From the NCBI GenBank assembly GCA_900541355.1, contig UQJU01000002.1, forward strand, positions 7,987 through 71,986: a stretch of DNA of 64,000 nt. The letters run 5' to 3'. A program made the translations under genes and the position numbers. The DNA comes from Candidatus Avelusimicrobium fimicolum (GTDB lineage Bacteria; Elusimicrobiota; Elusimicrobia; Elusimicrobiales; Elusimicrobiaceae). This document shows positions 1 through 64,000 of the stretch, piece by piece (positions within the stretch are counted from its first letter, which is position 1; each line of letters opens with the position of its first letter). A model generated the notes under the pieces. That model saw only the letters and a list, made by a program, of their open reading frames with translations, did not search any database and was not told the origin of the DNA.

Positions 1-9011: not shown

Positions 9012-9773
9012 ATGGGTGGACATTCGCATTGGGCCGGCATTAAACATAAAAAGGCCCTCGTTGATGCCAAAAAAGGCAAAGTATTTACTAAAATTTTAAG
9101 AGAAATCACCATCGCCGCAAAAATGAGCGGCGGTAACCCGGACCAAAACCCCCGCTTGCGTAAAGCCGTGGACGACGCCCGCGCCGCCAATATGCCGTTT
9201 GATAACGTCAAACGCGCTATTATGAAAGGTACAGGCCAGTTGCCCGGTGTTTCATATGAAGAAATCACTTATGAAGGCTACGGCCCCGGTTCCGTGGCCG
9301 TCATTGTGGAATGCACCACGGACAATAAAAACCGCACTTTCTCGGAAATCCGCAAAATCTTTACCAGCCACGGCGGCAATACCGGCACCGCGGGGTGCGT
9401 ATCCTATATGTTCAAAAGCAAAGGGATGATTGTCGTTAAAAAGGAAGATATTTCCGAAGATGATTTGATGAATTTGGCCTTGGAAGCCGGCGCGGAAGAC
9501 GTCCGCACGGCAGGTGATGTGTATGAAGTTATCACCAACCCGGATATGAACGAATTGGAAGCCGTCAAAAAGGCCATTGAAGCCAAGGGCATTACGCCCG
9601 AATCGGCTGATTTGACAATGATTCCCGATACGGAAGTTTCCATTACTGACGAACATACGGCTGAGACCTTGATGAATATGCTGGAAGCGTTGGACGATCA
9701 CGACGACACCAAAAACGTCTATGATAACTCCAACATTGACGAAGCCGTTATGGCTAAGTTGGAAGCCAAATAA
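9012..9773 (+). CDS. yebC: YebC/PmpR family DNA-binding transcriptional regulator
   Basis: 253 aa. N-terminus MGGHSHWAGIKHKKALVDAKKGKVFTKILREITIAAK is near-universal for YebC. Confidence 0.85.
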   Translation: MGGHSHWAGIKHKKALVDAKKGKVFTKILREITIAAKMSGGNPDQNPRLRKAVDDARAANMPFDNVKRAIMKGTGQLPGVSYEEITYEGYGPGSVAVIVECTTDNKNRTFSEIRKIFTSHGGNTGTAGCVSYMFKSKGMIVVKKEDISEDDLMNLALEAGAEDVRTAGDVYEVITNPDMNELEAVKKAIEAKGITPESADLTMIPDTEVSITDEHTAETLMNMLEALDDHDDTKNVYDNSNIDEAVMAKLEAK

Positions 9774-9781
9774 GAGGCCTC

Positions 9782-10351
9782 TTGCAAGAGCATACAACCA
9801 CAGTTTTAGGTATAGACCCTGGTTTAGACAGAACGGGATGGGCAATCCTCACACGGAACGCCCGTTCCGTTTTGTCTTTACGCGCCTGCGGGCTTATCCA
9901 CACCGGGGCCGACCAAGAACTGCCCAAACGTCTTTCCTATATTTTTGACGAACTGACTAAAATTTTGCAAACCTATACGCCCGACCAGGTAGCAATGGAA
10001 CAAAACTTCTTTTTAAAACGCGCTACCACTATGGCCAATACGGTTATGACGCGCGGAGTGATTATCCTCGCGTGCGAACAGGCCCAAAAACCGATTACCT
10101 TTTATCCGCCAAAACGCGTAAAACTAATGATTTGCGGTACCGGCACCGCAGACAAGAAACAAGTCCAGCGTATGGTACAACTGACACTTAATTTGGATAA
10201 AGCTCCCTCGCCCGATGACACCGCTGATGCGGTGGCGATTGGAATATGCCACTTAAAAACAGCACCGCTCAACAATATGATTAACATCAAGGCGGCCTTT
10301 TTAGCCAAATTAAAAGCCGCCAAAGAAGCCCAAATTTCTAAAAAGCGCTAG
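9782..10351 (+). CDS. ruvC: Holliday junction resolvase RuvC (TTG start)
   Basis: 189 aa. Contains VLGIDPGLDRTGWAI, the RuvC catalytic Asp motif. Shine-Dalgarno AAGAGG at 9772-9777. The yebC-ruvC synteny is conserved. Confidence 0.85.
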   Translation: MQEHTTTVLGIDPGLDRTGWAILTRNARSVLSLRACGLIHTGADQELPKRLSYIFDELTKILQTYTPDQVAMEQNFFLKRATTMANTVMTRGVIILACEQAQKPITFYPPKRVKLMICGTGTADKKQVQRMVQLTLNLDKAPSPDDTADAVAIGICHLKTAPLNNMINIKAAFLAKLKAAKEAQISKKR

Positions 10352-10354
10352 TTT

Positions 10355-11599
10355 ATGGAAAACGTCATTTTGGCGGGTGTAACCCTCAAAACCACCCCAT
10401 ACGATACATCTTCGCTGGAAGAATTAAAACGTCTTGCCCACACGGCAGGCGGTACGGTTGTGCATACCTTTCAAATCCGCGTACAGGCCTTTAACTCGGC
10501 CACGCTTATCGGCAGCGGCAAAATGGAAGAAATCGCCGAAACAGTGCGACTGACAAATGCCCAAACGGTTATTTTTGATGACGAAATTTCCCCCGCCCAA
10601 CAAAAAAATTTGGAAGAAATTATCCCCGCCAAAGTTATTGACCGGACCCGGTTAATTTTAGATATTTTCGCCCAACGCGCACGCACGCAAGAGGGCAAGT
10701 TGCAGGTAGAACTGGCGCAATTAAAATATTTGCTTCCGCGTTTAGGAGGGCAAGGCACCGCACTAATGCAACAAAAAGGCGGTATCGGCCTGCGCGGACC
10801 GGGGGAAACCAAACTGGAATATGACAAACGCCGGCTGCGCCTGCGTATCAGCAAATTGGAAAAGGAAATTGAACAAGTAAAAAAAGAGCGCGGCTTACGG
10901 CGGGAACGCCGCACACAAATTCCTTTGCCGCAAATTGCCATTGTGGGTTATACCAATGCGGGAAAAAGCACCCTTTTAAATGTGCTGACGCGTCAAAACG
11001 CGGTTTATGCGGATGACAAACTTTTTGCCACATTGGACCCGACCACCCGCCGCGTGCATATGCCGGCCAGCGGAGAAATGCTGTTTACGGATACCGTGGG
11101 ATTTATTCAAAAATTGCCACACAGTTTAGTAAGTTCCTTCCGCGCGACTTTGGAAGAAACCTCGTTTGCGGATGTGATTTTACACGTCCACGATGCGTCG
11201 TCCCCCCACCGCAACGCTCAGGCAGAAACCGTGCGCCAAATTATTACCGATTTGGGCGCGCAGACGATTCCGGTTATTGATGTTTTTAATAAAATTGACT
11301 TACTTTCCCCTGCACGGCTGGCCCTGTTGCAAGCGCAGAACCCGCAAGGTTCGTTTATCAGCGCAGGAAACAAACTGGGCCTTACGGAACTATTGGAACA
11401 AGTAGAAGAAAATGTGGCACGCCGCTGGAAACTGCGCCGCCTTACATTGGAGCCAAAGGCGCGCGGGCTTATCGGTTTTATCTACGGCAAAGCCCTGGTC
11501 AATGGGCAAAAAGAATTGCCGTCCGGTGCTTTGGAATTAACCCTTATGGCCACAGACGGCAACTACCACAGTATTCTAAAAAAACTCACTTCTTTTTAG
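10355..11599 (+). CDS. hflX: GTPase HflX
   Basis: 414 aa. HflX N-domain is followed by the G1 motif [17 protein letters not shown] characteristic coiled-coil linker lies between the domains. Confidence 0.85.
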
Positions 11600-12737
11600 C
11601 ACTTTTGGGGGCTGTCTTTTTGACGACCTTTTTTATCTGCCCGTAACTTTCCAACGGTTGCACATTGGGGGTGTCGCGGTATTCGGTTAGTACCCGCCGG
11701 ATAAAGCCCAAAGTAGTGTTTTCGCTAAATCCGTTGAATAAAAATATTTCACTCCCGTACAAGGCATAGCGTTTGCGGGCCGCTTCGGGCAGTTGGTTTA
11801 ACGATTTGGCAGACACAATTCCCACCAAGCCGGAGGCGCGCTTTTTCCCGCCGTTATACACGGGCAAAAATACCCCGCCGCCGGAATTGCCTTTTTCCAC
11901 TCCAAACCCCGCCGAAAGCCACGGGGCGGCATTATCACCAAAGTATAAGATTTGTCTGGGAGAAGAAAGCATTTCAAATGCACCGCGTGTCCAGCGCGGC
12001 ACTAAAATATTACTTAACAAAAATTTTTCGTCCTTATCGCTGTATGTAAGCAACGGCGCCAAACGCGGAGCCATTGCTCCGTCCCATTGTCTTTTGAGTA
12101 AAGGCGCGGCTTCGGCGGCGGCGCGGTATTCGTCCGCATCCTGTTCCAACGCCTGCGCTTGCTCGGTCAGTTGGCGGGCAATTTGCGCTTGCCCGTCTGC
12201 CGCATATTGGCGGCTCTGCTCATACAGCCGGGCGGACTCTTTTAAAGCCTCATCCGTCTTTTTTTCCCAAAAGCCCCTATCCAATGTGAGAAGGAAATCC
12301 TTTTCCTTGACTTTTCCGTAAGCATCGTAATATTCATAGCGCGCTTGGCGGGCATTAAAATAAATAAGTGCCATATCCCACGCAGGCAGTTCCCCGCGCC
12401 TGGGCTGCACACCGGGCGGAAGCGTGTATTCGTCTTGGTATTCCTCGGGAAGGAAAACATTTTTTTGCGAAAGCACCGCCGCCGCACGCGCCGGGCCGAC
12501 AGCCAGCCACATACGCATTTGGCACGAGTAATTTTTACACGGGCTTACACAATGCGCCGCCGTCAAAAACCAATTTTTATGAAACCGTACCGCCTGGCAA
12601 GACACGGTTTGCGTTTTGCCCCGCACGGTAAAAGTTAATTCATATTCCTTTTGGGCATAGTCAAAGGCATCCTGCGCACTCGCATAACCGGCCCCCAAAA
12701 GAAAGAGCGATAAAAGATAAAAACGGAGTTGTTTCAT
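11586..12737 (-). CDS. Secreted trypsin-like serine peptidase (S1 family)
   Basis: 383 aa with a signal peptide. His active-site motif WFLTAAHCV is present. The Ser-motif region reads GNSGGGVF, a GDSGG variant. Confidence 0.6.
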
Positions 12738-12807
12738 ATTGTTAGTATATATAAAAAACCTTTAAAATACCAATGAAACCACAAATAAATGCCCTAAATT
12801 TAATATA

Positions 12808-13446
12808 ATGAGATATATGATTACTACAATTACTATCCTCGTTTTGTTTAGTTACTTACTCGGGTCCGTCCCGACCGGCTACATGATTGCCAAACACGTT
12901 ATGGGTATTGATATCCGTCAACACGGCTCCGGCAACCCCGGCGCGGCAAATGTGTACCGTACGGTGGGCAAATGGGCCGGCATCAGCACCTTTTTAATTG
13001 ACGGCTTAAAAGGCTTTATCCCGGTGTGTCTGGCGCGCCATTTCTGCCCGGACAATTACTGGGTGGCTATTGCTTGCGGGGTAATTGCCATTTTGGGCCA
13101 TATGTGGACGATTTATTTAAAATTCCGCGGCGGAAAAGGGGTAGCCACCTCGGCGGGCGTATTTGCCGCCCTACTGCCTATTCCTACCGCAATTGCGTTT
13201 GCCTCGTTTGTGGTGTGCGTAGCGCTGTGGGGCCGCATTTCCATTGGTTCTATTTGCGCCTGCGTGGTTTTGCCTGTATGCAGTTTTCTTATCGGCAATC
13301 ATCCGCTGTCCGTTAATTTAATGGTAACGGCCGTCAGTGCGTTAGTTATTTATAAGCACGTTCCCAACATCAAGCGTCTGCTCCAACAAAAGGAATTAAA
13401 ATTTGAAGACGGCGCCAAAAAGAGAAAAGAAAATGAACATAAATAA
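12808..13446 (+). CDS. plsY: Glycerol-3-phosphate acyltransferase PlsY (likely true start at ATG 12817, leaderless)
   Basis: Contains GSGNPGAANVYRTVG, the PlsY signature. TATAAT at 12804-12809 overlaps the first ATG, so a transcript starting about 7 nt downstream would begin at the second ATG (12817). Confidence 0.85.
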   Translation: MRYMITTITILVLFSYLLGSVPTGYMIAKHVMGIDIRQHGSGNPGAANVYRTVGKWAGISTFLIDGLKGFIPVCLARHFCPDNYWVAIACGVIAILGHMWTIYLKFRGGKGVATSAGVFAALLPIPTAIAFASFVVCVALWGRISIGSICACVVLPVCSFLIGNHPLSVNLMVTAVSALVIYKHVPNIKRLLQQKELKFEDGAKKRKENEHK

Positions 13447-14437
13447 AATTACCGTTTTCGGCGCAGGTATTTGGGGCAGTGTAATTGCCCAACACCTCGC
13501 GCGCAAAGGGTACAATGTCAGCCTGTGGGAATACAACGAACAGTTGTTAAATGTTCTTAAAACAATGGGCAGACACCCCAATATCCCGAACTTTAAAATT
13601 CACGACAATATCCGCTTAACCGGCAACGTGGCCGAAGCGGTCAAAGATACGGATTTAATCATTTTTGTCATTTCGTCCAAGGCTATCCGCGATTTCTGCC
13701 GCGAACAGTTAAAGCCTCTTTTAAATGGGCGTGTCGTACCTGTGGTAAGCGCGTCCAAGGGGATTGAGGACAAGTCTTTTAAAACAATTTGCGAACTGAT
13801 TGAAGAAGAATTACCGCAATTAAAGGATAAAGCATTAGCCTTTTCCGGCCCGAGTTTTGCGCTGGAAGTGGCGCAAGATGTGCCGACCAAAATTATGCTT
13901 GCTGGCAAAGACCCTGCCTTGGTGGACGAAATCCGCGACATAATGAGCGGGGACCCGATTATTGTAGTGCCGTCCTCCGACAGGCGCGGAGTAGAATACG
14001 GCGGCGGTATTAAAAATGTATTGGCTATCGGCTGCGGTGTCATTGACGGCATTGGCGACGGAGCCAACGCAAAGGCCGCCCTCATCACGCAAGCCTTGCA
14101 GGAAATGAACGATATTATTGTCAGTCAAGGCGGGCAGTCCAATACCGTGTACAGTTTGGCAGGTTTTGGAGATGCCATTTTGACAGGTATGTCTGCTATT
14201 TCCCGCAACCGCCGTTTGGGCGAAAAACTAGGCTCCGGTCTCTCTTTGGAAGAAGCCAAAAAGGAAGTGGGAACCATTGCCGAAGGTGTAAATTCCGTGC
14301 AAAGCGTTTACGACATTGCACGCAAAAACAATTTAAAAACCCCTATCGTAGATGCTATTTGGAAAATTGTCTGCGAGGGTAAAAAACCGTGGGTGCTGTT
14401 GCACGCTATGGGCTTTACCAACCGGGGAAACAAATAA
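13433..14437 (+). CDS. gpsA: NAD(P)H-dependent glycerol-3-phosphate dehydrogenase
   Basis: MNINKITVFGAGIWGSVIAQHLA carries a Rossmann GxGxxG motif. The plsY-gpsA synteny is conserved. Start chosen at the internal Met of ORF 13403-14437. Confidence 0.85.
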   Translation: MNINKITVFGAGIWGSVIAQHLARKGYNVSLWEYNEQLLNVLKTMGRHPNIPNFKIHDNIRLTGNVAEAVKDTDLIIFVISSKAIRDFCREQLKPLLNGRVVPVVSASKGIEDKSFKTICELIEEELPQLKDKALAFSGPSFALEVAQDVPTKIMLAGKDPALVDEIRDIMSGDPIIVVPSSDRRGVEYGGGIKNVLAIGCGVIDGIGDGANAKAALITQALQEMNDIIVSQGGQSNTVYSLAGFGDAILTGMSAISRNRRLGEKLGSGLSLEEAKKEVGTIAEGVNSVQSVYDIARKNNLKTPIVDAIWKIVCEGKKPWVLLHAMGFTNRGNK

Positions 14438-14486
14438 TTTTACCGCTTGGGCTGTTAAAAAGCCCGGCACAAGACAGGATTGCAAT

Positions 14487-14750
14487 ATGAATAAGGACGA
14501 CGTAATAAGACATCTTACCCGGCACGTTTTGGATAAAAAGCAAGCCAAAATGTCCGTAGATAAAGTATTTGAAATTATCAAGCACGGCTTAAAGCGCGAC
14601 GGCAAAGTGGTTATCAGCAATTTTGGCTCCTTCCACTTAAAAACAGCCCGCCCTGTTACACGCCGCAACCCCAAAACAGGCGACAAAGTGCAAGTACCCG
14701 CCAAGGAAAAAGTGCGCTTTAAACCCTCCGAAAACATTTTAAAGAAATAG
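14487..14750 (+). CDS. hup: HU/IHF family nucleoid-associated DNA-binding protein
   Basis: 88 aa. MNKDDVIRHLT ... ISNFGSFHLKTARPVTRRNPKTGDKVQVPAKEKVRFKPS shows the typical HU beta-arm RNPKTG motif. Confidence 0.8.
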   Translation: MNKDDVIRHLTRHVLDKKQAKMSVDKVFEIIKHGLKRDGKVVISNFGSFHLKTARPVTRRNPKTGDKVQVPAKEKVRFKPSENILKK

Positions 14751-14765
14751 TTTTCCTAATATGAA

Positions 14766-14798
14766 AAGCCCCCGGTTTTATAGCCGGGGGCTTTTTTT
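14766..14798 (+). terminator. Rho-independent terminator after hup
   Basis: Hairpin agcccccgg-ttttata-ccgggggct followed by a T-run. Confidence 0.7.
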
Positions 14799-14800
14799 GT

Positions 14801-15470
14801 GTCTAGAAAACCACCGGCTAGGCCGGTGGTTCAGTAAGGTTCTACCGTTCCGCAAGACAAAAAAACTCCTTTTGTATAATAAATTGCCTGTGCTAGCAGG
14901 CAATTTAACAAAAGGAGGTCATTGTTATGTCCAATGACTTAAATAAGTTATCACATACAACGTGGAACTGCAAGTATCATATTGTATTTGCGCCAAAATA
15001 TCGTCGGCAAGTATTTTACCGTGAAAAGAGGGTGGAGATAGGGAAAATACTACGCAAATTATGCGAATGGAAAGGGGTAGAGATAGTAGAGGCGGAAGTA
15101 TGCCCTGATCATATCCATATGCTATTATCAATACCCCCGAAATACAGCGTAGGGAGTGTAATGAGGTACATAAAGGGGAAGAGTAGTTTATTAATATATG
15201 AGCGATGGAAGAATATGCAGTATAAGTATAAGAATCGGGAGTTTTGGTGCCGAGGGTATTATGTAGATACGGTAGGGAAGAACAAGGTAAAGATAGCAGA
15301 ATATATAAAAAATCAATTACGAGAGGACCAATTAGGAGCGCAACTGCCATTTGATAAGAGCCCGTGGGAAGGGAATAAGCGGAAGTGAACGCGAGCGACA
15401 GGATGTTGAGACGCGTTACACGCGTGGCTAGTAAGGAGGGGCAGGGCCCCTATGTGAAAAACCCCCGGCT
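14801..15470 (+). mobile_element. IS200/IS605-family insertion sequence (TnpA only)
   Basis: Contains a Y1 HuH transposase ORF flanked by subterminal hairpins (accaccggctaggccggtggt at the left end; acgcgttacacgcgt and ggggcagggcccc at the right end). GC is visibly lower than in surrounding DNA. Boundaries are approximate. Confidence 0.7.
14927..15388 (+). CDS. tnpA: IS200/IS605 family transposase TnpA (Y1 HuH)
   Basis: 153 aa. HuH motif HIHML is present, and the RGYYVDTVG region provides the catalytic Tyr. Highly typical IS200 TnpA sequence. Confidence 0.85.
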   Translation: MSNDLNKLSHTTWNCKYHIVFAPKYRRQVFYREKRVEIGKILRKLCEWKGVEIVEAEVCPDHIHMLLSIPPKYSVGSVMRYIKGKSSLLIYERWKNMQYKYKNREFWCRGYYVDTVGKNKVKIAEYIKNQLREDQLGAQLPFDKSPWEGNKRK

Positions 15471-15504
15471 TTGCCGGGGGATTGTTATTTTGTAACCAAA
15501 TCCA

Positions 15505-15954
15505 CTATCTTTGGGTTCCGCCCAACAGCAACATTAAAATAGTCCAAATAGTGCCACAGCAAACGCCCCAAGTCCACAAAATCCGCGCAACTACCGTCGG
15601 CCAGGTATAAGGAGACATCATCCACGGATAAACAAACGCGGCTACTCCTATCAGGCCCACGCACGCCGCCAGCACACAACCGGCCACCTCAGCCGCCTGA
15701 ACGGGCAAGGCCCGCAAAATGGGCACGGGTAAGAAGAAACATATAAACCAAACTAGCCATACGCCTATGGCGGCGGGAATAAAAAGCCACAAGGACATTT
15801 GCCCGGCCAGCATACTGCTCCAAAGCCAAAAGTACAAACGCCCGGGGAGTTTTAACAGGAAAAGCCCCCACCGCCAGCAAATCCAAACTAAAATTACCCA
15901 ACTGACTAGGCCGATAAGGATTTGCACCCATTTTTTTTGAAGGAATTTTTGCAT
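15505..15954 (-). CDS. Hypothetical Trp-rich polytopic membrane protein
   Basis: 149 aa with 4 predicted TM segments and unusually many Trp. No family recognised. Confidence 0.5.
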   Translation of the reverse strand: MQKFLQKKWVQILIGLVSWVILVWICWRWGLFLLKLPGRLYFWLWSSMLAGQMSLWLFIPAAIGVWLVWFICFFLPVPILRALPVQAAEVAGCVLAACVGLIGVAAFVYPWMMSPYTWPTVVARILWTWGVCCGTIWTILMLLLGGTQR

Positions 15955-15985
15955 AATTTAAAGGGTACCTTATGGCCCTGACAAT

Positions 15986-16708
15986 TTATAAAACTTGTTT
16001 GAGTTCTACGGGCAAGTTCCGTTTGGCTACGCGCACTACGCTGTGCGTATTGGTCTTTTTATCCATACCAAAAATGTTCACACGGTACAGTACGACCATT
16101 TTGCCGTCTTGCTCAACAACGTCCTGAATTTCAAACACCTTATCCGGCCAGTTCCCCGCAGATTCTAGCGTAATAATATTATCCTTGGCAAAATTGGCCT
16201 GCGGGTATTTGCCGCGCGCCACGCGTTTAAATGCCTTGTACTCGTCCGCCGTTTTAATGACACGCACCTGCACAGGCACGCTAATCATAGAAATTTTGCT
16301 TTCTTCCTCCGGCAGTTGACGGGGCATTGTAGCATTGGGAACGATATGGTCCGCCGAACCTAAATGAACGGGCGTTTTGGGTGTTTTGGGGGCCGGTTCT
16401 TCCTCTTCCTGTTGGGTTGCTGATGGCAGAAAGGTAATCTTTTCCACCCCTTGCATTTTGATATTGGGCAAATGGCTGGGCACCGTGGAAGCATCCTTGT
16501 AATCTTGCGGGGGCTCATCCTCACCCGGCAGGTCAGCAGGCCCCGTGGGGTCAGCAAGATTAACCAGGAGCAGAGAACTGCTGCCCGACACCTCGGCTAC
16601 CACAGGCTCCGGCATACGGAAGCAATCCCACACGCGCATACACGCCACCCCGGCCAAAAACACCAGTACAAACGCGCACGCCAACCGGATATTGCGCTTA
16701 TTTTTCAT
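15986..16708 (-). CDS. Hypothetical membrane-anchored protein (N-terminal TM, Pro/Glu-rich linker)
   Basis: 240 aa. Its start overlaps the queF stop by 11 bp, so it is probably co-transcribed. Confidence 0.5.
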   Translation of the reverse strand: MKNKRNIRLACAFVLVFLAGVACMRVWDCFRMPEPVVAEVSGSSSLLLVNLADPTGPADLPGEDEPPQDYKDASTVPSHLPNIKMQGVEKITFLPSATQQEEEEPAPKTPKTPVHLGSADHIVPNATMPRQLPEEESKISMISVPVQVRVIKTADEYKAFKRVARGKYPQANFAKDNIITLESAGNWPDKVFEIQDVVEQDGKMVVLYRVNIFGMDKKTNTHSVVRVAKRNLPVELKQVL

Positions 16709-17114
16709 TTGTTTTCTCGTAATGGGCCGTAATTACAGAGCGCAAGCCGCCGCGGGGCGTAAACACGCCGGTAACAGTGGCTTTTTTGGGGTGGCAGGCT
16801 TTTACTACATCATCCAAAATTTTATTGGCGGTGTTTTCCATAAAAATACCCATATCGCGGTATTCCAACAAATAGTATTTCAGCGATTTGAGTTCCAGGC
16901 AAAGTTCATCGGGGATATACTCAATCGTAATGATGCCAAAGTCCGGCAAACCCGTCTTGGGGCAGACAGACGTAAATTCCGGCAATTCAATTTTAATATT
17001 ATAATCGCGTTTGTACTGGTTGGGCCAGCATTGGATTTCCGGCAAAACAACATCCGCATTTTTGCGGGCGTGTGCAGTAGTATAACCAAAGTCAATATCG
17101 TTTGTATGTGTCAT
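16698..17114 (-). CDS. queF: NADPH-dependent 7-cyano-7-deazaguanine reductase (preQ1 synthase)
   Basis: 138 aa. Contains FTSVCPKTGLPDFGIITIEY, the QueF catalytic Cys motif, and a YYLLEYRD region. Confidence 0.8.
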   Translation of the reverse strand: MTHTNDIDFGYTTAHARKNADVVLPEIQCWPNQYKRDYNIKIELPEFTSVCPKTGLPDFGIITIEYIPDELCLELKSLKYYLLEYRDMGIFMENTANKILDDVVKACHPKKATVTGVFTPRGGLRSVITAHYEKTNEK

Positions 17115-19060
17115 TTTATGTTAAGCATCCTTGTTGAATTTAAAAAGACAAGCCCAGCCACCGCTAACGCGCCGCCGACAATCCACGTCCACCCGGCCTG
17201 GGGCATAAACCATATCAGCCCCGCACAGCCAACAAACGTAACCAAAACTGCCAGCAACACATTAACCGTGATAATCCGGTGCAACTTCTTATTTATTTTA
17301 AATAAATCTGCCACCGGGTACAAGTCCCGGCTTTTAATTAGTACGTCCACCCAGTTATTATATACGTTCCGGCCGGAGGAATAAACCACCCCGGCATCAG
17401 CCCGCAACAAAGCAATAATATCGTTAAAACCGTCCCCCACCATTAATACGCGTTTGCCCAAAGCACGCAAGTTGGAAATAATTTCCGCCTTGGTTTTGGG
17501 CAGTACATTGGCATTTATTTTTGCGATTCCCGCCTCTTTGGCAATTGCCGACACGGAAGATTCGTTATCCCCGGAAATCAAAATAACTTCTTTACCAAGT
17601 GATTTTAAGAAAGCAACCAATTCTCTGGCTCCCGGACGCAATTCGTCCGCCAGCGTTAAATAACCCAGATATTTCCCATTTTTGGCTACGCAAATGACGG
17701 CTTCGTCCGCGTGGACAATTTTGGCCGCCGTTTTAATATTTTGCTCCTCTAACCATTGGGTCCGGCCCGCCAAAATTTTATCCTCGCCGCTGGTGGCGGA
17801 TACTCCCAAACCGGGGAGCACATCAAAGCACAAAAGCGGTTTAGGCGATATTTTATGCTCCTTGGCGCACGCGGTTACGGCATCGGCAAACGGACCGTCC
17901 ACCAGTTGTTCAGCGGTGGCAACCGTTTCCAATAATTGGCGTTGGGAAACTTTTTTGGCCGGATAAATGCCAGATACCCGCAATTCGCCATAAGTGAGCG
18001 TACCTGTTTTATCAAAAAACACCGTATCGGCGCGGACAATTTCGTCCAAGGCGTAAATATTTTGCAATTTAATTTTTTTTGTGTGCGCGCCACGGCGGGC
18101 AAAAAATGACGGGGATACCGCTGCAAACACCAAGGCCGCCGGGCAGGACACCGCCAACATAAATAAAAAAACCCCGGAATATAAAAACCACTCTTTACTG
18201 CCCGTTGCGTAAAGCAGTCCTGCATAAGCCCCCGCCGCAAACAAAACAGACAGAGGCAGCACCCAACAGGCAAAACCGTCTAATGCACTTTTAAAACCAC
18301 TGCGCGCCAATTCGCTTTTTTTTATGGCAGAAACCACACTCATCAAGGCGGACGCGGATAAAACCTCGGTAACTTCCACATACATCTCCGCCGATTTATT
18401 AAGCGTCCCCGCAAACACCCGGCTGCCAACATTTTTAGAGGTAGGCAACATATTGCCTGTAATTAATTGCTCATCAACAGAGGTTTTACCTTGCTTAACG
18501 GTCCCGTCTGCGGGCAAGCGTTCTCCGGGTTTTACAAAAATAAGGTCGCCTTTTTTTAATTCCCCGGCAAAGACTTTTCTAAAACTGCGCCCCACGCACA
18601 AGCGGCCCGATTTAGGCAGGAAATCATCTAATTTTTTAACAAACACACGGGACCGCTCCTTTTCTTTTACCAAGCGGCGCTCCGCCCATAAAGAAAGCGT
18701 AATAAAAAGCGAGGTGTACAAATACAAATCCGGCACCGGGCCAAAAAGCGGAACCGTTAAAAACACATTTAAGGCCGAATATAACAACCCGGCCGTAGTA
18801 ACCGACGCCGTCAACACCGCCCAAGAAATATTCCCGCTCCAAACATCTTTTAGCGCTGTGCGCAAAAATACGTCTGCACAAAACAAATAATTCATCAAAC
18901 ACAAAATAAAAATGCCCACGTCCGCGTGGCGGAACGTGAGCGAAAACAAAATAAGCACCAGAAAGCAAAAGGACAAGAAAAAACGGTATGTATAAGCCTT
19001 GGACGGCACCGCTAGCGCCGCCGAAACCGGGCGGGAATACTTACGCAAGATTACCCCCAT
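17111..19060 (-). CDS. P-type cation/heavy-metal translocating ATPase (P1B-like, no N-terminal metal-binding domain)
   Basis: 649 aa. DKTGTLT phosphorylation motif and GDGFND hinge are present. TM6 motif is SCP (CPx-type). Overlaps the queF start by 4 bp. Confidence 0.8.
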   Translation of the reverse strand: MGVILRKYSRPVSAALAVPSKAYTYRFFLSFCFLVLILFSLTFRHADVGIFILCLMNYLFCADVFLRTALKDVWSGNISWAVLTASVTTAGLLYSALNVFLTVPLFGPVPDLYLYTSLFITLSLWAERRLVKEKERSRVFVKKLDDFLPKSGRLCVGRSFRKVFAGELKKGDLIFVKPGERLPADGTVKQGKTSVDEQLITGNMLPTSKNVGSRVFAGTLNKSAEMYVEVTEVLSASALMSVVSAIKKSELARSGFKSALDGFACWVLPLSVLFAAGAYAGLLYATGSKEWFLYSGVFLFMLAVSCPAALVFAAVSPSFFARRGAHTKKIKLQNIYALDEIVRADTVFFDKTGTLTYGELRVSGIYPAKKVSQRQLLETVATAEQLVDGPFADAVTACAKEHKISPKPLLCFDVLPGLGVSATSGEDKILAGRTQWLEEQNIKTAAKIVHADEAVICVAKNGKYLGYLTLADELRPGARELVAFLKSLGKEVILISGDNESSVSAIAKEAGIAKINANVLPKTKAEIISNLRALGKRVLMVGDGFNDIIALLRADAGVVYSSGRNVYNNWVDVLIKSRDLYPVADLFKINKKLHRIITVNVLLAVLVTFVGCAGLIWFMPQAGWTWIVGGALAVAGLVFLNSTRMLNIK

Positions 19061-19063
19061 ACT

Positions 19064-20047
19064 TTACCGCGGGAAAAACCGCGCCGCCAAGACCTTTTCG
19101 CGCCCTTGTTCAGTGCGCATCATTTGAATCTTGGCATCATATTTAGCCGCGTGAGCCGGGTCCAACTTTTTAGCAACCATATAGTTGGCCGTTGCCGCCA
19201 CGGGGTCCTCTACCGCCAACATATCGCCCATTAAATCATATGTCGGCACATACTGGCTGGCCAATTCCTTAGATTTGACAAGCAACCCGAGCGCATAATC
19301 TTTTTCCCCTTTGCGGTACATCAAATCACCCATATAATAATAGGCTAACGCATAGGTCGGCTTAATGGTTACGGCTTCTTCCAAATCGGCATACGCATTG
19401 GCAGGGTAACCCATTTTAATAAAGGCGCGGGCGCGCTCCAAATACGGGCGGGCATTATCAGGGTCCAAAGACATCATATAAGTATAATCATCAACCGCAG
19501 ATTCGTACTGCCCCAAAGCAAAGTAAGTAAGCCCGCGGTTTAAGAACAAAAGGGGTTCGTCTTGGCGGAGTTTAAACGCACTGTTAAAATCAGCCAAGGC
19601 AGAAGACGTGCGGCCCAAGCGGTAATATGCCAAGGCGCGGTTCATATAAGCCGTAAAATAGCGCGGGTTGCGGGCTAAGGCTTCGGTTAAGTAGAAGGCT
19701 GCATCCATATTGCGCCCCGTATCTACATAAAGAGCGCCCAAGTTGTTATACGTTTCGGGCAAATTGGGATTAGCCTCAATGGATTTTAAATAATCCTGCT
19801 CAGCATACGAGCGGTTCTTGACACGCTCCTGCGCGTTTTTAACGGGTAAGCGTTCCCACAAAAGGCCTCTGTTCGCCAAAGCGGCGGCATTTTGGGGCTG
19901 TTGTTTCAGCAAGCGGGTATAGAGTTGGATAGCCTGCGTAAAATTTCCCTTAGAAGTTGCCATTTGGGCTTCTTTAAATAACCGAGTGTCGCTGCTGCAA
20001 GCCGCGGCCAATAACAAGGCCGCCAAAACGATACATACTTTCTTCAT
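19064..20047 (-). CDS. TPR-repeat lipoprotein
   Basis: 327 aa. Lipoprotein signal MKKVCIVLAALLLAAACSS. Multiple TPR-like repeats (AxxYxNLG / YxRxxAY patterns). Confidence 0.7.
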   Translation of the reverse strand: MKKVCIVLAALLLAAACSSDTRLFKEAQMATSKGNFTQAIQLYTRLLKQQPQNAAALANRGLLWERLPVKNAQERVKNRSYAEQDYLKSIEANPNLPETYNNLGALYVDTGRNMDAAFYLTEALARNPRYFTAYMNRALAYYRLGRTSSALADFNSAFKLRQDEPLLFLNRGLTYFALGQYESAVDDYTYMMSLDPDNARPYLERARAFIKMGYPANAYADLEEAVTIKPTYALAYYYMGDLMYRKGEKDYALGLLVKSKELASQYVPTYDLMGDMLAVEDPVAATANYMVAKKLDPAHAAKYDAKIQMMRTEQGREKVLAARFFPR

Positions 20048-20532
20048 TTAGCCTCCCGTTTAGTAGCGTGAAAAAATAAAGACAATACAAATAAACACGC
20101 ACCAATGGTAATGAACGAGTCCGCCACGTTAAACACGGGCCAAACCCGAAAATCTAAAAAGTCCACTACAAAGCCTAACGTTATTCTATCATAAAGATTG
20201 CCCAATGCACCCGCCAAAATGAAAACAGCCCCCCATTTGACGAGTTTCCCGTGCGACGTTAGGTCCTTCCAACTAAACACCATATATGCAATTACGGCAA
20301 GCATTACAAAAATAAGTGCAAAATTGCCGTTTTGCATCATACCAAAAGCCGCGCCCGTATTTTCCACATACCGCAGGTGGAAAAACGGGCACAGTTCCAA
20401 AGGATTTTCCGGCAGCAGATACAAAGCCAATACTTTGGTTATGCGGTCCAAAAATAAAATTCCGGCAACGCCCCACAGCACCGCTTTGTTCTGCCCGCAC
20501 CAAGCAAGGGCGGTTTTCAGCCCTTTAAGCAT
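20044..20532 (-). CDS. lspA: Lipoprotein signal peptidase (signal peptidase II)
   Basis: Conserved motifs NTGAAFGM and FNVADSFITIGA. Start chosen at MLKGLK, an internal Met of ORF 20044-20736; the upstream 68 codons overlap ileS and are unlikely to be translated. The ileS-lspA synteny is classic. Confidence 0.8.
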   Translation of the reverse strand: MLKGLKTALAWCGQNKAVLWGVAGILFLDRITKVLALYLLPENPLELCPFFHLRYVENTGAAFGMMQNGNFALIFVMLAVIAYMVFSWKDLTSHGKLVKWGAVFILAGALGNLYDRITLGFVVDFLDFRVWPVFNVADSFITIGACLFVLSLFFHATKREAK

Positions 20533-23356
20533 CGGCTTTTTCCTCGCCGTCCACTTGGATATGCTCTTTTTCAAGCACCTCGGCGCAGCGGGCGCACAAG
20601 TCGGCATATTGCGTATTGGAACCGACATCTTCCTTCCATTGCCAACAGCGGGCGCATTTATGTCCGGCGGCGTGCTCGCAAGATACGGACAGTTCATCTG
20701 CTCCGTCCGCAATTTCCACCGCAGAGACAATGGCAATTTCCGGCCACAGGTCTTTGGTTTCCTGCAAAAATTCCTTCATTTCCGGTTTAGATGTTTTGAA
20801 AATGACCTTGGCTTCCAACGACGAGCCAATCACTCCTTTTTGACGGGCATCTTCCAACACTTTTTGTACGGTTTCACGCACGCGGCGGATTTTGTTCCAT
20901 TTTTCTTCCAACTTCACATCCGGAATCAGCGAAGCGTTTGCCGGCATATTGGAAAGGAAAATACTCTGCGGCAATTCACGCCCCAAGGCAGTTTTGCGCA
21001 GTTCCTGCCAAGCTTCTTCGGCCGTAAAGGAAAGCACCGGCGCCATTAATTGGAGCAGGGTTACCGCTATTTCCGCCAGCACGGTTTGCGCACTGCGGCG
21101 CGCCGGAGACGAAGCCCCGAGCGTATATAAGCGGTCTTTGGAAGCATCCAGCATAAAGGAGGACAAATCCAAAATACAGAAATCGGTAATAGCACGCATA
21201 GCGCGGCGGAAATTAAATTCCTCATAGCCGGCGTGGACTTCTTGGATTAACGCATCCAAGCGGCCCAACATATAGCGGTCCATTTCGGCTAATTCTTTAC
21301 CGGGGACCTGGTGCAAGGCCGGGTCGTAATCGGACAAGTTACCAAGTGCATAGCGCACCGTGTTGCGGATTTTGCGGTAGGTATCAATCGGCCCGCCCAA
21401 AATCTCGTCCGAAATGCGCACGTCGCCTTGGTAGTCGGCAAAGGACACCCACAAGCGCAAAATATCCGCACCGTATTTATTAATTACATCTTCGGGATCA
21501 ACGCTGTTGCCCAACGATTTGTGCATCGGGCGGCCTTGCTGGTCCAACACCATACCGTGCGTTAAAATGGTTTTAAACGGAGCGGTTCCCTCCAAGGTGA
21601 AAGACGGGATATACGAACTTTGGAACCAACCGCGGTGCTGGTCGGAGCCTTCGGAATATACATCCGCCGGAAAGTCCAAACCGCGGTCCTTTAATACCGC
21701 CGCCCAGGACACACCGGAATCCAACCAAACGTCTAAAATATCCGTTTCTTTTCTAAATTCGTGGCAACCGCAATCACAATGGTATCCTTCCGGCATTAAT
21801 TTTTCCACCGGGTCGGTAAACCAGAAATCGGAGCCTTCGTCCATAGCGCGCGTTTTAATGAAATCAAACAACTCGTGGTTGACCTGGGCTTTGCCGCATT
21901 TTTTGCAATACAAAATCGTTACGGGAGTGCCCCAGAAGCGTTGGCGGGACAAGCACCAATCTGGGCGCAAACCAATCATAGAGCGCATACGTTCCGCGCC
22001 GCCGGCAGGATAGAATTTGACGTTGGAGAGGTTGTCCATTAATTTCTGGCGCAAGCCGTCTTTATCAATACTCATAAACCATTGTTCCGTCGCGCGGAAA
22101 ATAATCGGGTTATGGCAGCGCCAGCAATGCGGATAACTGTGCGTAATTTCCTGCTCTTTAATAAGAGCGCCGGTTTCATCTAATTTTTTGACCATTAACG
22201 GGTTTGCTTCAAAAACGTGCATCCCTTCAAAAATGCCCGCATCCTTGGTATAGCAACCCTTTTCGTCCACGGGGCAGAAAGTTTCCAAACCCCATTGTTT
22301 GCCGGCGCGGAAATCGTCCTCGCCGTGGCCGGGAGCAATATGAACAATACCCGTACCCGCATCCATAGTTACAAAGTCGGTCCAAATAATCGGGTTTTCC
22401 TTGTGGGTAAGCGGGTGAAAATACTTCATCCCCACCAAATTGGCACCGGGCACCTTGCCCGCTTGGGTGCAATCCAAGCCGGATACTTTCAAAAATTCTT
22501 CCGCCAATTTTTCAGCCAAAATGTAATATTCCCGGGTGTTGGAATCTTGTAAAACAACGTAATCCTCGGTATTGGAAACGGCCGCCGCCATATTGGACGG
22601 AATCGTCCACGGCGTGGTAGTCCAAATAACAAGGCTGATGGGTTTTGCGTAATCCAAATCGCCCAATACTTCTTTATTGGGATTAGCCAATTTAAAGCGC
22701 AAATAAATAGACGAAGATTTTACATCTTTATATTCGGTTTCCGCGTCGGCAAGGGCCGTTTCGCAATGGGAACACCAGGTAATTGTTTTTTGGCCCTTAT
22801 AAACGTATCCTTTTTCAATTAAATCTAAAAATACACCAATGGTAACGCCTTCGTAGCGCGGGGACATCGTCAAATACGGGTTATCCCAATCGCCCTGCAC
22901 GCCCAAGCGCTTGAAACCTTGGCGTTGGATATCAATAAACTTTGCAGCAAAGGCGCGTGCTTTTTTGCGGAAAGCGGGCACATCCGTAATGTGCTTTTTA
23001 TCTTGTTTTAATTCTTTTAAAAGCGCCTGCTCAATCGGCAGTCCGTGGCAATCCCACCCCGGCACATACGGCGTATAACAGCCGGACATAGCGCGGCTTT
23101 TTAAAATAATATCCTTAATGGTTTTATCAAGTGCGTGTCCAATATGAATTTTTCCGTTGGCATAGGGCGGCCCGTCGTGCAAGACAAAGTGCCTGCCGGC
23201 CTCGTTCTTTTTGAGCATTGCTTCGTACAAATGGATAGATTTCCAAAAGTCTAAAATTTTAGGCTCTTTTTGCGCCAAACCGGCACGCATCGGGAAGTCC
23301 GTCTTGGGTAACAAAACGGTATGGGAATACTTATTTTTTGCCATTGAAAAATTCAC
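20525..23356 (-). CDS. ileS: Isoleucine--tRNA ligase
   Basis: 943 aa. HIGH region PYANGKIHIGHA and KMSKS region are present, along with the C-terminal zinc finger CxxC ... CxRC. Confidence 0.95.
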   Translation of the reverse strand: MNFSMAKNKYSHTVLLPKTDFPMRAGLAQKEPKILDFWKSIHLYEAMLKKNEAGRHFVLHDGPPYANGKIHIGHALDKTIKDIILKSRAMSGCYTPYVPGWDCHGLPIEQALLKELKQDKKHITDVPAFRKKARAFAAKFIDIQRQGFKRLGVQGDWDNPYLTMSPRYEGVTIGVFLDLIEKGYVYKGQKTITWCSHCETALADAETEYKDVKSSSIYLRFKLANPNKEVLGDLDYAKPISLVIWTTTPWTIPSNMAAAVSNTEDYVVLQDSNTREYYILAEKLAEEFLKVSGLDCTQAGKVPGANLVGMKYFHPLTHKENPIIWTDFVTMDAGTGIVHIAPGHGEDDFRAGKQWGLETFCPVDEKGCYTKDAGIFEGMHVFEANPLMVKKLDETGALIKEQEITHSYPHCWRCHNPIIFRATEQWFMSIDKDGLRQKLMDNLSNVKFYPAGGAERMRSMIGLRPDWCLSRQRFWGTPVTILYCKKCGKAQVNHELFDFIKTRAMDEGSDFWFTDPVEKLMPEGYHCDCGCHEFRKETDILDVWLDSGVSWAAVLKDRGLDFPADVYSEGSDQHRGWFQSSYIPSFTLEGTAPFKTILTHGMVLDQQGRPMHKSLGNSVDPEDVINKYGADILRLWVSFADYQGDVRISDEILGGPIDTYRKIRNTVRYALGNLSDYDPALHQVPGKELAEMDRYMLGRLDALIQEVHAGYEEFNFRRAMRAITDFCILDLSSFMLDASKDRLYTLGASSPARRSAQTVLAEIAVTLLQLMAPVLSFTAEEAWQELRKTALGRELPQSIFLSNMPANASLIPDVKLEEKWNKIRRVRETVQKVLEDARQKGVIGSSLEAKVIFKTSKPEMKEFLQETKDLWPEIAIVSAVEIADGADELSVSCEHAAGHKCARCWQWKEDVGSNTQYADLCARCAEVLEKEHIQVDGEEKADA

Positions 23357-23416
23357 TCCAAATATAAGGATAATTATATTATAGAAAATTTAAAGAAAAG
23401 AAAACGCACCTAAACG

Positions 23417-23956
23417 CTAAAAACTCCACCACTCCGATTCTTCCTGTCGCGCACCCATTGCTTTACAAAACCGGGCACCCTCTTTGGCTGCTTGGGCATC
23501 CACCTCCGCGGTAGTAAAAGAACATTCCCGGCCAAAAAAACCTTTCCCATCCAAAAGCCACGGAATAAACGTAATACGAAAAGCGGCTGGAAGCGTATCA
23601 TCAACTCCTAAAACAGTAAGGAAAGGCTCCTTTATAATGATAAGTTCTGTTTTATTTTTTCTATATGTAGAAATAATTTCCGGGTTTGGGGAAAAATTGT
23701 GAAATTCGCCATTTGAGCCGGACACTCCATTTTGAAAACCACTAAATGAAATATCCAAATCTTCCCAGTTTTGGGTAAATGTACCATTTGCCAAATAATA
23801 CATCCGCTCCGCCTTGTAAATTTGCTCCACATAGGAACGCAAATTTCCATACTTTACCCTAGCAACAGCCTTTTGGTATTGGGGCACGGAAACCGACACC
23901 AAAATACCTAAAATCAAAACAACCACCAACATTTCTACAAGCGTAAAACCTTTCAT
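23417..23956 (-). CDS. Prepilin-type N-terminal cleavage/methylation domain protein (type IV pilin/pseudopilin-like)
   Basis: Start at MKGFTLVEMLVVVLILGILVSV, a class III signal with Gly-1, Phe+1, Glu+5. The upstream 31 codons of ORF 23417-24049 overlap the DtxR-family gene. Confidence 0.7.
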   Translation of the reverse strand: MKGFTLVEMLVVVLILGILVSVSVPQYQKAVARVKYGNLRSYVEQIYKAERMYYLANGTFTQNWEDLDISFSGFQNGVSGSNGEFHNFSPNPEIISTYRKNKTELIIIKEPFLTVLGVDDTLPAAFRITFIPWLLDGKGFFGRECSFTTAEVDAQAAKEGARFCKAMGARQEESEWWSF

Positions 23957-23957
23957 A

Positions 23958-24341
23958 TTATCTTTCCTCGCCCGTTTGCTTGTGCAAATAATCGTGCAGT
24001 TTTTCAAGTGTTTCGCGGCTAATGGTATGCTCCATTTTACAAGCATCAATATCAGCCGTTCTTGGCGTTACGCCCAACACTTGTATTAAAAAACGGCTCA
24101 AAATAGCGTGGCGCTTTTTAACGTCCTCAGCGGCGCGGCGGCCTTTGGCGGTCAGTTCAATGCCCTTATAGGGTTGGTGAACCATATATCCGGCTTCCGT
24201 CAGCGCCTTTACCGCTCCCGTAACGCTGGGGGTTTTTACGCCCAACATGTCGCGGATATCGCTCACGCGGGCAATGCCTGCCTCGTTGGCACAAAGCGAA
24301 ACGGCCTCTAAATAATCTTCCATATTAGACGTTAATTTCAT
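23958..24341 (-). CDS. DtxR/MntR family metal-dependent transcriptional repressor
   Basis: 127 aa. MEDYLEAV ... ARVSDIRDMLGVKTPSVTGAVKALTEAGY is the helix-turn-helix typical of the DtxR family, with a metal-binding helix following. Confidence 0.75.
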   Translation of the reverse strand: MKLTSNMEDYLEAVSLCANEAGIARVSDIRDMLGVKTPSVTGAVKALTEAGYMVHQPYKGIELTAKGRRAAEDVKKRHAILSRFLIQVLGVTPRTADIDACKMEHTISRETLEKLHDYLHKQTGEER

Positions 24342-24447
24342 ACTTTTCCCCCGTAAGGCATTTGTGTATATCTTAACATATTTTTATTCTCTTGCTTTTG
24401 CCCGGTAGATTTGCTTATATGGGAGTATCCCCCTCCAAGGAGCGTTT

Positions 24448-25797
24448 ATGGACACGAATACTTACATCGCCGGTTTTATGGAAACACAAGTAAAAAAGGA
24501 CCCCGCCCAAAAGGTTTTTCATCAGGCGGTGTTTGAAGTAGTCAGCACCTTAAAGCCCGTTTTGGAGCAAAAGCCCCTGTACATCAAAGAACGCATTTTA
24601 GAGCGTATCGTAGAGCCGGAACGCACCATTATTTTCCGCGTGCCGTGGCAAGACGACAAAGGCGAAATTCACGTCAACCGCGGGTTCCGCGTGCAATACA
24701 ACAGCGCCCTAGGCCCCTATAAAGGCGGGATGCGCTTTCACGCCACGGTTACGCAGGATGTACTTAAATTTTTAGGGTTTGAACAAGTCTTTAAAAACAG
24801 TTTAACCACCCTCCCGTTAGGCGGCGGAAAAGGCGGAAGTGATTTTGACACGCGCGGCAAGTCCGACAGCGAAGTAATGCGCTTTTGCCACTCCTTTATC
24901 AACGAACTTTACCACCATATTGGCTATCACACCGATATCCCGGCAGGCGACCTGGGCTGCGGGGCGCGCGAAATCGGTTATATGTTCGGGCAATACAAAA
25001 AATTAACCAACGATTTTACGGGTGCGTTTACCGGTAAAAAACCCAACTGGGGCGGCAGCCTTTTACGCCCGGAAGCCACCGGCTACGGCGTGGCGTATTT
25101 TGCCCAAGAAATGCTGGCAACACGCGGGGACAGTTTAAAAGGAAAAACGTGTATCGTTTCCGGCACGGGAAATGTGGGTATTTACGCCATAGAAAAATTA
25201 ACGCAGTTGGGCGGAAAAGTTGTCGGGTTTATGGACTACGACGGGAGCATTTACGACAGCCACGGGGTAGATGAGGAAAAACTGGCCTTCTTAAAAGATT
25301 TGGTATTTGTCCGCCGTGGAAGTTTAAAAGAATATTCCAAAAAATTTAAAGAGGCCCAATTCCGTCCGGCCCAAAAGACGTGGGATATCCCGTGTGAGGT
25401 GGCCTGCCCCACCGCGTGCGAAAACGAACTGAACGAAACAGATGCCAAAACGCTCCTTAAAAATGGTTGCAAATGCGTCTGCGAAGGCTCCAATATGCCT
25501 TGCACGCCAGGCGCGATTGCGGCTTTTCAAGCGGCTGATATTTTGTATTCCCCCGGCAAGGCTTCCAACGCGGGCGGTGTGGCGGTGTCCGGTTTAGAGA
25601 TGACACAAAACAGTATGCGCGTGTATTGGACACGCGAGGAAGTGGATAAATACTTACAGCGCATTATGTCCAATATTCACGCCAGTTGTCTATCGTCTGC
25701 GGCGGAATACGGTTTGGCAGGCAATTATATGGCGGGTGCAAATATTGCGGGCTTTAAAAAAGTAGCCGACGCTATGATAGACCAAGGGTTAGTGTAA
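24448..25797 (+). CDS. gdhA: NADP-specific glutamate dehydrogenase
   Basis: 449 aa. LPLGGGKGGSDFDTRGKSD is the Glu/Leu/Phe/Val dehydrogenase active-site signature. Confidence 0.9.
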   Translation: MDTNTYIAGFMETQVKKDPAQKVFHQAVFEVVSTLKPVLEQKPLYIKERILERIVEPERTIIFRVPWQDDKGEIHVNRGFRVQYNSALGPYKGGMRFHATVTQDVLKFLGFEQVFKNSLTTLPLGGGKGGSDFDTRGKSDSEVMRFCHSFINELYHHIGYHTDIPAGDLGCGAREIGYMFGQYKKLTNDFTGAFTGKKPNWGGSLLRPEATGYGVAYFAQEMLATRGDSLKGKTCIVSGTGNVGIYAIEKLTQLGGKVVGFMDYDGSIYDSHGVDEEKLAFLKDLVFVRRGSLKEYSKKFKEAQFRPAQKTWDIPCEVACPTACENELNETDAKTLLKNGCKCVCEGSNMPCTPGAIAAFQAADILYSPGKASNAGGVAVSGLEMTQNSMRVYWTREEVDKYLQRIMSNIHASCLSSAAEYGLAGNYMAGANIAGFKKVADAMIDQGLV

Positions 25798-25829
25798 TCA
25801 CTCTGCTGTCTTTTGATGACAGATAATGT

Positions 25830-25876
25830 AAAAATCCGGGTTCCCACCTACAAGGAACCCGGATTAATAATTTTTA
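25830..25876. terminator. Bidirectional rho-independent terminator between gdhA and the DAACS transporter
   Basis: Hairpin aaaaatccgggttcc-cacctacaa-ggaacccggatt followed by tttt. Confidence 0.65.
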
Positions 25877-25887
25877 CATCTTTCTTG

Positions 25888-27111
25888 CTAATTGGCCGGC
25901 GCACTCGGCGCAGGCTGTTGCGGGGCGCGGCGGGAATATATTTTATTCACTATGACCGCAATAGACCCGTCCCCGGTTACGTTGCACGCCGTACCGAAAG
26001 AGTCCATCGCAATATAAAGCGCAATCATTAGGCCGAGTTCCGCTTCGCCAAAGCCAAGCATACTTTGCAAAATACCCAATGCCGCCATAATGGCCCCACC
26101 CGGCACACCGGGAGCCGCCACCATTGTTACCCCCAGCATACAAATAAACCCGGCAAACTGTTCAAAAGGCATATTCATCCCGCTCATAAATACGATAGCC
26201 AAAGCACAGGCCACAATCTTCATTGTACTGCCGGAAAGGTGAATCGTAGCGCACAAGGGCACCACAAAGCCGGCCACCTCTTCGCGCACGCCTATTTTGA
26301 CCGTTTGTTTAAGCGTTACGGGAATTGTAGCCGCAGAGGACTGCGTTCCCAAAGCCGTCATATAGGCGACCAACATTGTTTTGAGCATACTAAACGGATT
26401 CTTCCGCGCAATTACCCCCGCCAACACAAATTGCAACACAAGCATTACGGCCGTTATCGCAAAAATAAGTACGATAATTTTGGCAAATACGCCAAGTACA
26501 GAAACAACCTGCCCGGCGACCGTCATATTTAAAAAAATGCCAAAAATGTAATACGGAAGCAGCGGGATAATCACGCGCGCAATCACACGGTCAATAATAT
26601 CGCGCAAATCCAGCATTACCCCCTTTAAACGGCTCCCCTGGATAACCGCCATACCAAGCCCCAATGTAAAAGCCAGCACCAGGGCTGTCATTACGTCCAT
26701 TAAAGGCGGCATTGCCACCGTAAAATAGGGCTTTAATTCCGCCCCTGCGGCAAACTGCGTCGTTTTAGCGGTGGTATCCAGCAAATAAGGGAAAGTTAAT
26801 TCGGAAATGCCATAACTAAAAAACCCTGATGCCAGCGTAAACCCATATGCAAGCACAGCCGTAATAAAAAGGAGCCTGCCCGCACTGCGCCCCAATTCGG
26901 CAATTCCCGGAGCCACCAAGCCCACAATCAGCAACGGAATAATAAAACCCAAAAAGTTGCCAAACAAACCGTTAAAGGTTAGCGACACGCGCACCAGCCA
27001 CTCCGGAAAGAACAGACCGCACGCAATACCCGCCGCAATAGCGCAAATCACGCCCGGCAGTAAACCCCATTTTAATTTAAGGTGTAATTTTCTTTTTTTG
27101 AATTTAATCAT
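25888..27111 (-). CDS. Dicarboxylate/amino acid:cation symporter (DAACS family)
   Basis: 407 aa polytopic protein. Conserved re-entrant loop region (GSTMKIVACALAIVF ... AGFVVPLCATIHLSGS) is typical of GltP/SstT-like carriers. Confidence 0.8.
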   Translation of the reverse strand: MIKFKKRKLHLKLKWGLLPGVICAIAAGIACGLFFPEWLVRVSLTFNGLFGNFLGFIIPLLIVGLVAPGIAELGRSAGRLLFITAVLAYGFTLASGFFSYGISELTFPYLLDTTAKTTQFAAGAELKPYFTVAMPPLMDVMTALVLAFTLGLGMAVIQGSRLKGVMLDLRDIIDRVIARVIIPLLPYYIFGIFLNMTVAGQVVSVLGVFAKIIVLIFAITAVMLVLQFVLAGVIARKNPFSMLKTMLVAYMTALGTQSSAATIPVTLKQTVKIGVREEVAGFVVPLCATIHLSGSTMKIVACALAIVFMSGMNMPFEQFAGFICMLGVTMVAAPGVPGGAIMAALGILQSMLGFGEAELGLMIALYIAMDSFGTACNVTGDGSIAVIVNKIYSRRAPQQPAPSAPAN

Positions 27112-27190
27112 ATATACTCTTTTGGCACAACATTTCTATTATACGAATTTGAACTAAACAGCGGTACTATTTTATCTGCGTGCGCCCATT

Positions 27191-27199
27191 TGCTAAAAT
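27191..27199 (+). promoter_or_regulatory. Extended -10 element TGCTAAAAT immediately upstream of the RNase H-like gene (predicted leaderless)
   Basis: The 9-mer ends 6 nt before ATG 27206. The GTG at 27200, where the ORF track starts, abuts the -10 element and so cannot be downstream of the transcription start. Confidence 0.45.
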
Positions 27200-27205
27200 G
27201 TGGAT

Positions 27206-27787
27206 ATGCAAGTAAAAATTAATATTGACGGCGGCAGCCGCGGGAACCCCGGGCCGGGAGCCTCGGCCTATGTGATTTGCGCTATGGACGGAAAAATTTT
27301 AGCGCAAGAGGGGCATTTTATGCCCCATTGTACCAACAACCAGGCGGAATACACCGCGTTGAAACTCGCGCTTATCAAGGCTGCGGAACTGGGGGCTACG
27401 GAACTTTTTATTATTTCGGATTCCTTACTTTTAGTAAAACAATATTTGGGTGAATATAAGATTAAAAACCCCGATTTAGCCGCCCGTATGCTGGTTATCC
27501 GCCGTTTGGCCGCGCGGTTTACTGTGCATATCAAACACGTTTTGCGCCATTTGAATAAGGCACCTGATGCGCTGGCCAATAAGGCAATGGATGCCAAACA
27601 ATCGGTCGGGTATAACCCGATTAAACACTTGCCGGAAGATGACGAGATTTTTGATGCACCGGCGGATAAAACCAATGTCGTAAACGGTGTAGAGATAGCC
27701 CCGGTCGTGCGGGAAGAAAAAAAGCCTGCCGCTAAAAAGGGAAAAAAGCAATCCTCCGAGCAAATGGATTTGTTCGGCGGGTTTTAA
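27206..27787 (+). CDS. RNase H type-1 fold protein (RNase HI-like) with Lys-rich C-terminal tail
   Basis: INIDGGSRGNPGPGASAYVI ... TNNQAEYTALKLAL ... IISDS supplies the DxG, E and D catalytic residues of the RNase H fold. Confidence 0.7.
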   Translation: MQVKINIDGGSRGNPGPGASAYVICAMDGKILAQEGHFMPHCTNNQAEYTALKLALIKAAELGATELFIISDSLLLVKQYLGEYKIKNPDLAARMLVIRRLAARFTVHIKHVLRHLNKAPDALANKAMDAKQSVGYNPIKHLPEDDEIFDAPADKTNVVNGVEIAPVVREEKKPAAKKGKKQSSEQMDLFGGF

Positions 27788-27794
27788 TTAATTT

Positions 27795-27803
27795 TGCTAC
27801 AAT
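27795..27803 (+). promoter_or_regulatory. Extended -10 element TGCTACAAT for rnpB
   Basis: TGnTAcAAT lies about 7 nt upstream of the inferred RNase P RNA 5' end. Confidence 0.45.
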
Positions 27804-27809
27804 ATTTTG

Positions 27810-28150
27810 GGCAACCCAGATAACCGCTCCCGGCCAATTTCGGTTTGGGGGAGGAACTTCCGGACTCCACAGGGCAAGTGCGCCGCTTGAAAAGGCGGGA
27901 CGGCGGGGCCATATCACCCCGCTGGACGGAAAGTACAACAGAAAACAAACCGCCCGCAAGGGTAAGGGTGAAATGGTGCGGTAAGAGCGCACCGCGCGTT
28001 TAGCAATAAACGCGGCACGGCAAACCCCGCACGGAGCAAGGCCAAACCGGTCCACACGCGGCCCGCGTTCGCGACCAAGTAGGCCGCCAAGAGTAATGGT
28101 TATCACAGCCTGAAAGGGCTGACAGAATCCGGGGTATCGGTTGCTTATCC
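27810..28150 (+). ncRNA. rnpB: RNase P RNA (bacterial type A)
   Basis: Universally conserved blocks are present: GGAGGAAcuuCCGGacUCCACAGGGCA (P4 5' strand), AACAGAAAACAAACCGCC, GGGUAAGGGUGAAAuGGUGCGGUAAGAGCGCACCGCG (P10-P12 region), GGAGCAAGGCCAAACC, and GACAGAAUCCGGgGUAUCGG (P4 3' strand). 5' gataaccg pairs with 3' cggttgcttatc as P1. A terminator hairpin follows at 28150-28178. Ends are approximate to within about 5 nt. Confidence 0.85.
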
Positions 28151-28267
28151 GCGCTTTCAACCAGGGAGCGCGGATTTTTATATATAGGTCCCATATCAAA
28201 TTTAGGTCTTTTGGCTCTGTTTTTTTGCTCAAAAAACTATTATACTGATAATATTAACGGAGAACTT

Positions 28268-29644
28268 ATGCTAAATACCAAACAACTTCTTTCTTTTGCA
28301 CTCATTGCAGCAGCCGCTTGGCCCGCGCAAAATGCCGTTGCGCAACTAGTAAAGCCAGGCCCCGTAGTAAAAGCAAATTCCGCCCTTGCCAAAGGGCTTG
28401 ATAATGCGGCAAACCAAGCGTTCAAAGCAACAGCAAAAATAAATATTCCCCCAGTTGCTCCAAAGGTAGCGCACTCGGTTTATCCGTCCCAAGCGCTTAG
28501 TTTTATTCCTTCTAATAAAGCACCCAAAAACACGGTACTGAACCCCAAAATTCCAGTTACACCCAGGCTGGAAACGGTGTTAATTTACGGAACTGAGCGG
28601 GAGCGTTATGCGGCCGTGCGTGAAGAATTACAAAATCTTTCTATCCAAATGCCGCCGGAGCAATCGGCCAATATCTCTAAATATCTGCGCCATTCGGTTC
28701 CGCCGGAAACTATGCGCTATATGCAAGAGCGTTACCAACAGGTGCTAAAACTTATTAATGACCACAAACAAGGAGTTACCGCTTTCTTTACCTATGCTTC
28801 TCTGCCTGGGGAAGGACGTGTACCGAATATGCAAGAAAAGAACTCTTTAAGTAGCGCAATGTATAATACGTTAATGGCTATCCGCAACTTAAAAGCGGAC
28901 TTGCCGGATGATCCGTTCCTCGCGATGCAGGATGAGTATTGGGCCACCGCATACGAAGGATTTAACCCGTTATTGTCCGGCTATATCCGCACGCAGGCCG
29001 TAATGCCCCGGGGAGATTTACGCAAATTTGACCATAAGGAATTTGACTTAATGAACCCGGACGGTACAGATTATGTACTGCCGCAGGCCGATACCTTGAT
29101 TTTGGACCCGGATGATTTGGATGAGTTGGACTCTTATGCCTATGTGCGTATGCGCCAGAAAAATCCGCCCATTACGCCCGAAAATGCCGCTATTGAACGA
29201 ACAGAACTGCTGAAACATATTCCGGCAGGTATGCACATTGCCGTTATCAACGATGATGCCCTGCCTCTTATTAACTTTAAAGCCTGGGGCGATAAGGGAT
29301 ATTTGGGCGAAGGCGCCGTCGTGGATACCTTTAAGGATGGCTTGCAATTCTTAAAGTCTATGAAATATGTCAAATATGATTTAATTCTCACCGATTTACT
29401 GGTACCAGACGGCGGCAAGAAAATGATGAAGGAATTACGCGCAAAAGACGGACGTGTCCCCGTAATTGCTATGAGCAAATATGACCGCGGGGAGGCCGGC
29501 GAGCAAGGTTTGTTTGACGTCGGTATGGATGGCTACTTGTGGTACAATAACAACGTAAATGAAGGCGCGTATGGATATATTGAGGTGCTGCGCGCTCTTA
29601 AAAATTACTATCACTACAAAGGCTTGCATAATTGGATAAGATAA
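28268..29644 (+). CDS. Sec-signal-peptide protein with C-terminal CheY-like receiver (REC) domain
   Basis: Start at MLNTKQLLSFALIAAAAWPAQNAVA|Q, which has typical n/h/c regions and an AxA site. The C-terminal ~140 aa read HIAVINDD ... DLILTDLLVPDGGK ... VPVIAMSKYD ... GMDGYL and match REC beta1/beta3/beta4/beta5, with a degenerate conserved Lys. The N-terminal ~320 aa are unassigned. Confidence 0.6.
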   Translation: MLNTKQLLSFALIAAAAWPAQNAVAQLVKPGPVVKANSALAKGLDNAANQAFKATAKINIPPVAPKVAHSVYPSQALSFIPSNKAPKNTVLNPKIPVTPRLETVLIYGTERERYAAVREELQNLSIQMPPEQSANISKYLRHSVPPETMRYMQERYQQVLKLINDHKQGVTAFFTYASLPGEGRVPNMQEKNSLSSAMYNTLMAIRNLKADLPDDPFLAMQDEYWATAYEGFNPLLSGYIRTQAVMPRGDLRKFDHKEFDLMNPDGTDYVLPQADTLILDPDDLDELDSYAYVRMRQKNPPITPENAAIERTELLKHIPAGMHIAVINDDALPLINFKAWGDKGYLGEGAVVDTFKDGLQFLKSMKYVKYDLILTDLLVPDGGKKMMKELRAKDGRVPVIAMSKYDRGEAGEQGLFDVGMDGYLWYNNNVNEGAYGYIEVLRALKNYYHYKGLHNWIR

Positions 29645-29662
29645 TTTAATTCTTCCGCAAAT

Positions 29663-29694
29663 AAAAAGGCTCCGCATAGGCGGGGCCTTTTTAT
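29663..29694. terminator. Bidirectional terminator between the REC-domain gene and the convergent histidine kinase
   Basis: aaaaaggctccgc-atag-gcggggcctttttattt. Confidence 0.7.
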
Positions 29695-29716
29695 TTAAAG
29701 GGGAAATAACCTTTTG

Positions 29717-30718
29717 CTATTTGGAGACCGAGGGCTGCTTATTATCCGCAGTTCGGGGAGATATTCCTTGCTTATGAGCCTCAGCCAAAGTTTGCGGAAT
29801 GGTAAACCAAAAGACCGACCCTTGCCCCAAGCCCGCGCTTTCCACGCCGATATCCCCACCGTGCGCGTTTATAATTTCCTGCGCAATGGAAAGGCCCAAG
29901 CCCCAACCTTGTTTTTTTAGCGTCCGGTCATTTTCGGACTGGTGGAACTTTTGAAAAATTTTGCTCTTTTCGCTGTGTAAAACCCCAGGGCCGTTATCAA
30001 TTACTTTAAAGGTCAGCCATCCGTTTGACACATAATACCGCGCTTCCACGCGTCCGCCTTGGGGCGAAAATTTAAGCGCGTTGCCAATCAAGTTGTTAAT
30101 CACTTGTGAAATACGGAAACGGTCCGCTTCTACGGTTACTTCGGCGGGATATTCACACTTTTGCAGAAAAATACCGCGCTTTTGGGCATTGACCAACTGC
30201 AAAGTGATGACGTCGTTTAAAAGTGCATTAAAATTAAACGGACGCATATCCATTTTAAACCGCCCGGACTCAATCATAGAAATATCCATTAAGTCCGCCA
30301 TCAGCATATTCATATTGTCCGTGGCTTTTAAAATATTGTTTAAGGCGATTTGCTCGTTTGTGCCGCCTGTGCCCTGGGGATTATCCATCATCAATACGGA
30401 AGTAAATCCCTGAATAGAAGAAAGCGGTTGGCGCAAATCGTGCGCAACGATAGACATAAACTTGGCGCGGATTTCGTTTAACCGGTTGAGTTCCTGGTTG
30501 GAGAGACGCAACTTTTCAACCATATGTTCCAGCACATTTACCTTGCCGGATAGTTGCATTTGCAGGGTAGCGATTTGCTGCTGGTAGTTGTGCTCGGCCT
30601 TCATAATGGTACGTTTCATTTTTTTAAGCACAAATTTGCGTGTCAGCCAATAAGTAAGTAACGACAGCAACGATGCCACCAACAACGAATATGAAGCGAT
30701 AATTTGCCAAAAGGTCAT
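29717..30718 (-). CDS. Sensor histidine kinase (single N-terminal TM, HisKA + HATPase_c)
   Basis: 333 aa. H-box FMSIVAHDLRQPL is present, along with N-box LIGNALKF and G-boxes DNGPGV ... GWGLGLSIAQ. Confidence 0.8.
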   Translation of the reverse strand: MTFWQIIASYSLLVASLLSLLTYWLTRKFVLKKMKRTIMKAEHNYQQQIATLQMQLSGKVNVLEHMVEKLRLSNQELNRLNEIRAKFMSIVAHDLRQPLSSIQGFTSVLMMDNPQGTGGTNEQIALNNILKATDNMNMLMADLMDISMIESGRFKMDMRPFNFNALLNDVITLQLVNAQKRGIFLQKCEYPAEVTVEADRFRISQVINNLIGNALKFSPQGGRVEARYYVSNGWLTFKVIDNGPGVLHSEKSKIFQKFHQSENDRTLKKQGWGLGLSIAQEIINAHGGDIGVESAGLGQGSVFWFTIPQTLAEAHKQGISPRTADNKQPSVSK

Positions 30719-30727
30719 TTCGTTCTC

Positions 30728-31366
30728 CTATTTTACGGTTAAGGCTTGCCCTAACGTCTTTTCCAAATCAGCACGGGGAACGCCCCCCTCGCGCAAGAGC
30801 CGGGGTTCTTCCGTCAAATCCACCACGCTGGAAGCCGTGGGCGATAACTGCCCGCCCAAGAAAATATAATCCACTTTTCCGTCAAATGTCTTTAAAATGG
30901 TTTCTTCGTCCGTCAGTACGGGCTGCCCGTGCAGGTTGGCACTGGTGCAAGCCATCGGGTGCGACATTTGGGATAATAACTTCACCAAAAACGGATTGCC
31001 GGGCACACGCAACCCCAGCCCTTTAAAGCCGCGCGTTAAATTTTTCCCTTGGGGTGTAGGCGGCAAAATAATAGTAATCGCCCCGGGCCAATAGGTTTGC
31101 GCCAAGCGTTCTGCGCCACCAGAAAATTGCGCCACAGCCTTAGCCTGCGCCACAGAACCCGTCAAAATTTGAAGCGGACTGGTGGCAGGACGCGCTTTGA
31201 TTTGATAAATGCGCAAAACGGATTCTTCACAAAAGGCTCCCGTGCCGATACCATACACCGTATCGGTGGGGACAACGGATACGGCCCCTTCGTCCAACGC
31301 GCGAGCGGCAGACAAAATATCGGTTTCCGTCATTTCGCTCACTTTAAAAATACGGGTCCGGCTCAT
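30728..31366 (-). CDS. tsaC: L-threonylcarbamoyladenylate synthase (YrdC/Sua5 family)
   Basis: 212 aa. VVPTDTVYGIGTGAF is the YrdC-domain signature. Confidence 0.8.
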   Translation of the reverse strand: MSRTRIFKVSEMTETDILSAARALDEGAVSVVPTDTVYGIGTGAFCEESVLRIYQIKARPATSPLQILTGSVAQAKAVAQFSGGAERLAQTYWPGAITIILPPTPQGKNLTRGFKGLGLRVPGNPFLVKLLSQMSHPMACTSANLHGQPVLTDEETILKTFDGKVDYIFLGGQLSPTASSVVDLTEEPRLLREGGVPRADLEKTLGQALTVK

Positions 31367-32051
31367 CGGTTGCCTCCTCTGTCTGTGCCGGGCGGTCCAA
31401 AATCATTACAAACTCGCCCTGCACCTTGCTCTTTTTGGATAATTCCTCCGCCAAAGAAACCGCCGTTCCCCTAATCCACTCTTCATATACCTTGGAAAGT
31501 TCCCGCGCCAAAATAACCGGGGTTTCTCCCCCCAGCGTTTTAGCAACCAATTCCAGCATTTTTACCACGCGATATGGAGATTCATACAATACCACCGGGT
31601 GATTTTGGCTATATGCCGCCGCAAGTAATTTAGCGGCCTTACCCGGTTTGCGCGGCAAAAAGCCCAAAAAGGTAAACGCTCCGCCCGTAATCCCCGCACC
31701 GGCCAAGGCACACGCCACCGCACTAGGCCCCGGCAAAGACGAAACCTTAATGCCGTTTGCCACAGCCTCTTTGACGAGTTTCCACCCCGGGTCCGAAATA
31801 CACGGTGTGCCGCAATCGGACACCAACGCACACTTTTTTCCGCTTTTCAACGCGTCCAAACAGCGCGCTACGGAACGGTCGTCGTTTTCGTTATAGCGGT
31901 AGAGCGGCTTGGAAATACCAAAATGGGAAAGTAAAATCTGGGTGCGGCGCGTATCCTCGCACAAAACGGCATCGGCGGTTTTGAGCGTTTCCAAAGCGCG
32001 CAGGGTAATATCTTGTAAATTGCCAATAGGCGTAGGAACAATATAAAGCAT
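31344..32051 (-). CDS. rsmI: 16S rRNA (cytidine1402-2'-O)-methyltransferase
   Basis: MLYIVPTPIGNLQDITLRALETLKTADAVLCEDTRRT, a near-universal RsmI N-terminus. Confidence 0.85.
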   Translation of the reverse strand: MLYIVPTPIGNLQDITLRALETLKTADAVLCEDTRRTQILLSHFGISKPLYRYNENDDRSVARCLDALKSGKKCALVSDCGTPCISDPGWKLVKEAVANGIKVSSLPGPSAVACALAGAGITGGAFTFLGFLPRKPGKAAKLLAAAYSQNHPVVLYESPYRVVKMLELVAKTLGGETPVILARELSKVYEEWIRGTAVSLAEELSKKSKVQGEFVMILDRPAQTEEATDEPDPYF

Positions 32052-32181
32052 ATAGTAAAAGTATATAAAAAAGAAAGGATAAACGGAAAATTACAAAAAT
32101 AAATGTGCCATATACCAAGCGTATTTAGTAAAATATAACTTTGTTATTTAATTCACTTCAACAGAGGAAAAACAGAAGGAA

Positions 32182-33648
32182 ATGTCTAAAATTCTGTCCA
32201 AAATCAAACTCAACACCTTCGCTATTATTTTATCTATCGTAGCGGTGGTAGCCGCACTGACTTGGATTGTGCCCAGCGGTGCTTATGACAAAATGGACGT
32301 GGACGGCCGCCAGGTCGTCGTAGCCGGAACGTATCACGCGGTGCCGGCCAACCCGCAAGGTTTATTTGATGTGTTAAAAGCCCCCATTAAAGGGTTTTCC
32401 AACACGGCTGAGGTAATTGTATTTCTGCTTGTTATCGGCGGAGTGCTTGCCGTGGTGGAAAAAACAGGCGCAATCGCCGCCGGTATTCAGGCCGCCAGCG
32501 GATTCTTCCAACGCAAACCGAAACTCCGATTTCTGTTTATCCCGCTTGGAATTATTGTATTTTCCCTGTGCGGGGCTACATTTGGTATGTGCGAAGAAGC
32601 CCTTATCTTCATCCCTATTTTTATTCCCTTAGCACTCTCGCTGGGTTACGACTCTGCCCTCGGTACGGCTATTCCGTTTATCGGCGCGGGGGTGGGTTTT
32701 GCGGCTGCATTTACCAACCCTTTTACCGTCGGTATCGCGCAGGGTATCGCCCAGGTGCCGCTTTATTCCGGCATCGGCTACCGCTTTATCATTTGGATTA
32801 TCTGCACCACTGTTGTTATCAGTTGGTTAAGCGTTTATGCGCGCAAAATCCGCAAAGACCCGACCAAAAGTTTAACCTATGAGTTTGATATTGAAAAACG
32901 CAAAGAATTAAAACTCAATAAAGAAGAAACCAAAATGACCCGCCGCCAAAAATGGGTGCTCCTGGCTTTCGGCCTGGGGATGGTGGGTTTGGTTATCGGT
33001 GTTTTAAAACCCCAAATTTGCGAAATGATTAAAGGGCTGTGGGGCGTGGATTTAATGGAAATTCTGCACTTGGAAGCCGAAGGCTGGTACATTACCGAAA
33101 TTGCCGCCTTGTTCCTGGGGGTAGGCTTTTTGTGCGGTTTCTTGGGCAAAATGAATATGCAGAAATTTACCGATGCGTTCTTTGACGGAGTGCGCGGTAT
33201 GGCGGAAATTGCAATGCTTTTGTGCTTTGCGCAGGCGATTGTGATTATCGCCAACAACGGGCATATTTTGGACACAATGCTTGACTGGATGTCTGCCGCT
33301 ATCAAACACTTGCATCCGGTGTGTGCCTCGTGGGCGGCTATGATGCTGCAAACGGTAATTGACTTTTTTATCCCCTCCGGCAGCGGCAAGGCCGTACTGA
33401 CAATGCCGATTTTGGCCCCGTTAGCCGACCTTATCGGTATTACGCGCCAAACAATGGTGCTCGCCTTCCAGTTGGGAGGCAGTTGGATGAATATGGTTAT
33501 TCCGACCGATCCCGTAACCATTGCGGCTATCGGTTTTGCGCGTATTGCTTACCCGAAATGGCTGAAATGGATGCTGCCTTTATTGATTGTAATGTATTTA
33601 TTGTCATTCTTGCTGTTAGTGCCGCCGTATTTTATGAAGTGGCAATAG
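32182..33648 (+). CDS. YfcC-family putative transporter
   Basis: 488 aa polytopic protein. Conserved blocks LTWIVPSG, VIGGVLAVVEKTGAI, FIPLGIIVFSLCGATFGMCEEA and NPFTVGIAQGIA match YfcC-family features. Confidence 0.75.
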   Translation: MSKILSKIKLNTFAIILSIVAVVAALTWIVPSGAYDKMDVDGRQVVVAGTYHAVPANPQGLFDVLKAPIKGFSNTAEVIVFLLVIGGVLAVVEKTGAIAAGIQAASGFFQRKPKLRFLFIPLGIIVFSLCGATFGMCEEALIFIPIFIPLALSLGYDSALGTAIPFIGAGVGFAAAFTNPFTVGIAQGIAQVPLYSGIGYRFIIWIICTTVVISWLSVYARKIRKDPTKSLTYEFDIEKRKELKLNKEETKMTRRQKWVLLAFGLGMVGLVIGVLKPQICEMIKGLWGVDLMEILHLEAEGWYITEIAALFLGVGFLCGFLGKMNMQKFTDAFFDGVRGMAEIAMLLCFAQAIVIIANNGHILDTMLDWMSAAIKHLHPVCASWAAMMLQTVIDFFIPSGSGKAVLTMPILAPLADLIGITRQTMVLAFQLGGSWMNMVIPTDPVTIAAIGFARIAYPKWLKWMLPLLIVMYLLSFLLLVPPYFMKWQ

Positions 33649-33762
33649 TTTTTTTACGTCCCGCCGCAATTTTTGGATTTTTATATTAAAATCCTTGTTT
33701 GAGCCGGCGGGGCGTTTTTTATTAAAAAAATGCCGTACCTAAAAAGAGGAAAACAAAAGTAA

Positions 33763-35157
33763 ATGAAAAAAATGCTGTGTAACACCTATTTTTTGGTGTT
33801 CTCCATTATGCTGTTCGTGGCCGCGCTGACTTGGATTGTCCCCTCCGGCCAATATGACCGCTTGGAGCAAGACGGACGCACCTATGCGGTGGCCGGCTCC
33901 TACCACCAAGTGGACCGCAACCCCCAAAGCGTCGGCGACATATTAGCCGCCCCGGTGGAGGGGTTTACCCAATGCGCGGAAATCATCGCATTTATTTTAG
34001 TAGTGGGTGCGTTATTTACGATTATTGAACGCACGGGCGCTATCAATACGATGATTAAAAAGGTTAGTCTGTTCTTTTCCAACAAGCCCCGTTATAAAAA
34101 ACTGTTCATACCTGTATGTATGTTTCTGTTTTCGCTATGCGGAGCCTTGTTTGGCATGGAAGAAGAAACGCTTATTTTTATCCCCATCTTTATTCCGCTT
34201 GCACTCTCTTTGGGATACGATACCGTAGTCGGTATGTCTATCCCGTTTATCGGCGCGTTTACCGGGTTTTCGTCCGCATTTGTAAACCCGTTTACCGTCG
34301 GTATCGCGCAAACGATTGCCCAACTGCCGATGTATTCCGGCTGGCAATACCGTCTGCTGATTTGGTTTGTCTTTACGTCCGTAGTGGCAGGGTTTTTTAC
34401 CTGGTACGGCGAACGGGTGCGTAAAAACCCCACCAAGAGTTTAACCTATAAAATGGACTTGGAAAAACGCGCCGAACTGAAAATCATTAACGATATAGTC
34501 GTAGATGACTCCTTCCGCTTAACACGCGCGCACAAACTGGTAATTGCTTCTTTTATTATCGGTATGGGCGTTTTATTCTACGGGGTTATCCGCTACCAAT
34601 GGTATATGATTGAAATCGCCGCAGTGTTTTTGGGCGTGTCTATTGCCAGCGCGTATTTTGGGAAACTAACATTAGACCAAGCAACCGATGCTATTATTGA
34701 CGGTGCAAAATCAATGATGGGCGTATGTATTTTAATGGCCCTTGCGCGTTCTATTGTTATTGTCGCCACCAACGGACATATTTTAGATACATTTCTGCAC
34801 GCAATGACCCAAAGCATCGGCAGCCTGCACCCGATTATAGCCTCCCAGGCAATGTTCGTTATCCAAACGGTGCTGAACTTCTTTATCGCTTCCGGCTCCG
34901 GCCAAGCGGTATTGACGATGCCGATTATGGTGCCGTTGGGCGACCTGGTAAATGTTTCGCGCCAAACAGTCATTTTGGCCTACCAGTTCGGGGAAGGCTG
35001 GGGCAACCCGATTATTCCCACCGCTCCCGTTACAATGGGGGCCTTGGCCTTGGCCGGTATTTCTTATCCGGCGTGGGTAAAGTGGTTCTTAAAATTAGAG
35101 ATTATTTTAGTGGTGCTCTCTATGTTATTGCTGATACCTGCCTATTATATTTGGTAA
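33763..35157 (+). CDS. YfcC-family putative transporter (tandem paralog)
   Basis: 464 aa. Co-linear with the upstream paralog at roughly 50% identity, sharing the same blocks (LTWIVPSG, FIPVCMFLFSLCGALFGMEEE, NPFTVGIAQTIA). Confidence 0.75.
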   Translation: MKKMLCNTYFLVFSIMLFVAALTWIVPSGQYDRLEQDGRTYAVAGSYHQVDRNPQSVGDILAAPVEGFTQCAEIIAFILVVGALFTIIERTGAINTMIKKVSLFFSNKPRYKKLFIPVCMFLFSLCGALFGMEEETLIFIPIFIPLALSLGYDTVVGMSIPFIGAFTGFSSAFVNPFTVGIAQTIAQLPMYSGWQYRLLIWFVFTSVVAGFFTWYGERVRKNPTKSLTYKMDLEKRAELKIINDIVVDDSFRLTRAHKLVIASFIIGMGVLFYGVIRYQWYMIEIAAVFLGVSIASAYFGKLTLDQATDAIIDGAKSMMGVCILMALARSIVIVATNGHILDTFLHAMTQSIGSLHPIIASQAMFVIQTVLNFFIASGSGQAVLTMPIMVPLGDLVNVSRQTVILAYQFGEGWGNPIIPTAPVTMGALALAGISYPAWVKWFLKLEIILVVLSMLLLIPAYYIW

Positions 35158-35200
35158 AATGACAATAAGCCCCTTGGCCTGCCAAGGGGCTTTTTAAAAT

Positions 35201-36628
35201 ATGGTAAACGAATTAAAAACAGTTTCTTATTTTCATTGGTTGGACTGGACGGTATTTTTTGCCGTACTGTCCGCCACGGTGGCTGCCGCTGTTTATGGTA
35301 TGCGCCGGATAAACAAAAAGCGAGAAAACAAACCAGCCAAAGCATTGGACTATTTGTTAATGGGGCGTCAACTCACCCTCCCGCTGTTTGTGGCTACACT
35401 GGTAGCCACTTGGTACGGAGGAATCTTCGGCGTGAACGAAATTACGTTTAACTATGGTATTTACAATTTTGTTACACAGGGAGCCTTTTGGTATATTTCC
35501 TACTTAATTTTCGCCTTTTTTATTACCGATAAAATTGCCCGCTTCAAATCTGTTACACTGCCCGACTTAACAGGCCAAATGTTCGGTCCGAAATCAGCCA
35601 AGGTGGCTGCCATATTTACCTTCTTTTATATTACCCCGGTGGCTTATGTACTCAGTTTGGGAATGTTTTTGCATATGGTATTTGGGGTTGGTGTCCTGCC
35701 CGGTATGGTGTTGGGTACACTCTTTACAGGCTTATACAGCGCGTGGGGCGGCTTCCGCTCGGTGGTATTTTCCGACTTGGTACAATTTTTTGTAATGTGC
35801 AGCGCGGTGCTTTTAGTAGTATTGTTTTCCGTAGGAACCTTTGGCGGGTTATCGTTTTTAAAGGCTAACCTGCCGGCCTCGCACTTTACGCTAACCGGGG
35901 GCAATTCGTGGCTCAATACGCTTATTTGGGGCTTTATCGCGCTATCCACACTTATTGACCCCAGTTTTTACCAACGCTGTTTTGCCGCAAAAAATCCCCG
36001 CATTGTCAAAAAAGGCATTTTAATTTCCACCTTTATTTGGTTCTGCTTTGATTTATGCACCACGGCAGGCTCGTTGTATGCGCGGGCGGTTTTACCGCAA
36101 GCCGAGCCGGGACAGGCGTATTTCTTTTACGCTATCCAATTACTTCCGGCGGGTTTAAAGGGATTTTTTGTTGCCGGAATTTTGTCTATTATTCTTTCCA
36201 CCCTAAACTCTTTTCTGTTTATCGCATCCAATACATTAAGTTTTGACTTATTGCGCTTCCGTATTAAAAATATTGTACTTTCTAACCGCGTGTCTATTTT
36301 TCTGGTAGGAGCCTTGGCTATTTGTATGGCACATATGTTCCACGGCAGTTTTAAGGAAATTTGGCTCGTACTCGGCTCCTATTTTTCTGCCTGTTTATTG
36401 GTGCCGATTTTAATGGGATACTTATATCCGGGCCGGATAAGCGACCGCCTGTTTGTGGTTTCTTCGCTTACCAGTGCGGCGGCAATGACGGCTTGGCGCC
36501 TTGTTCCCAAAAACGAATTGTTAGAAGCATTAGACCCGTTTTATGTTGGAATTTTGACAGGACTTGTTATCCTGCTGATTTTCCGCCAAAGAGGAGGAAC
36601 TCCTATTGCGCGCATTACTTATCGGTAA
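35201..36628 (+). CDS. Sodium:solute symporter (SSS) family transporter
   Basis: 475 aa with about 13 TM segments. N-terminal region (YLLMGRQLTLPLFVATLVATWYGG) is typical of PutP/PanF-like symporters. Substrate is not assignable. Confidence 0.65.
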   Translation: MVNELKTVSYFHWLDWTVFFAVLSATVAAAVYGMRRINKKRENKPAKALDYLLMGRQLTLPLFVATLVATWYGGIFGVNEITFNYGIYNFVTQGAFWYISYLIFAFFITDKIARFKSVTLPDLTGQMFGPKSAKVAAIFTFFYITPVAYVLSLGMFLHMVFGVGVLPGMVLGTLFTGLYSAWGGFRSVVFSDLVQFFVMCSAVLLVVLFSVGTFGGLSFLKANLPASHFTLTGGNSWLNTLIWGFIALSTLIDPSFYQRCFAAKNPRIVKKGILISTFIWFCFDLCTTAGSLYARAVLPQAEPGQAYFFYAIQLLPAGLKGFFVAGILSIILSTLNSFLFIASNTLSFDLLRFRIKNIVLSNRVSIFLVGALAICMAHMFHGSFKEIWLVLGSYFSACLLVPILMGYLYPGRISDRLFVVSSLTSAAAMTAWRLVPKNELLEALDPFYVGILTGLVILLIFRQRGGTPIARITYR

Positions 36629-37226
36629 CGGGGAAACCCAAGAAGCCGCCTTTCTACAACATCTTGCCCGCCAGGCCGATTTGATTTTGGCCGCAGACGG
36701 CGGGGCTGACCGCGCTTTATCCGCCGGGGTCCGCCCGGACGTGATTATTGGGGATTTAGATTCCGTATCTCCCCAAGCCAAAAAAATATTGCCGGCAGAA
36801 AAATTTATTTTCGTCAATAACCAAAACAATACCGATTTAGAAAAGGCTCTTGACTATCTTATCGCGCACCAATGCACTCAATGCACCTTGACGGGCTTTG
36901 TCGGCGGACGGTGGGATTTTACGTTTGGAAATTTTTTATCCGTTTACCCCTATTTGGACAAAATGGATATTTGCGTGGCGGGAAAAGGGTGGAAGATTTG
37001 GCCGCTGACACACTCCGTAACAAAGACCGTCCGCCCCGGCGCCCGGGTAAGCCTTATTCCGGCGGCTGATTGCCAAAATGTTACCTTGCAGGGGCTTGTT
37101 TATCCGCTGGAACACGCAAATTTGTCCTTGGGACGCACAGGCCAAACATTAAGCAACGTGGCTAAACTTTCCGAAATAACCATATCATTTGATAAAGGTT
37201 TTTTATTACTTTACATAGAGGACTAA
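36606..37226 (+). CDS. Thiamine diphosphokinase (thiamine pyrophosphokinase)
   Basis: 206 aa. LIGNGE ... ILAADGGA ... PDVIIGDLDS is the TPK catalytic-domain motif. Overlaps the SSS gene end by 23 bp. Confidence 0.7.
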   Translation: MRALLIGNGETQEAAFLQHLARQADLILAADGGADRALSAGVRPDVIIGDLDSVSPQAKKILPAEKFIFVNNQNNTDLEKALDYLIAHQCTQCTLTGFVGGRWDFTFGNFLSVYPYLDKMDICVAGKGWKIWPLTHSVTKTVRPGARVSLIPAADCQNVTLQGLVYPLEHANLSLGRTGQTLSNVAKLSEITISFDKGFLLLYIED

Positions 37227-37252
37227 AAACGCGCCCCAAAAGAGCGCGTTTT

Positions 37253-38794
37253 TTACTTTATTTTTTTGTATAACTTTTCTGCGGCTTTTATTTCACGGCG
37301 GGCCAGTTCCAAATATTTTTTTGCTTCGGTCTGTTGACCCAGAGCCACCAAAACGGCTCCGTAATGGTACGCAATTTCTGCGTTGGCAGAGAATGTTTCT
37401 GTATCAAGAGAAGTAAATAAATCGCGCGCCAAATCGGGTTTATTTTGTTTAAAATAAATCCAAGCCATTGTGTCTATAAAAGAAGCATCTTGCGGACTTA
37501 TGGCCAATGCGCGGGCCGCATACCCGGAGGCCTCGTTTAGACGCACACCGCGCTCCGCCAACGAATACGCATACAAATTCAAAGCCGCCGCATTTTGTGG
37601 GTTTTCACCTATCAACATTTCCAACTGTTCTTCTAACGCCTTATACTTTTTAAGTCCGTCTAACGCATAGGCATACTGCATCCGGGCTTCGGTGTAAGAA
37701 GAATTTGTATCCAACACCTGCTCCAACACGCGCGCGGCTTTCTTATATTGTGCATTATCATTTAAAGCCACCCCATAAAAATACGCGACCTCTACATTAC
37801 CCGGGAATTTTTGGTAAGCCTGCGCCAAAGTTTTTAAACTTTCTTGCGGCTGATTCAACCGCTGTAAATAAAAACTGACTTGCACCCATTTGGAAGCATT
37901 TTCGTTGTAGTCTGCCGCATCCCGCACATACGCGGCAGCGCGGGCATAATCACCTTTTTGCTCCGCAATCAAAGCCAAAAAGTACGAGGTGGGAATATCC
38001 CCGTTATCATCGGCCTTAGCCTTTAAAAAGTAGGTTTCGGCCTTGGGCAAATCTTTTACCAGCAAAAAGACAGAACCCATACGCGAATAAGTTGCCGCCG
38101 AACCGTAGCCGATTTTTTCCAATTCTTCCAGTTCGTGCAGCATTAAAAAATATTGGGAAGTTTTTTCATATACTTCGGCGCGGCCCAACATCGCCGCAGG
38201 ATCTTTGGGGGACACGGCAAGAGCCTTGTCGTAATAGGCCAAAGCCTGTTGGTACTGCTTACTGCGCCCGTAAATATTTCCGGCCGCCGTATAAATATCC
38301 GCCGCCAGAGCCGGGTATTTTTCTGCCAGTTCCAGCAGTTTAGCCGCCGCCTGCATACTCCCCAAAGAAGATAAAAGCGACGCATACTGATACAAAACCT
38401 GCGAATTTTCCGGCGCAAGAGTCAGGGCTTTTTCGTAGGCTTTTTCAGCCGCCTCCACCTTTCCCAATTTCCATTGGTAGGCACCGTAAACGGTCCAATC
38501 TTCGGGGTCCGTGGAGTCTGCGGGCACAAAATCAGCATACGGCTGAGCCAATTCCGGCTTGCCCTCAGCCAATGCCTGCGCCACTAAAAGCCGTTTGATA
38601 TAGGCAGAATCCGGGGAAAGTTTTAAGGCTTGCTGTAATAAAGCAAAGGAAGCATTATCATTAGTGCGTTGTGCATAGACCGCCTTTAAAAAAGCATTTA
38701 TTTGGCGCGCTTCCCGCCGGCTTTCAGGCGTCAGCGGCAAGGCAAACGCAGGGGAACACACCGCACACAAAGCCCATATTAAAATTTTTTTCAT
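37253..38794 (-). CDS. Secreted TPR-repeat protein
   Basis: 513 aa with a signal peptide. Many 34-residue TPR-like repeats with A/Y/L spacing. Confidence 0.7.
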   Translation of the reverse strand: MKKILIWALCAVCSPAFALPLTPESRREARQINAFLKAVYAQRTNDNASFALLQQALKLSPDSAYIKRLLVAQALAEGKPELAQPYADFVPADSTDPEDWTVYGAYQWKLGKVEAAEKAYEKALTLAPENSQVLYQYASLLSSLGSMQAAAKLLELAEKYPALAADIYTAAGNIYGRSKQYQQALAYYDKALAVSPKDPAAMLGRAEVYEKTSQYFLMLHELEELEKIGYGSAATYSRMGSVFLLVKDLPKAETYFLKAKADDNGDIPTSYFLALIAEQKGDYARAAAYVRDAADYNENASKWVQVSFYLQRLNQPQESLKTLAQAYQKFPGNVEVAYFYGVALNDNAQYKKAARVLEQVLDTNSSYTEARMQYAYALDGLKKYKALEEQLEMLIGENPQNAAALNLYAYSLAERGVRLNEASGYAARALAISPQDASFIDTMAWIYFKQNKPDLARDLFTSLDTETFSANAEIAYHYGAVLVALGQQTEAKKYLELARREIKAAEKLYKKIK

Positions 38795-39225
38795 AACTCT
38801 GCCCCCATAATCAGCGCATCGTCGGTATCGTTATAAAACTTTTCCCGGCGGCCCGTTTCTTTTAGTCCTGCTTTTTGGTAGAGAGAAATCGCCGGTATAT
38901 TGCGCACATTTACTTCCAGCGTAACCGTCTGCCCTCCTCGGGCGCGGACTTCGGCAAAGGCCCTGGATAGCAGTAAAAAGCCTATCCCCCGTCGGCAAGC
39001 CTGCGGGCATACGGCCAAGTTTAATATTTCACAAAATCCAGCCGCCAAACGCAAAGCCAAAAAGCCCAATACTTCGCCGTTTTCCTCTGCGCACCACACC
39101 TGCGCAAACGGGTGTATAATTTCGCCCGCCAAGCCTTTTTCGCCCCAATGCGCACTCATCGGCTGGGCCGCTTCTATCTGCGCCAACCGGGGAGCATCTA
39201 ACGCAACGGCCGGGCGCAACTTCAT
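38791..39225 (-). CDS. rimI: GNAT family N-acetyltransferase, likely ribosomal-protein-alanine acetyltransferase
   Basis: 144 aa GNAT fold (QACRRGIGFLLL is acetyl-CoA motif A). Conserved tsaE-tsaB-rimI gene order. Confidence 0.7.
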   Translation of the reverse strand: MKLRPAVALDAPRLAQIEAAQPMSAHWGEKGLAGEIIHPFAQVWCAEENGEVLGFLALRLAAGFCEILNLAVCPQACRRGIGFLLLSRAFAEVRARGGQTVTLEVNVRNIPAISLYQKAGLKETGRREKFYNDTDDALIMGAEL

Positions 39226-39917
39226 TTAGGTTGCACCAGTTCAAAACGGGCAGGCTTTAAATAAAGCGGTTCCAACGCATTTTGGCTCCAAGAGTCCTCC
39301 TGCGCCATTTCAAGTAAAGTGGCCGGGCGGACAAAGCAATCCTTTTCACTAGCAAAGGCATACGAATGGCCCACCAATCCGGAAAGGGGATGAGCGTCTT
39401 TATCGCTACCCGCCAAGAAAAGCGGCTTGCCGTAGGCGGACAAGCGGTTTAATAACTCCTCGCGGGACAGCCAAGCCGGTCCTTGCTTTTCCTCATCAAA
39501 AATCTGCAAAAAGTATTCTTCTCTAAACGCGTGCAAAACCACCGCCAATGCGCCCTGTGGATTTTGCTTTTTCCAGGCGGCAAAAGCACGGGAGGATTCG
39601 GCCTGGCGGCAAAGGACCTCAAACATAGTCGCCCCGCGGACCTGTGTTTTATTCAAAAATTGCATCATAGAAGCAAACGTGAGCGAAATACGAATCCCGG
39701 TAAAACGCCCCGGGCCGCGGATGATAAAAATTTGTCCAATATCTTCCATTTGCGCCCCGGCTTTCGTAAGCAAGGATTCCAAAGCAGGAAAAAGTAGTTT
39801 TTCCTGTTTGACGCCTTTGCGGCGCACGGAAAAGATTTTGTCCCCCTTTTTCACGGTCAACAGCAAAGGAGAACCAGACGTATCCATCCCCAAAGTTAAT
39901 TTTTCGCCGCTTTGCAT
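39222..39917 (-). CDS. tsaB: tRNA t6A biosynthesis protein TsaB (YeaZ)
   Basis: LTLGMDTSGSPLLLTV ... GPGRFTGIRISLTFA, the typical inactive-Kae1 paralog. Confidence 0.85.
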   Translation of the reverse strand: MQSGEKLTLGMDTSGSPLLLTVKKGDKIFSVRRKGVKQEKLLFPALESLLTKAGAQMEDIGQIFIIRGPGRFTGIRISLTFASMMQFLNKTQVRGATMFEVLCRQAESSRAFAAWKKQNPQGALAVVLHAFREEYFLQIFDEEKQGPAWLSREELLNRLSAYGKPLFLAGSDKDAHPLSGLVGHSYAFASEKDCFVRPATLLEMAQEDSWSQNALEPLYLKPARFELVQPK

Positions 39918-40372
39918 AATGCCTCCAACAACGCATCCGACACGCGCCCAAAAGATTGCAATTTAATCTCGCGTTCGTCGCCTTCTTTTAAAATAAAATC
40001 CATTTCCAACCGGTCCGCCGGCAACATCTGGCGAATCGGGTCCGGCCACTCGGCCAAAATAATGGCATTGTCATCTTCCAACATTTCTTCAAAGCCGAGG
40101 TTAAACACTTCGCCTTCCTCCAAGCGGAACAAGTCAATATGAAACAGGCGATGCTTTTTATTTTTGTATTCCTTCATCAAACTGAAACTGGCACTGGTGG
40201 GCGAACTTTTAAGCCCCAAAGCCGCCGCTATGCCCTTTACAAACACTGTTTTGCCGGCACCGATAGGTCCGCGCAAGAAAACAATTTCCCCGCCTTTAAG
40301 CGCAGAAGAAAACCGCTCGGCAAGCGCCAAGGTTTGCGCGCGGGAGTGTGTTCTGATTTCCGCTGTTTTCAT
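39896..40372 (-). CDS. tsaE: tRNA t6A biosynthesis ATPase TsaE (YjeE)
   Basis: Walker A motif GPIGAGKTVFVKG, with overall TsaE length and sequence. Confidence 0.85.
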   Translation of the reverse strand: MKTAEIRTHSRAQTLALAERFSSALKGGEIVFLRGPIGAGKTVFVKGIAAALGLKSSPTSASFSLMKEYKNKKHRLFHIDLFRLEEGEVFNLGFEEMLEDDNAIILAEWPDPIRQMLPADRLEMDFILKEGDEREIKLQSFGRVSDALLEALCKAAKN

Positions 40373-40830
40373 TATTTCACCGTTTTAATGCAAATTTCGC
40401 GGCCGTCCACTTCGCGGCGGTCCAGGTTTACGGGGTCCAGCACATCACGCCCGTCCACCGAAAATACATATTTATATTCTCCCCCCGTCAGCGCGACAGA
40501 GGTTTCAAAATACCCCTTGCGGTACGGTTTTAGCACGATAGGGTCTTTTCCCCAACGGTTAAAATCCGCCAATAATTCCACCTTTTGCGCCCCGGGGGCC
40601 GTCAAATAAAATTTGCGGTATTTGACCTCGGTATCATACGGTTGGCGCACCGGTTTAGCACTTGCCAACAGGCTTTCTTTATTAAGCGGCGCCACGGAGG
40701 CGGAACTTTCAATCGTATCGGCGGCATAATCATAATAATCCTCCGACACGGCAAAAAACCAAGTCAGCACGAGTGCTATTAAAATCAAAAACAGCACAAA
40801 AAGGGCACCGGGCTTTTTAATCTTGGGCAT
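40372..40830 (-). CDS. Membrane-anchored protein with CBM48 / glycogen-binding (isoamylase N-terminal-like) domain
   Basis: 152 aa with an N-terminal TM segment. VELLADFNRWGKDPIVLKPYRKGYFETSVALTGGEYKYVFSVDGRDVLDPVN matches the AMPK-beta/CBM48 pattern (F.nW ... G.YeYKF.VDG ... DP.N). Confidence 0.55.
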   Translation of the reverse strand: MPKIKKPGALFVLFLILIALVLTWFFAVSEDYYDYAADTIESSASVAPLNKESLLASAKPVRQPYDTEVKYRKFYLTAPGAQKVELLADFNRWGKDPIVLKPYRKGYFETSVALTGGEYKYVFSVDGRDVLDPVNLDRREVDGREICIKTVK

Positions 40831-41470
40831 CTAAAAAACTCCTTAAATAAAAGACAGCCCCGTCGGCCTCGGCCACTTTTTTGACGGCCTCGGCATCCGC
40901 ACCCGTTTTGTCCACGCAACTGGCTACCAGACGGTCAAAATGCGCCGCTGCACACAGACGGATGAATTCGCGCACAGCCTCGTAGCCGTTCTCAAAGCCG
41001 GATACCGGACGGACGATTTTTCGCCAAACAGATTCGTTTTCGGCATTCAAACTGACATTTACAACATCTACCACGCGGCGCAAGTCAGGCACGATATTTT
41101 TATGGTTAATTAAATTGCCTAACCCGTTTGTATTCAGACGGATTTTAAAGGGTGGAAATTTGGCTTGGGCCATCCAGCCTTTGAGCGTTTGCGCCACAAA
41201 CAAAAGTACGTCCAGGCGCATTGTCGGCTCCCCATAACCGCAGAAAACCACCTCTTTAAATGGGGCGGCTTTGAGTTCCTGTTCCAAGGCACAGAGAACC
41301 TCATTAGACGACGGTTCTCCCGCTGATAAATTTAAATTGTTCCCGTGAAAATCCATATGCCACTTGGTTTTTATGCAAAAGGCACACAAATTGGGGCAGC
41401 GGTTTGTTAAGTTGATATACACCCCGTTTCCAAAGCGGTAAACGATTTTAGGCGCAGATTGTTGTTCCAT
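40817..41470 (-). CDS. Small radical SAM protein (TatD-associated rSAM-like)
   Basis: 217 aa. CPNLCAFC is a CxxxCxxC cluster close to the N-terminus after YINLTNR. GYGEP lies in the glycine-rich SAM motif region. Confidence 0.6.
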   Translation of the reverse strand: MEQQSAPKIVYRFGNGVYINLTNRCPNLCAFCIKTKWHMDFHGNNLNLSAGEPSSNEVLCALEQELKAAPFKEVVFCGYGEPTMRLDVLLFVAQTLKGWMAQAKFPPFKIRLNTNGLGNLINHKNIVPDLRRVVDVVNVSLNAENESVWRKIVRPVSGFENGYEAVREFIRLCAAAHFDRLVASCVDKTGADAEAVKKVAEADGAVFYLRSFLDAQD

Positions 41471-41571
41471 ATAATACCTCTTATATGTATTATACCAATT
41501 TGGCCGGAGCCCCGCCGGGCAGAAAACAGACTAGGCAAGGAACCGCGAAAATTAATAAAATAAAAGAATAT

Positions 41572-41656
41572 GGAGAGGTGGCCGAGTGGTTTAAGGCACT
41601 AGTCTTGAAAACTGGCGTGGGGCAACCCACCGAGGGTTCGAATCCCTCCCTCTCCG
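41572..41656 (+). tRNA. tRNA-Ser (anticodon TGA)
   Basis: Cloverleaf folded by hand. Acceptor GGAGAGG/CCTCTCC, anticodon stem CTAGT/ACTGG with loop CTTGAAA, long variable arm CGTGGGGCAACCCACCG, T-arm GAGGG-TTCGAAT-CCCTC. 85 nt. Confidence 0.9.
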
Positions 41657-41767
41657 TAGAAATTGAAAACCCTGCGCGAGCAGGATTTTTGATTTCTATG
41701 AAAATATGAGGTGCGGCATAAATGACTTTATGCCGCAGGGATTTGAAGCCCGCAATGTGGTGTGAGT

Positions 41768-41864
41768 TTGAGGCCATTGGCCGAAAGGCGAACACAATGA
41801 GGGCGGGCCCGGGCAAAATTTCCGTCAGGAAATTTATGCAGGGCGAATCCCTCCCTCTCCGTAG
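41768..41864 (+). pseudogene. Degraded tRNA-Ser-like copy, or att-site scar. Its 3' 21 nt (41844-41864) are identical to the tRNA-Ser 3' end (41639-41659).
   Basis: GAGGccatTGGCCGAaaGG resembles the tRNA-Ser D-arm region. cgaatccctccctctccgtag is an exact 21-nt match to the tRNA-Ser 3' end. The 5' acceptor strand is missing and there is a hairpin insert (aaatttccgtcaggaaattt), so it cannot fold as a tRNA. Confidence 0.4.
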
Positions 41865-41903
41865 TAAATTAAATTCCTCGCATATGCGAGGAATTTAATT
41901 TAC
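41864..41903. repeat. Perfect 40-nt palindrome
   Basis: gtaaattaaattcctcgcatatgcgaggaatttaatttac is identical to its reverse complement. It immediately follows the duplicated tRNA 3' segment. Confidence 0.8.
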
Positions 41904-42195
41904 AGGAGATTTGGAGCAACACCAACTGCTTGGTGTTGCGTAGGGATTCAAAAGGCGGAGCGATGTTTTTGTTTGTGCGCTTACGGTTCCGCGGCGCACA
42001 AGGCAAAAACCGCGAGCCTGGGCTGCATGCATTTTACGTCAGTAAAATGACCGGAAGCCGAAGCCCCCTTCGCACCTAGAACAAACTAGTTTTAGTTTGA
42101 AAAAGGACCGCTATTTTGGAATTGGAAAACCGGAAACTAGGGGCAGTGGCATTTTAACCTGGAATCCGAAACCCAGCACAAGATTTTCTTATTTT

Positions 42196-42999
42196 ATGAC
42201 CACAAAAATTACTTTTTTAGGAACGGGTAACGCGCTCGTTACCAAATGTTATAATACTTGCTTTGCCCTACAATACGCAGGCGACACTTTCCTCACCGAC
42301 GCAGGCGGCGGAAACACCATTTTGGCCCAGTTGGAAAAAGCCGATATTTCCGTTTCATCTATCCGCCATTTATTTTTAACTCACGGACACACCGACCATA
42401 TTTTAGGTGTAATTTGGATTATCCGCTTGGCTGCATCGCTCTACACCCGCGGCAAACACCCGGGGCTAACGATTTTCTGCCACGACGAGTGCGAACAGAA
42501 ACTGCGCGCCTTCTGCCAAATGACCTTAACTGCCAAGTTACAAGCAGTGCTGGATAACGGCATAAAATTTGTGCGGCTAACAAACGGCGAGGCCTTTCAG
42601 GCAGGCCCTTTTCACGCAACAGCCTTTGATATTTTATCCACCAAAACCAAACAATTTGGCTACCGGCTGATACTTCCTGACGGGAAAATTTTGGTTTGTT
42701 TGGGCGACGAGCCATATAACCCGGCTTGTTTGGCCTATGCCAAAGAGGCTGATTATTTACTGTCAGAAGCGTTCTGCCTGTATGGGGAGCGGGAAAAGTT
42801 TAAACCGTATGAAAAGCACCACTCTACCGCCTTGGATGCGGCGCGTGTAGCGCGGGAACTGTCCGCCAAGAACTTAATTTTGTACCACACGCAGGACAAT
42901 AATCTTTCCGCCCGCAAAGCCCTTTACACAGACGAAGCCAAAAAGGAATTTTCCGGCGCCATTTATGTACCGGACGATTTAGAAAGTTTGGAAATTTAA
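42196..42999 (+). CDS. MBL-fold metallo-hydrolase
   Basis: Start at MTTKITFLGTGNA. Contains the HxHxDH motif (LTHGHTDH). About 268 aa. Confidence 0.7.
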   Translation: MTTKITFLGTGNALVTKCYNTCFALQYAGDTFLTDAGGGNTILAQLEKADISVSSIRHLFLTHGHTDHILGVIWIIRLAASLYTRGKHPGLTIFCHDECEQKLRAFCQMTLTAKLQAVLDNGIKFVRLTNGEAFQAGPFHATAFDILSTKTKQFGYRLILPDGKILVCLGDEPYNPACLAYAKEADYLLSEAFCLYGEREKFKPYEKHHSTALDAARVARELSAKNLILYHTQDNNLSARKALYTDEAKKEFSGAIYVPDDLESLEI

Positions 43000-43014
43000 T
43001 TGCTTTTAAATGAC

Positions 43015-43043
43015 AACGCCCCGTAAAAACGGGGCGTTCTTAT
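43015..43043. terminator. Bidirectional terminator between the MBL gene and the convergent acidic-protein gene
   Basis: aacgccccg-taaaaa-cggggcgtt hairpin. Confidence 0.65.
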
Positions 43044-43061
43044 ATCTGATTTGCCGGAAAA

Positions 43062-43583
43062 CTAACTGCGATACGGGTCCTCTTGTTCGTCCTCCTCGTC
43101 AAAATCTTCTTCCTCGGCGCGGATGTCTTGCGCAAATTGTGCCCACGCCTTTCCGTCCGCTTCAAAGGTTATCGTCAGCCCCGTATTGGAGTAAGGCCCA
43201 AACACTTTGTTCTCGCCCGCAAAAATGTTTTGCTCCAATGTTACCTGCAAAATAAACGGGTCCGGGCGGTTAAAGGCCGAACAGCATCCCGCAGTCTGCC
43301 CCGGGTGCATATACAAGGACACCTTAGGCTCCAACATCGTCCAGTTGTTTTCTTTGCGTTCGGTGAGCGTTTCGGCAATAAAATCGGATAAATAAATATT
43401 TTCCTCGTCCTTTAATGCCACTAATTTATCGGTCCATTTTTCGCTGAAAATACTTTCTCCCCCGCAATACAACCCGATTTGGTATTCCATAAATTCCCCT
43501 TCGCTACCGGGGTTAGACCAAATAGTTAAAGGGGAAATTTCCAACTCCAAATGTCCTTGCTTGCCAAATTTAATTCTCGCCAT
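43062..43583 (-). CDS. Hypothetical protein with acidic C-terminal tail
   Basis: 173 aa. Ends EEEDFDEEDEQEDPYRS. No family recognised. Confidence 0.5.
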   Translation of the reverse strand: MARIKFGKQGHLELEISPLTIWSNPGSEGEFMEYQIGLYCGGESIFSEKWTDKLVALKDEENIYLSDFIAETLTERKENNWTMLEPKVSLYMHPGQTAGCCSAFNRPDPFILQVTLEQNIFAGENKVFGPYSNTGLTITFEADGKAWAQFAQDIRAEEEDFDEEDEQEDPYRS

Positions 43584-43666
43584 AAAACGCTCCCTTAAAA
43601 AATATCTTTGTATTTTTATTATAGTAATATTTCGCCATTTTGATAAAATATATATAGGGATTTTTT

Positions 43667-44227
43667 ATGCGCTATATTTTATATCTTTTTACAATGGCCC
43701 TTTTGTTCGTGGGCGGAATGCTGGTAGGAAATATGTTCCTGCCGGAGCGTGCAGCCACGCTGTCGGCCACGGTTTCCGTCCCCCCGCTGACGCAAGATAA
43801 TCCCGCCTTACAAACCTCCACGCGCGAGGCGGCCACCCGCAATTTACTTATTTTAAATGATGCCCTAAAAGCCTGCCCAGCGGTGGTAAATGAAGAAAAG
43901 AACCGCTTGGTTAACCAAATCCGCCTGCGCCTGGCGGTAGAAGATTTTGAATTAAAAAAAGCGCGGCTTGAACTGGAAATCGCCAAAAATACAGATACCA
44001 ACCGCCCCTCGGACCAATTTATAAAAGCCACCGAGGAGTACAATGCCGCACGTCTGTATGCCGAGCAACTGGCTGATGAACTTTTCCCCAAACCTGCGGA
44101 AGAAAAGACGGACGCGGAAAACACCCCAACCACCAGCGAACAAACAACCGAAAAGAAAACCCCCTCTGACAAAACAGCCAATAAAAAAGCCGCTCCCGAA
44201 AAGAAAGCGGCTGATACAAAAAAATAA
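43667..44227 (+). CDS. Hypothetical membrane-anchored coiled-coil protein with Lys-rich C-terminus
   Basis: 186 aa. N-terminal TM segment MRYILYLFTMALLFVGGMLVG. Coiled-coil middle. C-terminal region is Lys/Thr/Pro-rich. Followed by a terminator hairpin at 44245-44272. Confidence 0.5.
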   Translation: MRYILYLFTMALLFVGGMLVGNMFLPERAATLSATVSVPPLTQDNPALQTSTREAATRNLLILNDALKACPAVVNEEKNRLVNQIRLRLAVEDFELKKARLELEIAKNTDTNRPSDQFIKATEEYNAARLYAEQLADELFPKPAEEKTDAENTPTTSEQTTEKKTPSDKTANKKAAPEKKAADTKK

Positions 44228-44310
44228 ACTTCTTTGTCCTTATCAAAAGCCGCATAAAAGCGGTTTTTTTATTGTACTACACCACTAGCAAGCAAAGGTC
44301 GGGCCAGCGT

Positions 44311-45882
44311 TTAGTTGCGGCCCGTTTCCTTTAACAATTCCTTATACATAGCCAGTTGCACGCTATATGTTTCGGCGGCTTGATGGGGTGTATATTTACT
44401 GCGGTAAGTCCAATTTTGCTCGCCCACCGTTCCGGGGGTATTCACGCGGTCCGTTGTACCGATGATATCTTGCCACGAAAAAAGCGTAATGGCGGAATTG
44501 GAATCCAACACACGGCGCAAAATAGCGCGCTGGGTGTCCAAATTAAAGGGCACATTTCCGTCTGTTTTCTGGGCAGAAATCATTTCCCAAATATTCGCGC
44601 GCTCGCGTTGGTCCATTGTTTCCCACCAACCGCGCACCGTTTCCGTATCGTGCGTAGAGGTGGTGGCCAAGGACACAGCGGGATAATTGCGCGGTTCACG
44701 GTAGTATCCGTTGTCCTCGCGCTCCCAGCGCAACACCTTGTAGCCGGGGATACGCAAATCCACCAACATCCGGCGGACATAATTGGGGATTACGCCCAAA
44801 TCCTCGCCTACGGGCAATTTACCCTTGGCTTCATCTAACACCATACGCAAGAAATTATACCCGCGGTCAATTTGGTTTTGCTCGCCCTGAATATCAAAGC
44901 CCCCTTGCTCGTCGCCCGGTGCAAAAACATAGGTGCGGAAAAACCCCACCAGGTGGTCCAGCCGGAAGATATCATACAGTTCCGTTACCCGGCGGATTTT
45001 GCGCCGCCACAAGGTTAAATGATGGCTGTGCTGATATTGCCAATCATAGGCCGGCAGTCCCCAGCGTTGGCCGCCCTTGGAAAACTGGTCCGCAGGCGCA
45101 CCGATTTCATACCCCAAGCGGTAATTTTCCCGCTCGGACCACACTTCGGCACTATCCAAATTGGTACCAAAAGGAATATCGCCGAAAATCAGCACCCCTT
45201 TTTCCTGCGCAGCCGTTTTGGCCTTACGCAATTGCAAGTCCAAAATCCATTGTACATACGCAAAGAAATTGACATATTCGCGGTATTTGGCTTCAAAAGC
45301 ATTTACCGCACCAGGCTCAAAATTTTTAAGGCCGTCGGGCCAAGCGGTCCACGTTTGCCATTTGTAAAATTCCTTTACCGCGCGAAACAGTGCATACCCG
45401 CGCAACCAGCCGGACTGTGCGGCCTGATATGCTTCAAAGGCTTGAAAACGCGCGGAATTAACGGCGGCTTCTGCTTGTAAAAAATGCTTATATCCCAGCC
45501 ACAAAGCCCTTAATTTCGCCTGCTTCACCGCATTAAACGGCGCACGTTTGGCTTGGTGCCACGCGGCAATATTGTCTGCCAAAGAAGATACATATGCCGA
45601 GGCCTCTTGGCTCGCGCAAATATCCTCTACCGACGAAATATCTGCATACACCGGGTCGGTGGCAAAAGCACTCAATGCCGAATACGGACACGTTTCGCCG
45701 GGGGCCGTTTCCTGTAACGGCAAAATTTGCACGATTTTTGTCCCTAACGAAGCAAAAAATTCCGTCCACTCTATTAAGGAAGCAAAATCGCCCACACCCC
45801 AATCGCGCTCCGTCTTCATAGCGGAAAGCGGCAACAAAATACCGTTTAAGCGCCCGGAAAGCACTTGGTCCTGTATGGTCAT
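44311..45882 (-). CDS. malQ: 4-alpha-glucanotransferase (amylomaltase, GH77)
   Basis: LSGRLNGILLPLSAM ... WGVGDF is the N-terminus typical of MalQ. Start at MTIQD; an alternative upstream ATG lies at 45918. Confidence 0.85.
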   Translation of the reverse strand: MTIQDQVLSGRLNGILLPLSAMKTERDWGVGDFASLIEWTEFFASLGTKIVQILPLQETAPGETCPYSALSAFATDPVYADISSVEDICASQEASAYVSSLADNIAAWHQAKRAPFNAVKQAKLRALWLGYKHFLQAEAAVNSARFQAFEAYQAAQSGWLRGYALFRAVKEFYKWQTWTAWPDGLKNFEPGAVNAFEAKYREYVNFFAYVQWILDLQLRKAKTAAQEKGVLIFGDIPFGTNLDSAEVWSERENYRLGYEIGAPADQFSKGGQRWGLPAYDWQYQHSHHLTLWRRKIRRVTELYDIFRLDHLVGFFRTYVFAPGDEQGGFDIQGEQNQIDRGYNFLRMVLDEAKGKLPVGEDLGVIPNYVRRMLVDLRIPGYKVLRWEREDNGYYREPRNYPAVSLATTSTHDTETVRGWWETMDQRERANIWEMISAQKTDGNVPFNLDTQRAILRRVLDSNSAITLFSWQDIIGTTDRVNTPGTVGEQNWTYRSKYTPHQAAETYSVQLAMYKELLKETGRN

Positions 45883-45883
45883 A

Positions 45884-46288
45884 TTATTTTTTGGCGATGG
45901 CTTCAATTTCCACCGCACTGCCTTTCGGCAAAGCCACTACCTGAATTGTGCTGCGGGCGGGCGGATTTTCTTTAAAGAAAGACGCATAAGTTGCGTTCAT
46001 TTCCGCAAACTTGGTTAAATCGGTCATATACACGGTGGTTTTGACAACGTGTTTTAACGAGCATCCGGCTTCTTTTAAAATATTTTCCAAATTATTTAAA
46101 ATAAGTTCGGTTTGAACCTGAACATCACCGTTGTAAATTTCACCTGTAACCGGGTCCACCGGCAGCACACCGGACGTAAAAATAAAACCGCCGTCCTCTA
46201 CGGCTTGGGAATAAGGCCCAATGGCTTTGGGCGCATTGTTGGAATTGATAACTTTTTTCATATACCCCTCACAAATAATTTCGGGCAT
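45884..46288 (-). CDS. ridA: RidA (YjgF/TdcF) family reactive-intermediate deaminase
   Basis: APKAIGPYSQAVEDGGFIFTSGVLPVDPVTGEI ... is a typical RidA sequence. Possible start at MKKVI (46261). Confidence 0.75.
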   Translation of the reverse strand: MPEIICEGYMKKVINSNNAPKAIGPYSQAVEDGGFIFTSGVLPVDPVTGEIYNGDVQVQTELILNNLENILKEAGCSLKHVVKTTVYMTDLTKFAEMNATYASFFKENPPARSTIQVVALPKGSAVEIEAIAKK

Positions 46289-46355
46289 AAAACCCGTTTG
46301 TTATATGGTAGCAAGAGGGGCGGGGGTTGTCAAACTTTTTAGCACAAAAATATGT

Positions 46356-46385
46356 TTGACGCAAAACCGGAAAAAGTGTTATAAT
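46356..46385 (+). promoter_or_regulatory. Sigma70-like promoter P1 for the tRNA-Lys/tRNA-Glu operon (-35 TTGACG, 18-nt spacer, -10 TATAAT with upstream TG)
   Basis: ttgacgcaaaaccggaaaaagtgttataat, seen directly in the sequence. Confidence 0.5.
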
Positions 46386-46439
46386 AAATTATCAAGAAAA
46401 GAGCCGCTGGTAAGAAGTTAAAAAGAAAAAACAAATTTC

Positions 46440-46468
46440 TTGCACAACGGAAAAACTTTTAGTATAAT
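46440..46468 (+). promoter_or_regulatory. Sigma70-like promoter P2 (-35 TTGCAC, 17-nt spacer, -10 TATAAT)
   Basis: ttgcacaacggaaaaacttttagtataat. Confidence 0.5.
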
Positions 46469-46529
46469 ATTTATGTTGGGTTTAACCCAAGAATGATTAA
46501 ACCCAGATAGTTTTTTTGACTGCTTTTAT

Positions 46530-46601
46530 GCGCTCGTAGCTCAGTGGTAGAGCATCCGCCTTTTAAGCGGGGGGCCGTGAGTTCAAGTCTCACCGGGCGC
46601 A
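46530..46601 (+). tRNA. tRNA-Lys (anticodon TTT)
   Basis: Acceptor GCGCTCG/CGGGCGC, D-arm GCTC-AGTGGTA-GAGC, anticodon stem TCCGC/GCGGG with loop CTTTTAA, T-arm GTGAG-TTCAAGT-CTCAC. Confidence 0.9.
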
Positions 46602-46610
46602 CATTTAAAT

Positions 46611-46682
46611 GCCCTCTTCGTCTATCGGTTAGGACGTCGGATTTTCAATCCGAAAAGGGGAGTTCGATTCTCCCAGAGGGCG
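46611..46682 (+). tRNA. tRNA-Glu (anticodon TTC)
   Basis: Acceptor GCCCTCT/AGAGGGC, anticodon stem TCGGA/TCCGA with loop TTTTCAA, T-arm GGGAG-TTCGATT-CTCCC. Confidence 0.9.
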
Positions 46683-46717
46683 TTTTTATTTTGTATTCGC
46701 AGTTAGGCGTTTTACAA

Positions 46718-46748
46718 GGAAGAGGCCGAGATCCCTCTTCCTTTTTTG
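46718..46748 (+). terminator. Rho-independent terminator after the tRNA operon
   Basis: ggaagagg-ccgagatc-cctcttcc followed by ttttttg. Confidence 0.65.
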
Positions 46749-46815
46749 TTACCCTTTTTCCTAATCTCCCGACGGTAAAAAACCCCTGCCGCGCCAGAAA
46801 AGTTATAATATAGGT

Positions 46816-47835
46816 ATGAAGAGATTACTTTCCCTTTTACTGGCTTGCCTGCTGACGGCTTGCAGTTCAATGATTCCGTATAAGGACCAAAACCTGGACT
46901 ATTTAAACGGCATTGAACAAAACCCCGACGCCTACCGCGGGCAAGTGGTCTCTTTTGGCGGGGTGGTGCAGGGCGTTACCGAAGACACCTTGCGCTTGCG
47001 CCTTGTATTAAAGATAGACGCGCCGCTTTACTATTATGCCACCGGGAAAGGAGATTCCCTTTCATACGAATTGCTTTTGGTCAGTTTTAATAAGAAGGGT
47101 ATGCCCCAAATGACGGGCCTGCAAAAGGGCCGCCATATTAAGGTTTTAGCGCGCGTGAGCAGTTACGAAAAGCGCAAAAACTTTACGGGTAAAGACATCG
47201 CGGTTCTGCATTTGTTAGCCTTTGCCATAGCCGACCGCACCGCAAATAAAGATTTTTTCCGGCCGGAATCTCCGGATAAACAACTGTATGAATCTTGGAA
47301 AAAGGGCCGCTTATTTTTTGAGGACTCGGCACAGGATATTATTAAGAAATATCCCGCGCCCACACCTGTAAAATTTGCCACCGCGCCCATTCTCCCCCAA
47401 AAAGAGGAGACCCCTGAGGAAAAACAGCCCGAAAAAGGCATTGTTTTTGACCCGGAGGACCCGCCCTTCGTCCTGCCGCCCGACCCACAGCCGGAGGAAA
47501 AAGAAACACCGCAAAATGCCGAAGCCGTCCCAGAACAAACTCCTGAGGAAAATGCGGAAACCGCCCCGGCAGAAACGCCCCAAACCTCCGCTTCCAAACA
47601 GGAAAATTCCGCGCCAAAAGCCGAAACAGCACCCGCCGAACCGGAAGAAAATTCTGCCGATTTGCCAAAAAATGACCTTTTGACCGAACAAAAAATGGCC
47701 GAAACCGAAAAAAATTCCCAACCGGTTTCCGTACCTGTTTTAGCCAATTCTTCCGACGATAAAAAAGCCGAAGGCATTTCCACTCCCGACGAAGATTTAC
47801 CTCTCCCCGACGGAAAAAATACTCCTTTAAACTAA
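46816..47835 (+). CDS. Lipoprotein with Slp-like N-terminal domain and C-terminal Pro/Glu-rich low-complexity region
   Basis: Lipobox LLACLLTAC|SS. NPDAYRGQVVSFGGVVQGV ... resembles the Slp-family pattern (NP.aY.Gq.V.wGG.v). The C-terminal ~150 aa are PE/PEE/ETP repeats. Confidence 0.5.
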   Translation: MKRLLSLLLACLLTACSSMIPYKDQNLDYLNGIEQNPDAYRGQVVSFGGVVQGVTEDTLRLRLVLKIDAPLYYYATGKGDSLSYELLLVSFNKKGMPQMTGLQKGRHIKVLARVSSYEKRKNFTGKDIAVLHLLAFAIADRTANKDFFRPESPDKQLYESWKKGRLFFEDSAQDIIKKYPAPTPVKFATAPILPQKEETPEEKQPEKGIVFDPEDPPFVLPPDPQPEEKETPQNAEAVPEQTPEENAETAPAETPQTSASKQENSAPKAETAPAEPEENSADLPKNDLLTEQKMAETEKNSQPVSVPVLANSSDDKKAEGISTPDEDLPLPDGKNTPLN

Positions 47836-47916
47836 ATTCCCAAAAATAATAAAAAATTTGCTTGCAAAATTCTAAAAATTTGTTATAATGGGGGAAAGAA
47901 GCAAAGGAGCGAGTGT

Positions 47917-48726
47917 ATGAAAAAACTGTTAGTTCTTCTCTTCGCGTTATTATTAAGTAACACCGCCGTCTTCTCTCAAAATGCGTATAAGGTGCTGCGC
48001 TCTGCCTCTAACCGTGTGGGCAAAATAGCAACCCTTTCCACCCCGCGCATTACACGCCATTTGACAGCCCCCAAATCCAGTGCCAAATTAGCCCAACAAG
48101 TAGTTGCGTTGAACGCTCCGAAATATACCAATGTGTATTTCCGAAATACTACTTTTAAAAACAAGTACTGGCCGGCTACCACCGTTCCGCAGGTTGTTAT
48201 TTCTACGGAGTTTAAAGTACCTCTTTTACGTGAACCCAGCACTTTATGGGGCAGTTACCGCTATTTAAAGGAACTGGTGCGCTTGTCGCAAGAACCGGGT
48301 GCAGTAGCCAAAGGTTACGAAAGAAAATGGCGCAAAATCCGCGATGTAGCCACCTATCGTGGCGTACACCATATTGTAAACAAAAGCACCTTGAAAGAAA
48401 TCTATACACGCAAGAAAATTAAGTCCCAAAATAATCATAAGCCTTACCCTGTTCATTTAGGCGAAATGCAAAACGACGCGCCCGGCATTATCCACCCGTT
48501 CCACGGAAACCCGGAATTTGCCCCGATGTTCCATAACATCAACCATCAACTGGCTCTGTATGATGAGGGTGGCGTAAGAGCGATTATTCTTGACTATTTT
48601 GACCATATGCAAGAATTGCATAAACTCTATCCAAACGAAGCCCCTGCTATTTATCAGGAAATGGTGGACAACACCTTAAAGGAAGCGCAGTTGTGGGCAG
48701 AAACTTACCGCTTACGTTGGAAATAG
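47917..48726 (+). CDS. Secreted hypothetical protein (signal peptide; His-rich C-terminal half)
   Basis: 269 aa. Signal MKKLLVLLFALLLSNTAVFSQ. C-terminal half contains YRGVHHIVNK ... NNHKPYPVH ... IHPFHGN ... HNINH. Terminator hairpin at 48747-48773. Confidence 0.55.
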   Translation: MKKLLVLLFALLLSNTAVFSQNAYKVLRSASNRVGKIATLSTPRITRHLTAPKSSAKLAQQVVALNAPKYTNVYFRNTTFKNKYWPATTVPQVVISTEFKVPLLREPSTLWGSYRYLKELVRLSQEPGAVAKGYERKWRKIRDVATYRGVHHIVNKSTLKEIYTRKKIKSQNNHKPYPVHLGEMQNDAPGIIHPFHGNPEFAPMFHNINHQLALYDEGGVRAIILDYFDHMQELHKLYPNEAPAIYQEMVDNTLKEAQLWAETYRLRWK

Positions 48727-48794
48727 AAAACATTTTTGATGAAACTCCCCGGGCCCACGCCCGGGGTTTATTGTGAGCCGTATTTATAAAAGTC

Positions 48795-48962
48795 ATTCTG
48801 AACTTGTTTCAGAATCTACCTTTTGGGTTGTTAAAAACAACAGCAACAGCAAACAACACAAGCAGTAGATCCTGAACTAAATTCAGGATGACCTCTTTTT
48901 TTATAAAAGGCCTTTTTCCCCGTCATCCCCGAAGGATAGGCGACCCGCAGGGTTCGGAAACC
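48795..48962. repeat. Short palindromic intergenic repeats (attctgaacttgtttcagaat; gatcctgaactaaattcaggatgacc; ccccgaagg..ggttcggaaa)
   Basis: Same hairpin family as at 5018-5113 and 6686-6834. Confidence 0.7.
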
Positions 48963-49035
48963 TGTTATGCTGAAATCAGATTTACCTAAAATTTACCCCG
49001 GCACAAAAAGGCCGGGGTATTTCTCAAAAAGGATT

Positions 49036-49593
49036 TTAATGGGCAGAGGTTTCATAGCCCGTAACAGGCGGTGGGCAGGTACTTTCGCCATTATTACAGC
49101 AAGTTTCCACAGGCTCGCTAATGCCGCAGTAATCTGCGCATAATTCCCGTCCGCGTTCATTGTCGCCATAACATTGGGTCAAATCGCTTGCGTAAAAGCG
49201 GGTTAAGTGGTAATGATACAACAAACCGTCGTCATCTGCCTTGCCGTCAGCGGTGCGGGTGGCGGTGGCGAAACCGTCGCCATAAGTTACCACGTCCGAA
49301 AGAGCCACCGTAAAGCCGTTGCCCTGCGGGGCTTTGGTGTAAAAGGTGTCTCCGTCCCCCTCGTTGCCACCCGTAGCGGCATTGACGTCCAACCCGGCGG
49401 CACGAGCGGCATACCGTCCTATTTGCATATATTTGCGTGTCTGCGCCTGGGAAATGGAATCCAACAGCGTTACGGCTTCCATCATACGGGCGCGCTCTAC
49501 CGCCTTAAAATAAAGCGGCACAGCGGCCGAAGCCAAAATGCCCATAATGAGTACCACAACTAGCAGTTCTATTAAAGTAAACCCGTTTTTCAT
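49036..49593 (-). CDS. Prepilin-type N-terminal cleavage/methylation domain protein (pilin/pseudopilin-like), Cys-rich C-terminus
   Basis: MKNGFTLIELLVVVLIMGILASAAVPLYFKAVER ... C-terminus contains CADYCGI and multiple Cys. Confidence 0.75.
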   Translation of the reverse strand: MKNGFTLIELLVVVLIMGILASAAVPLYFKAVERARMMEAVTLLDSISQAQTRKYMQIGRYAARAAGLDVNAATGGNEGDGDTFYTKAPQGNGFTVALSDVVTYGDGFATATRTADGKADDDGLLYHYHLTRFYASDLTQCYGDNERGRELCADYCGISEPVETCCNNGESTCPPPVTGYETSAH

Positions 49594-49699
49594 ATTACTC
49601 CTTAAAACTTAAACTACATATAGTTTAGCAGTAAAAAAAGGCTTAATGCAAGTGGGTTGTTTTAGATAAAATTACAGAAAAGACGGCAACGGCATTAAC

Positions 49700-49790
49700 G
49701 ACGGATTCCCGAACGCTCCGCGCCGGCTACTTTCGGGAATGACGACTTGGAAGAATGGGACAGATCTCACCCCAGTTATACTTGGGAATG
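49700..49790. repeat. Short palindromic intergenic repeat (gattcccgaacgctccgcgccggctactttcgggaatgacgacttgg plus a gggaatgacgg partial)
   Basis: Core cgctccgcgccggc flanked by inverted arms ttcccgaa/ttcgggaa. Copies at 6741-6766 (inverted), 51126-51171, 51188-51226 and 51306-51322. Confidence 0.75.
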
Positions 49791-49819
49791 ACGGATATTC
49801 CACATTCAAAAACGGACAG

Positions 49820-49854
49820 AAAAAACCCCCGCTCTTCCGAGCGGGGGTTTTTGG
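49820..49854 (-). terminator. Terminator hairpin downstream of pilin-like gene 49870-50412
   Basis: aaaaaccccc-gctcttccga-gcgggggttttt. Confidence 0.65.
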
Positions 49855-49869
49855 TATTAACCAAATAAA

Positions 49870-50412
49870 TTACATCGTAGCAGAAGGAGCCGGACACGCA
49901 GTATTCGTACCCGTGCTGCAGCAAGAACCATTCGCAGTTAACGAGTCAATACCACAATAGTCGGCACAAAGCGCCGCACCGTTGGTATCCGTACCAGTGC
50001 AGGTGGTATCGCGGTTGGCATAGTAGCGGGTCAAGTTGTAACTATACTGCAAGGTGCTACCATTTTCCGGCACGCGGGTAGCGGTAGCTTTACCGCCGTT
50101 TTCACCACCATAAGCAGTACCAGATAAGTCAATTTTGAAGCCGTTTTTGCCTTCGCCTTTCGTGTAGTAAGTAGAACCAGTGGCACCTTTCGGGGCAACG
50201 TCCAACGCAGTATATGCAGTAGCATATTTGTTCACTTGCATATATTTGCGCTGTTGCGCATCAGCGATGTTCGCGAGCAAGGTTACGGCTTCCGTCATAC
50301 GGGAGCGTTCAACCGCTTTAAAATACTGCGGCATAGCCATAGCAGCCAAAATGCCGAGGATCAATACGACCACCAGCAATTCAATCAGGGTAAAACCCTT
50401 CTTATTATTCAT
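49870..50412 (-). CDS. Prepilin-type N-terminal cleavage/methylation domain protein (paralog)
   Basis: MNNKKGFTLIELLVVVLILGILAAMAMPQYFKAVERSRMTEAVTLL ... C-terminus CADYCGIDS ... CC. Confidence 0.75.
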   Translation of the reverse strand: MNNKKGFTLIELLVVVLILGILAAMAMPQYFKAVERSRMTEAVTLLANIADAQQRKYMQVNKYATAYTALDVAPKGATGSTYYTKGEGKNGFKIDLSGTAYGGENGGKATATRVPENGSTLQYSYNLTRYYANRDTTCTGTDTNGAALCADYCGIDSLTANGSCCSTGTNTACPAPSATM

Positions 50413-50525
50413 AAAACCTCCTACAGTTTTATATATAAGTTTAGTTTTATAGCCCCCCAGGGGCTACCTTTTCATTTTAATAAGGATTAAAACGGTTGTC
50501 AAGCCCTAAATTTTAAAATAGGACT

Positions 50526-51095
50526 TCAATTATTTTTTCGTTTTTCCGCTTCGGGGGTGGCGGGGCTTTCCTGTTGCGGGGTGCGGAGTTTTTCCAGTTC
50601 CACCGTCAATTTATTGCACAGGCGCTTGGCAATTTTGCCCTCGGCTTGGCAAGCAAAAATGCCCTCGGGCAACGACATTTCCAAGGTGTAACCCAACAGC
50701 CCGCCCTTGCGTACAGCCGTGGCGGTACCTTCCGTTTTTTCTTTATTTAATTGCAAATCAAGCGCAAAGCCGTCCTGGCCCGTGGCGGCATCTTTGACGG
50801 TAAACGCAAAAAAACGTGCATATCCCGCCTTGGGCGCAGCCCCTAAAAAGCCTTGCTTTTTAGGTATCCGGGGTAAGTGTTTGTCTAAGGCCGACCAATC
50901 GTAAGTATAGGTTTTGTGTTTAATAAAATATTGGTTTTCCGCCGTAGCCACATTTAAAAGAACGCTGACTGCCGCCGCGGCCTTGCTACCCTCCACGGTG
51001 CGTTCGTAAAACGGAAACAGCCCCGCGAGCAACAACAGGCCGATAAATAAAATAAGGCTAAAACTTTTAAGTTCAAATTTTTTCTTTTTCATTGA
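50526..51095 (-). CDS. Degenerate pilin-like/hypothetical membrane-anchored protein
   Basis: Probable start at MKKKKFELKSFSLILFIGLLLLAG, a hydrophobic N-terminal helix lacking the canonical G|FTLxE processing site. The 30-codon N-terminal extension of ORF 50526-51185 is a read-through of the intergenic repeat (AERSGI = gagcgttcgggaat). Confidence 0.5.
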   Translation of the reverse strand, partial: SMKKKKFELKSFSLILFIGLLLLAGLFPFYERTVEGSKAAAAVSVLLNVATAENQYFIKHKTYTYDWSALDKHLPRIPKKQGFLGAAPKAGYARFFAFTVKDAATGQDGFALDLQLNKEKTEGTATAVRKGGLLGYTLEMSLPEGIFACQAEGKIAKRLCNKLTVELEKLRTPQQESPATPEAEKRKNN

Positions 51096-51125
51096 ATTTT
51101 CCCCTTTTTTATAACAACAACGACA

Positions 51126-51322
51126 GATTCCCGAACGCTCCGCGCCGGCGGCACTCGGGGATGACGACTTGATAGAACTAGGCAAAAGCGAACGCTCCGC
51201 GCCGGCTACACTCGGGAATGACTCAGATGATACTGCTTTTATTAAAAAGTCATACTGGAAGGTTTCTGTCCAGTATCTATTCCTTGTTTTAACAACAACA
51301 GTTCCTAGACCGCTCCGCGCCG
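51126..51322. repeat. Three tandemly arranged copies or partials of the cgctccgcgccggc-core palindromic repeat
   Basis: gattcccgaacgctccgcgccggcggcactcggggatgacgacttg; gcgaacgctccgcgccggctacactcgggaatgactcag; ccgctccgcgccgtgcc. Confidence 0.75.
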
Positions 51323-51374
51323 TGCCAGCCCTTTACATCATACAGGCGGCCTAAAACAAAAGCCGCCCGTTCGG

Positions 51375-51941
51375 TTAAAAATCATCTGCCAAACTTATTT
51401 TGGGTACCATTGGGTCGCCTGTGAGGTCCGTCTGATTGTCCACACCCATATAATCACAGCAGACGCTTACGTCGTTTTCGTTTTCCCACACCGGCACGCA
51501 CACCGTCTGCGTACTGCCAAAGGGCCGCACCAAGTGATAAGTGTATTTATCAGATTTGCCTACACGTCGCGCCACAACAAACCATTTGTCGGTAGCGTCC
51601 TGCTCAAACGAAATTGCAAAACCCTCATTTAAAACACCGCTCTCCACACCGCCGCGCGTGTAATAAATAGTATTTTCCGCACCGTTGGCAAAATCGTTAT
51701 GCTCTTTGGGCGTGCGGACGGCCACCGGGGCCGCATCCAATTGGTGCCAATAGGGCGTATATTGTTGGCGGCGCAGGAAAAATCGCTCCTGAGCGGAAAG
51801 CATAGTCCCCATTAAACTTTCTGCTTCGCCAATGCGCACGCGCTCCACGGCTTTGCCGTAATATGTTACCGCCACGGTGGCTAACACCGCAATAATCAGC
51901 ACCACTACCACTAATTCCAACAGCGTAAAACCTTTTTTCAC
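51375..51941 (-). CDS. Prepilin-type N-terminal cleavage/methylation domain protein (paralog)
   Basis: MKKGFTLLELVVVVLIIAVLATVAVTYYGKAVERVRIGEAESLM ... C-terminus has VCCDYMGVD. Confidence 0.75.
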   Translation of the reverse strand: MKKGFTLLELVVVVLIIAVLATVAVTYYGKAVERVRIGEAESLMGTMLSAQERFFLRRQQYTPYWHQLDAAPVAVRTPKEHNDFANGAENTIYYTRGGVESGVLNEGFAISFEQDATDKWFVVARRVGKSDKYTYHLVRPFGSTQTVCVPVWENENDVSVCCDYMGVDNQTDLTGDPMVPKISLADDF

Positions 51942-52009
51942 GAGAACCCCCGTTTAGAGCCACACTTACTGCACCAACGCCCACCACACAAGCCGCGCGA
52001 ACTCTTTAT

Positions 52010-52594
52010 TTATAAACTCATAAATGTAGAAATGCCGCCCATCACCATATCTACGGACATCAAAATAAGAATCATACCCGTCAAGCGTTCAATGGCAATC
52101 AAGCCGCGTTTCCCCAACAAATTGCTAATGGGAAAAGAAGCCATCAAAATAATGGAGTTGATGATAGAGGCCACAATTACCGCACCCAACGTAATAAATT
52201 TATTGGACTGCTGTGCCGCCGTAATCATCACCATAGACAAGGCCGCCGGACCCGCCACCAAAGGAATAGCCAACGGAACCACAAAGGGTTCATCTTCCTT
52301 GGGGTCGTTTTTGGGTTCCTCATCCCCGCCAAAAACCAACTTAACCGAGATGATAAACAAAATAATACCACCCGCAATGCTTAACGAATATTCGTGGATA
52401 CCAAACGCGCGCAAGAACCATTTGCCCAAGAACAGAAAGGCCACCATAATAATCAGGGCGATAGCCAACTCGCGGATGAGTACGGTTTTGCGGCGTTCCG
52501 GCGCCACCTTTTTTAGTGCGGCAATAAACAGAGGAATATTGCCGAAGCCGTCCATTACCAACGCAAGCGTAATGACGGAAGAAATAAACGAATC
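52010..52594 (-). CDS. MarC family (UPF0056) integral membrane protein
   Basis: Start at MDSFISSVITLALVMDGFGNIPLF, the typical MarC N-terminus. 6 TM segments. Confidence 0.7.
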   Translation of the reverse strand, partial: DSFISSVITLALVMDGFGNIPLFIAALKKVAPERRKTVLIRELAIALIIMVAFLFLGKWFLRAFGIHEYSLSIAGGIILFIISVKLVFGGDEEPKNDPKEDEPFVVPLAIPLVAGPAALSMVMITAAQQSNKFITLGAVIVASIINSIILMASFPISNLLGKRGLIAIERLTGMILILMSVDMVMGGISTFMSL

Positions 52595-52753
52595 CATAAA
52601 AACTCCTTGCAAATTGTTCAATTTTCCGGGAAAATGTTTTTATCCCGGGCTTCATCCTATATAGTATAGCAAAAAACACTCCCCCCGGAGCAGTGCACAG
52701 ATAACCTTTTTTTACTCTGCAAGAGGAAAGGGCAATTTAGTAAGATATTAATT

Positions 52754-54136
52754 ATGTTAGACGAACACCGTACAAATTTTATTAATATTGTTAAATGGTT
52801 TTTATTGGCTACCGTCATTGGCGCGCTGGTGGGCGTGTTGGACGCGGCCTTTTTAAAGATATTGGACGCCTCTATTGAGTGGAGAAACGGGATTCCGCTG
52901 TTTTATTTGGGGCTGCCCGTTTTCTTATATATCGTGGCACTGCTGGGCCGGAAAACCGCCAAGCGCGATAAAGACTTTTCCACAGATGCGGTCATCAATA
53001 AAATCAATGCCCAAAGGCCTATTTCTTTTATTTCTATTTTAAAAGGGTTTACCTTGCCTATTGTAACAATGGTTTCCGGCGGTTCTGCGGGTAAAGAAGC
53101 CCCGTGCGCGGACGTGGGGGCCGGAGTATCCTCTATACTGGCGCGCCTTTTGCGTATGGACCCGGAAAACCAGCGCAAAATGATGATTTGCGGCGTAAGT
53201 GCGGGCTTTGCGGGTGTATTCGGCGTGCCGATATCGGGCGCACTGTTCGGGTTGGAAGTATTATGGGTAGGACATATTTTTTATGAAGTAATGTTCCCGG
53301 CTTTGGTAGCCGGGATAACCGCCTTTCAAGTTACCTCTTTTTTAGGGGTAGATTACATTTATCATCCGTTGCATTTTGTGCCCGTGTTTTCGGAGCAGTT
53401 TTTCCTCAAAATGATTGTGGCCGGGATGTTCTTCGGGCTGGTGTCTATCCTGTTTATTGAAATCAGCAAATTTGCCCGCGTGGTATTCCGCTATATTGCT
53501 TTGCGTACGCGTCTGTTTTGGGCGTGTATGATTGGAGGGCTTGTTTTAGTGGCGATAGGATATTTTGCTTCGCCCATTTACCTGGGCTTAGGTATGCCCG
53601 GTATTGATATGGCCCTAAACGGCGAGCCGCTCTTGTCCCCTTTTGGCTTTTTGTATAAGATTATTACTACCTCCGTTACCTTTGCCGCCGGAGGAATTGG
53701 CGGCGTGGTTACGCCGATTTTCTTTGTGGGCGCACAAGCCGGAGCAATGCTGGCCGATTTTATGCGTGTGGACAGCGCTACATTAGCCGCCCTCGGTTTG
53801 GTGGCTGTTTTGGCGGGTACGGCAAATACACCTTTGGCGGCCAGTATTATGGCCATAGAACTTTTTGGCCCGGCGATTGCGCCCTATGCCACAGTAGTAT
53901 GCGTGATTAGTTTCTTAATTACCGGGCGGCAAAGCATTTACCCAAGCCAGCGGATTTCTATGGACAGCGGCAAAACATTAGAGGAAGAACCCGCTCTCCA
54001 CCATAAGCATTACGGCCGCCGCGCAAGCGACCGCAAACAACGGATTCACCCGCGCAAGACCTTACTTAAAAAAGCAGTACGGGAAATGGTCCGCCACTTA
54101 ATACCCAACCCCAAAGGCTTTGACGAGCAAAAATAA
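52754..54136 (+). CDS. ClC family voltage-gated chloride channel / H+-Cl- antiporter
   Basis: 460 aa. GGSAGKEAP (GxEGP-like) and GVFGVPISGALFGLEV (GxFxP-like) selectivity motifs are present. Polytopic. Confidence 0.75.
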   Translation: MLDEHRTNFINIVKWFLLATVIGALVGVLDAAFLKILDASIEWRNGIPLFYLGLPVFLYIVALLGRKTAKRDKDFSTDAVINKINAQRPISFISILKGFTLPIVTMVSGGSAGKEAPCADVGAGVSSILARLLRMDPENQRKMMICGVSAGFAGVFGVPISGALFGLEVLWVGHIFYEVMFPALVAGITAFQVTSFLGVDYIYHPLHFVPVFSEQFFLKMIVAGMFFGLVSILFIEISKFARVVFRYIALRTRLFWACMIGGLVLVAIGYFASPIYLGLGMPGIDMALNGEPLLSPFGFLYKIITTSVTFAAGGIGGVVTPIFFVGAQAGAMLADFMRVDSATLAALGLVAVLAGTANTPLAASIMAIELFGPAIAPYATVVCVISFLITGRQSIYPSQRISMDSGKTLEEEPALHHKHYGRRASDRKQRIHPRKTLLKKAVREMVRHLIPNPKGFDEQK

Positions 54137-54185
54137 AGGTACAAAAAGCCCCGGCGAAAACCGGGGCTTTTCTATTGGTAATAGG

Positions 54186-55409
54186 TTAGTACAATGGAAT
54201 ATTATACTCGCGGGCCAAAGCATTGTAGCGGTCAATTACTTTGCGTACAAAGCGGCGCTTTTCCACATAACTGCCCGGGAAGAATCCGCTCTTAAATCCT
54301 GCTATTACAATGTTTTTCAGTTCCTTGGGGGCCAGTTCCACATTGCGGACCAACAGTTCCATTTCCTTGGTAACAGTGGTATTGGACACCAAGCGGTTAT
54401 CCGTATTAATGCTGACGGGAAGCCCGCGCTTAATCATTTCTTTAATCGGGTGGTCCTTTACCGATTTGATTTCCGGCAAGGTCTGCAAATTGCTCGTCAA
54501 ACAAACCTCAATACCAATGCGTTCGCTGGCAATATAATCAGCCAATGAATTGACGTAATCTTCTTTATCCTGTACCCGTTTGTCTTTAATCATAGAGGCG
54601 GCAAACAAGTGCGTGCCGTGGCCCAGGCGGTTGGCGTAACAATCGGTAATGGCCTGAAAAATAGATTCCGGACCATAGGCTTCGCCGGAGTGAACCGTCT
54701 TGCGGATAAAATGTTTATGCACATAACGGTAGGCCGCCAAATGGTCAGCCGCCGGATAACCGGCCTCCTCACCCGCCAGGTCAAACCCGACAACAGGCAA
54801 ATGCTCGTCCTTGGCCAGTTTTACGACCATTTTCGCCAATTCCAACGAAGCAATGCCGAAAATTTCGCTCTTGCTGGATTGGGAAAGGGCTTTAATCAAA
54901 TTGGCATAATAAGGCGACATAAACTGGTTAAAATTACGCATCGCACACGCAATTATGCCAAAATAAAATTCCAAATCTTCCTCTTTTTTGACAGCGGCCG
55001 AAGCATTATGTTCTTCCTGCGCGCGCTTTAACCCGCGCACTACCGCGCGAACGGCATCCTGCGCCGACAAAGTGTCGCTCACGTGCAACTGGGGTGCAAA
55101 ACGCACCTCTAAATAACGCACGCCCTCAGCAATTGCATCTAATCCCAGTTCATAGGCCACCCGCTCAATATTGGCGGCATTTCTCATCACGGCCCCGGTG
55201 TAGGAAAAGCCCTTTAAATATTCTACGAGCGAAGCATACTTATCTTTAAAAACCTTTTCGCGCAATCCTTCCTCGGTATAGGCGGGGAGTTCAACTCCCT
55301 CTTTTTGGGCCAGTTCAATTAACGTGGAAAGACGCAGAGAGCCGTCCAAATGGACGTGCAAGTCCGCCTTGGGAATTCGCTGTAAAAACTCACTGGGAAT
55401 CTTCATCAT
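54186..55409 (-). CDS. Adenosine/AMP deaminase family metallohydrolase
   Basis: PKADLHVHLDGSLR has the HxH zinc ligands of the ADA family. C-terminal SINTDN provides the catalytic Asp. 407 aa. Confidence 0.7.
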   Translation of the reverse strand: MMKIPSEFLQRIPKADLHVHLDGSLRLSTLIELAQKEGVELPAYTEEGLREKVFKDKYASLVEYLKGFSYTGAVMRNAANIERVAYELGLDAIAEGVRYLEVRFAPQLHVSDTLSAQDAVRAVVRGLKRAQEEHNASAAVKKEEDLEFYFGIIACAMRNFNQFMSPYYANLIKALSQSSKSEIFGIASLELAKMVVKLAKDEHLPVVGFDLAGEEAGYPAADHLAAYRYVHKHFIRKTVHSGEAYGPESIFQAITDCYANRLGHGTHLFAASMIKDKRVQDKEDYVNSLADYIASERIGIEVCLTSNLQTLPEIKSVKDHPIKEMIKRGLPVSINTDNRLVSNTTVTKEMELLVRNVELAPKELKNIVIAGFKSGFFPGSYVEKRRFVRKVIDRYNALAREYNIPLY

Positions 55410-55410
55410 A

Positions 55411-56811
55411 TTATTTTTTCTCCGCTTGTTGGCCCTGGGGGGTGTCTTTTACCACGTACCCCAACCGGGCAATGGCGTCGCGAAGTTCATCGGACTTTTT
55501 CCAATCCTTCGCACCGCGGGCTTCGGCACGCGCTTTTAAAAGGCCGGCTACTTCTGCCGGTAATTCGCAAGCGGCGGCCTCCTGTTTTTTAAATAAATCA
55601 AGCGACAAAATCGTATCGGCAAATTCCAAAAATGCCAATTTTTCCCCAGCCGCCAAATCGCAGGAGCGGACGGCTTCCCAAGTAACAGCCAAGGCCTTGG
55701 GGGCATTTAAATCGTCCTCCATAGCGGCGGTAAATTTATCCTTCCAGGCTTGGACTTTTTCATTTTGAACGGGAGTGCCTTTGGCTTCGTCTTGGGCTTG
55801 ACAGGCCAAGGACCGCAGATTTTTAAGGCTTTTGGTTGCGCTGTCCATACTTTCGTAAGAAAATTCCAACTGCGTGCGGTAATGCGCGCCCAAGCACAAA
55901 TAGCGGTAGGCCAAAGGTTCATAACCTTTTTCTTTCAGCACATCCAGCGTAACAAAAGTACCGCCGGACTTGGACATTTTACCAGAACGCAAAATTAAAA
56001 ATTCGCCGTGGACCCAATAGTTCACATACTTCTCTCCGGTGGCGGCTTCACTCTGGGCAATTTCGTTGGTATGGTGAATCGTAACGTGGTCAATCCCGCC
56101 GCAATGGATATCCAGCGTATGACCCAAATATTTCATCGCCATAGCGGAACATTCAATATGCCACCCCGGGAAACCGACTCCCCACGGGCTATCCCACTCC
56201 ATTTGGCGTTTTTTATCTTTGGGGGAGAATTTCCACAAGGCAAAATCGGTCGGGTTGCGCTTTTCGTCGCTCATTTCCACACGGGCACCGCCCTGTAAAC
56301 CGCGGATACGGGCGTGGCCGACCAGCGCATCATAACGGTCAAACTTGGAAGTGTCGTAATAAATACCGTCCGTGGTACGGTAGGTATAGCCCTTTTCTTC
56401 CAAGGTTTTAACAAGGGCAATCATTTCCTGAATATGTGCAGTTGCGCGGCTGATAACCGTCGGGCGGGTACAATGCAAGGCGTCGTAATCCTGCCAGAAT
56501 TTTTGTTCATAAAACTTGGCAATATCCCACGCGCTTTTTCCCTCGCGAGCGGCACCGACTTCCATTTTATCCTCACCGGAGTCCGCATCTGACACCAAGT
56601 GCCCCACGTCGGTAATGTTCATAACGTGTTTAAGCGGATAGTGCAAGCGGATGGTGCGGGAAAGCAAATCCTCAAAAATATAGGTGCGCAAGTTACCAAT
56701 ATGCGCAAAGTTATACACAGTCGGCCCACAGCAGTACATTGTTACCTGCTTTTCGTTCTGCGGTCTAAATTCGTCTTTATGGTGCGTGGCGGTATTATAT
56801 AAGTACATCAT
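55411..56811 (-). CDS. cysS: Cysteine--tRNA ligase
   Basis: YCCGPTVYNFAHIGNLRTY (HIGH region) and KMSKSGG (KMSKS) are present. Confidence 0.9.
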   Translation of the reverse strand: MMYLYNTATHHKDEFRPQNEKQVTMYCCGPTVYNFAHIGNLRTYIFEDLLSRTIRLHYPLKHVMNITDVGHLVSDADSGEDKMEVGAAREGKSAWDIAKFYEQKFWQDYDALHCTRPTVISRATAHIQEMIALVKTLEEKGYTYRTTDGIYYDTSKFDRYDALVGHARIRGLQGGARVEMSDEKRNPTDFALWKFSPKDKKRQMEWDSPWGVGFPGWHIECSAMAMKYLGHTLDIHCGGIDHVTIHHTNEIAQSEAATGEKYVNYWVHGEFLILRSGKMSKSGGTFVTLDVLKEKGYEPLAYRYLCLGAHYRTQLEFSYESMDSATKSLKNLRSLACQAQDEAKGTPVQNEKVQAWKDKFTAAMEDDLNAPKALAVTWEAVRSCDLAAGEKLAFLEFADTILSLDLFKKQEAAACELPAEVAGLLKARAEARGAKDWKKSDELRDAIARLGYVVKDTPQGQQAEKK

Positions 56812-57383
56812 TGGTTAGCCTCTTCTTTCAGTTGCAAATAAGTGGATTTAATCGTATTAAAAAACAGCGTGCAGGTGGACTGGCCCACCTCGTTGGCGGA
56901 AGTTTCGCTGAGTTTACAGTTTACAGTAATGTCGGAAAGCGAATTGACCGCGCCTACGCTGGACATAGAATAAGTAAAGCCCACCGGGCGGTATTTTTTA
57001 AGTGCTACCGCGTAGGCCTTATCAAGAGCCTTTTGAAACAAGTTCATATCCTTGCGCGTAGCGGAAGCCCCCAACTGAAATTTACGAGTAGCCACGCTGA
57101 CTACCACGTCGCCATAGTTACCATAGGTGCTGGCTAAATTTTCGGAGGTAAAATCTTCATCTTCCCCCAGTTGCGCTTCCTCGGCGGACGGAGCCGTGGT
57201 TTCCGTACCGGCGGGAATGCCTTCGGGCGGGAAAGGCGAGGTAAATTCGTAATACGCCTGGTTGCCCGGATAGCGGGAATAATCAATACCTTGGGTTACT
57301 TTTTTATGGGAACGGTAATCGGTACTGCTGCACGCGGCCACCAAGCCCGCCAAAACCAAGGTTAAAATAAAACGAATTTTCAT
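56808..57383 (-). CDS. Hypothetical lipoprotein
   Basis: Lipobox LAGLVAAC|SS. 191 aa. No family recognised. Overlaps cysS by 4 bp. Confidence 0.5.
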   Translation of the reverse strand: MKIRFILTLVLAGLVAACSSTDYRSHKKVTQGIDYSRYPGNQAYYEFTSPFPPEGIPAGTETTAPSAEEAQLGEDEDFTSENLASTYGNYGDVVVSVATRKFQLGASATRKDMNLFQKALDKAYAVALKKYRPVGFTYSMSSVGAVNSLSDITVNCKLSETSANEVGQSTCTLFFNTIKSTYLQLKEEANQ

Positions 57384-57395
57384 AGGTACAACTCC

Positions 57396-58568
57396 TTACT
57401 TTTGAATTTTTAACGTAGCCACCGCGTGGCACATTGCCGCTTCCCCGCGGCCAATTTCTCCCACGTGTTCGTGGCTTTTTGATTTAAAACTGACATTTTC
57501 CAAGGGCATTTCAAACACTTCCGCCAAAGACTTACGGACCGTTTCATAATGCGGCTTTATTTTGGGCTCTTGGGTGATAATAGTTGCATCAATGTGTTCA
57601 ATCTGAGCGTGGTGGGAGCGGACAATTTCCAATACTTTTTTAACAATTTTTACGCTGGAAATCCCTTTAATAGATTCGTCCGTAGGCGGAAATAAAATGC
57701 CGATTTCCCCCGCACATAACGCACCTAAAACAGCGTCGCACAAGGCGTGCAGGACCAAATCTCCGTCGCTATGTCCTAAAAAGCCCTTTGTATGCGGGAT
57801 TTCCGCCCCGCCAATAAACAATTTGCGTCCCGGTTCCAAGCGGTGTAAATCAAAACCGAAACCGGTGCGGTAAATAACAGAATTTTCCAAGAGAGCCTCC
57901 GCAAATATTAAATCTTCCGGCGTGGTGATTTTATTGTTCTTGTAGGAAGACGGCACCACGCGCACCTTTATCCCCAGTTTTTCAACCAGTTGGGATTCAT
58001 CCGTCGCCCCTTCCTCTTGCCCGAATTTTTCCAAGGCTTCCGCCAATACCGGGCGGCGGTAGCATTGGGGCGTTTGTGCGGCCCACAAAACCGCTCGGTC
58101 CAGCGTGTTTTGAACAAAACCGCCCTCACAAACTTTAACCGTATCTTTAACAGGCACAGCCAATACCGCTGCGCCGTATTGCCGTGCGGCCTGCAAGCAC
58201 GCGCTGATATGAGCGGGCTCCACCAAGGGGCGTGCCCCGTCGTGTACGGCCACTAATTGGGATGCGGCGGAAGTTTTTAAAAAACCGTTTTTTACCGACA
58301 AAAGTCTTGTTTTTCCGGGATCTGCAAAGACAATTCCAGGAAACCGCTTTTGCAATTCCGCGCGGTTCTCAGGCGGCGTAACCACCACAATTTCTTTAAT
58401 TTCCGGTGTTTGTAAAAACGCTTCCACCGTGCGGACAAGTACGGGCTTCCCGCCAAGCGGCAACATTTGCTTGGGGCGGCCCATACGGCTGCCGCTTCCC
58501 CCCGCTACAATTACCGCTGACGAAAAGCCCGTCTGTTTAGACATAAAAACCTTATTTAACTTTGGCAA
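57396..58568 (-). CDS. ispDF: Bifunctional 2-C-methyl-D-erythritol 4-phosphate cytidylyltransferase / 2-C-methyl-D-erythritol 2,4-cyclodiphosphate synthase
   Basis: N-terminal AVIVAGGSGSRMG (IspD). C-terminal GFGFDLHRL ... GHSDGDLVLHAL (IspF zinc and Asp ligands). Confidence 0.85.
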   Translation of the reverse strand: MPKLNKVFMSKQTGFSSAVIVAGGSGSRMGRPKQMLPLGGKPVLVRTVEAFLQTPEIKEIVVVTPPENRAELQKRFPGIVFADPGKTRLLSVKNGFLKTSAASQLVAVHDGARPLVEPAHISACLQAARQYGAAVLAVPVKDTVKVCEGGFVQNTLDRAVLWAAQTPQCYRRPVLAEALEKFGQEEGATDESQLVEKLGIKVRVVPSSYKNNKITTPEDLIFAEALLENSVIYRTGFGFDLHRLEPGRKLFIGGAEIPHTKGFLGHSDGDLVLHALCDAVLGALCAGEIGILFPPTDESIKGISSVKIVKKVLEIVRSHHAQIEHIDATIITQEPKIKPHYETVRKSLAEVFEMPLENVSFKSKSHEHVGEIGRGEAAMCHAVATLKIQK

Positions 58569-59499
58569 AAATCATCCGTCCAGAAGATGTTTGCAAAATA
58601 GAATATACAGCCACTTCCGTGCGTTTGCCGATATGTTTGCGGCCATCCTCTACCACGACCATTGTGCCGTCATCCAGATAGCCGATACCCTGCTCTTTTT
58701 CTTTACCGTCTTTCATAATAAAGAGGGACATACTTTCCCCGGGCAAAACCACCGGTTTTAAGGCGGTAGCCAAATCCGCCACATTAAGCGCAATTACATT
58801 GTAAAGTGCGGCAATTTTATTTACATTGAAATCAAGCGTTACCACTTCGGCATCCAAACTTTTAGCCAACTTTACAATACGCTCCTCCAAAGTGTCGGCC
58901 TTTGGAGTTTTGCTTGTAATGCGGACGGAAATTTCCGAAAGTTCCTGCAAGCGGGAAGCCACATCCAACCCACGGCGGCCTTTGGCGCGTTCCAACGGGT
59001 CCTTGGACGATACCATTTTGTTTAATGCGTCCAAGACAAACACCGGCAGCACAATCACGCCGGAGAGGAAATTAATTTCGCACAAATCTACAATGCGCCC
59101 GTCCATCAGCGCGGTAACGTCAGCCACCTTTAAGTGGTGCCCCTTGTAAGAAAGCCCCTCCAAATCGCGCGACTTAAACAAACTGGCCAACACCCCAAAA
59201 ACCAGCAGACCGATTTCAAAAGAACGCTGATGCTGGTTCCAAAAAGCCATTACGTCGCCATTGGCAAAGTTGTTCATCCCATAATCAAACAGAACAAACA
59301 ACATATAGCCCAACAAAAAGCCGGAGCAGGCAATCATAATTTTAATAAGGCGCAAGCGTTTGAACAACACTTCGCCCGCCACGACGAGCGCACCGCACAA
59401 AAGACCCGCCAGCAGGCTCATCCACTCTTTATCAATAAAGTTATACGTTAGAAACGGAAATGCTACCAACGTGGAAATACGAAAAATCCAAATAGGCAT
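58552..59499 (-). CDS. PIN/TRAM-domain protein (YacL-like), membrane-anchored
   Basis: 315 aa with N-terminal TM helices, a PIN-like central region and a C-terminal TRAM-like beta domain. Sits next to radA, as YacL does in Firmicutes. Confidence 0.6.
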   Translation of the reverse strand: MPIWIFRISTLVAFPFLTYNFIDKEWMSLLAGLLCGALVVAGEVLFKRLRLIKIMIACSGFLLGYMLFVLFDYGMNNFANGDVMAFWNQHQRSFEIGLLVFGVLASLFKSRDLEGLSYKGHHLKVADVTALMDGRIVDLCEINFLSGVIVLPVFVLDALNKMVSSKDPLERAKGRRGLDVASRLQELSEISVRITSKTPKADTLEERIVKLAKSLDAEVVTLDFNVNKIAALYNVIALNVADLATALKPVVLPGESMSLFIMKDGKEKEQGIGYLDDGTMVVVEDGRKHIGKRTEVAVYSILQTSSGRMIFAKVK

Positions 59500-59603
59500 A
59501 TGCCCTCCAAAAATAGGGGAACCTGTCCCCGGATAAGACTAGTTATATTCTAGCACTTTGCAGGCTATTTTTACAGCGTTTCTTTGACGGCGCACCCGCC
59601 GGA

Positions 59604-60971
59604 TTAACGCAATTTAAGCGCCAAAGCGTTCAAATCGGCCAATTCCACAAGGCTCATAGCACTCAATTTTTGCTTTTCGCCTTTGGTTACCGAGGCTGAA
59701 AAGCCTTTCTTAAAACCTAACCGCTGGGCTTCTTCCAACCTTCGGTCAATAAGCGGGACCTTGGCAACCTGCCCCAAAATGCCCACCTCAGCCATAAACA
59801 CACAATCCGGCGCAACCGGAATCTCCTTGCACGAACTGATTACTGCCGCGCAAACGGCTAAATCAAGGGCCGGGTCCTTCAATTTTACGCCACCCGCCAA
59901 ACTGACAAAGATATCTTTGTTGTCCAAAGACAGCCCGATATGCTTTTCCAACGCGGCAAACAACATTAAGCAACGGTTTAAATCTACTCCCGTAGCCACT
60001 CTGCGCGGGAACGGATAGCGTGTGGGCGATACCAAAGCCTGGACTTCGGTCAAAATTGGTCTGGAACCTTCCAAGGCCAAGGAATATGCCCGGCCCTTCA
60101 TAGCACTATCACGCGAAGTTTGGGCGAAATATTCGCTGGCATTTTCCACCGATTCAAGTCCGTGGCCCGTCATTTTAAACAAACCGATTTCGCCGGTAGA
60201 ACCAAAGCGGTTTTTATGCGGGCGCAACAGGCGCAGGACGTTATCCTTTTCCGTGTCAAAATAGAGCACACAATCAACCATATGCTCCAAAATCTTCGGT
60301 CCGGCCAGTTCACCGTCCTTAGTAACGTGGCCCAACACAAAAGTAATAATGCCCTTGGGTTTACACAAGCGCACCAATTCGCTGGTACACTCGCGCACCT
60401 GCGCCACCGTACCGGCGGAGGAGGTAAATTCCGGGTGGTAAACCGTTTGAATAGAATCCAAAATCAGCACTTCTGGATTAACCTGTTCCACGGACTCCAC
60501 AATTTTTTGGATATCCGTTTCACACAACAGAAAAATATTGTCGCCATTTACTTTTAGCCGTTGGGCACGGCCCGAAATCTGGCCGATGCTCTCTTCGCCC
60601 GAAATATACAGCACCTTTAACGTCTTGGAAAGTTCCGCCGCTACCTGTAACATTAGCGTAGATTTACCGATACCGGGAGCCCCGGCCAAAAGGCTCAACT
60701 GCCCTTTAACCAGACCTCCGCCCAACAAACGGTCAAACTCGCTGATGTGCGTTTGTATGCGCGGCTCTTTTACAGCCTTGCTATCTGCCAGTTTTACAAT
60801 CTCGGAAGAAAAATCCGTAAAACTGCGCGTACGCTGTGCCGCCTTTTTGCTTTCCTGCTGTTTGACTTCTTCTACCAATGTGTTCCACTCCCCGCACTCC
60901 GGGCATTTACCCGCCCATTTGGGGGATTCGTAACCACACTTTTGGCAGACGAAAACTGTTTTAAATTTCAT
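59604..60971 (-). CDS. radA: DNA repair protein RadA (Sms)
   Basis: N-terminal zinc ribbon CQKCGYESPKWAGKCPECGEW. Walker A GAPGIGKST. KNRFG motif. Lon-like C-domain. Confidence 0.9.
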   Translation of the reverse strand: MKFKTVFVCQKCGYESPKWAGKCPECGEWNTLVEEVKQQESKKAAQRTRSFTDFSSEIVKLADSKAVKEPRIQTHISEFDRLLGGGLVKGQLSLLAGAPGIGKSTLMLQVAAELSKTLKVLYISGEESIGQISGRAQRLKVNGDNIFLLCETDIQKIVESVEQVNPEVLILDSIQTVYHPEFTSSAGTVAQVRECTSELVRLCKPKGIITFVLGHVTKDGELAGPKILEHMVDCVLYFDTEKDNVLRLLRPHKNRFGSTGEIGLFKMTGHGLESVENASEYFAQTSRDSAMKGRAYSLALEGSRPILTEVQALVSPTRYPFPRRVATGVDLNRCLMLFAALEKHIGLSLDNKDIFVSLAGGVKLKDPALDLAVCAAVISSCKEIPVAPDCVFMAEVGILGQVAKVPLIDRRLEEAQRLGFKKGFSASVTKGEKQKLSAMSLVELADLNALALKLR

Positions 60972-60974
60972 ACC

Positions 60975-62270
60975 TTATCTGGCTCCGGCCGCAGCCGCCA
61001 TACCAAAGAAAGAAGAAATATCCTGGTCATTAAACGACAGGTTGGCCTTTACCGCAAATTCGTTGGTTTCCATCGCGTCGCGCATCCACGCGCCCACGGA
61101 GAAATAACGGTTCACGCGGAAATCTAATCCGTACGTCAAATTGGGCTTATTGAAGCGGCGCCCATTAATCACGCGGTCGCGGCCCCAATCATAGAACTCC
61201 CCACCCACAGTAAAGCGGCTTAAAAATTCGTCGTCATAGAACGGCTTTAATTCCAAGGCCACCCCACCGCCGCCGCGGATTAAACCGGCGGAAACGGTCG
61301 CCCATTTGTTATAGAGACCAAAGCGGACGTCAAACTTGTTCTTTTCCAAATAGTCGCCGTCTTTAAGTTTATCATCCTCGTTACCGATATTGGCCATACC
61401 TGCGCGGTAAAATGTATAACCGCTGGACGGGAAGATTTCAAGTGCCAGGTCGCTGGTGGCCTGACCCGGGCCGGGCATATAGAAGAAGTCGTAATCCCAA
61501 TACACGCGGAAGCGGCTCATCTTACCCACAAAGGTTTTTACCTCGCCCATTGTTTCCTTCAAATCTTTTACGCTGTCTTTTACGTCCTTCTTCATTTCGG
61601 GGTCCTTAATCAAACTGCCGATAACCCCTTCCCCGTTTTCCAAACTGTTCATCAAAGAGTCCGCCTTAGCCAGCACCTCTTTCAATCGTTCGGAGGCTAC
61701 ATCTAGATTTTCCACAGAATTTGTCAAATACGGACGCATTTGGGCCACTAATTGGTTCAAATTAGCCGATAACTGGCGTACATCGTTCATTGTTTGGTTG
61801 AGTTTTTCCCCAAATTCGCCTTGGTTATTTACGCTATCCACAAATTCTTTAATGCTGGACATTGTTTGCGAAATCATCACATCCATCGGCTGTTCGTTAA
61901 GCCCCGGCACATACTCGCCCGGCTGGATGAGGGGGGCTGAAAGAGGGCCTTGCTCGGCTTTTAAATATTTGGAACCGATAATGCCCGTCATCGCCACGCT
62001 AAACTGTGCCCCGCGGTGCAGTTCCACCCCGTCATTAATAGAGGCCACTACAACCACCTGACCGTTTTCAATTTTGATTTTTTTAACCTTACCGACCTCT
62101 ACCCCCGATAGTTTAACGGGAGCCTGCACGGCCAGGCCGGACACGTCCGCAAACGTGATGTTAATATCGTGTGTTTTGGTTACGGACAGCCCGCCCAAAA
62201 AGTAGAGCGAAAAACCAAAGATAAAAAGACCTAATACGGTAAATATCCCCAATTTTGTTTCCGGTTTCAT
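60975..62270 (-). CDS. MCE-family / MlaD-like substrate-binding protein with extended C-terminal region
   Basis: 431 aa. N-terminal TM segment plus Mce domain (VTKTHDINITFADVSGLAVQAPVKLSGVEVGKV). Long helical C-terminal extension. Operon with the mlaF/mlaE-like genes. Confidence 0.7.
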   Translation of the reverse strand: MKPETKLGIFTVLGLFIFGFSLYFLGGLSVTKTHDINITFADVSGLAVQAPVKLSGVEVGKVKKIKIENGQVVVVASINDGVELHRGAQFSVAMTGIIGSKYLKAEQGPLSAPLIQPGEYVPGLNEQPMDVMISQTMSSIKEFVDSVNNQGEFGEKLNQTMNDVRQLSANLNQLVAQMRPYLTNSVENLDVASERLKEVLAKADSLMNSLENGEGVIGSLIKDPEMKKDVKDSVKDLKETMGEVKTFVGKMSRFRVYWDYDFFYMPGPGQATSDLALEIFPSSGYTFYRAGMANIGNEDDKLKDGDYLEKNKFDVRFGLYNKWATVSAGLIRGGGGVALELKPFYDDEFLSRFTVGGEFYDWGRDRVINGRRFNKPNLTYGLDFRVNRYFSVGAWMRDAMETNEFAVKANLSFNDQDISSFFGMAAAAGAR

Positions 62271-62296
62271 TGTTTATCCTTTTCCTTAAAATAAAA

Positions 62297-63061
62297 TTAT
62301 GCTTTTAACAACTGCATTTGGATAGGCCCTTGGCTGCTGCCCTCCACAAATTGTTTTACATACGGGTTATCCGTTTTTTTAAATTCTTCCGGCGTACCGT
62401 ACATCAAAATATGTCCTTCGTACAAGAACGCAATATAATCGGCAATTTTAAAGGCCGAACGCATATCGTGCGTAATCACGACCGAGGTTACCCCCAGTTT
62501 GGCTTTTAACCCGATAATCAAATCGCTGATAATATCGGACATTATAGGGTCCAACCCGGTGGTTGGCTCGTCATATAAAATCACTTTCGGCTCCACCGCC
62601 AGCACGCGCGCCAACGAAACGCGCTTTTTCATACCGCCGGACAGTTCGCTGGGGTTTAATTTGGCTACGTCCTCTTTTAGCCCCACCAAGGCCAATTTTT
62701 CTTTAATTACCTTGGGATATTCGCTTTCCGGCACTTCGGTTAAATATTTAAGACCAAAAGTAACATTTTCGCCCACGCTCATAGAGTCAAACAAGGCTCC
62801 CTCTTGGAATAAATAACCGAACTTACGGCGGATAGCGGCCAGTTTAATTTCGCTGTGGATTTTTGTAATATCCTTTCCGTCCACCCATATATGTCCGCCC
62901 GTGGCTTCTTCCAACCCGATAAGGCATTTGATTAAGGTGCTTTTACCCGAGCCGGAACCGCCCAAAATGCAAGTGGTTTTGCCCTCTTCTATTTTGAGGT
63001 TTATATCCTTTAACACCTGTTTGGGGCCAAAACTTTTTTTCAAATCTTTAATTTCAATCAT
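62297..63061 (-). CDS. mlaF: ABC transporter ATP-binding protein (MlaF-like)
   Basis: Walker A GGSGSGKST. ABC signature LSGGMKKRVSLAR. Walker B ILYDEPTTGLD. Confidence 0.8.
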   Translation of the reverse strand: MIEIKDLKKSFGPKQVLKDINLKIEEGKTTCILGGSGSGKSTLIKCLIGLEEATGGHIWVDGKDITKIHSEIKLAAIRRKFGYLFQEGALFDSMSVGENVTFGLKYLTEVPESEYPKVIKEKLALVGLKEDVAKLNPSELSGGMKKRVSLARVLAVEPKVILYDEPTTGLDPIMSDIISDLIIGLKAKLGVTSVVITHDMRSAFKIADYIAFLYEGHILMYGTPEEFKKTDNPYVKQFVEGSSQGPIQMQLLKA

Positions 63062-63062
63062 A

Positions 63063-63839
63063 TTAAACCCCGAACGCCGTTAAAATGGCGGTTAAAAAGT
63101 AATCCAATACCAAAATAAGCACAATCGTGGTAACTACGGCCCCGGTGGTAGATTTCCCCACTCCTTCGGCACCGCCGCGCGTGCTGACCCCTTTGTAGCA
63201 GCAAACCGTCGCCACCATAAACGCAAACACAAACGATTTAATAAAGCCGTGCATAAAGTCCTTCACACCCATAAACGAGGTAATATCCGTAATATATACC
63301 TCTCCGGCAACTCCCAGCGCATAAACCGCCACCAAATAGCCACCCAAGACTCCAAACAAGTTGGAAAAAAGTGTTAAAACCGGCATTGTAAACACAAAGC
63401 CAAACATCCGCGGGATAACTAAATAGCGGATAGGGTTCGTGCCTAATGTATAAAGCGCATCAATCTGCTCGGTAACCGCCATTGTGCCGATTTGTGCCGT
63501 TACCGCCGCCCCCGCACGGCCGGAAACAACCACCGCAGTCAGTACCGGCCCTAATTCGCGGATAAGCGAAAAAGTAACAATCGTTCCCACGAAAATAGGT
63601 TCGCCGAAGATATTGCCAATCGTGTTTCCTGCCTGCAACGCCAGCACCATACCCGTAAACAAACTGGTAAGCGCCGTTACGCCCAAAGATTCTACGCCAA
63701 TCGTTACGCTCTGTTCCACCGCCTGACCAAATTCAAAGCGGGAGTGCGTCAGCCAGAACAAAGACGAGCGGACCATTTGGGCGGCTCCGCCCACTTGGCC
63801 GAACAGGTTGGACATATATTTACCAATAAGTGTAAACAT
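63063..63839 (-). CDS. mlaE: ABC transporter permease (MlaE-like)
   Basis: Polytopic MlaE-family permease. Start placed at ATG 63837-63839, which overlaps the alr stop as TAATG. The ORF track's GTG at 63884 is an alternative. Confidence 0.75.
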   Translation of the reverse strand: MFTLIGKYMSNLFGQVGGAAQMVRSSLFWLTHSRFEFGQAVEQSVTIGVESLGVTALTSLFTGMVLALQAGNTIGNIFGEPIFVGTIVTFSLIRELGPVLTAVVVSGRAGAAVTAQIGTMAVTEQIDALYTLGTNPIRYLVIPRMFGFVFTMPVLTLFSNLFGVLGGYLVAVYALGVAGEVYITDITSFMGVKDFMHGFIKSFVFAFMVATVCCYKGVSTRGGAEGVGKSTTGAVVTTIVLILVLDYFLTAILTAFGV

Positions 63840-64000
63840 TATTCTTTGTAAATCCTCGGTACGCGCATCATCAAAAGGGTGCACAATTCATAATCAATCG
63901 TGCCCGCCTTTTCAGCCAGTTCCGCATAAGTAATTTCTTCGTTGCCTTGGCGGCCTACGGCTACCGCTTCGTCGCCCACTTTTACGGACCCAGCATTGGT
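63839..64000 (-). CDS. alr: Alanine racemase, C-terminal fragment (5' part beyond window end)
   Basis: Minus-strand translation VKVGDEAVAVGRQGNEEITYAELAEKAGTIDYELCTLLMMRVPRIYKE* matches the conserved C-terminal pattern of alanine racemases (G.QG.E.I...E.A...GTI.YE..C ... R.PR.Y). Confidence 0.45.
   Translation of the reverse strand, partial: TNAGSVKVGDEAVAVGRQGNEEITYAELAEKAGTIDYELCTLLMMRVPRIYKE

Follow-up and report, generated by a model that had tools for sequence, protein, structure and literature searches.

The repeat copies and their neighbouring genes

The window (the whole stretch of DNA that was analysed, 64 kb) contains pilin-like and secreted-protein genes whose flanks carry copies of one family of hairpin-forming repeats. 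Ten intact and four decayed copies were found, all of them intergenic and limited to 5 of the 67 intergenic spacers. An earlier sequence-only reading had named five places with palindromic repeats, and all five have been confirmed by the sequence, by a custom hairpin scan and by a covariance model. The scan, with the pattern G/AT-stem...stem-AT/GAC, matched 15 sites in the window, where dinucleotide shuffles gave 2.0 +/- 1.4; 10 of the 15 are members of the family. The covariance model R1, built from 45 copies, scored these 10 copies again at E<=0.01, with 19-64 bits, and gave no further match at E<1 in the 64 kb; the 4 decayed copies were recognised by direct reading of the sequence. The core of the long-loop form (unit B), CGCTCCGCGCCGGC, has exactly 4 exact occurrences in the window, and 9 matches against 0.95 expected when up to 2 mismatches are allowed. 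The copies and two associated segments are listed with strand, R1 score and z value of the predicted fold.

5008-5052, minus strand: intact unit, stem ATTCCCGA/TCGGGAAT, 9-nt loop ctacgacct; R1 60.5 bits; fold z -3.6
5076-5120, plus strand: intact unit, stem ATCCCCGA, loop cagaaacac; R1 55 bits; fold z -3.4
5119-5181, plus strand: 63-nt segment, 97% identical to 6833-6895; linker and terminator hairpin; repeat family D10
6520-6680, minus strand: upstream module of ~170 nt with an A/T-rich stretch, Shine-Dalgarno aaggag and ATG AAR; from blastn and a 7-copy alignment
6677-6717, plus strand: intact unit of the 5-nt-loop subfamily, gtag-ATCCTGAA-acaag-TTCAGGAT-gacctctttttt; R1 20.4 bits; fold z -3.9; T-rich on both sides and flagged as terminator-like on both strands
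6722-6778, minus strand: unit B with long loop, ATTCCCGA-acgctccgcgccggctgacac-TCGGAAAT, one stem mismatch, exact core; R1 21.9 bits; predicted fold no better than shuffles
6797-6841, plus strand: intact unit, stem ATCCTGGA, loop ctacgactt; R1 63.9 bits; fold z -3.6
48785-48825, minus strand: intact unit, ATTCTGAA-acaag-TTCAGAAT; R1 19.2 bits; fold z -2.6
48859-48899, plus strand: intact unit, gtag-ATCCTGAA-ctaaa-TTCAGGAT-gacctcttttttt; R1 27 bits; fold z -4.6
48921-48964, minus strand: decayed long-loop unit, GGTTTCCGAA-ccctgcgggtcgcctatcc-TTCGGGGATGAC, read from the sequence; no hairpin fold
49695-49750, plus strand: intact unit B, ATTCCCGAA-cgctccgcgccggctac-TTTCGGGAAT; R1 33.8 bits; NTS-arm pattern; fold z -2.3
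49760-49794, plus strand: decayed unit, 3' arm TTGGGAATGAC alone recognisable; aligns to fuller copies in strain loci L161 and L163
51117-51172, plus strand: unit B, ATTCCCGA...TCGGGGAT; R1 34.3 bits
51189-51222, plus strand: copy of unit B with exact core, 5' arm lost
51242-51286, minus strand: intact unit, ATACTGGA-cagaaacct-TCCAGTAT; R1 49.5 bits; fold z -4.4
51291-51326, plus strand: remnant, aacaacaacaGTTCCTAGAccgctccgcgccgtgcc, core with 2 mismatches; R1 8.5 bits

Among the genes flanking the repeats, 4 of 8 are pilin-like as compared to 1 of the 56 other genes of the window (Fisher p = 5e-4), a real enrichment near pilin-like genes within the window. The association with pilin and secreted-protein genes noted earlier is correct. 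It had also been claimed that every pilin spacer carries repeats, which is not the case, since the spacers 50413-50525 and 51942-52009 have none; the fifth pilin-like gene (23417-23950) also has no repeats. Unit 49695-49750 lies ~100 nt upstream of the pilin 49036-49593(-), and unit 51117-51172 immediately upstream of the pilin-like gene 50526-51092(-), whose frame, as given in the ORF list, is open through this unit to a TTG at 51185. The module 6520-6680 separates the repeat array from the start of the gene for the 440-aa secreted protein, and the same ~170-nt module precedes pilin genes in related genomes. The likeness of 5119-5181 and 6833-6895 places the secreted-protein gene (5197-6519) between direct repeats, and the hairpin units adjoining these two segments differ in both stem and loop.

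In relatives, units were unexpectedly observed in frame within long prepilin leader peptides. Of 22 genes there, 18 have a pilin frame that runs open through the units upstream, as compared to 1 case in 44 when the other two frames are read.

The window also holds an IS200 element at 14809-15400 (gene at 14927), with an Rfam STnc490 match at its 5' end and a Pfam Y1_Tnp match. It is a complete autonomous element and its own hairpins are unrelated to the family, as had been stated earlier.

Anatomy of the hairpin unit

All copies are built as (aacaaca)G-AT+6 bp / loop / 6 bp+AT-GAC. The stem of 8 bp always opens with A-T and T-A and shows compensatory changes; the loops, of 5, 9 or 20-21 nt, are interchangeable between units, the same loops being found on different stems. 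When read on the opposite strand, the unit is NGTC-AT...AT-C, and on this tagged strand the stem is preceded by an unpaired GTC and followed by an unpaired C, with the loop free to vary. Units A and B, regarded as distinct in the sequence-only reading, are one family in which the loop is the sole difference, unit B being the long-loop form. The core of the unit is a single hairpin of 21-37 nt and the linkers between units are short A/C-rich (aacaac) stretches. Among the 10 intact copies the loop is of 5 nt in three, of 9 nt in four and long in three (14-21 nt, depending on the stem extension), and the loops are modular, with GC-rich 12-nt inserts. Predicted DNA folds of short-loop units have z values of -2.6 to -4.6 and those of long-loop unit B are weaker (-2.3, -0.1 and +0.25) and as a group do not stand out from shuffled sequence.

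Stem pairs 1 and 2 are AU and UA in 45/45 copies, and the other pairs covary, with CG/UA/AU and GC/CG exchanges at positions 3, 5, 6 and 7. Paired cells amount to 99% against 29-61% with the partner column slid; as the copies were chosen for pairing, the number of pair types is the informative figure. When copies were anchored independently, by the inner 6 bp of the stem and the loop motif only, the outer G-AT...AT-GAC was kept in 39-40 of 40, so the conserved flanks are not an artefact of the search. Before GTC, these 40 copies have C (24 copies), T (10), A (4) or G (2). The first tail base is C in 39/40, followed by T or C and then mostly G (CTG, CCG, CTA). On the G side the tetranucleotide varies (ACAG, ACGG, GTAG, CTGG and others) except for its final G, and GTAG is restricted to the 5-nt-loop subfamily.

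The family is not restricted to these 50 kb, in agreement with the sequence-only reading, and is also present in other Elusimicrobia genomes and many metagenome contigs. Copy counts are 14 for the 64-kb window, 76 for related genome loci that total 88 kb and 325 for metagenome loci that total 751 kb, where the loci were chosen for holding repeats.

The description of the units as REP/BIME-like hairpins that are not CRISPR and that encode no ORF in the window was correct. A CRISPR array was rejected on account of mixed orientation, irregular spacing and variable stems. The suggested MITE-like nature was discarded as well, the unit being a single hairpin with its core of the size given above and without terminal inverted repeats plus target-site duplication. 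The GTAG REP/RAYT class has largely been refuted too: the GT[A/G]G tag is not invariant, and no Y1 gene flanked by repeats was found in 1.08 Mb.

Variation among strains and an Ssn-like gene in relatives

Strains were compared over ten conspecific loci with an identical 269-aa neighbour protein. The arrays are hypervariable at the strain level, with spacer sizes of 216-387, 134-372 and 106-590 nt, the remnant 51291-51326 being the fixed right-hand end of the last. The indels have their borders within units, loops have been exchanged at fixed positions, and in one case the loop of a unit contains another unit; no duplications were seen at the indel borders in the strain alignments. In the alignments, indels start and stop in unit-B cores at and around 51189-51222, the unit matching 48785-48825 has in L163 a 57-nt insertion in its loop that contains another hairpin, and the position of the decayed 48921-48964 is occupied in other strains by an intact ATCCCCGA unit with a 9-nt or 21-nt loop. 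The spacer holding 49695-49750 is without any repeat unit in 7 of the 10 loci compared. Although these 7/10 strains have no upstream units, the pilin 49036-49593 stays 92-97% identical, which indicates that the units are not needed for its expression. Alleles of the pilin 49870-50412 have been replaced, this gene being 60-68% identical in 7/8 strains and its neighbours 91-100%. The proposal that the repeats are recombination substrates for pilin shuffling is therefore supported, indirectly, by the strain comparison. The array variability could come from ordinary recombination between repeats, with no nuclease.

The dedicated protein suggested by the sequence-only reading exists in related genomes, and it is an Ssn-like GIY-YIG protein and not a RAYT/IS200-like Y1 transposase, of which the 1.08 Mb of repeat-bearing DNA showed none apart from the window IS200. 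In 120 metagenome loci (751 kb) picked by the repeat pattern alone, an Ssn-like ORF of ~91-96 aa was found in 7, and all five of those checked matched Pfam GIY-YIG (E 8e-14 to 2e-16). Hairpins of this type lie directly on both sides of the Ssn-like gene in contigs L083, L123, L127 and L149. Contigs L059 and L151-L154, of Elusimicrobiaceae type, carry cGTC-ACCCTGAA-cttgt-TTCAGGGT-C on one side of the gene and an inverted copy of this unit on the other, and in L155 two units are directly downstream and none upstream. The units flanking ssn genes are intergenic. The L059 protein (gene 2433-2717) is a single-domain protein of 94 aa (Pfam GIY-YIG, E 2e-16) and carries Y6, Y17 and E64 at the positions that were mutated in N. 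meningitidis (Nm) SsnA, as read from the sequence and not from a direct alignment to Nm SsnA; NCBIfam holds no specific family for it. The ssn cassette lies between response-regulator and TPR genes in L151 and L059 and is absent from that site in L169-L171, so the cassette itself is an insertion.

This repeat-ssn-repeat architecture was not found in the window: the 64 kb hold no ssn gene and overlap neither type of ssn locus seen in relatives. Homologue and contig comparisons tied no ssn gene to the window species. All close Ssn homologues found are on contigs of <=44 kb while the window species assembles into contigs of up to 962 kb, so the species may have a more divergent ssn, or none. Y1 transposases are absent near the repeats; the suggested search for a RAYT returned the window IS200 alone, as phmmer with its protein detected no second Y1 gene across the 1.08 Mb of loci with repeats.

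Interpretation and comparison with known systems

In Neisseria, the NTS has been given as CGTCATTCCCGCGMAVGCGGGAATCYRG, and SsnA cuts it only as ssDNA and does not act on RNA; binding by SsnA depends most on the C right after the palindrome, and cleavage on the 3 nt in front of it (Chenal 2025, PMC11893778). CGTC REPs have an unpaired CGTC or TGTC tag, an 8-9 bp stem that begins 'almost invariably' with complementary AT, and a 3-nt tail; Neisseria dRS3 is equated with CGTC-1, and a dedicated transposase was not found (Di Nocera 2013, PMC3733652). The conserved GTC and C of the window units are the positions which SsnA needs to cut and to bind ssDNA (roles from PMC11893778). We consider it probable that the repeats are an Elusimicrobiaceae family of CGTC-tagged REPs or Ssn-related motifs, Ssn-target hairpins that lie in recombination-prone arrays flanking pilin genes. 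By analogy with the Neisseria work, the hairpin would form in DNA that is single-stranded, as transforming DNA on entry or as an intermediate of replication or repair, and a small single-domain GIY-YIG nuclease (Ssn) would bind it and cut just upstream of GTC. Units in both orientations may build mosaic arrays like the Neisseria NIMEs, and the arrays around monocistronic pilin-like and secreted-protein genes would be hot spots of breakage and recombination, at which arrays may expand, shrink and swap loops while the genes between them are exchanged among strains. We infer that the window genome has an active Ssn, that Ssn would cut units of this family and that such cutting, rather than plain homologous recombination between repeats, would drive the variability.

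It is rather unlikely that the repeats are relic or selfish elements without a current partner enzyme, their arrays changing by homologous recombination and slippage in pilin spacers and leaders that tolerate insertions. The decay of 4 of the 14 window copies, the indel borders in repeated cores, where deletion or duplication mediated by repeats would put them, and the want of an ssn gene in the window or tied to the species agree with this idea, which was also raised for CGTC REPs (Di Nocera 2013, PMC3733652). However, the unpaired G/GAC and the stem pairing are strictly conserved across many subfamilies and several genera, which argues for continuing selection or copying by a hairpin reader, and ssn-like genes flanked by units persist in related lineages. 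A role mainly as RNA (terminators, insulators, mRNA-stabilising 3' hairpins or 5'-UTR regulators of pilins) has a small probability. The units are placed between the terminator of one gene and the start of the next, the ATCCTGAA subfamily is followed by T-runs with its terminator-like flag on both strands, and many units in relatives are inside transcribed, probably translated leader regions. But the units face either way with respect to genes, often lie past a canonical terminator and between convergent genes (48785-48964), and mostly lack a U-tract; the unpaired bases that are conserved correspond to those contacted on DNA by SsnA, an enzyme inactive on RNA, and the pilin 49036-49593 is retained in strains without upstream units. 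The mRNA-stabilising or insulating role proposed earlier may apply to one subfamily, and at most to that one.

Classical REP/REPIN elements mobilised by a RAYT (Y1 HUH transposase) would account for the BIME-like clusters of alternating orientation, for the GTAG before the 5-nt-loop subfamily and for the Y1_Tnp gene in the window. This has been largely refuted and is very improbable: the G-side tetranucleotide is constant in its last base alone and the invariant tag, GTC, is at the opposite side, the window Y1 gene is a canonical IS200 with unrelated hairpins, the 1.08 Mb hold no further Y1 gene as against seven Ssn-like genes, and CGTC REPs never flank Y1 genes in the literature (PMC3733652). 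It is hardly credible that the repeats are conserved as peptide modules of pilin precursor leaders and not as DNA structure. The pilin frame kept open through units in relatives would fit such modules, but the same units are found in either orientation and at sites that clearly do not code, among them all window copies and the intergenic units flanking ssn, and the compensatory stem changes at the DNA level alter the encoded residues; these points already make it unlikely.

The family of Ssn-target hairpins proposed here resembles the GTAG REPs, BIMEs and REPINs of E. coli and Pseudomonas as extragenic palindromes read as ssDNA hairpins with an unpaired tag and arranged in alternating arrays. 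RAYT systems have a single-copy partner gene flanked by its own repeats, as is seen with the ssn-like gene in relatives, whereas the tag differs and the partner is a GIY-YIG nuclease in place of an HUH Y1 transposase. IS200/IS605 elements also use subterminal ssDNA hairpins, but these are unrelated in sequence to the family.

Rickettsia palindromic elements (RPEs) were reportedly described by Ogata et al. in 2000 as inserted in frame in protein-coding genes. RPEs are ~100-150 bp long and are spread over many kinds of genes. As in RPEs, palindromes of the CGTC class are tolerated in frame in ORFs, namely in the prepilin leader regions of relatives; unlike RPEs, the in-frame insertions in relatives gather in the cleaved leader of pilin-like proteins. 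Two of these elements, RPE-4 and RPE-6, have been assigned to the CGTC REPs (PMC3733652).

The family has the unpaired tag (CGTC, or TGTC/CCTC) and the AT-led 8-bp stem of CGTC REPs and shares with them the NGTC tag, C as first tail base, heterogeneous subfamilies in one genome, some members inside genes (here in relatives) and no associated Y1 transposase (PMC3733652). CGTC REPs have loops of 4-5 nt and the tail CCA (PMC3733652), whereas longer loops, mostly of 9-21 nt, and the tail CYG/CTA are found here; the loop length is a deviation of the variant and not of the plan. Clustering is the rule here and is rare in CGTC REPs except in Neisseria and Wolbachia, and Elusimicrobia are absent from the five phyla listed for them (PMC3733652).

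Compared with Neisseria, the phylum is different (Elusimicrobiota), the loops are modular and of 5, 9 or 18-21 nt as against 4, the linkers are short and A/C-rich as against RS elements of 50-150 bp, and many units in relatives lie within reading frames as against 2% of NTS inside genes. The published NTS patterns do not match the window units, and the SRM string HGTCWYN(0-2)YYVSBRHN(0-5)WNVSBRGN(0-2)RNCYNB gave 0 matches in the window on either strand, because the loops exceed the allowed size and several stem positions differ (hand check). On the other hand, the units are oriented hairpins with conserved bases 5' of the palindrome and C directly 3', as in SRMs. Neisseria dRS3/NTS (CGTCATTCCCG...CGGGAATC) and the CGTC-tagged REPs carry the same NGTC-AT...AT-C signature as the window units, with the (C)GTC tag, the AT-starting stem, an often identical arm ATTCCCG/CGGGAAT and C after the palindrome. 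Window units 5015-5043 and 49704-49743 read GTCATTCCCG...CGGGAATC, and unit 5008-5052 in CGTC orientation reads CGTC-ATTCCCGA-aggtcgtag-TCGGGAAT-C-tgt, with the arms of Neisseria NTS (NTS-arm pattern match). As in Neisseria NIMEs (Parkhill 2000, cited through Bentley 2007, PMC1797815), units cluster in mixed orientation with short linkers between them, and the arrays flank surface-protein genes, including pilin loci, with unusually divergent adjoining genes. The variation in array length and content, together with a divergent pilin between arrays, is like that of NIME arrays, for which the same behaviour, including embedded pilS loci, has been described (Bentley 2007, PMC1797815). Moreover, as in the Neisseria Ssn system, relatives have a gene for a single-domain GIY-YIG protein of ~94 aa with inverted units at its two sides.

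Anatomy and distribution of the repeat units

The best-supported reading of the repeats is that they are Ssn-related hairpins (CGTC-REP, dRS3/NTS-like) building arrays similar to the NIME repeat arrays of Neisseria, where Ssn (SsnA) is a small single-domain GIY-YIG nuclease and dRS3/NTS its hairpin repeat. One shared plan was read in the sequence of 4700-7000 and 48600-51500, consisting of an A/C-rich linker (aacaaca) ending in G, an 8-nt arm starting with AT, a loop, the complementary arm ending in AT, and GAC. A purpose-written hairpin scan of the window gave 15 matches against 2.0 +/- 1.4 in dinucleotide shuffles, and 10 of the 15 clearly belong to the family. The covariance model R1, built on 45 copies with nine-nt loops, recovered exactly those ten copies from the 64 kb at E<=0.01, and beyond them no match below E=1 was found in the window. 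Four more copies (48921-48964, 49760-49794, 51189-51222 and 51291-51326), recognized on visual reading and in strain alignments, are decayed. All window copies are confined to five spacers, all of which rank among the six longest intergenic regions of the window.

Repeat-bearing spacers of the window, with length in the window and in other strains for the pilin cluster
4667-5196, repeat-bearing spacer
6520-6918, repeat-bearing spacer
48727-49035, repeat-bearing spacer, 309 nt in the window, 216-387 nt in other strains
49594-49869, repeat-bearing spacer, 276 nt in the window, 134-372 nt in other strains
51093-51374, repeat-bearing spacer, 282 nt in the window, 106-590 nt in other strains

The units A and B, which the sequence-only reading had kept apart, are one element; unit B combines the ATTCCCGA stem with a loop of 20-21 nt that holds CGCTCCGCGCCGGC, a sequence present in four exact copies. 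The same reading had placed repeats in every spacer between the pilin genes, which is wrong for 50413-50525, and no units were found near the fifth pilin-like gene at 23417-23950. The secreted-protein gene is enclosed by a 63-nt direct repeat composed of linker and terminator hairpin (5119-5181 and 6833-6895; 97% identity), and the units directly beside the two copies of this repeat are completely different in stem and loop.

The stem occurs in the versions ATTCCCGA, ATCCCCGA, ATCCTGAA, ATCCTGGA, ATTCTGAA and ATACTGGA, always with the matching change in the 3' arm; double changes are seen at four of the eight stem pairs, while pairs 1-2 (A-T, T-A) and the C-G at position 4 are invariant. Individual loops (e.g. 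cagaaacMY or ctacgacYt) are shared between different stems, and individual stems between different loops, so that stem and loop behave as separate modules. The outer G, AT, AT and GAC are kept in 39-40 of 40 copies that were anchored solely on the inner six pairs and the loop motif, hence the unpaired flanks are truly conserved. For short-loop units the predicted folding into DNA hairpins clearly surpasses that of shuffled sequences (z -2.6 to -4.6); for the long-loop units the fold prediction does not go beyond such controls.

The long loops (6722-6778, 49695-49750, 51117-51222 and the alignments of the strain loci L156, L159 and L161) resemble 9-nt loops with a GC-rich insert of about 12 nt, gctccgcgccgg or ccctgcgggccgcc, sometimes both, and in another strain locus (L163) an entire hairpin is nested inside the loop of another unit. 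A 5-nt-loop subfamily, gtagATCCTGAA..TTCAGGATgacctcttttt (6687-6707 and 48869-48889), has T-runs on both strands and was scored as terminator-like in either direction; it may also serve as a bidirectional terminator or insulator. A bidirectional terminator is likewise a possible additional role of the ATCCTGAA subfamily, which is flanked by T-runs on both sides.

The motif is confined neither to this region (restriction to 50 kb had been considered by the sequence-only reading) nor to this organism, since it was found in Elusimicrobia MAGs and in metagenome loci. When one genome per species was scanned for the unit-B core together with its arm, 30 loci were obtained. Elusimicrobia MAGs account for 14 of them (UBA5880, a Candidatus Avelusimicrobium sp. 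and two contigs binned as Muribaculaceae with the same repeats) and hold 76 clustered units of alternating orientation in 88 kb; the other 16 are chance matches in high-GC organisms. With a degenerate 9-nt-loop pattern, at least 120 metagenome loci were obtained (GC 34-58%), and the 120 listed contain 325 units. Avelusimicrobium is a member of Elusimicrobiaceae, and the UvrA homologues of the related contigs carry the source names Avelusimicrobium or Elusimicrobiaceae. The contigs L015 and L030 (CAVKWQ01; MAG labelled Muribaculaceae) have typical Elusimicrobial repeat arrays and pilin leaders and are probably mis-binned.

Alternative readings and the candidate partner gene

The readings of the repeats as RAYT-associated, MITE, CRISPR or purely RNA elements fare worse than that of Ssn-related hairpins. 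CRISPR, already set aside by the sequence-only reading in agreement with the unit anatomy, is ruled out on that anatomy, and the MITE-like nature which the same reading had proposed falls on anatomy as well. An integron attC reading was rejected too, since the RYYYAAC/GTTRRRY pair of such a site is absent in the sequence read by eye. Three of the pilin-like proteins (49036-49593, 49870-50412 and 50526-51092) have weak matches to Pfam ComP_DUS (the Neisseria DNA-uptake-sequence receptor pilin), and one of these is just above the cut-off (27.7 vs 27.3 bits). The idea of a DNA uptake sequence, which arose from these matches, was rejected because structure and not a fixed sequence is conserved in the repeats, and because the matches fall mainly on the N-terminal portion that type IV pilins share; they probably reflect this shared N-terminus. 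Since Ssn is linked to transformation, the matches still deserve attention.

The Rfam scan of the whole window at gathering thresholds returned only RNase P, four tRNAs and the IS200 sRNA, and permissive scans of 4667-5196 and 41560-42100 gave nothing credible. A RAYT or IS200-like partner had been suggested by the sequence-only reading; a phmmer search with the IS200 TnpA against all six-frame ORFs of 1.08 Mb of repeat-bearing DNA returned only the self-match, i.e. no Y1 transposase besides the IS200 of the window. That element is a normal, complete IS200 whose ends are unrelated to the repeat family, as the same reading had stated for its end hairpins.

14809-15400, complete IS200
14809-14914, STnc490 (IS200 5' sRNA), Rfam
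14927-15388, Y1_Tnp gene

Two further non-coding segments were observed. A possible small RNA at 4752-4911 (+) combines TTGCTG-17 nt-TATAAT (4752-4780) with a strong terminator hairpin about 100 nt on (4881-4908) and has neither an ORF nor an Rfam match. About 200 nt downstream of tRNA-Ser (41658-41862) are 80-90% conserved in two other Elusimicrobia genomes (L002 5833-6061 and L001 2829-3020), without an ORF or an Rfam family above threshold; in L002 this segment is closely followed by the beginning of a repeat array.

No GIY-YIG gene was detected by motif scans, either in the window or in the first 14 loci. Such a gene is present in seven of the 120 listed repeat-selected metagenome loci (L059, L078, L081, L083, L123, L127 and L149), and the five proteins put to Pfam are 91-96 aa long with GIY-YIG at E 8e-14 to 2e-16. 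The density of ssn-like genes is about 1 per 107 kb in the listed metagenome loci, as against our expectation of about one per genome. The genes of L083, L123, L127 and L149 are directly bordered on either side by hairpins that match the unit plan exactly and have 9-nt loops. In L059, which shares unit subfamilies and linkers with the relatives of the window and has a pilin close to its second pilin, the gene is preceded by cGTC-ACCCTGAA-cttgt-TTCAGGGT-C and followed by an inverted copy. Close homologues (78% and 69% identity) lie in syntenic, pilin-rich Elusimicrobiaceae contigs; hairpins of the L059 type flank the gene on both sides in L151-L154, and L155 has two units downstream and none upstream. 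The residues Y6, Y17 and E64 are present in the L059 protein, and mutation of their counterparts inactivates Nm SsnA (PMC11893778). Searches of PDB sequences and NCBIfam with the Ssn-like protein returned no named family, and the relatives obtained were all distant GIY-YIG proteins. By tblastx, the ssn loci share no synteny with the window. Further Ssn homologues belong to other MAGs, and contigs reached through UvrA come from related species whose response-regulator/TPR site is empty; no ssn gene could be assigned to the species of the window by these searches.

The hairpin-ssn-hairpin cassette of about 0.5 kb lies between a response-regulator and a TPR gene in some Elusimicrobiaceae (L151 5853-6351). 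The same junction is empty in three related species (L169 4986-4993, L170 4903-4946 and L171 4986-4993; genes 8-44 nt apart), which argues that the cassette is itself an insertion. The 94-aa GIY-YIG protein is a concrete candidate for the partner enzyme, and the units are candidate substrates of a new Ssn nuclease with regard to its specificity; such nucleases are of interest as single-stranded DNA tools.

Association with pilin genes

Enrichment near pilin genes, as claimed in the sequence-only reading, is borne out in the window, where four of eight genes adjoining repeats are pilin-like compared with 1 of 56 others (p = 5e-4). Many pilin genes in the related loci are preceded by a conserved module of about 170 nt with a T-run, a small hairpin cccggatgtatccg, the Shine-Dalgarno sequence aaggag and ATG AAA GRR TTT, and the module has the appearance of a promoter/5'-UTR cassette common to these genes.

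Copies of the upstream module (with ATG AAR)
6520-6680, minus strand, window copy preceding the 440-aa secreted-protein gene
L001 5107-5285; L002 6788-6951; L003 6016-6185; L010 981-1171; L016 6123-6290; L024 1559-1740, copies in other genomes

Unexpectedly, hairpin arrays in the relatives often lie between the ATG of this module and the cleavage site G/FTLIELL (slash, cleavage). In 22 of 47 distinct pilin-like genes of the related loci, a unit lies no more than 200 nt before the cleavage site. The pilin frame is free of stops through the units in 18 of these 22, compared with 0/22 and 1/22 for the other two frames (1/44 together; p = 2e-11). The sole in-frame start with a ribosome-binding site is usually upstream of the units, implying leaders of 42-89 residues, and translated units read, for example, SSPKVSVGD, RFPTTTLGND, RFPNAPRRQALGND and GHPEFISGST.

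Pilin genes with in-frame units between the conserved start KGEK-M-K[GE]F and G/FTLIELL (among others)
L003 5390-6016, minus strand
L010 1154-1930, plus strand
L016 6285-6953, plus strand
L024 940-1572, minus strand
L027 1532-2347, minus strand

One orthologous pilin is found in three forms on near-identical contigs. It has a 10-residue leader (MKNVTMRRLG/GFTLIE) in L151 314-823, a 39-aa insertion in L152 252-878 and a different 43-aa insertion in L153 241-879, both directly after the first 'GF'. In L152 a unit is part of the insertion, whose end resembles the leaders of paralogous pilins (..SGSTSWVVSR), suggesting exchange between the 5' ends of paralogues. The four clustered pilins of the window have short leaders with units outside the reading frames, except for the frame of 50526-51092, which is open through unit B.

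It may tentatively be proposed, as a rather doubtful possibility, that the pilin genes of Elusimicrobiaceae have been invaded by units lying in frame from the start codon to G/FTLIE, giving leaders of about 40-90 residues of translated repeats and insertions of 39-43 aa between orthologues, and that, if these units are also Ssn targets, the Ssn/repeat pair would form a dedicated system for marking, breaking and reshuffling the very large pilin-like family of this phylum. The in-frame occupation of prepilin leaders, seen in the related loci rather than in the window, is to our knowledge undescribed and is the most interesting lead. If translated, the leader insertions would represent an unusual tolerance of repeat DNA, as the prepilin peptidase would remove the encoded segment.

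Array variability and comparison with known systems

Ten fetched contigs, encoding an identical 269-aa protein beside the pilin cluster (present on many contigs), formed the strain set. Housekeeping neighbours are 93-100% identical to those of the window and the adjacent 339-aa protein 91-96%, and the three repeat-bearing spacers of the cluster vary widely in length. Strain alignments showed replacement of whole haplotypes in these spacers, deletion and duplication borders inside units (often in unit-B cores) and a 57-nt insertion, itself with a hairpin, inside the loop of one unit; one and the same stem carries a loop of 9 nt or of 21 nt, depending on the strain. Seven strains among the ten aligned loci have no units upstream of the first pilin. 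The second pilin (49870-50412), between two arrays, is represented in seven of eight conspecific strains (window against L156-L165) by alleles of no more than 60-68% identity, compared with 91-100% for the flanking genes. The left breakpoint of the replaced second pilin is located at the edge of the array upstream of the pilin 49036-49593. By analogy with Neisseria, Ssn would recognize the hairpin in single-stranded DNA and cut upstream of GTC, which would affect how the genes between the repeats recombine; the array variability could also stem from ordinary recombination between repeats. For the annotation of Elusimicrobia genomes, the arrays break assemblies and inflate intergenic regions, and the long ORFs and 'long' pilin precursors that they create are misleading.

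On the opposite strand the unit reads NGTC-AT(6)-loop-(6)AT-C-YRN. The CGTC-tagged REP superfamily of Di Nocera et al. 2013 (PMC3733652) is defined by an unpaired CGTC/TGTC tag, stems of 8-9 bp almost invariably starting with complementary AT and a 3-nt tail; the tag and stem of the units are exactly of this kind, and C-YRN takes the position of the tail. Neisseria dRS3 is CGTC-1 and Rickettsia RPE-4 and RPE-6 are CGTC elements, and no transposase is associated with CGTC REPs, unlike GTAG REPs (PMC3733652). Chenal et al. 2025 (PMC11893778) extended dRS3 to the 28-nt NTS, CGTCATTCCCGCGMAVGCGGGAATCYRG, which the single-domain GIY-YIG SsnA binds and cuts as single-stranded DNA only and on one strand only; the C directly 3' of the palindrome is most important for binding and the three bases 5' of it for cleavage, and ssn genes typically have their own repeats on the flanks. 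The bases critical for function in the NTS are the invariant bases of the Elusimicrobial units, and GTCATTCCCG...CGGGAATC was read in two window units. The published regular expression for the Ssn-related motif (SRM) has no matches in the window.

The class is already known, and its authors report Ssn/repeat pairs as widespread; the Elusimicrobial representatives come from a phylum not listed before for the class, have longer modular loops and form arrays. Our analysis extends the dRS3/NTS-type (CGTC-REP, Ssn-related) repeats and their NIME-like mosaic arrays to Elusimicrobiota. NIME arrays, regarded as specific to Neisseria, occupy fixed positions with variable content, lie beside genes of greater divergence and enclose the pilS loci (Bentley et al. 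2007, PMC1797815), and the Elusimicrobial arrays show the same behaviour at the strain level. The pilin-gene link and the strain-level gene replacement recur in a phylum distant from Neisseria. If the proposal on the pilin genes is true, the Ssn/repeat system would be an independent, convergent counterpart of the pilE/pilS-NIME system of Neisseria, with a translated component not described before.
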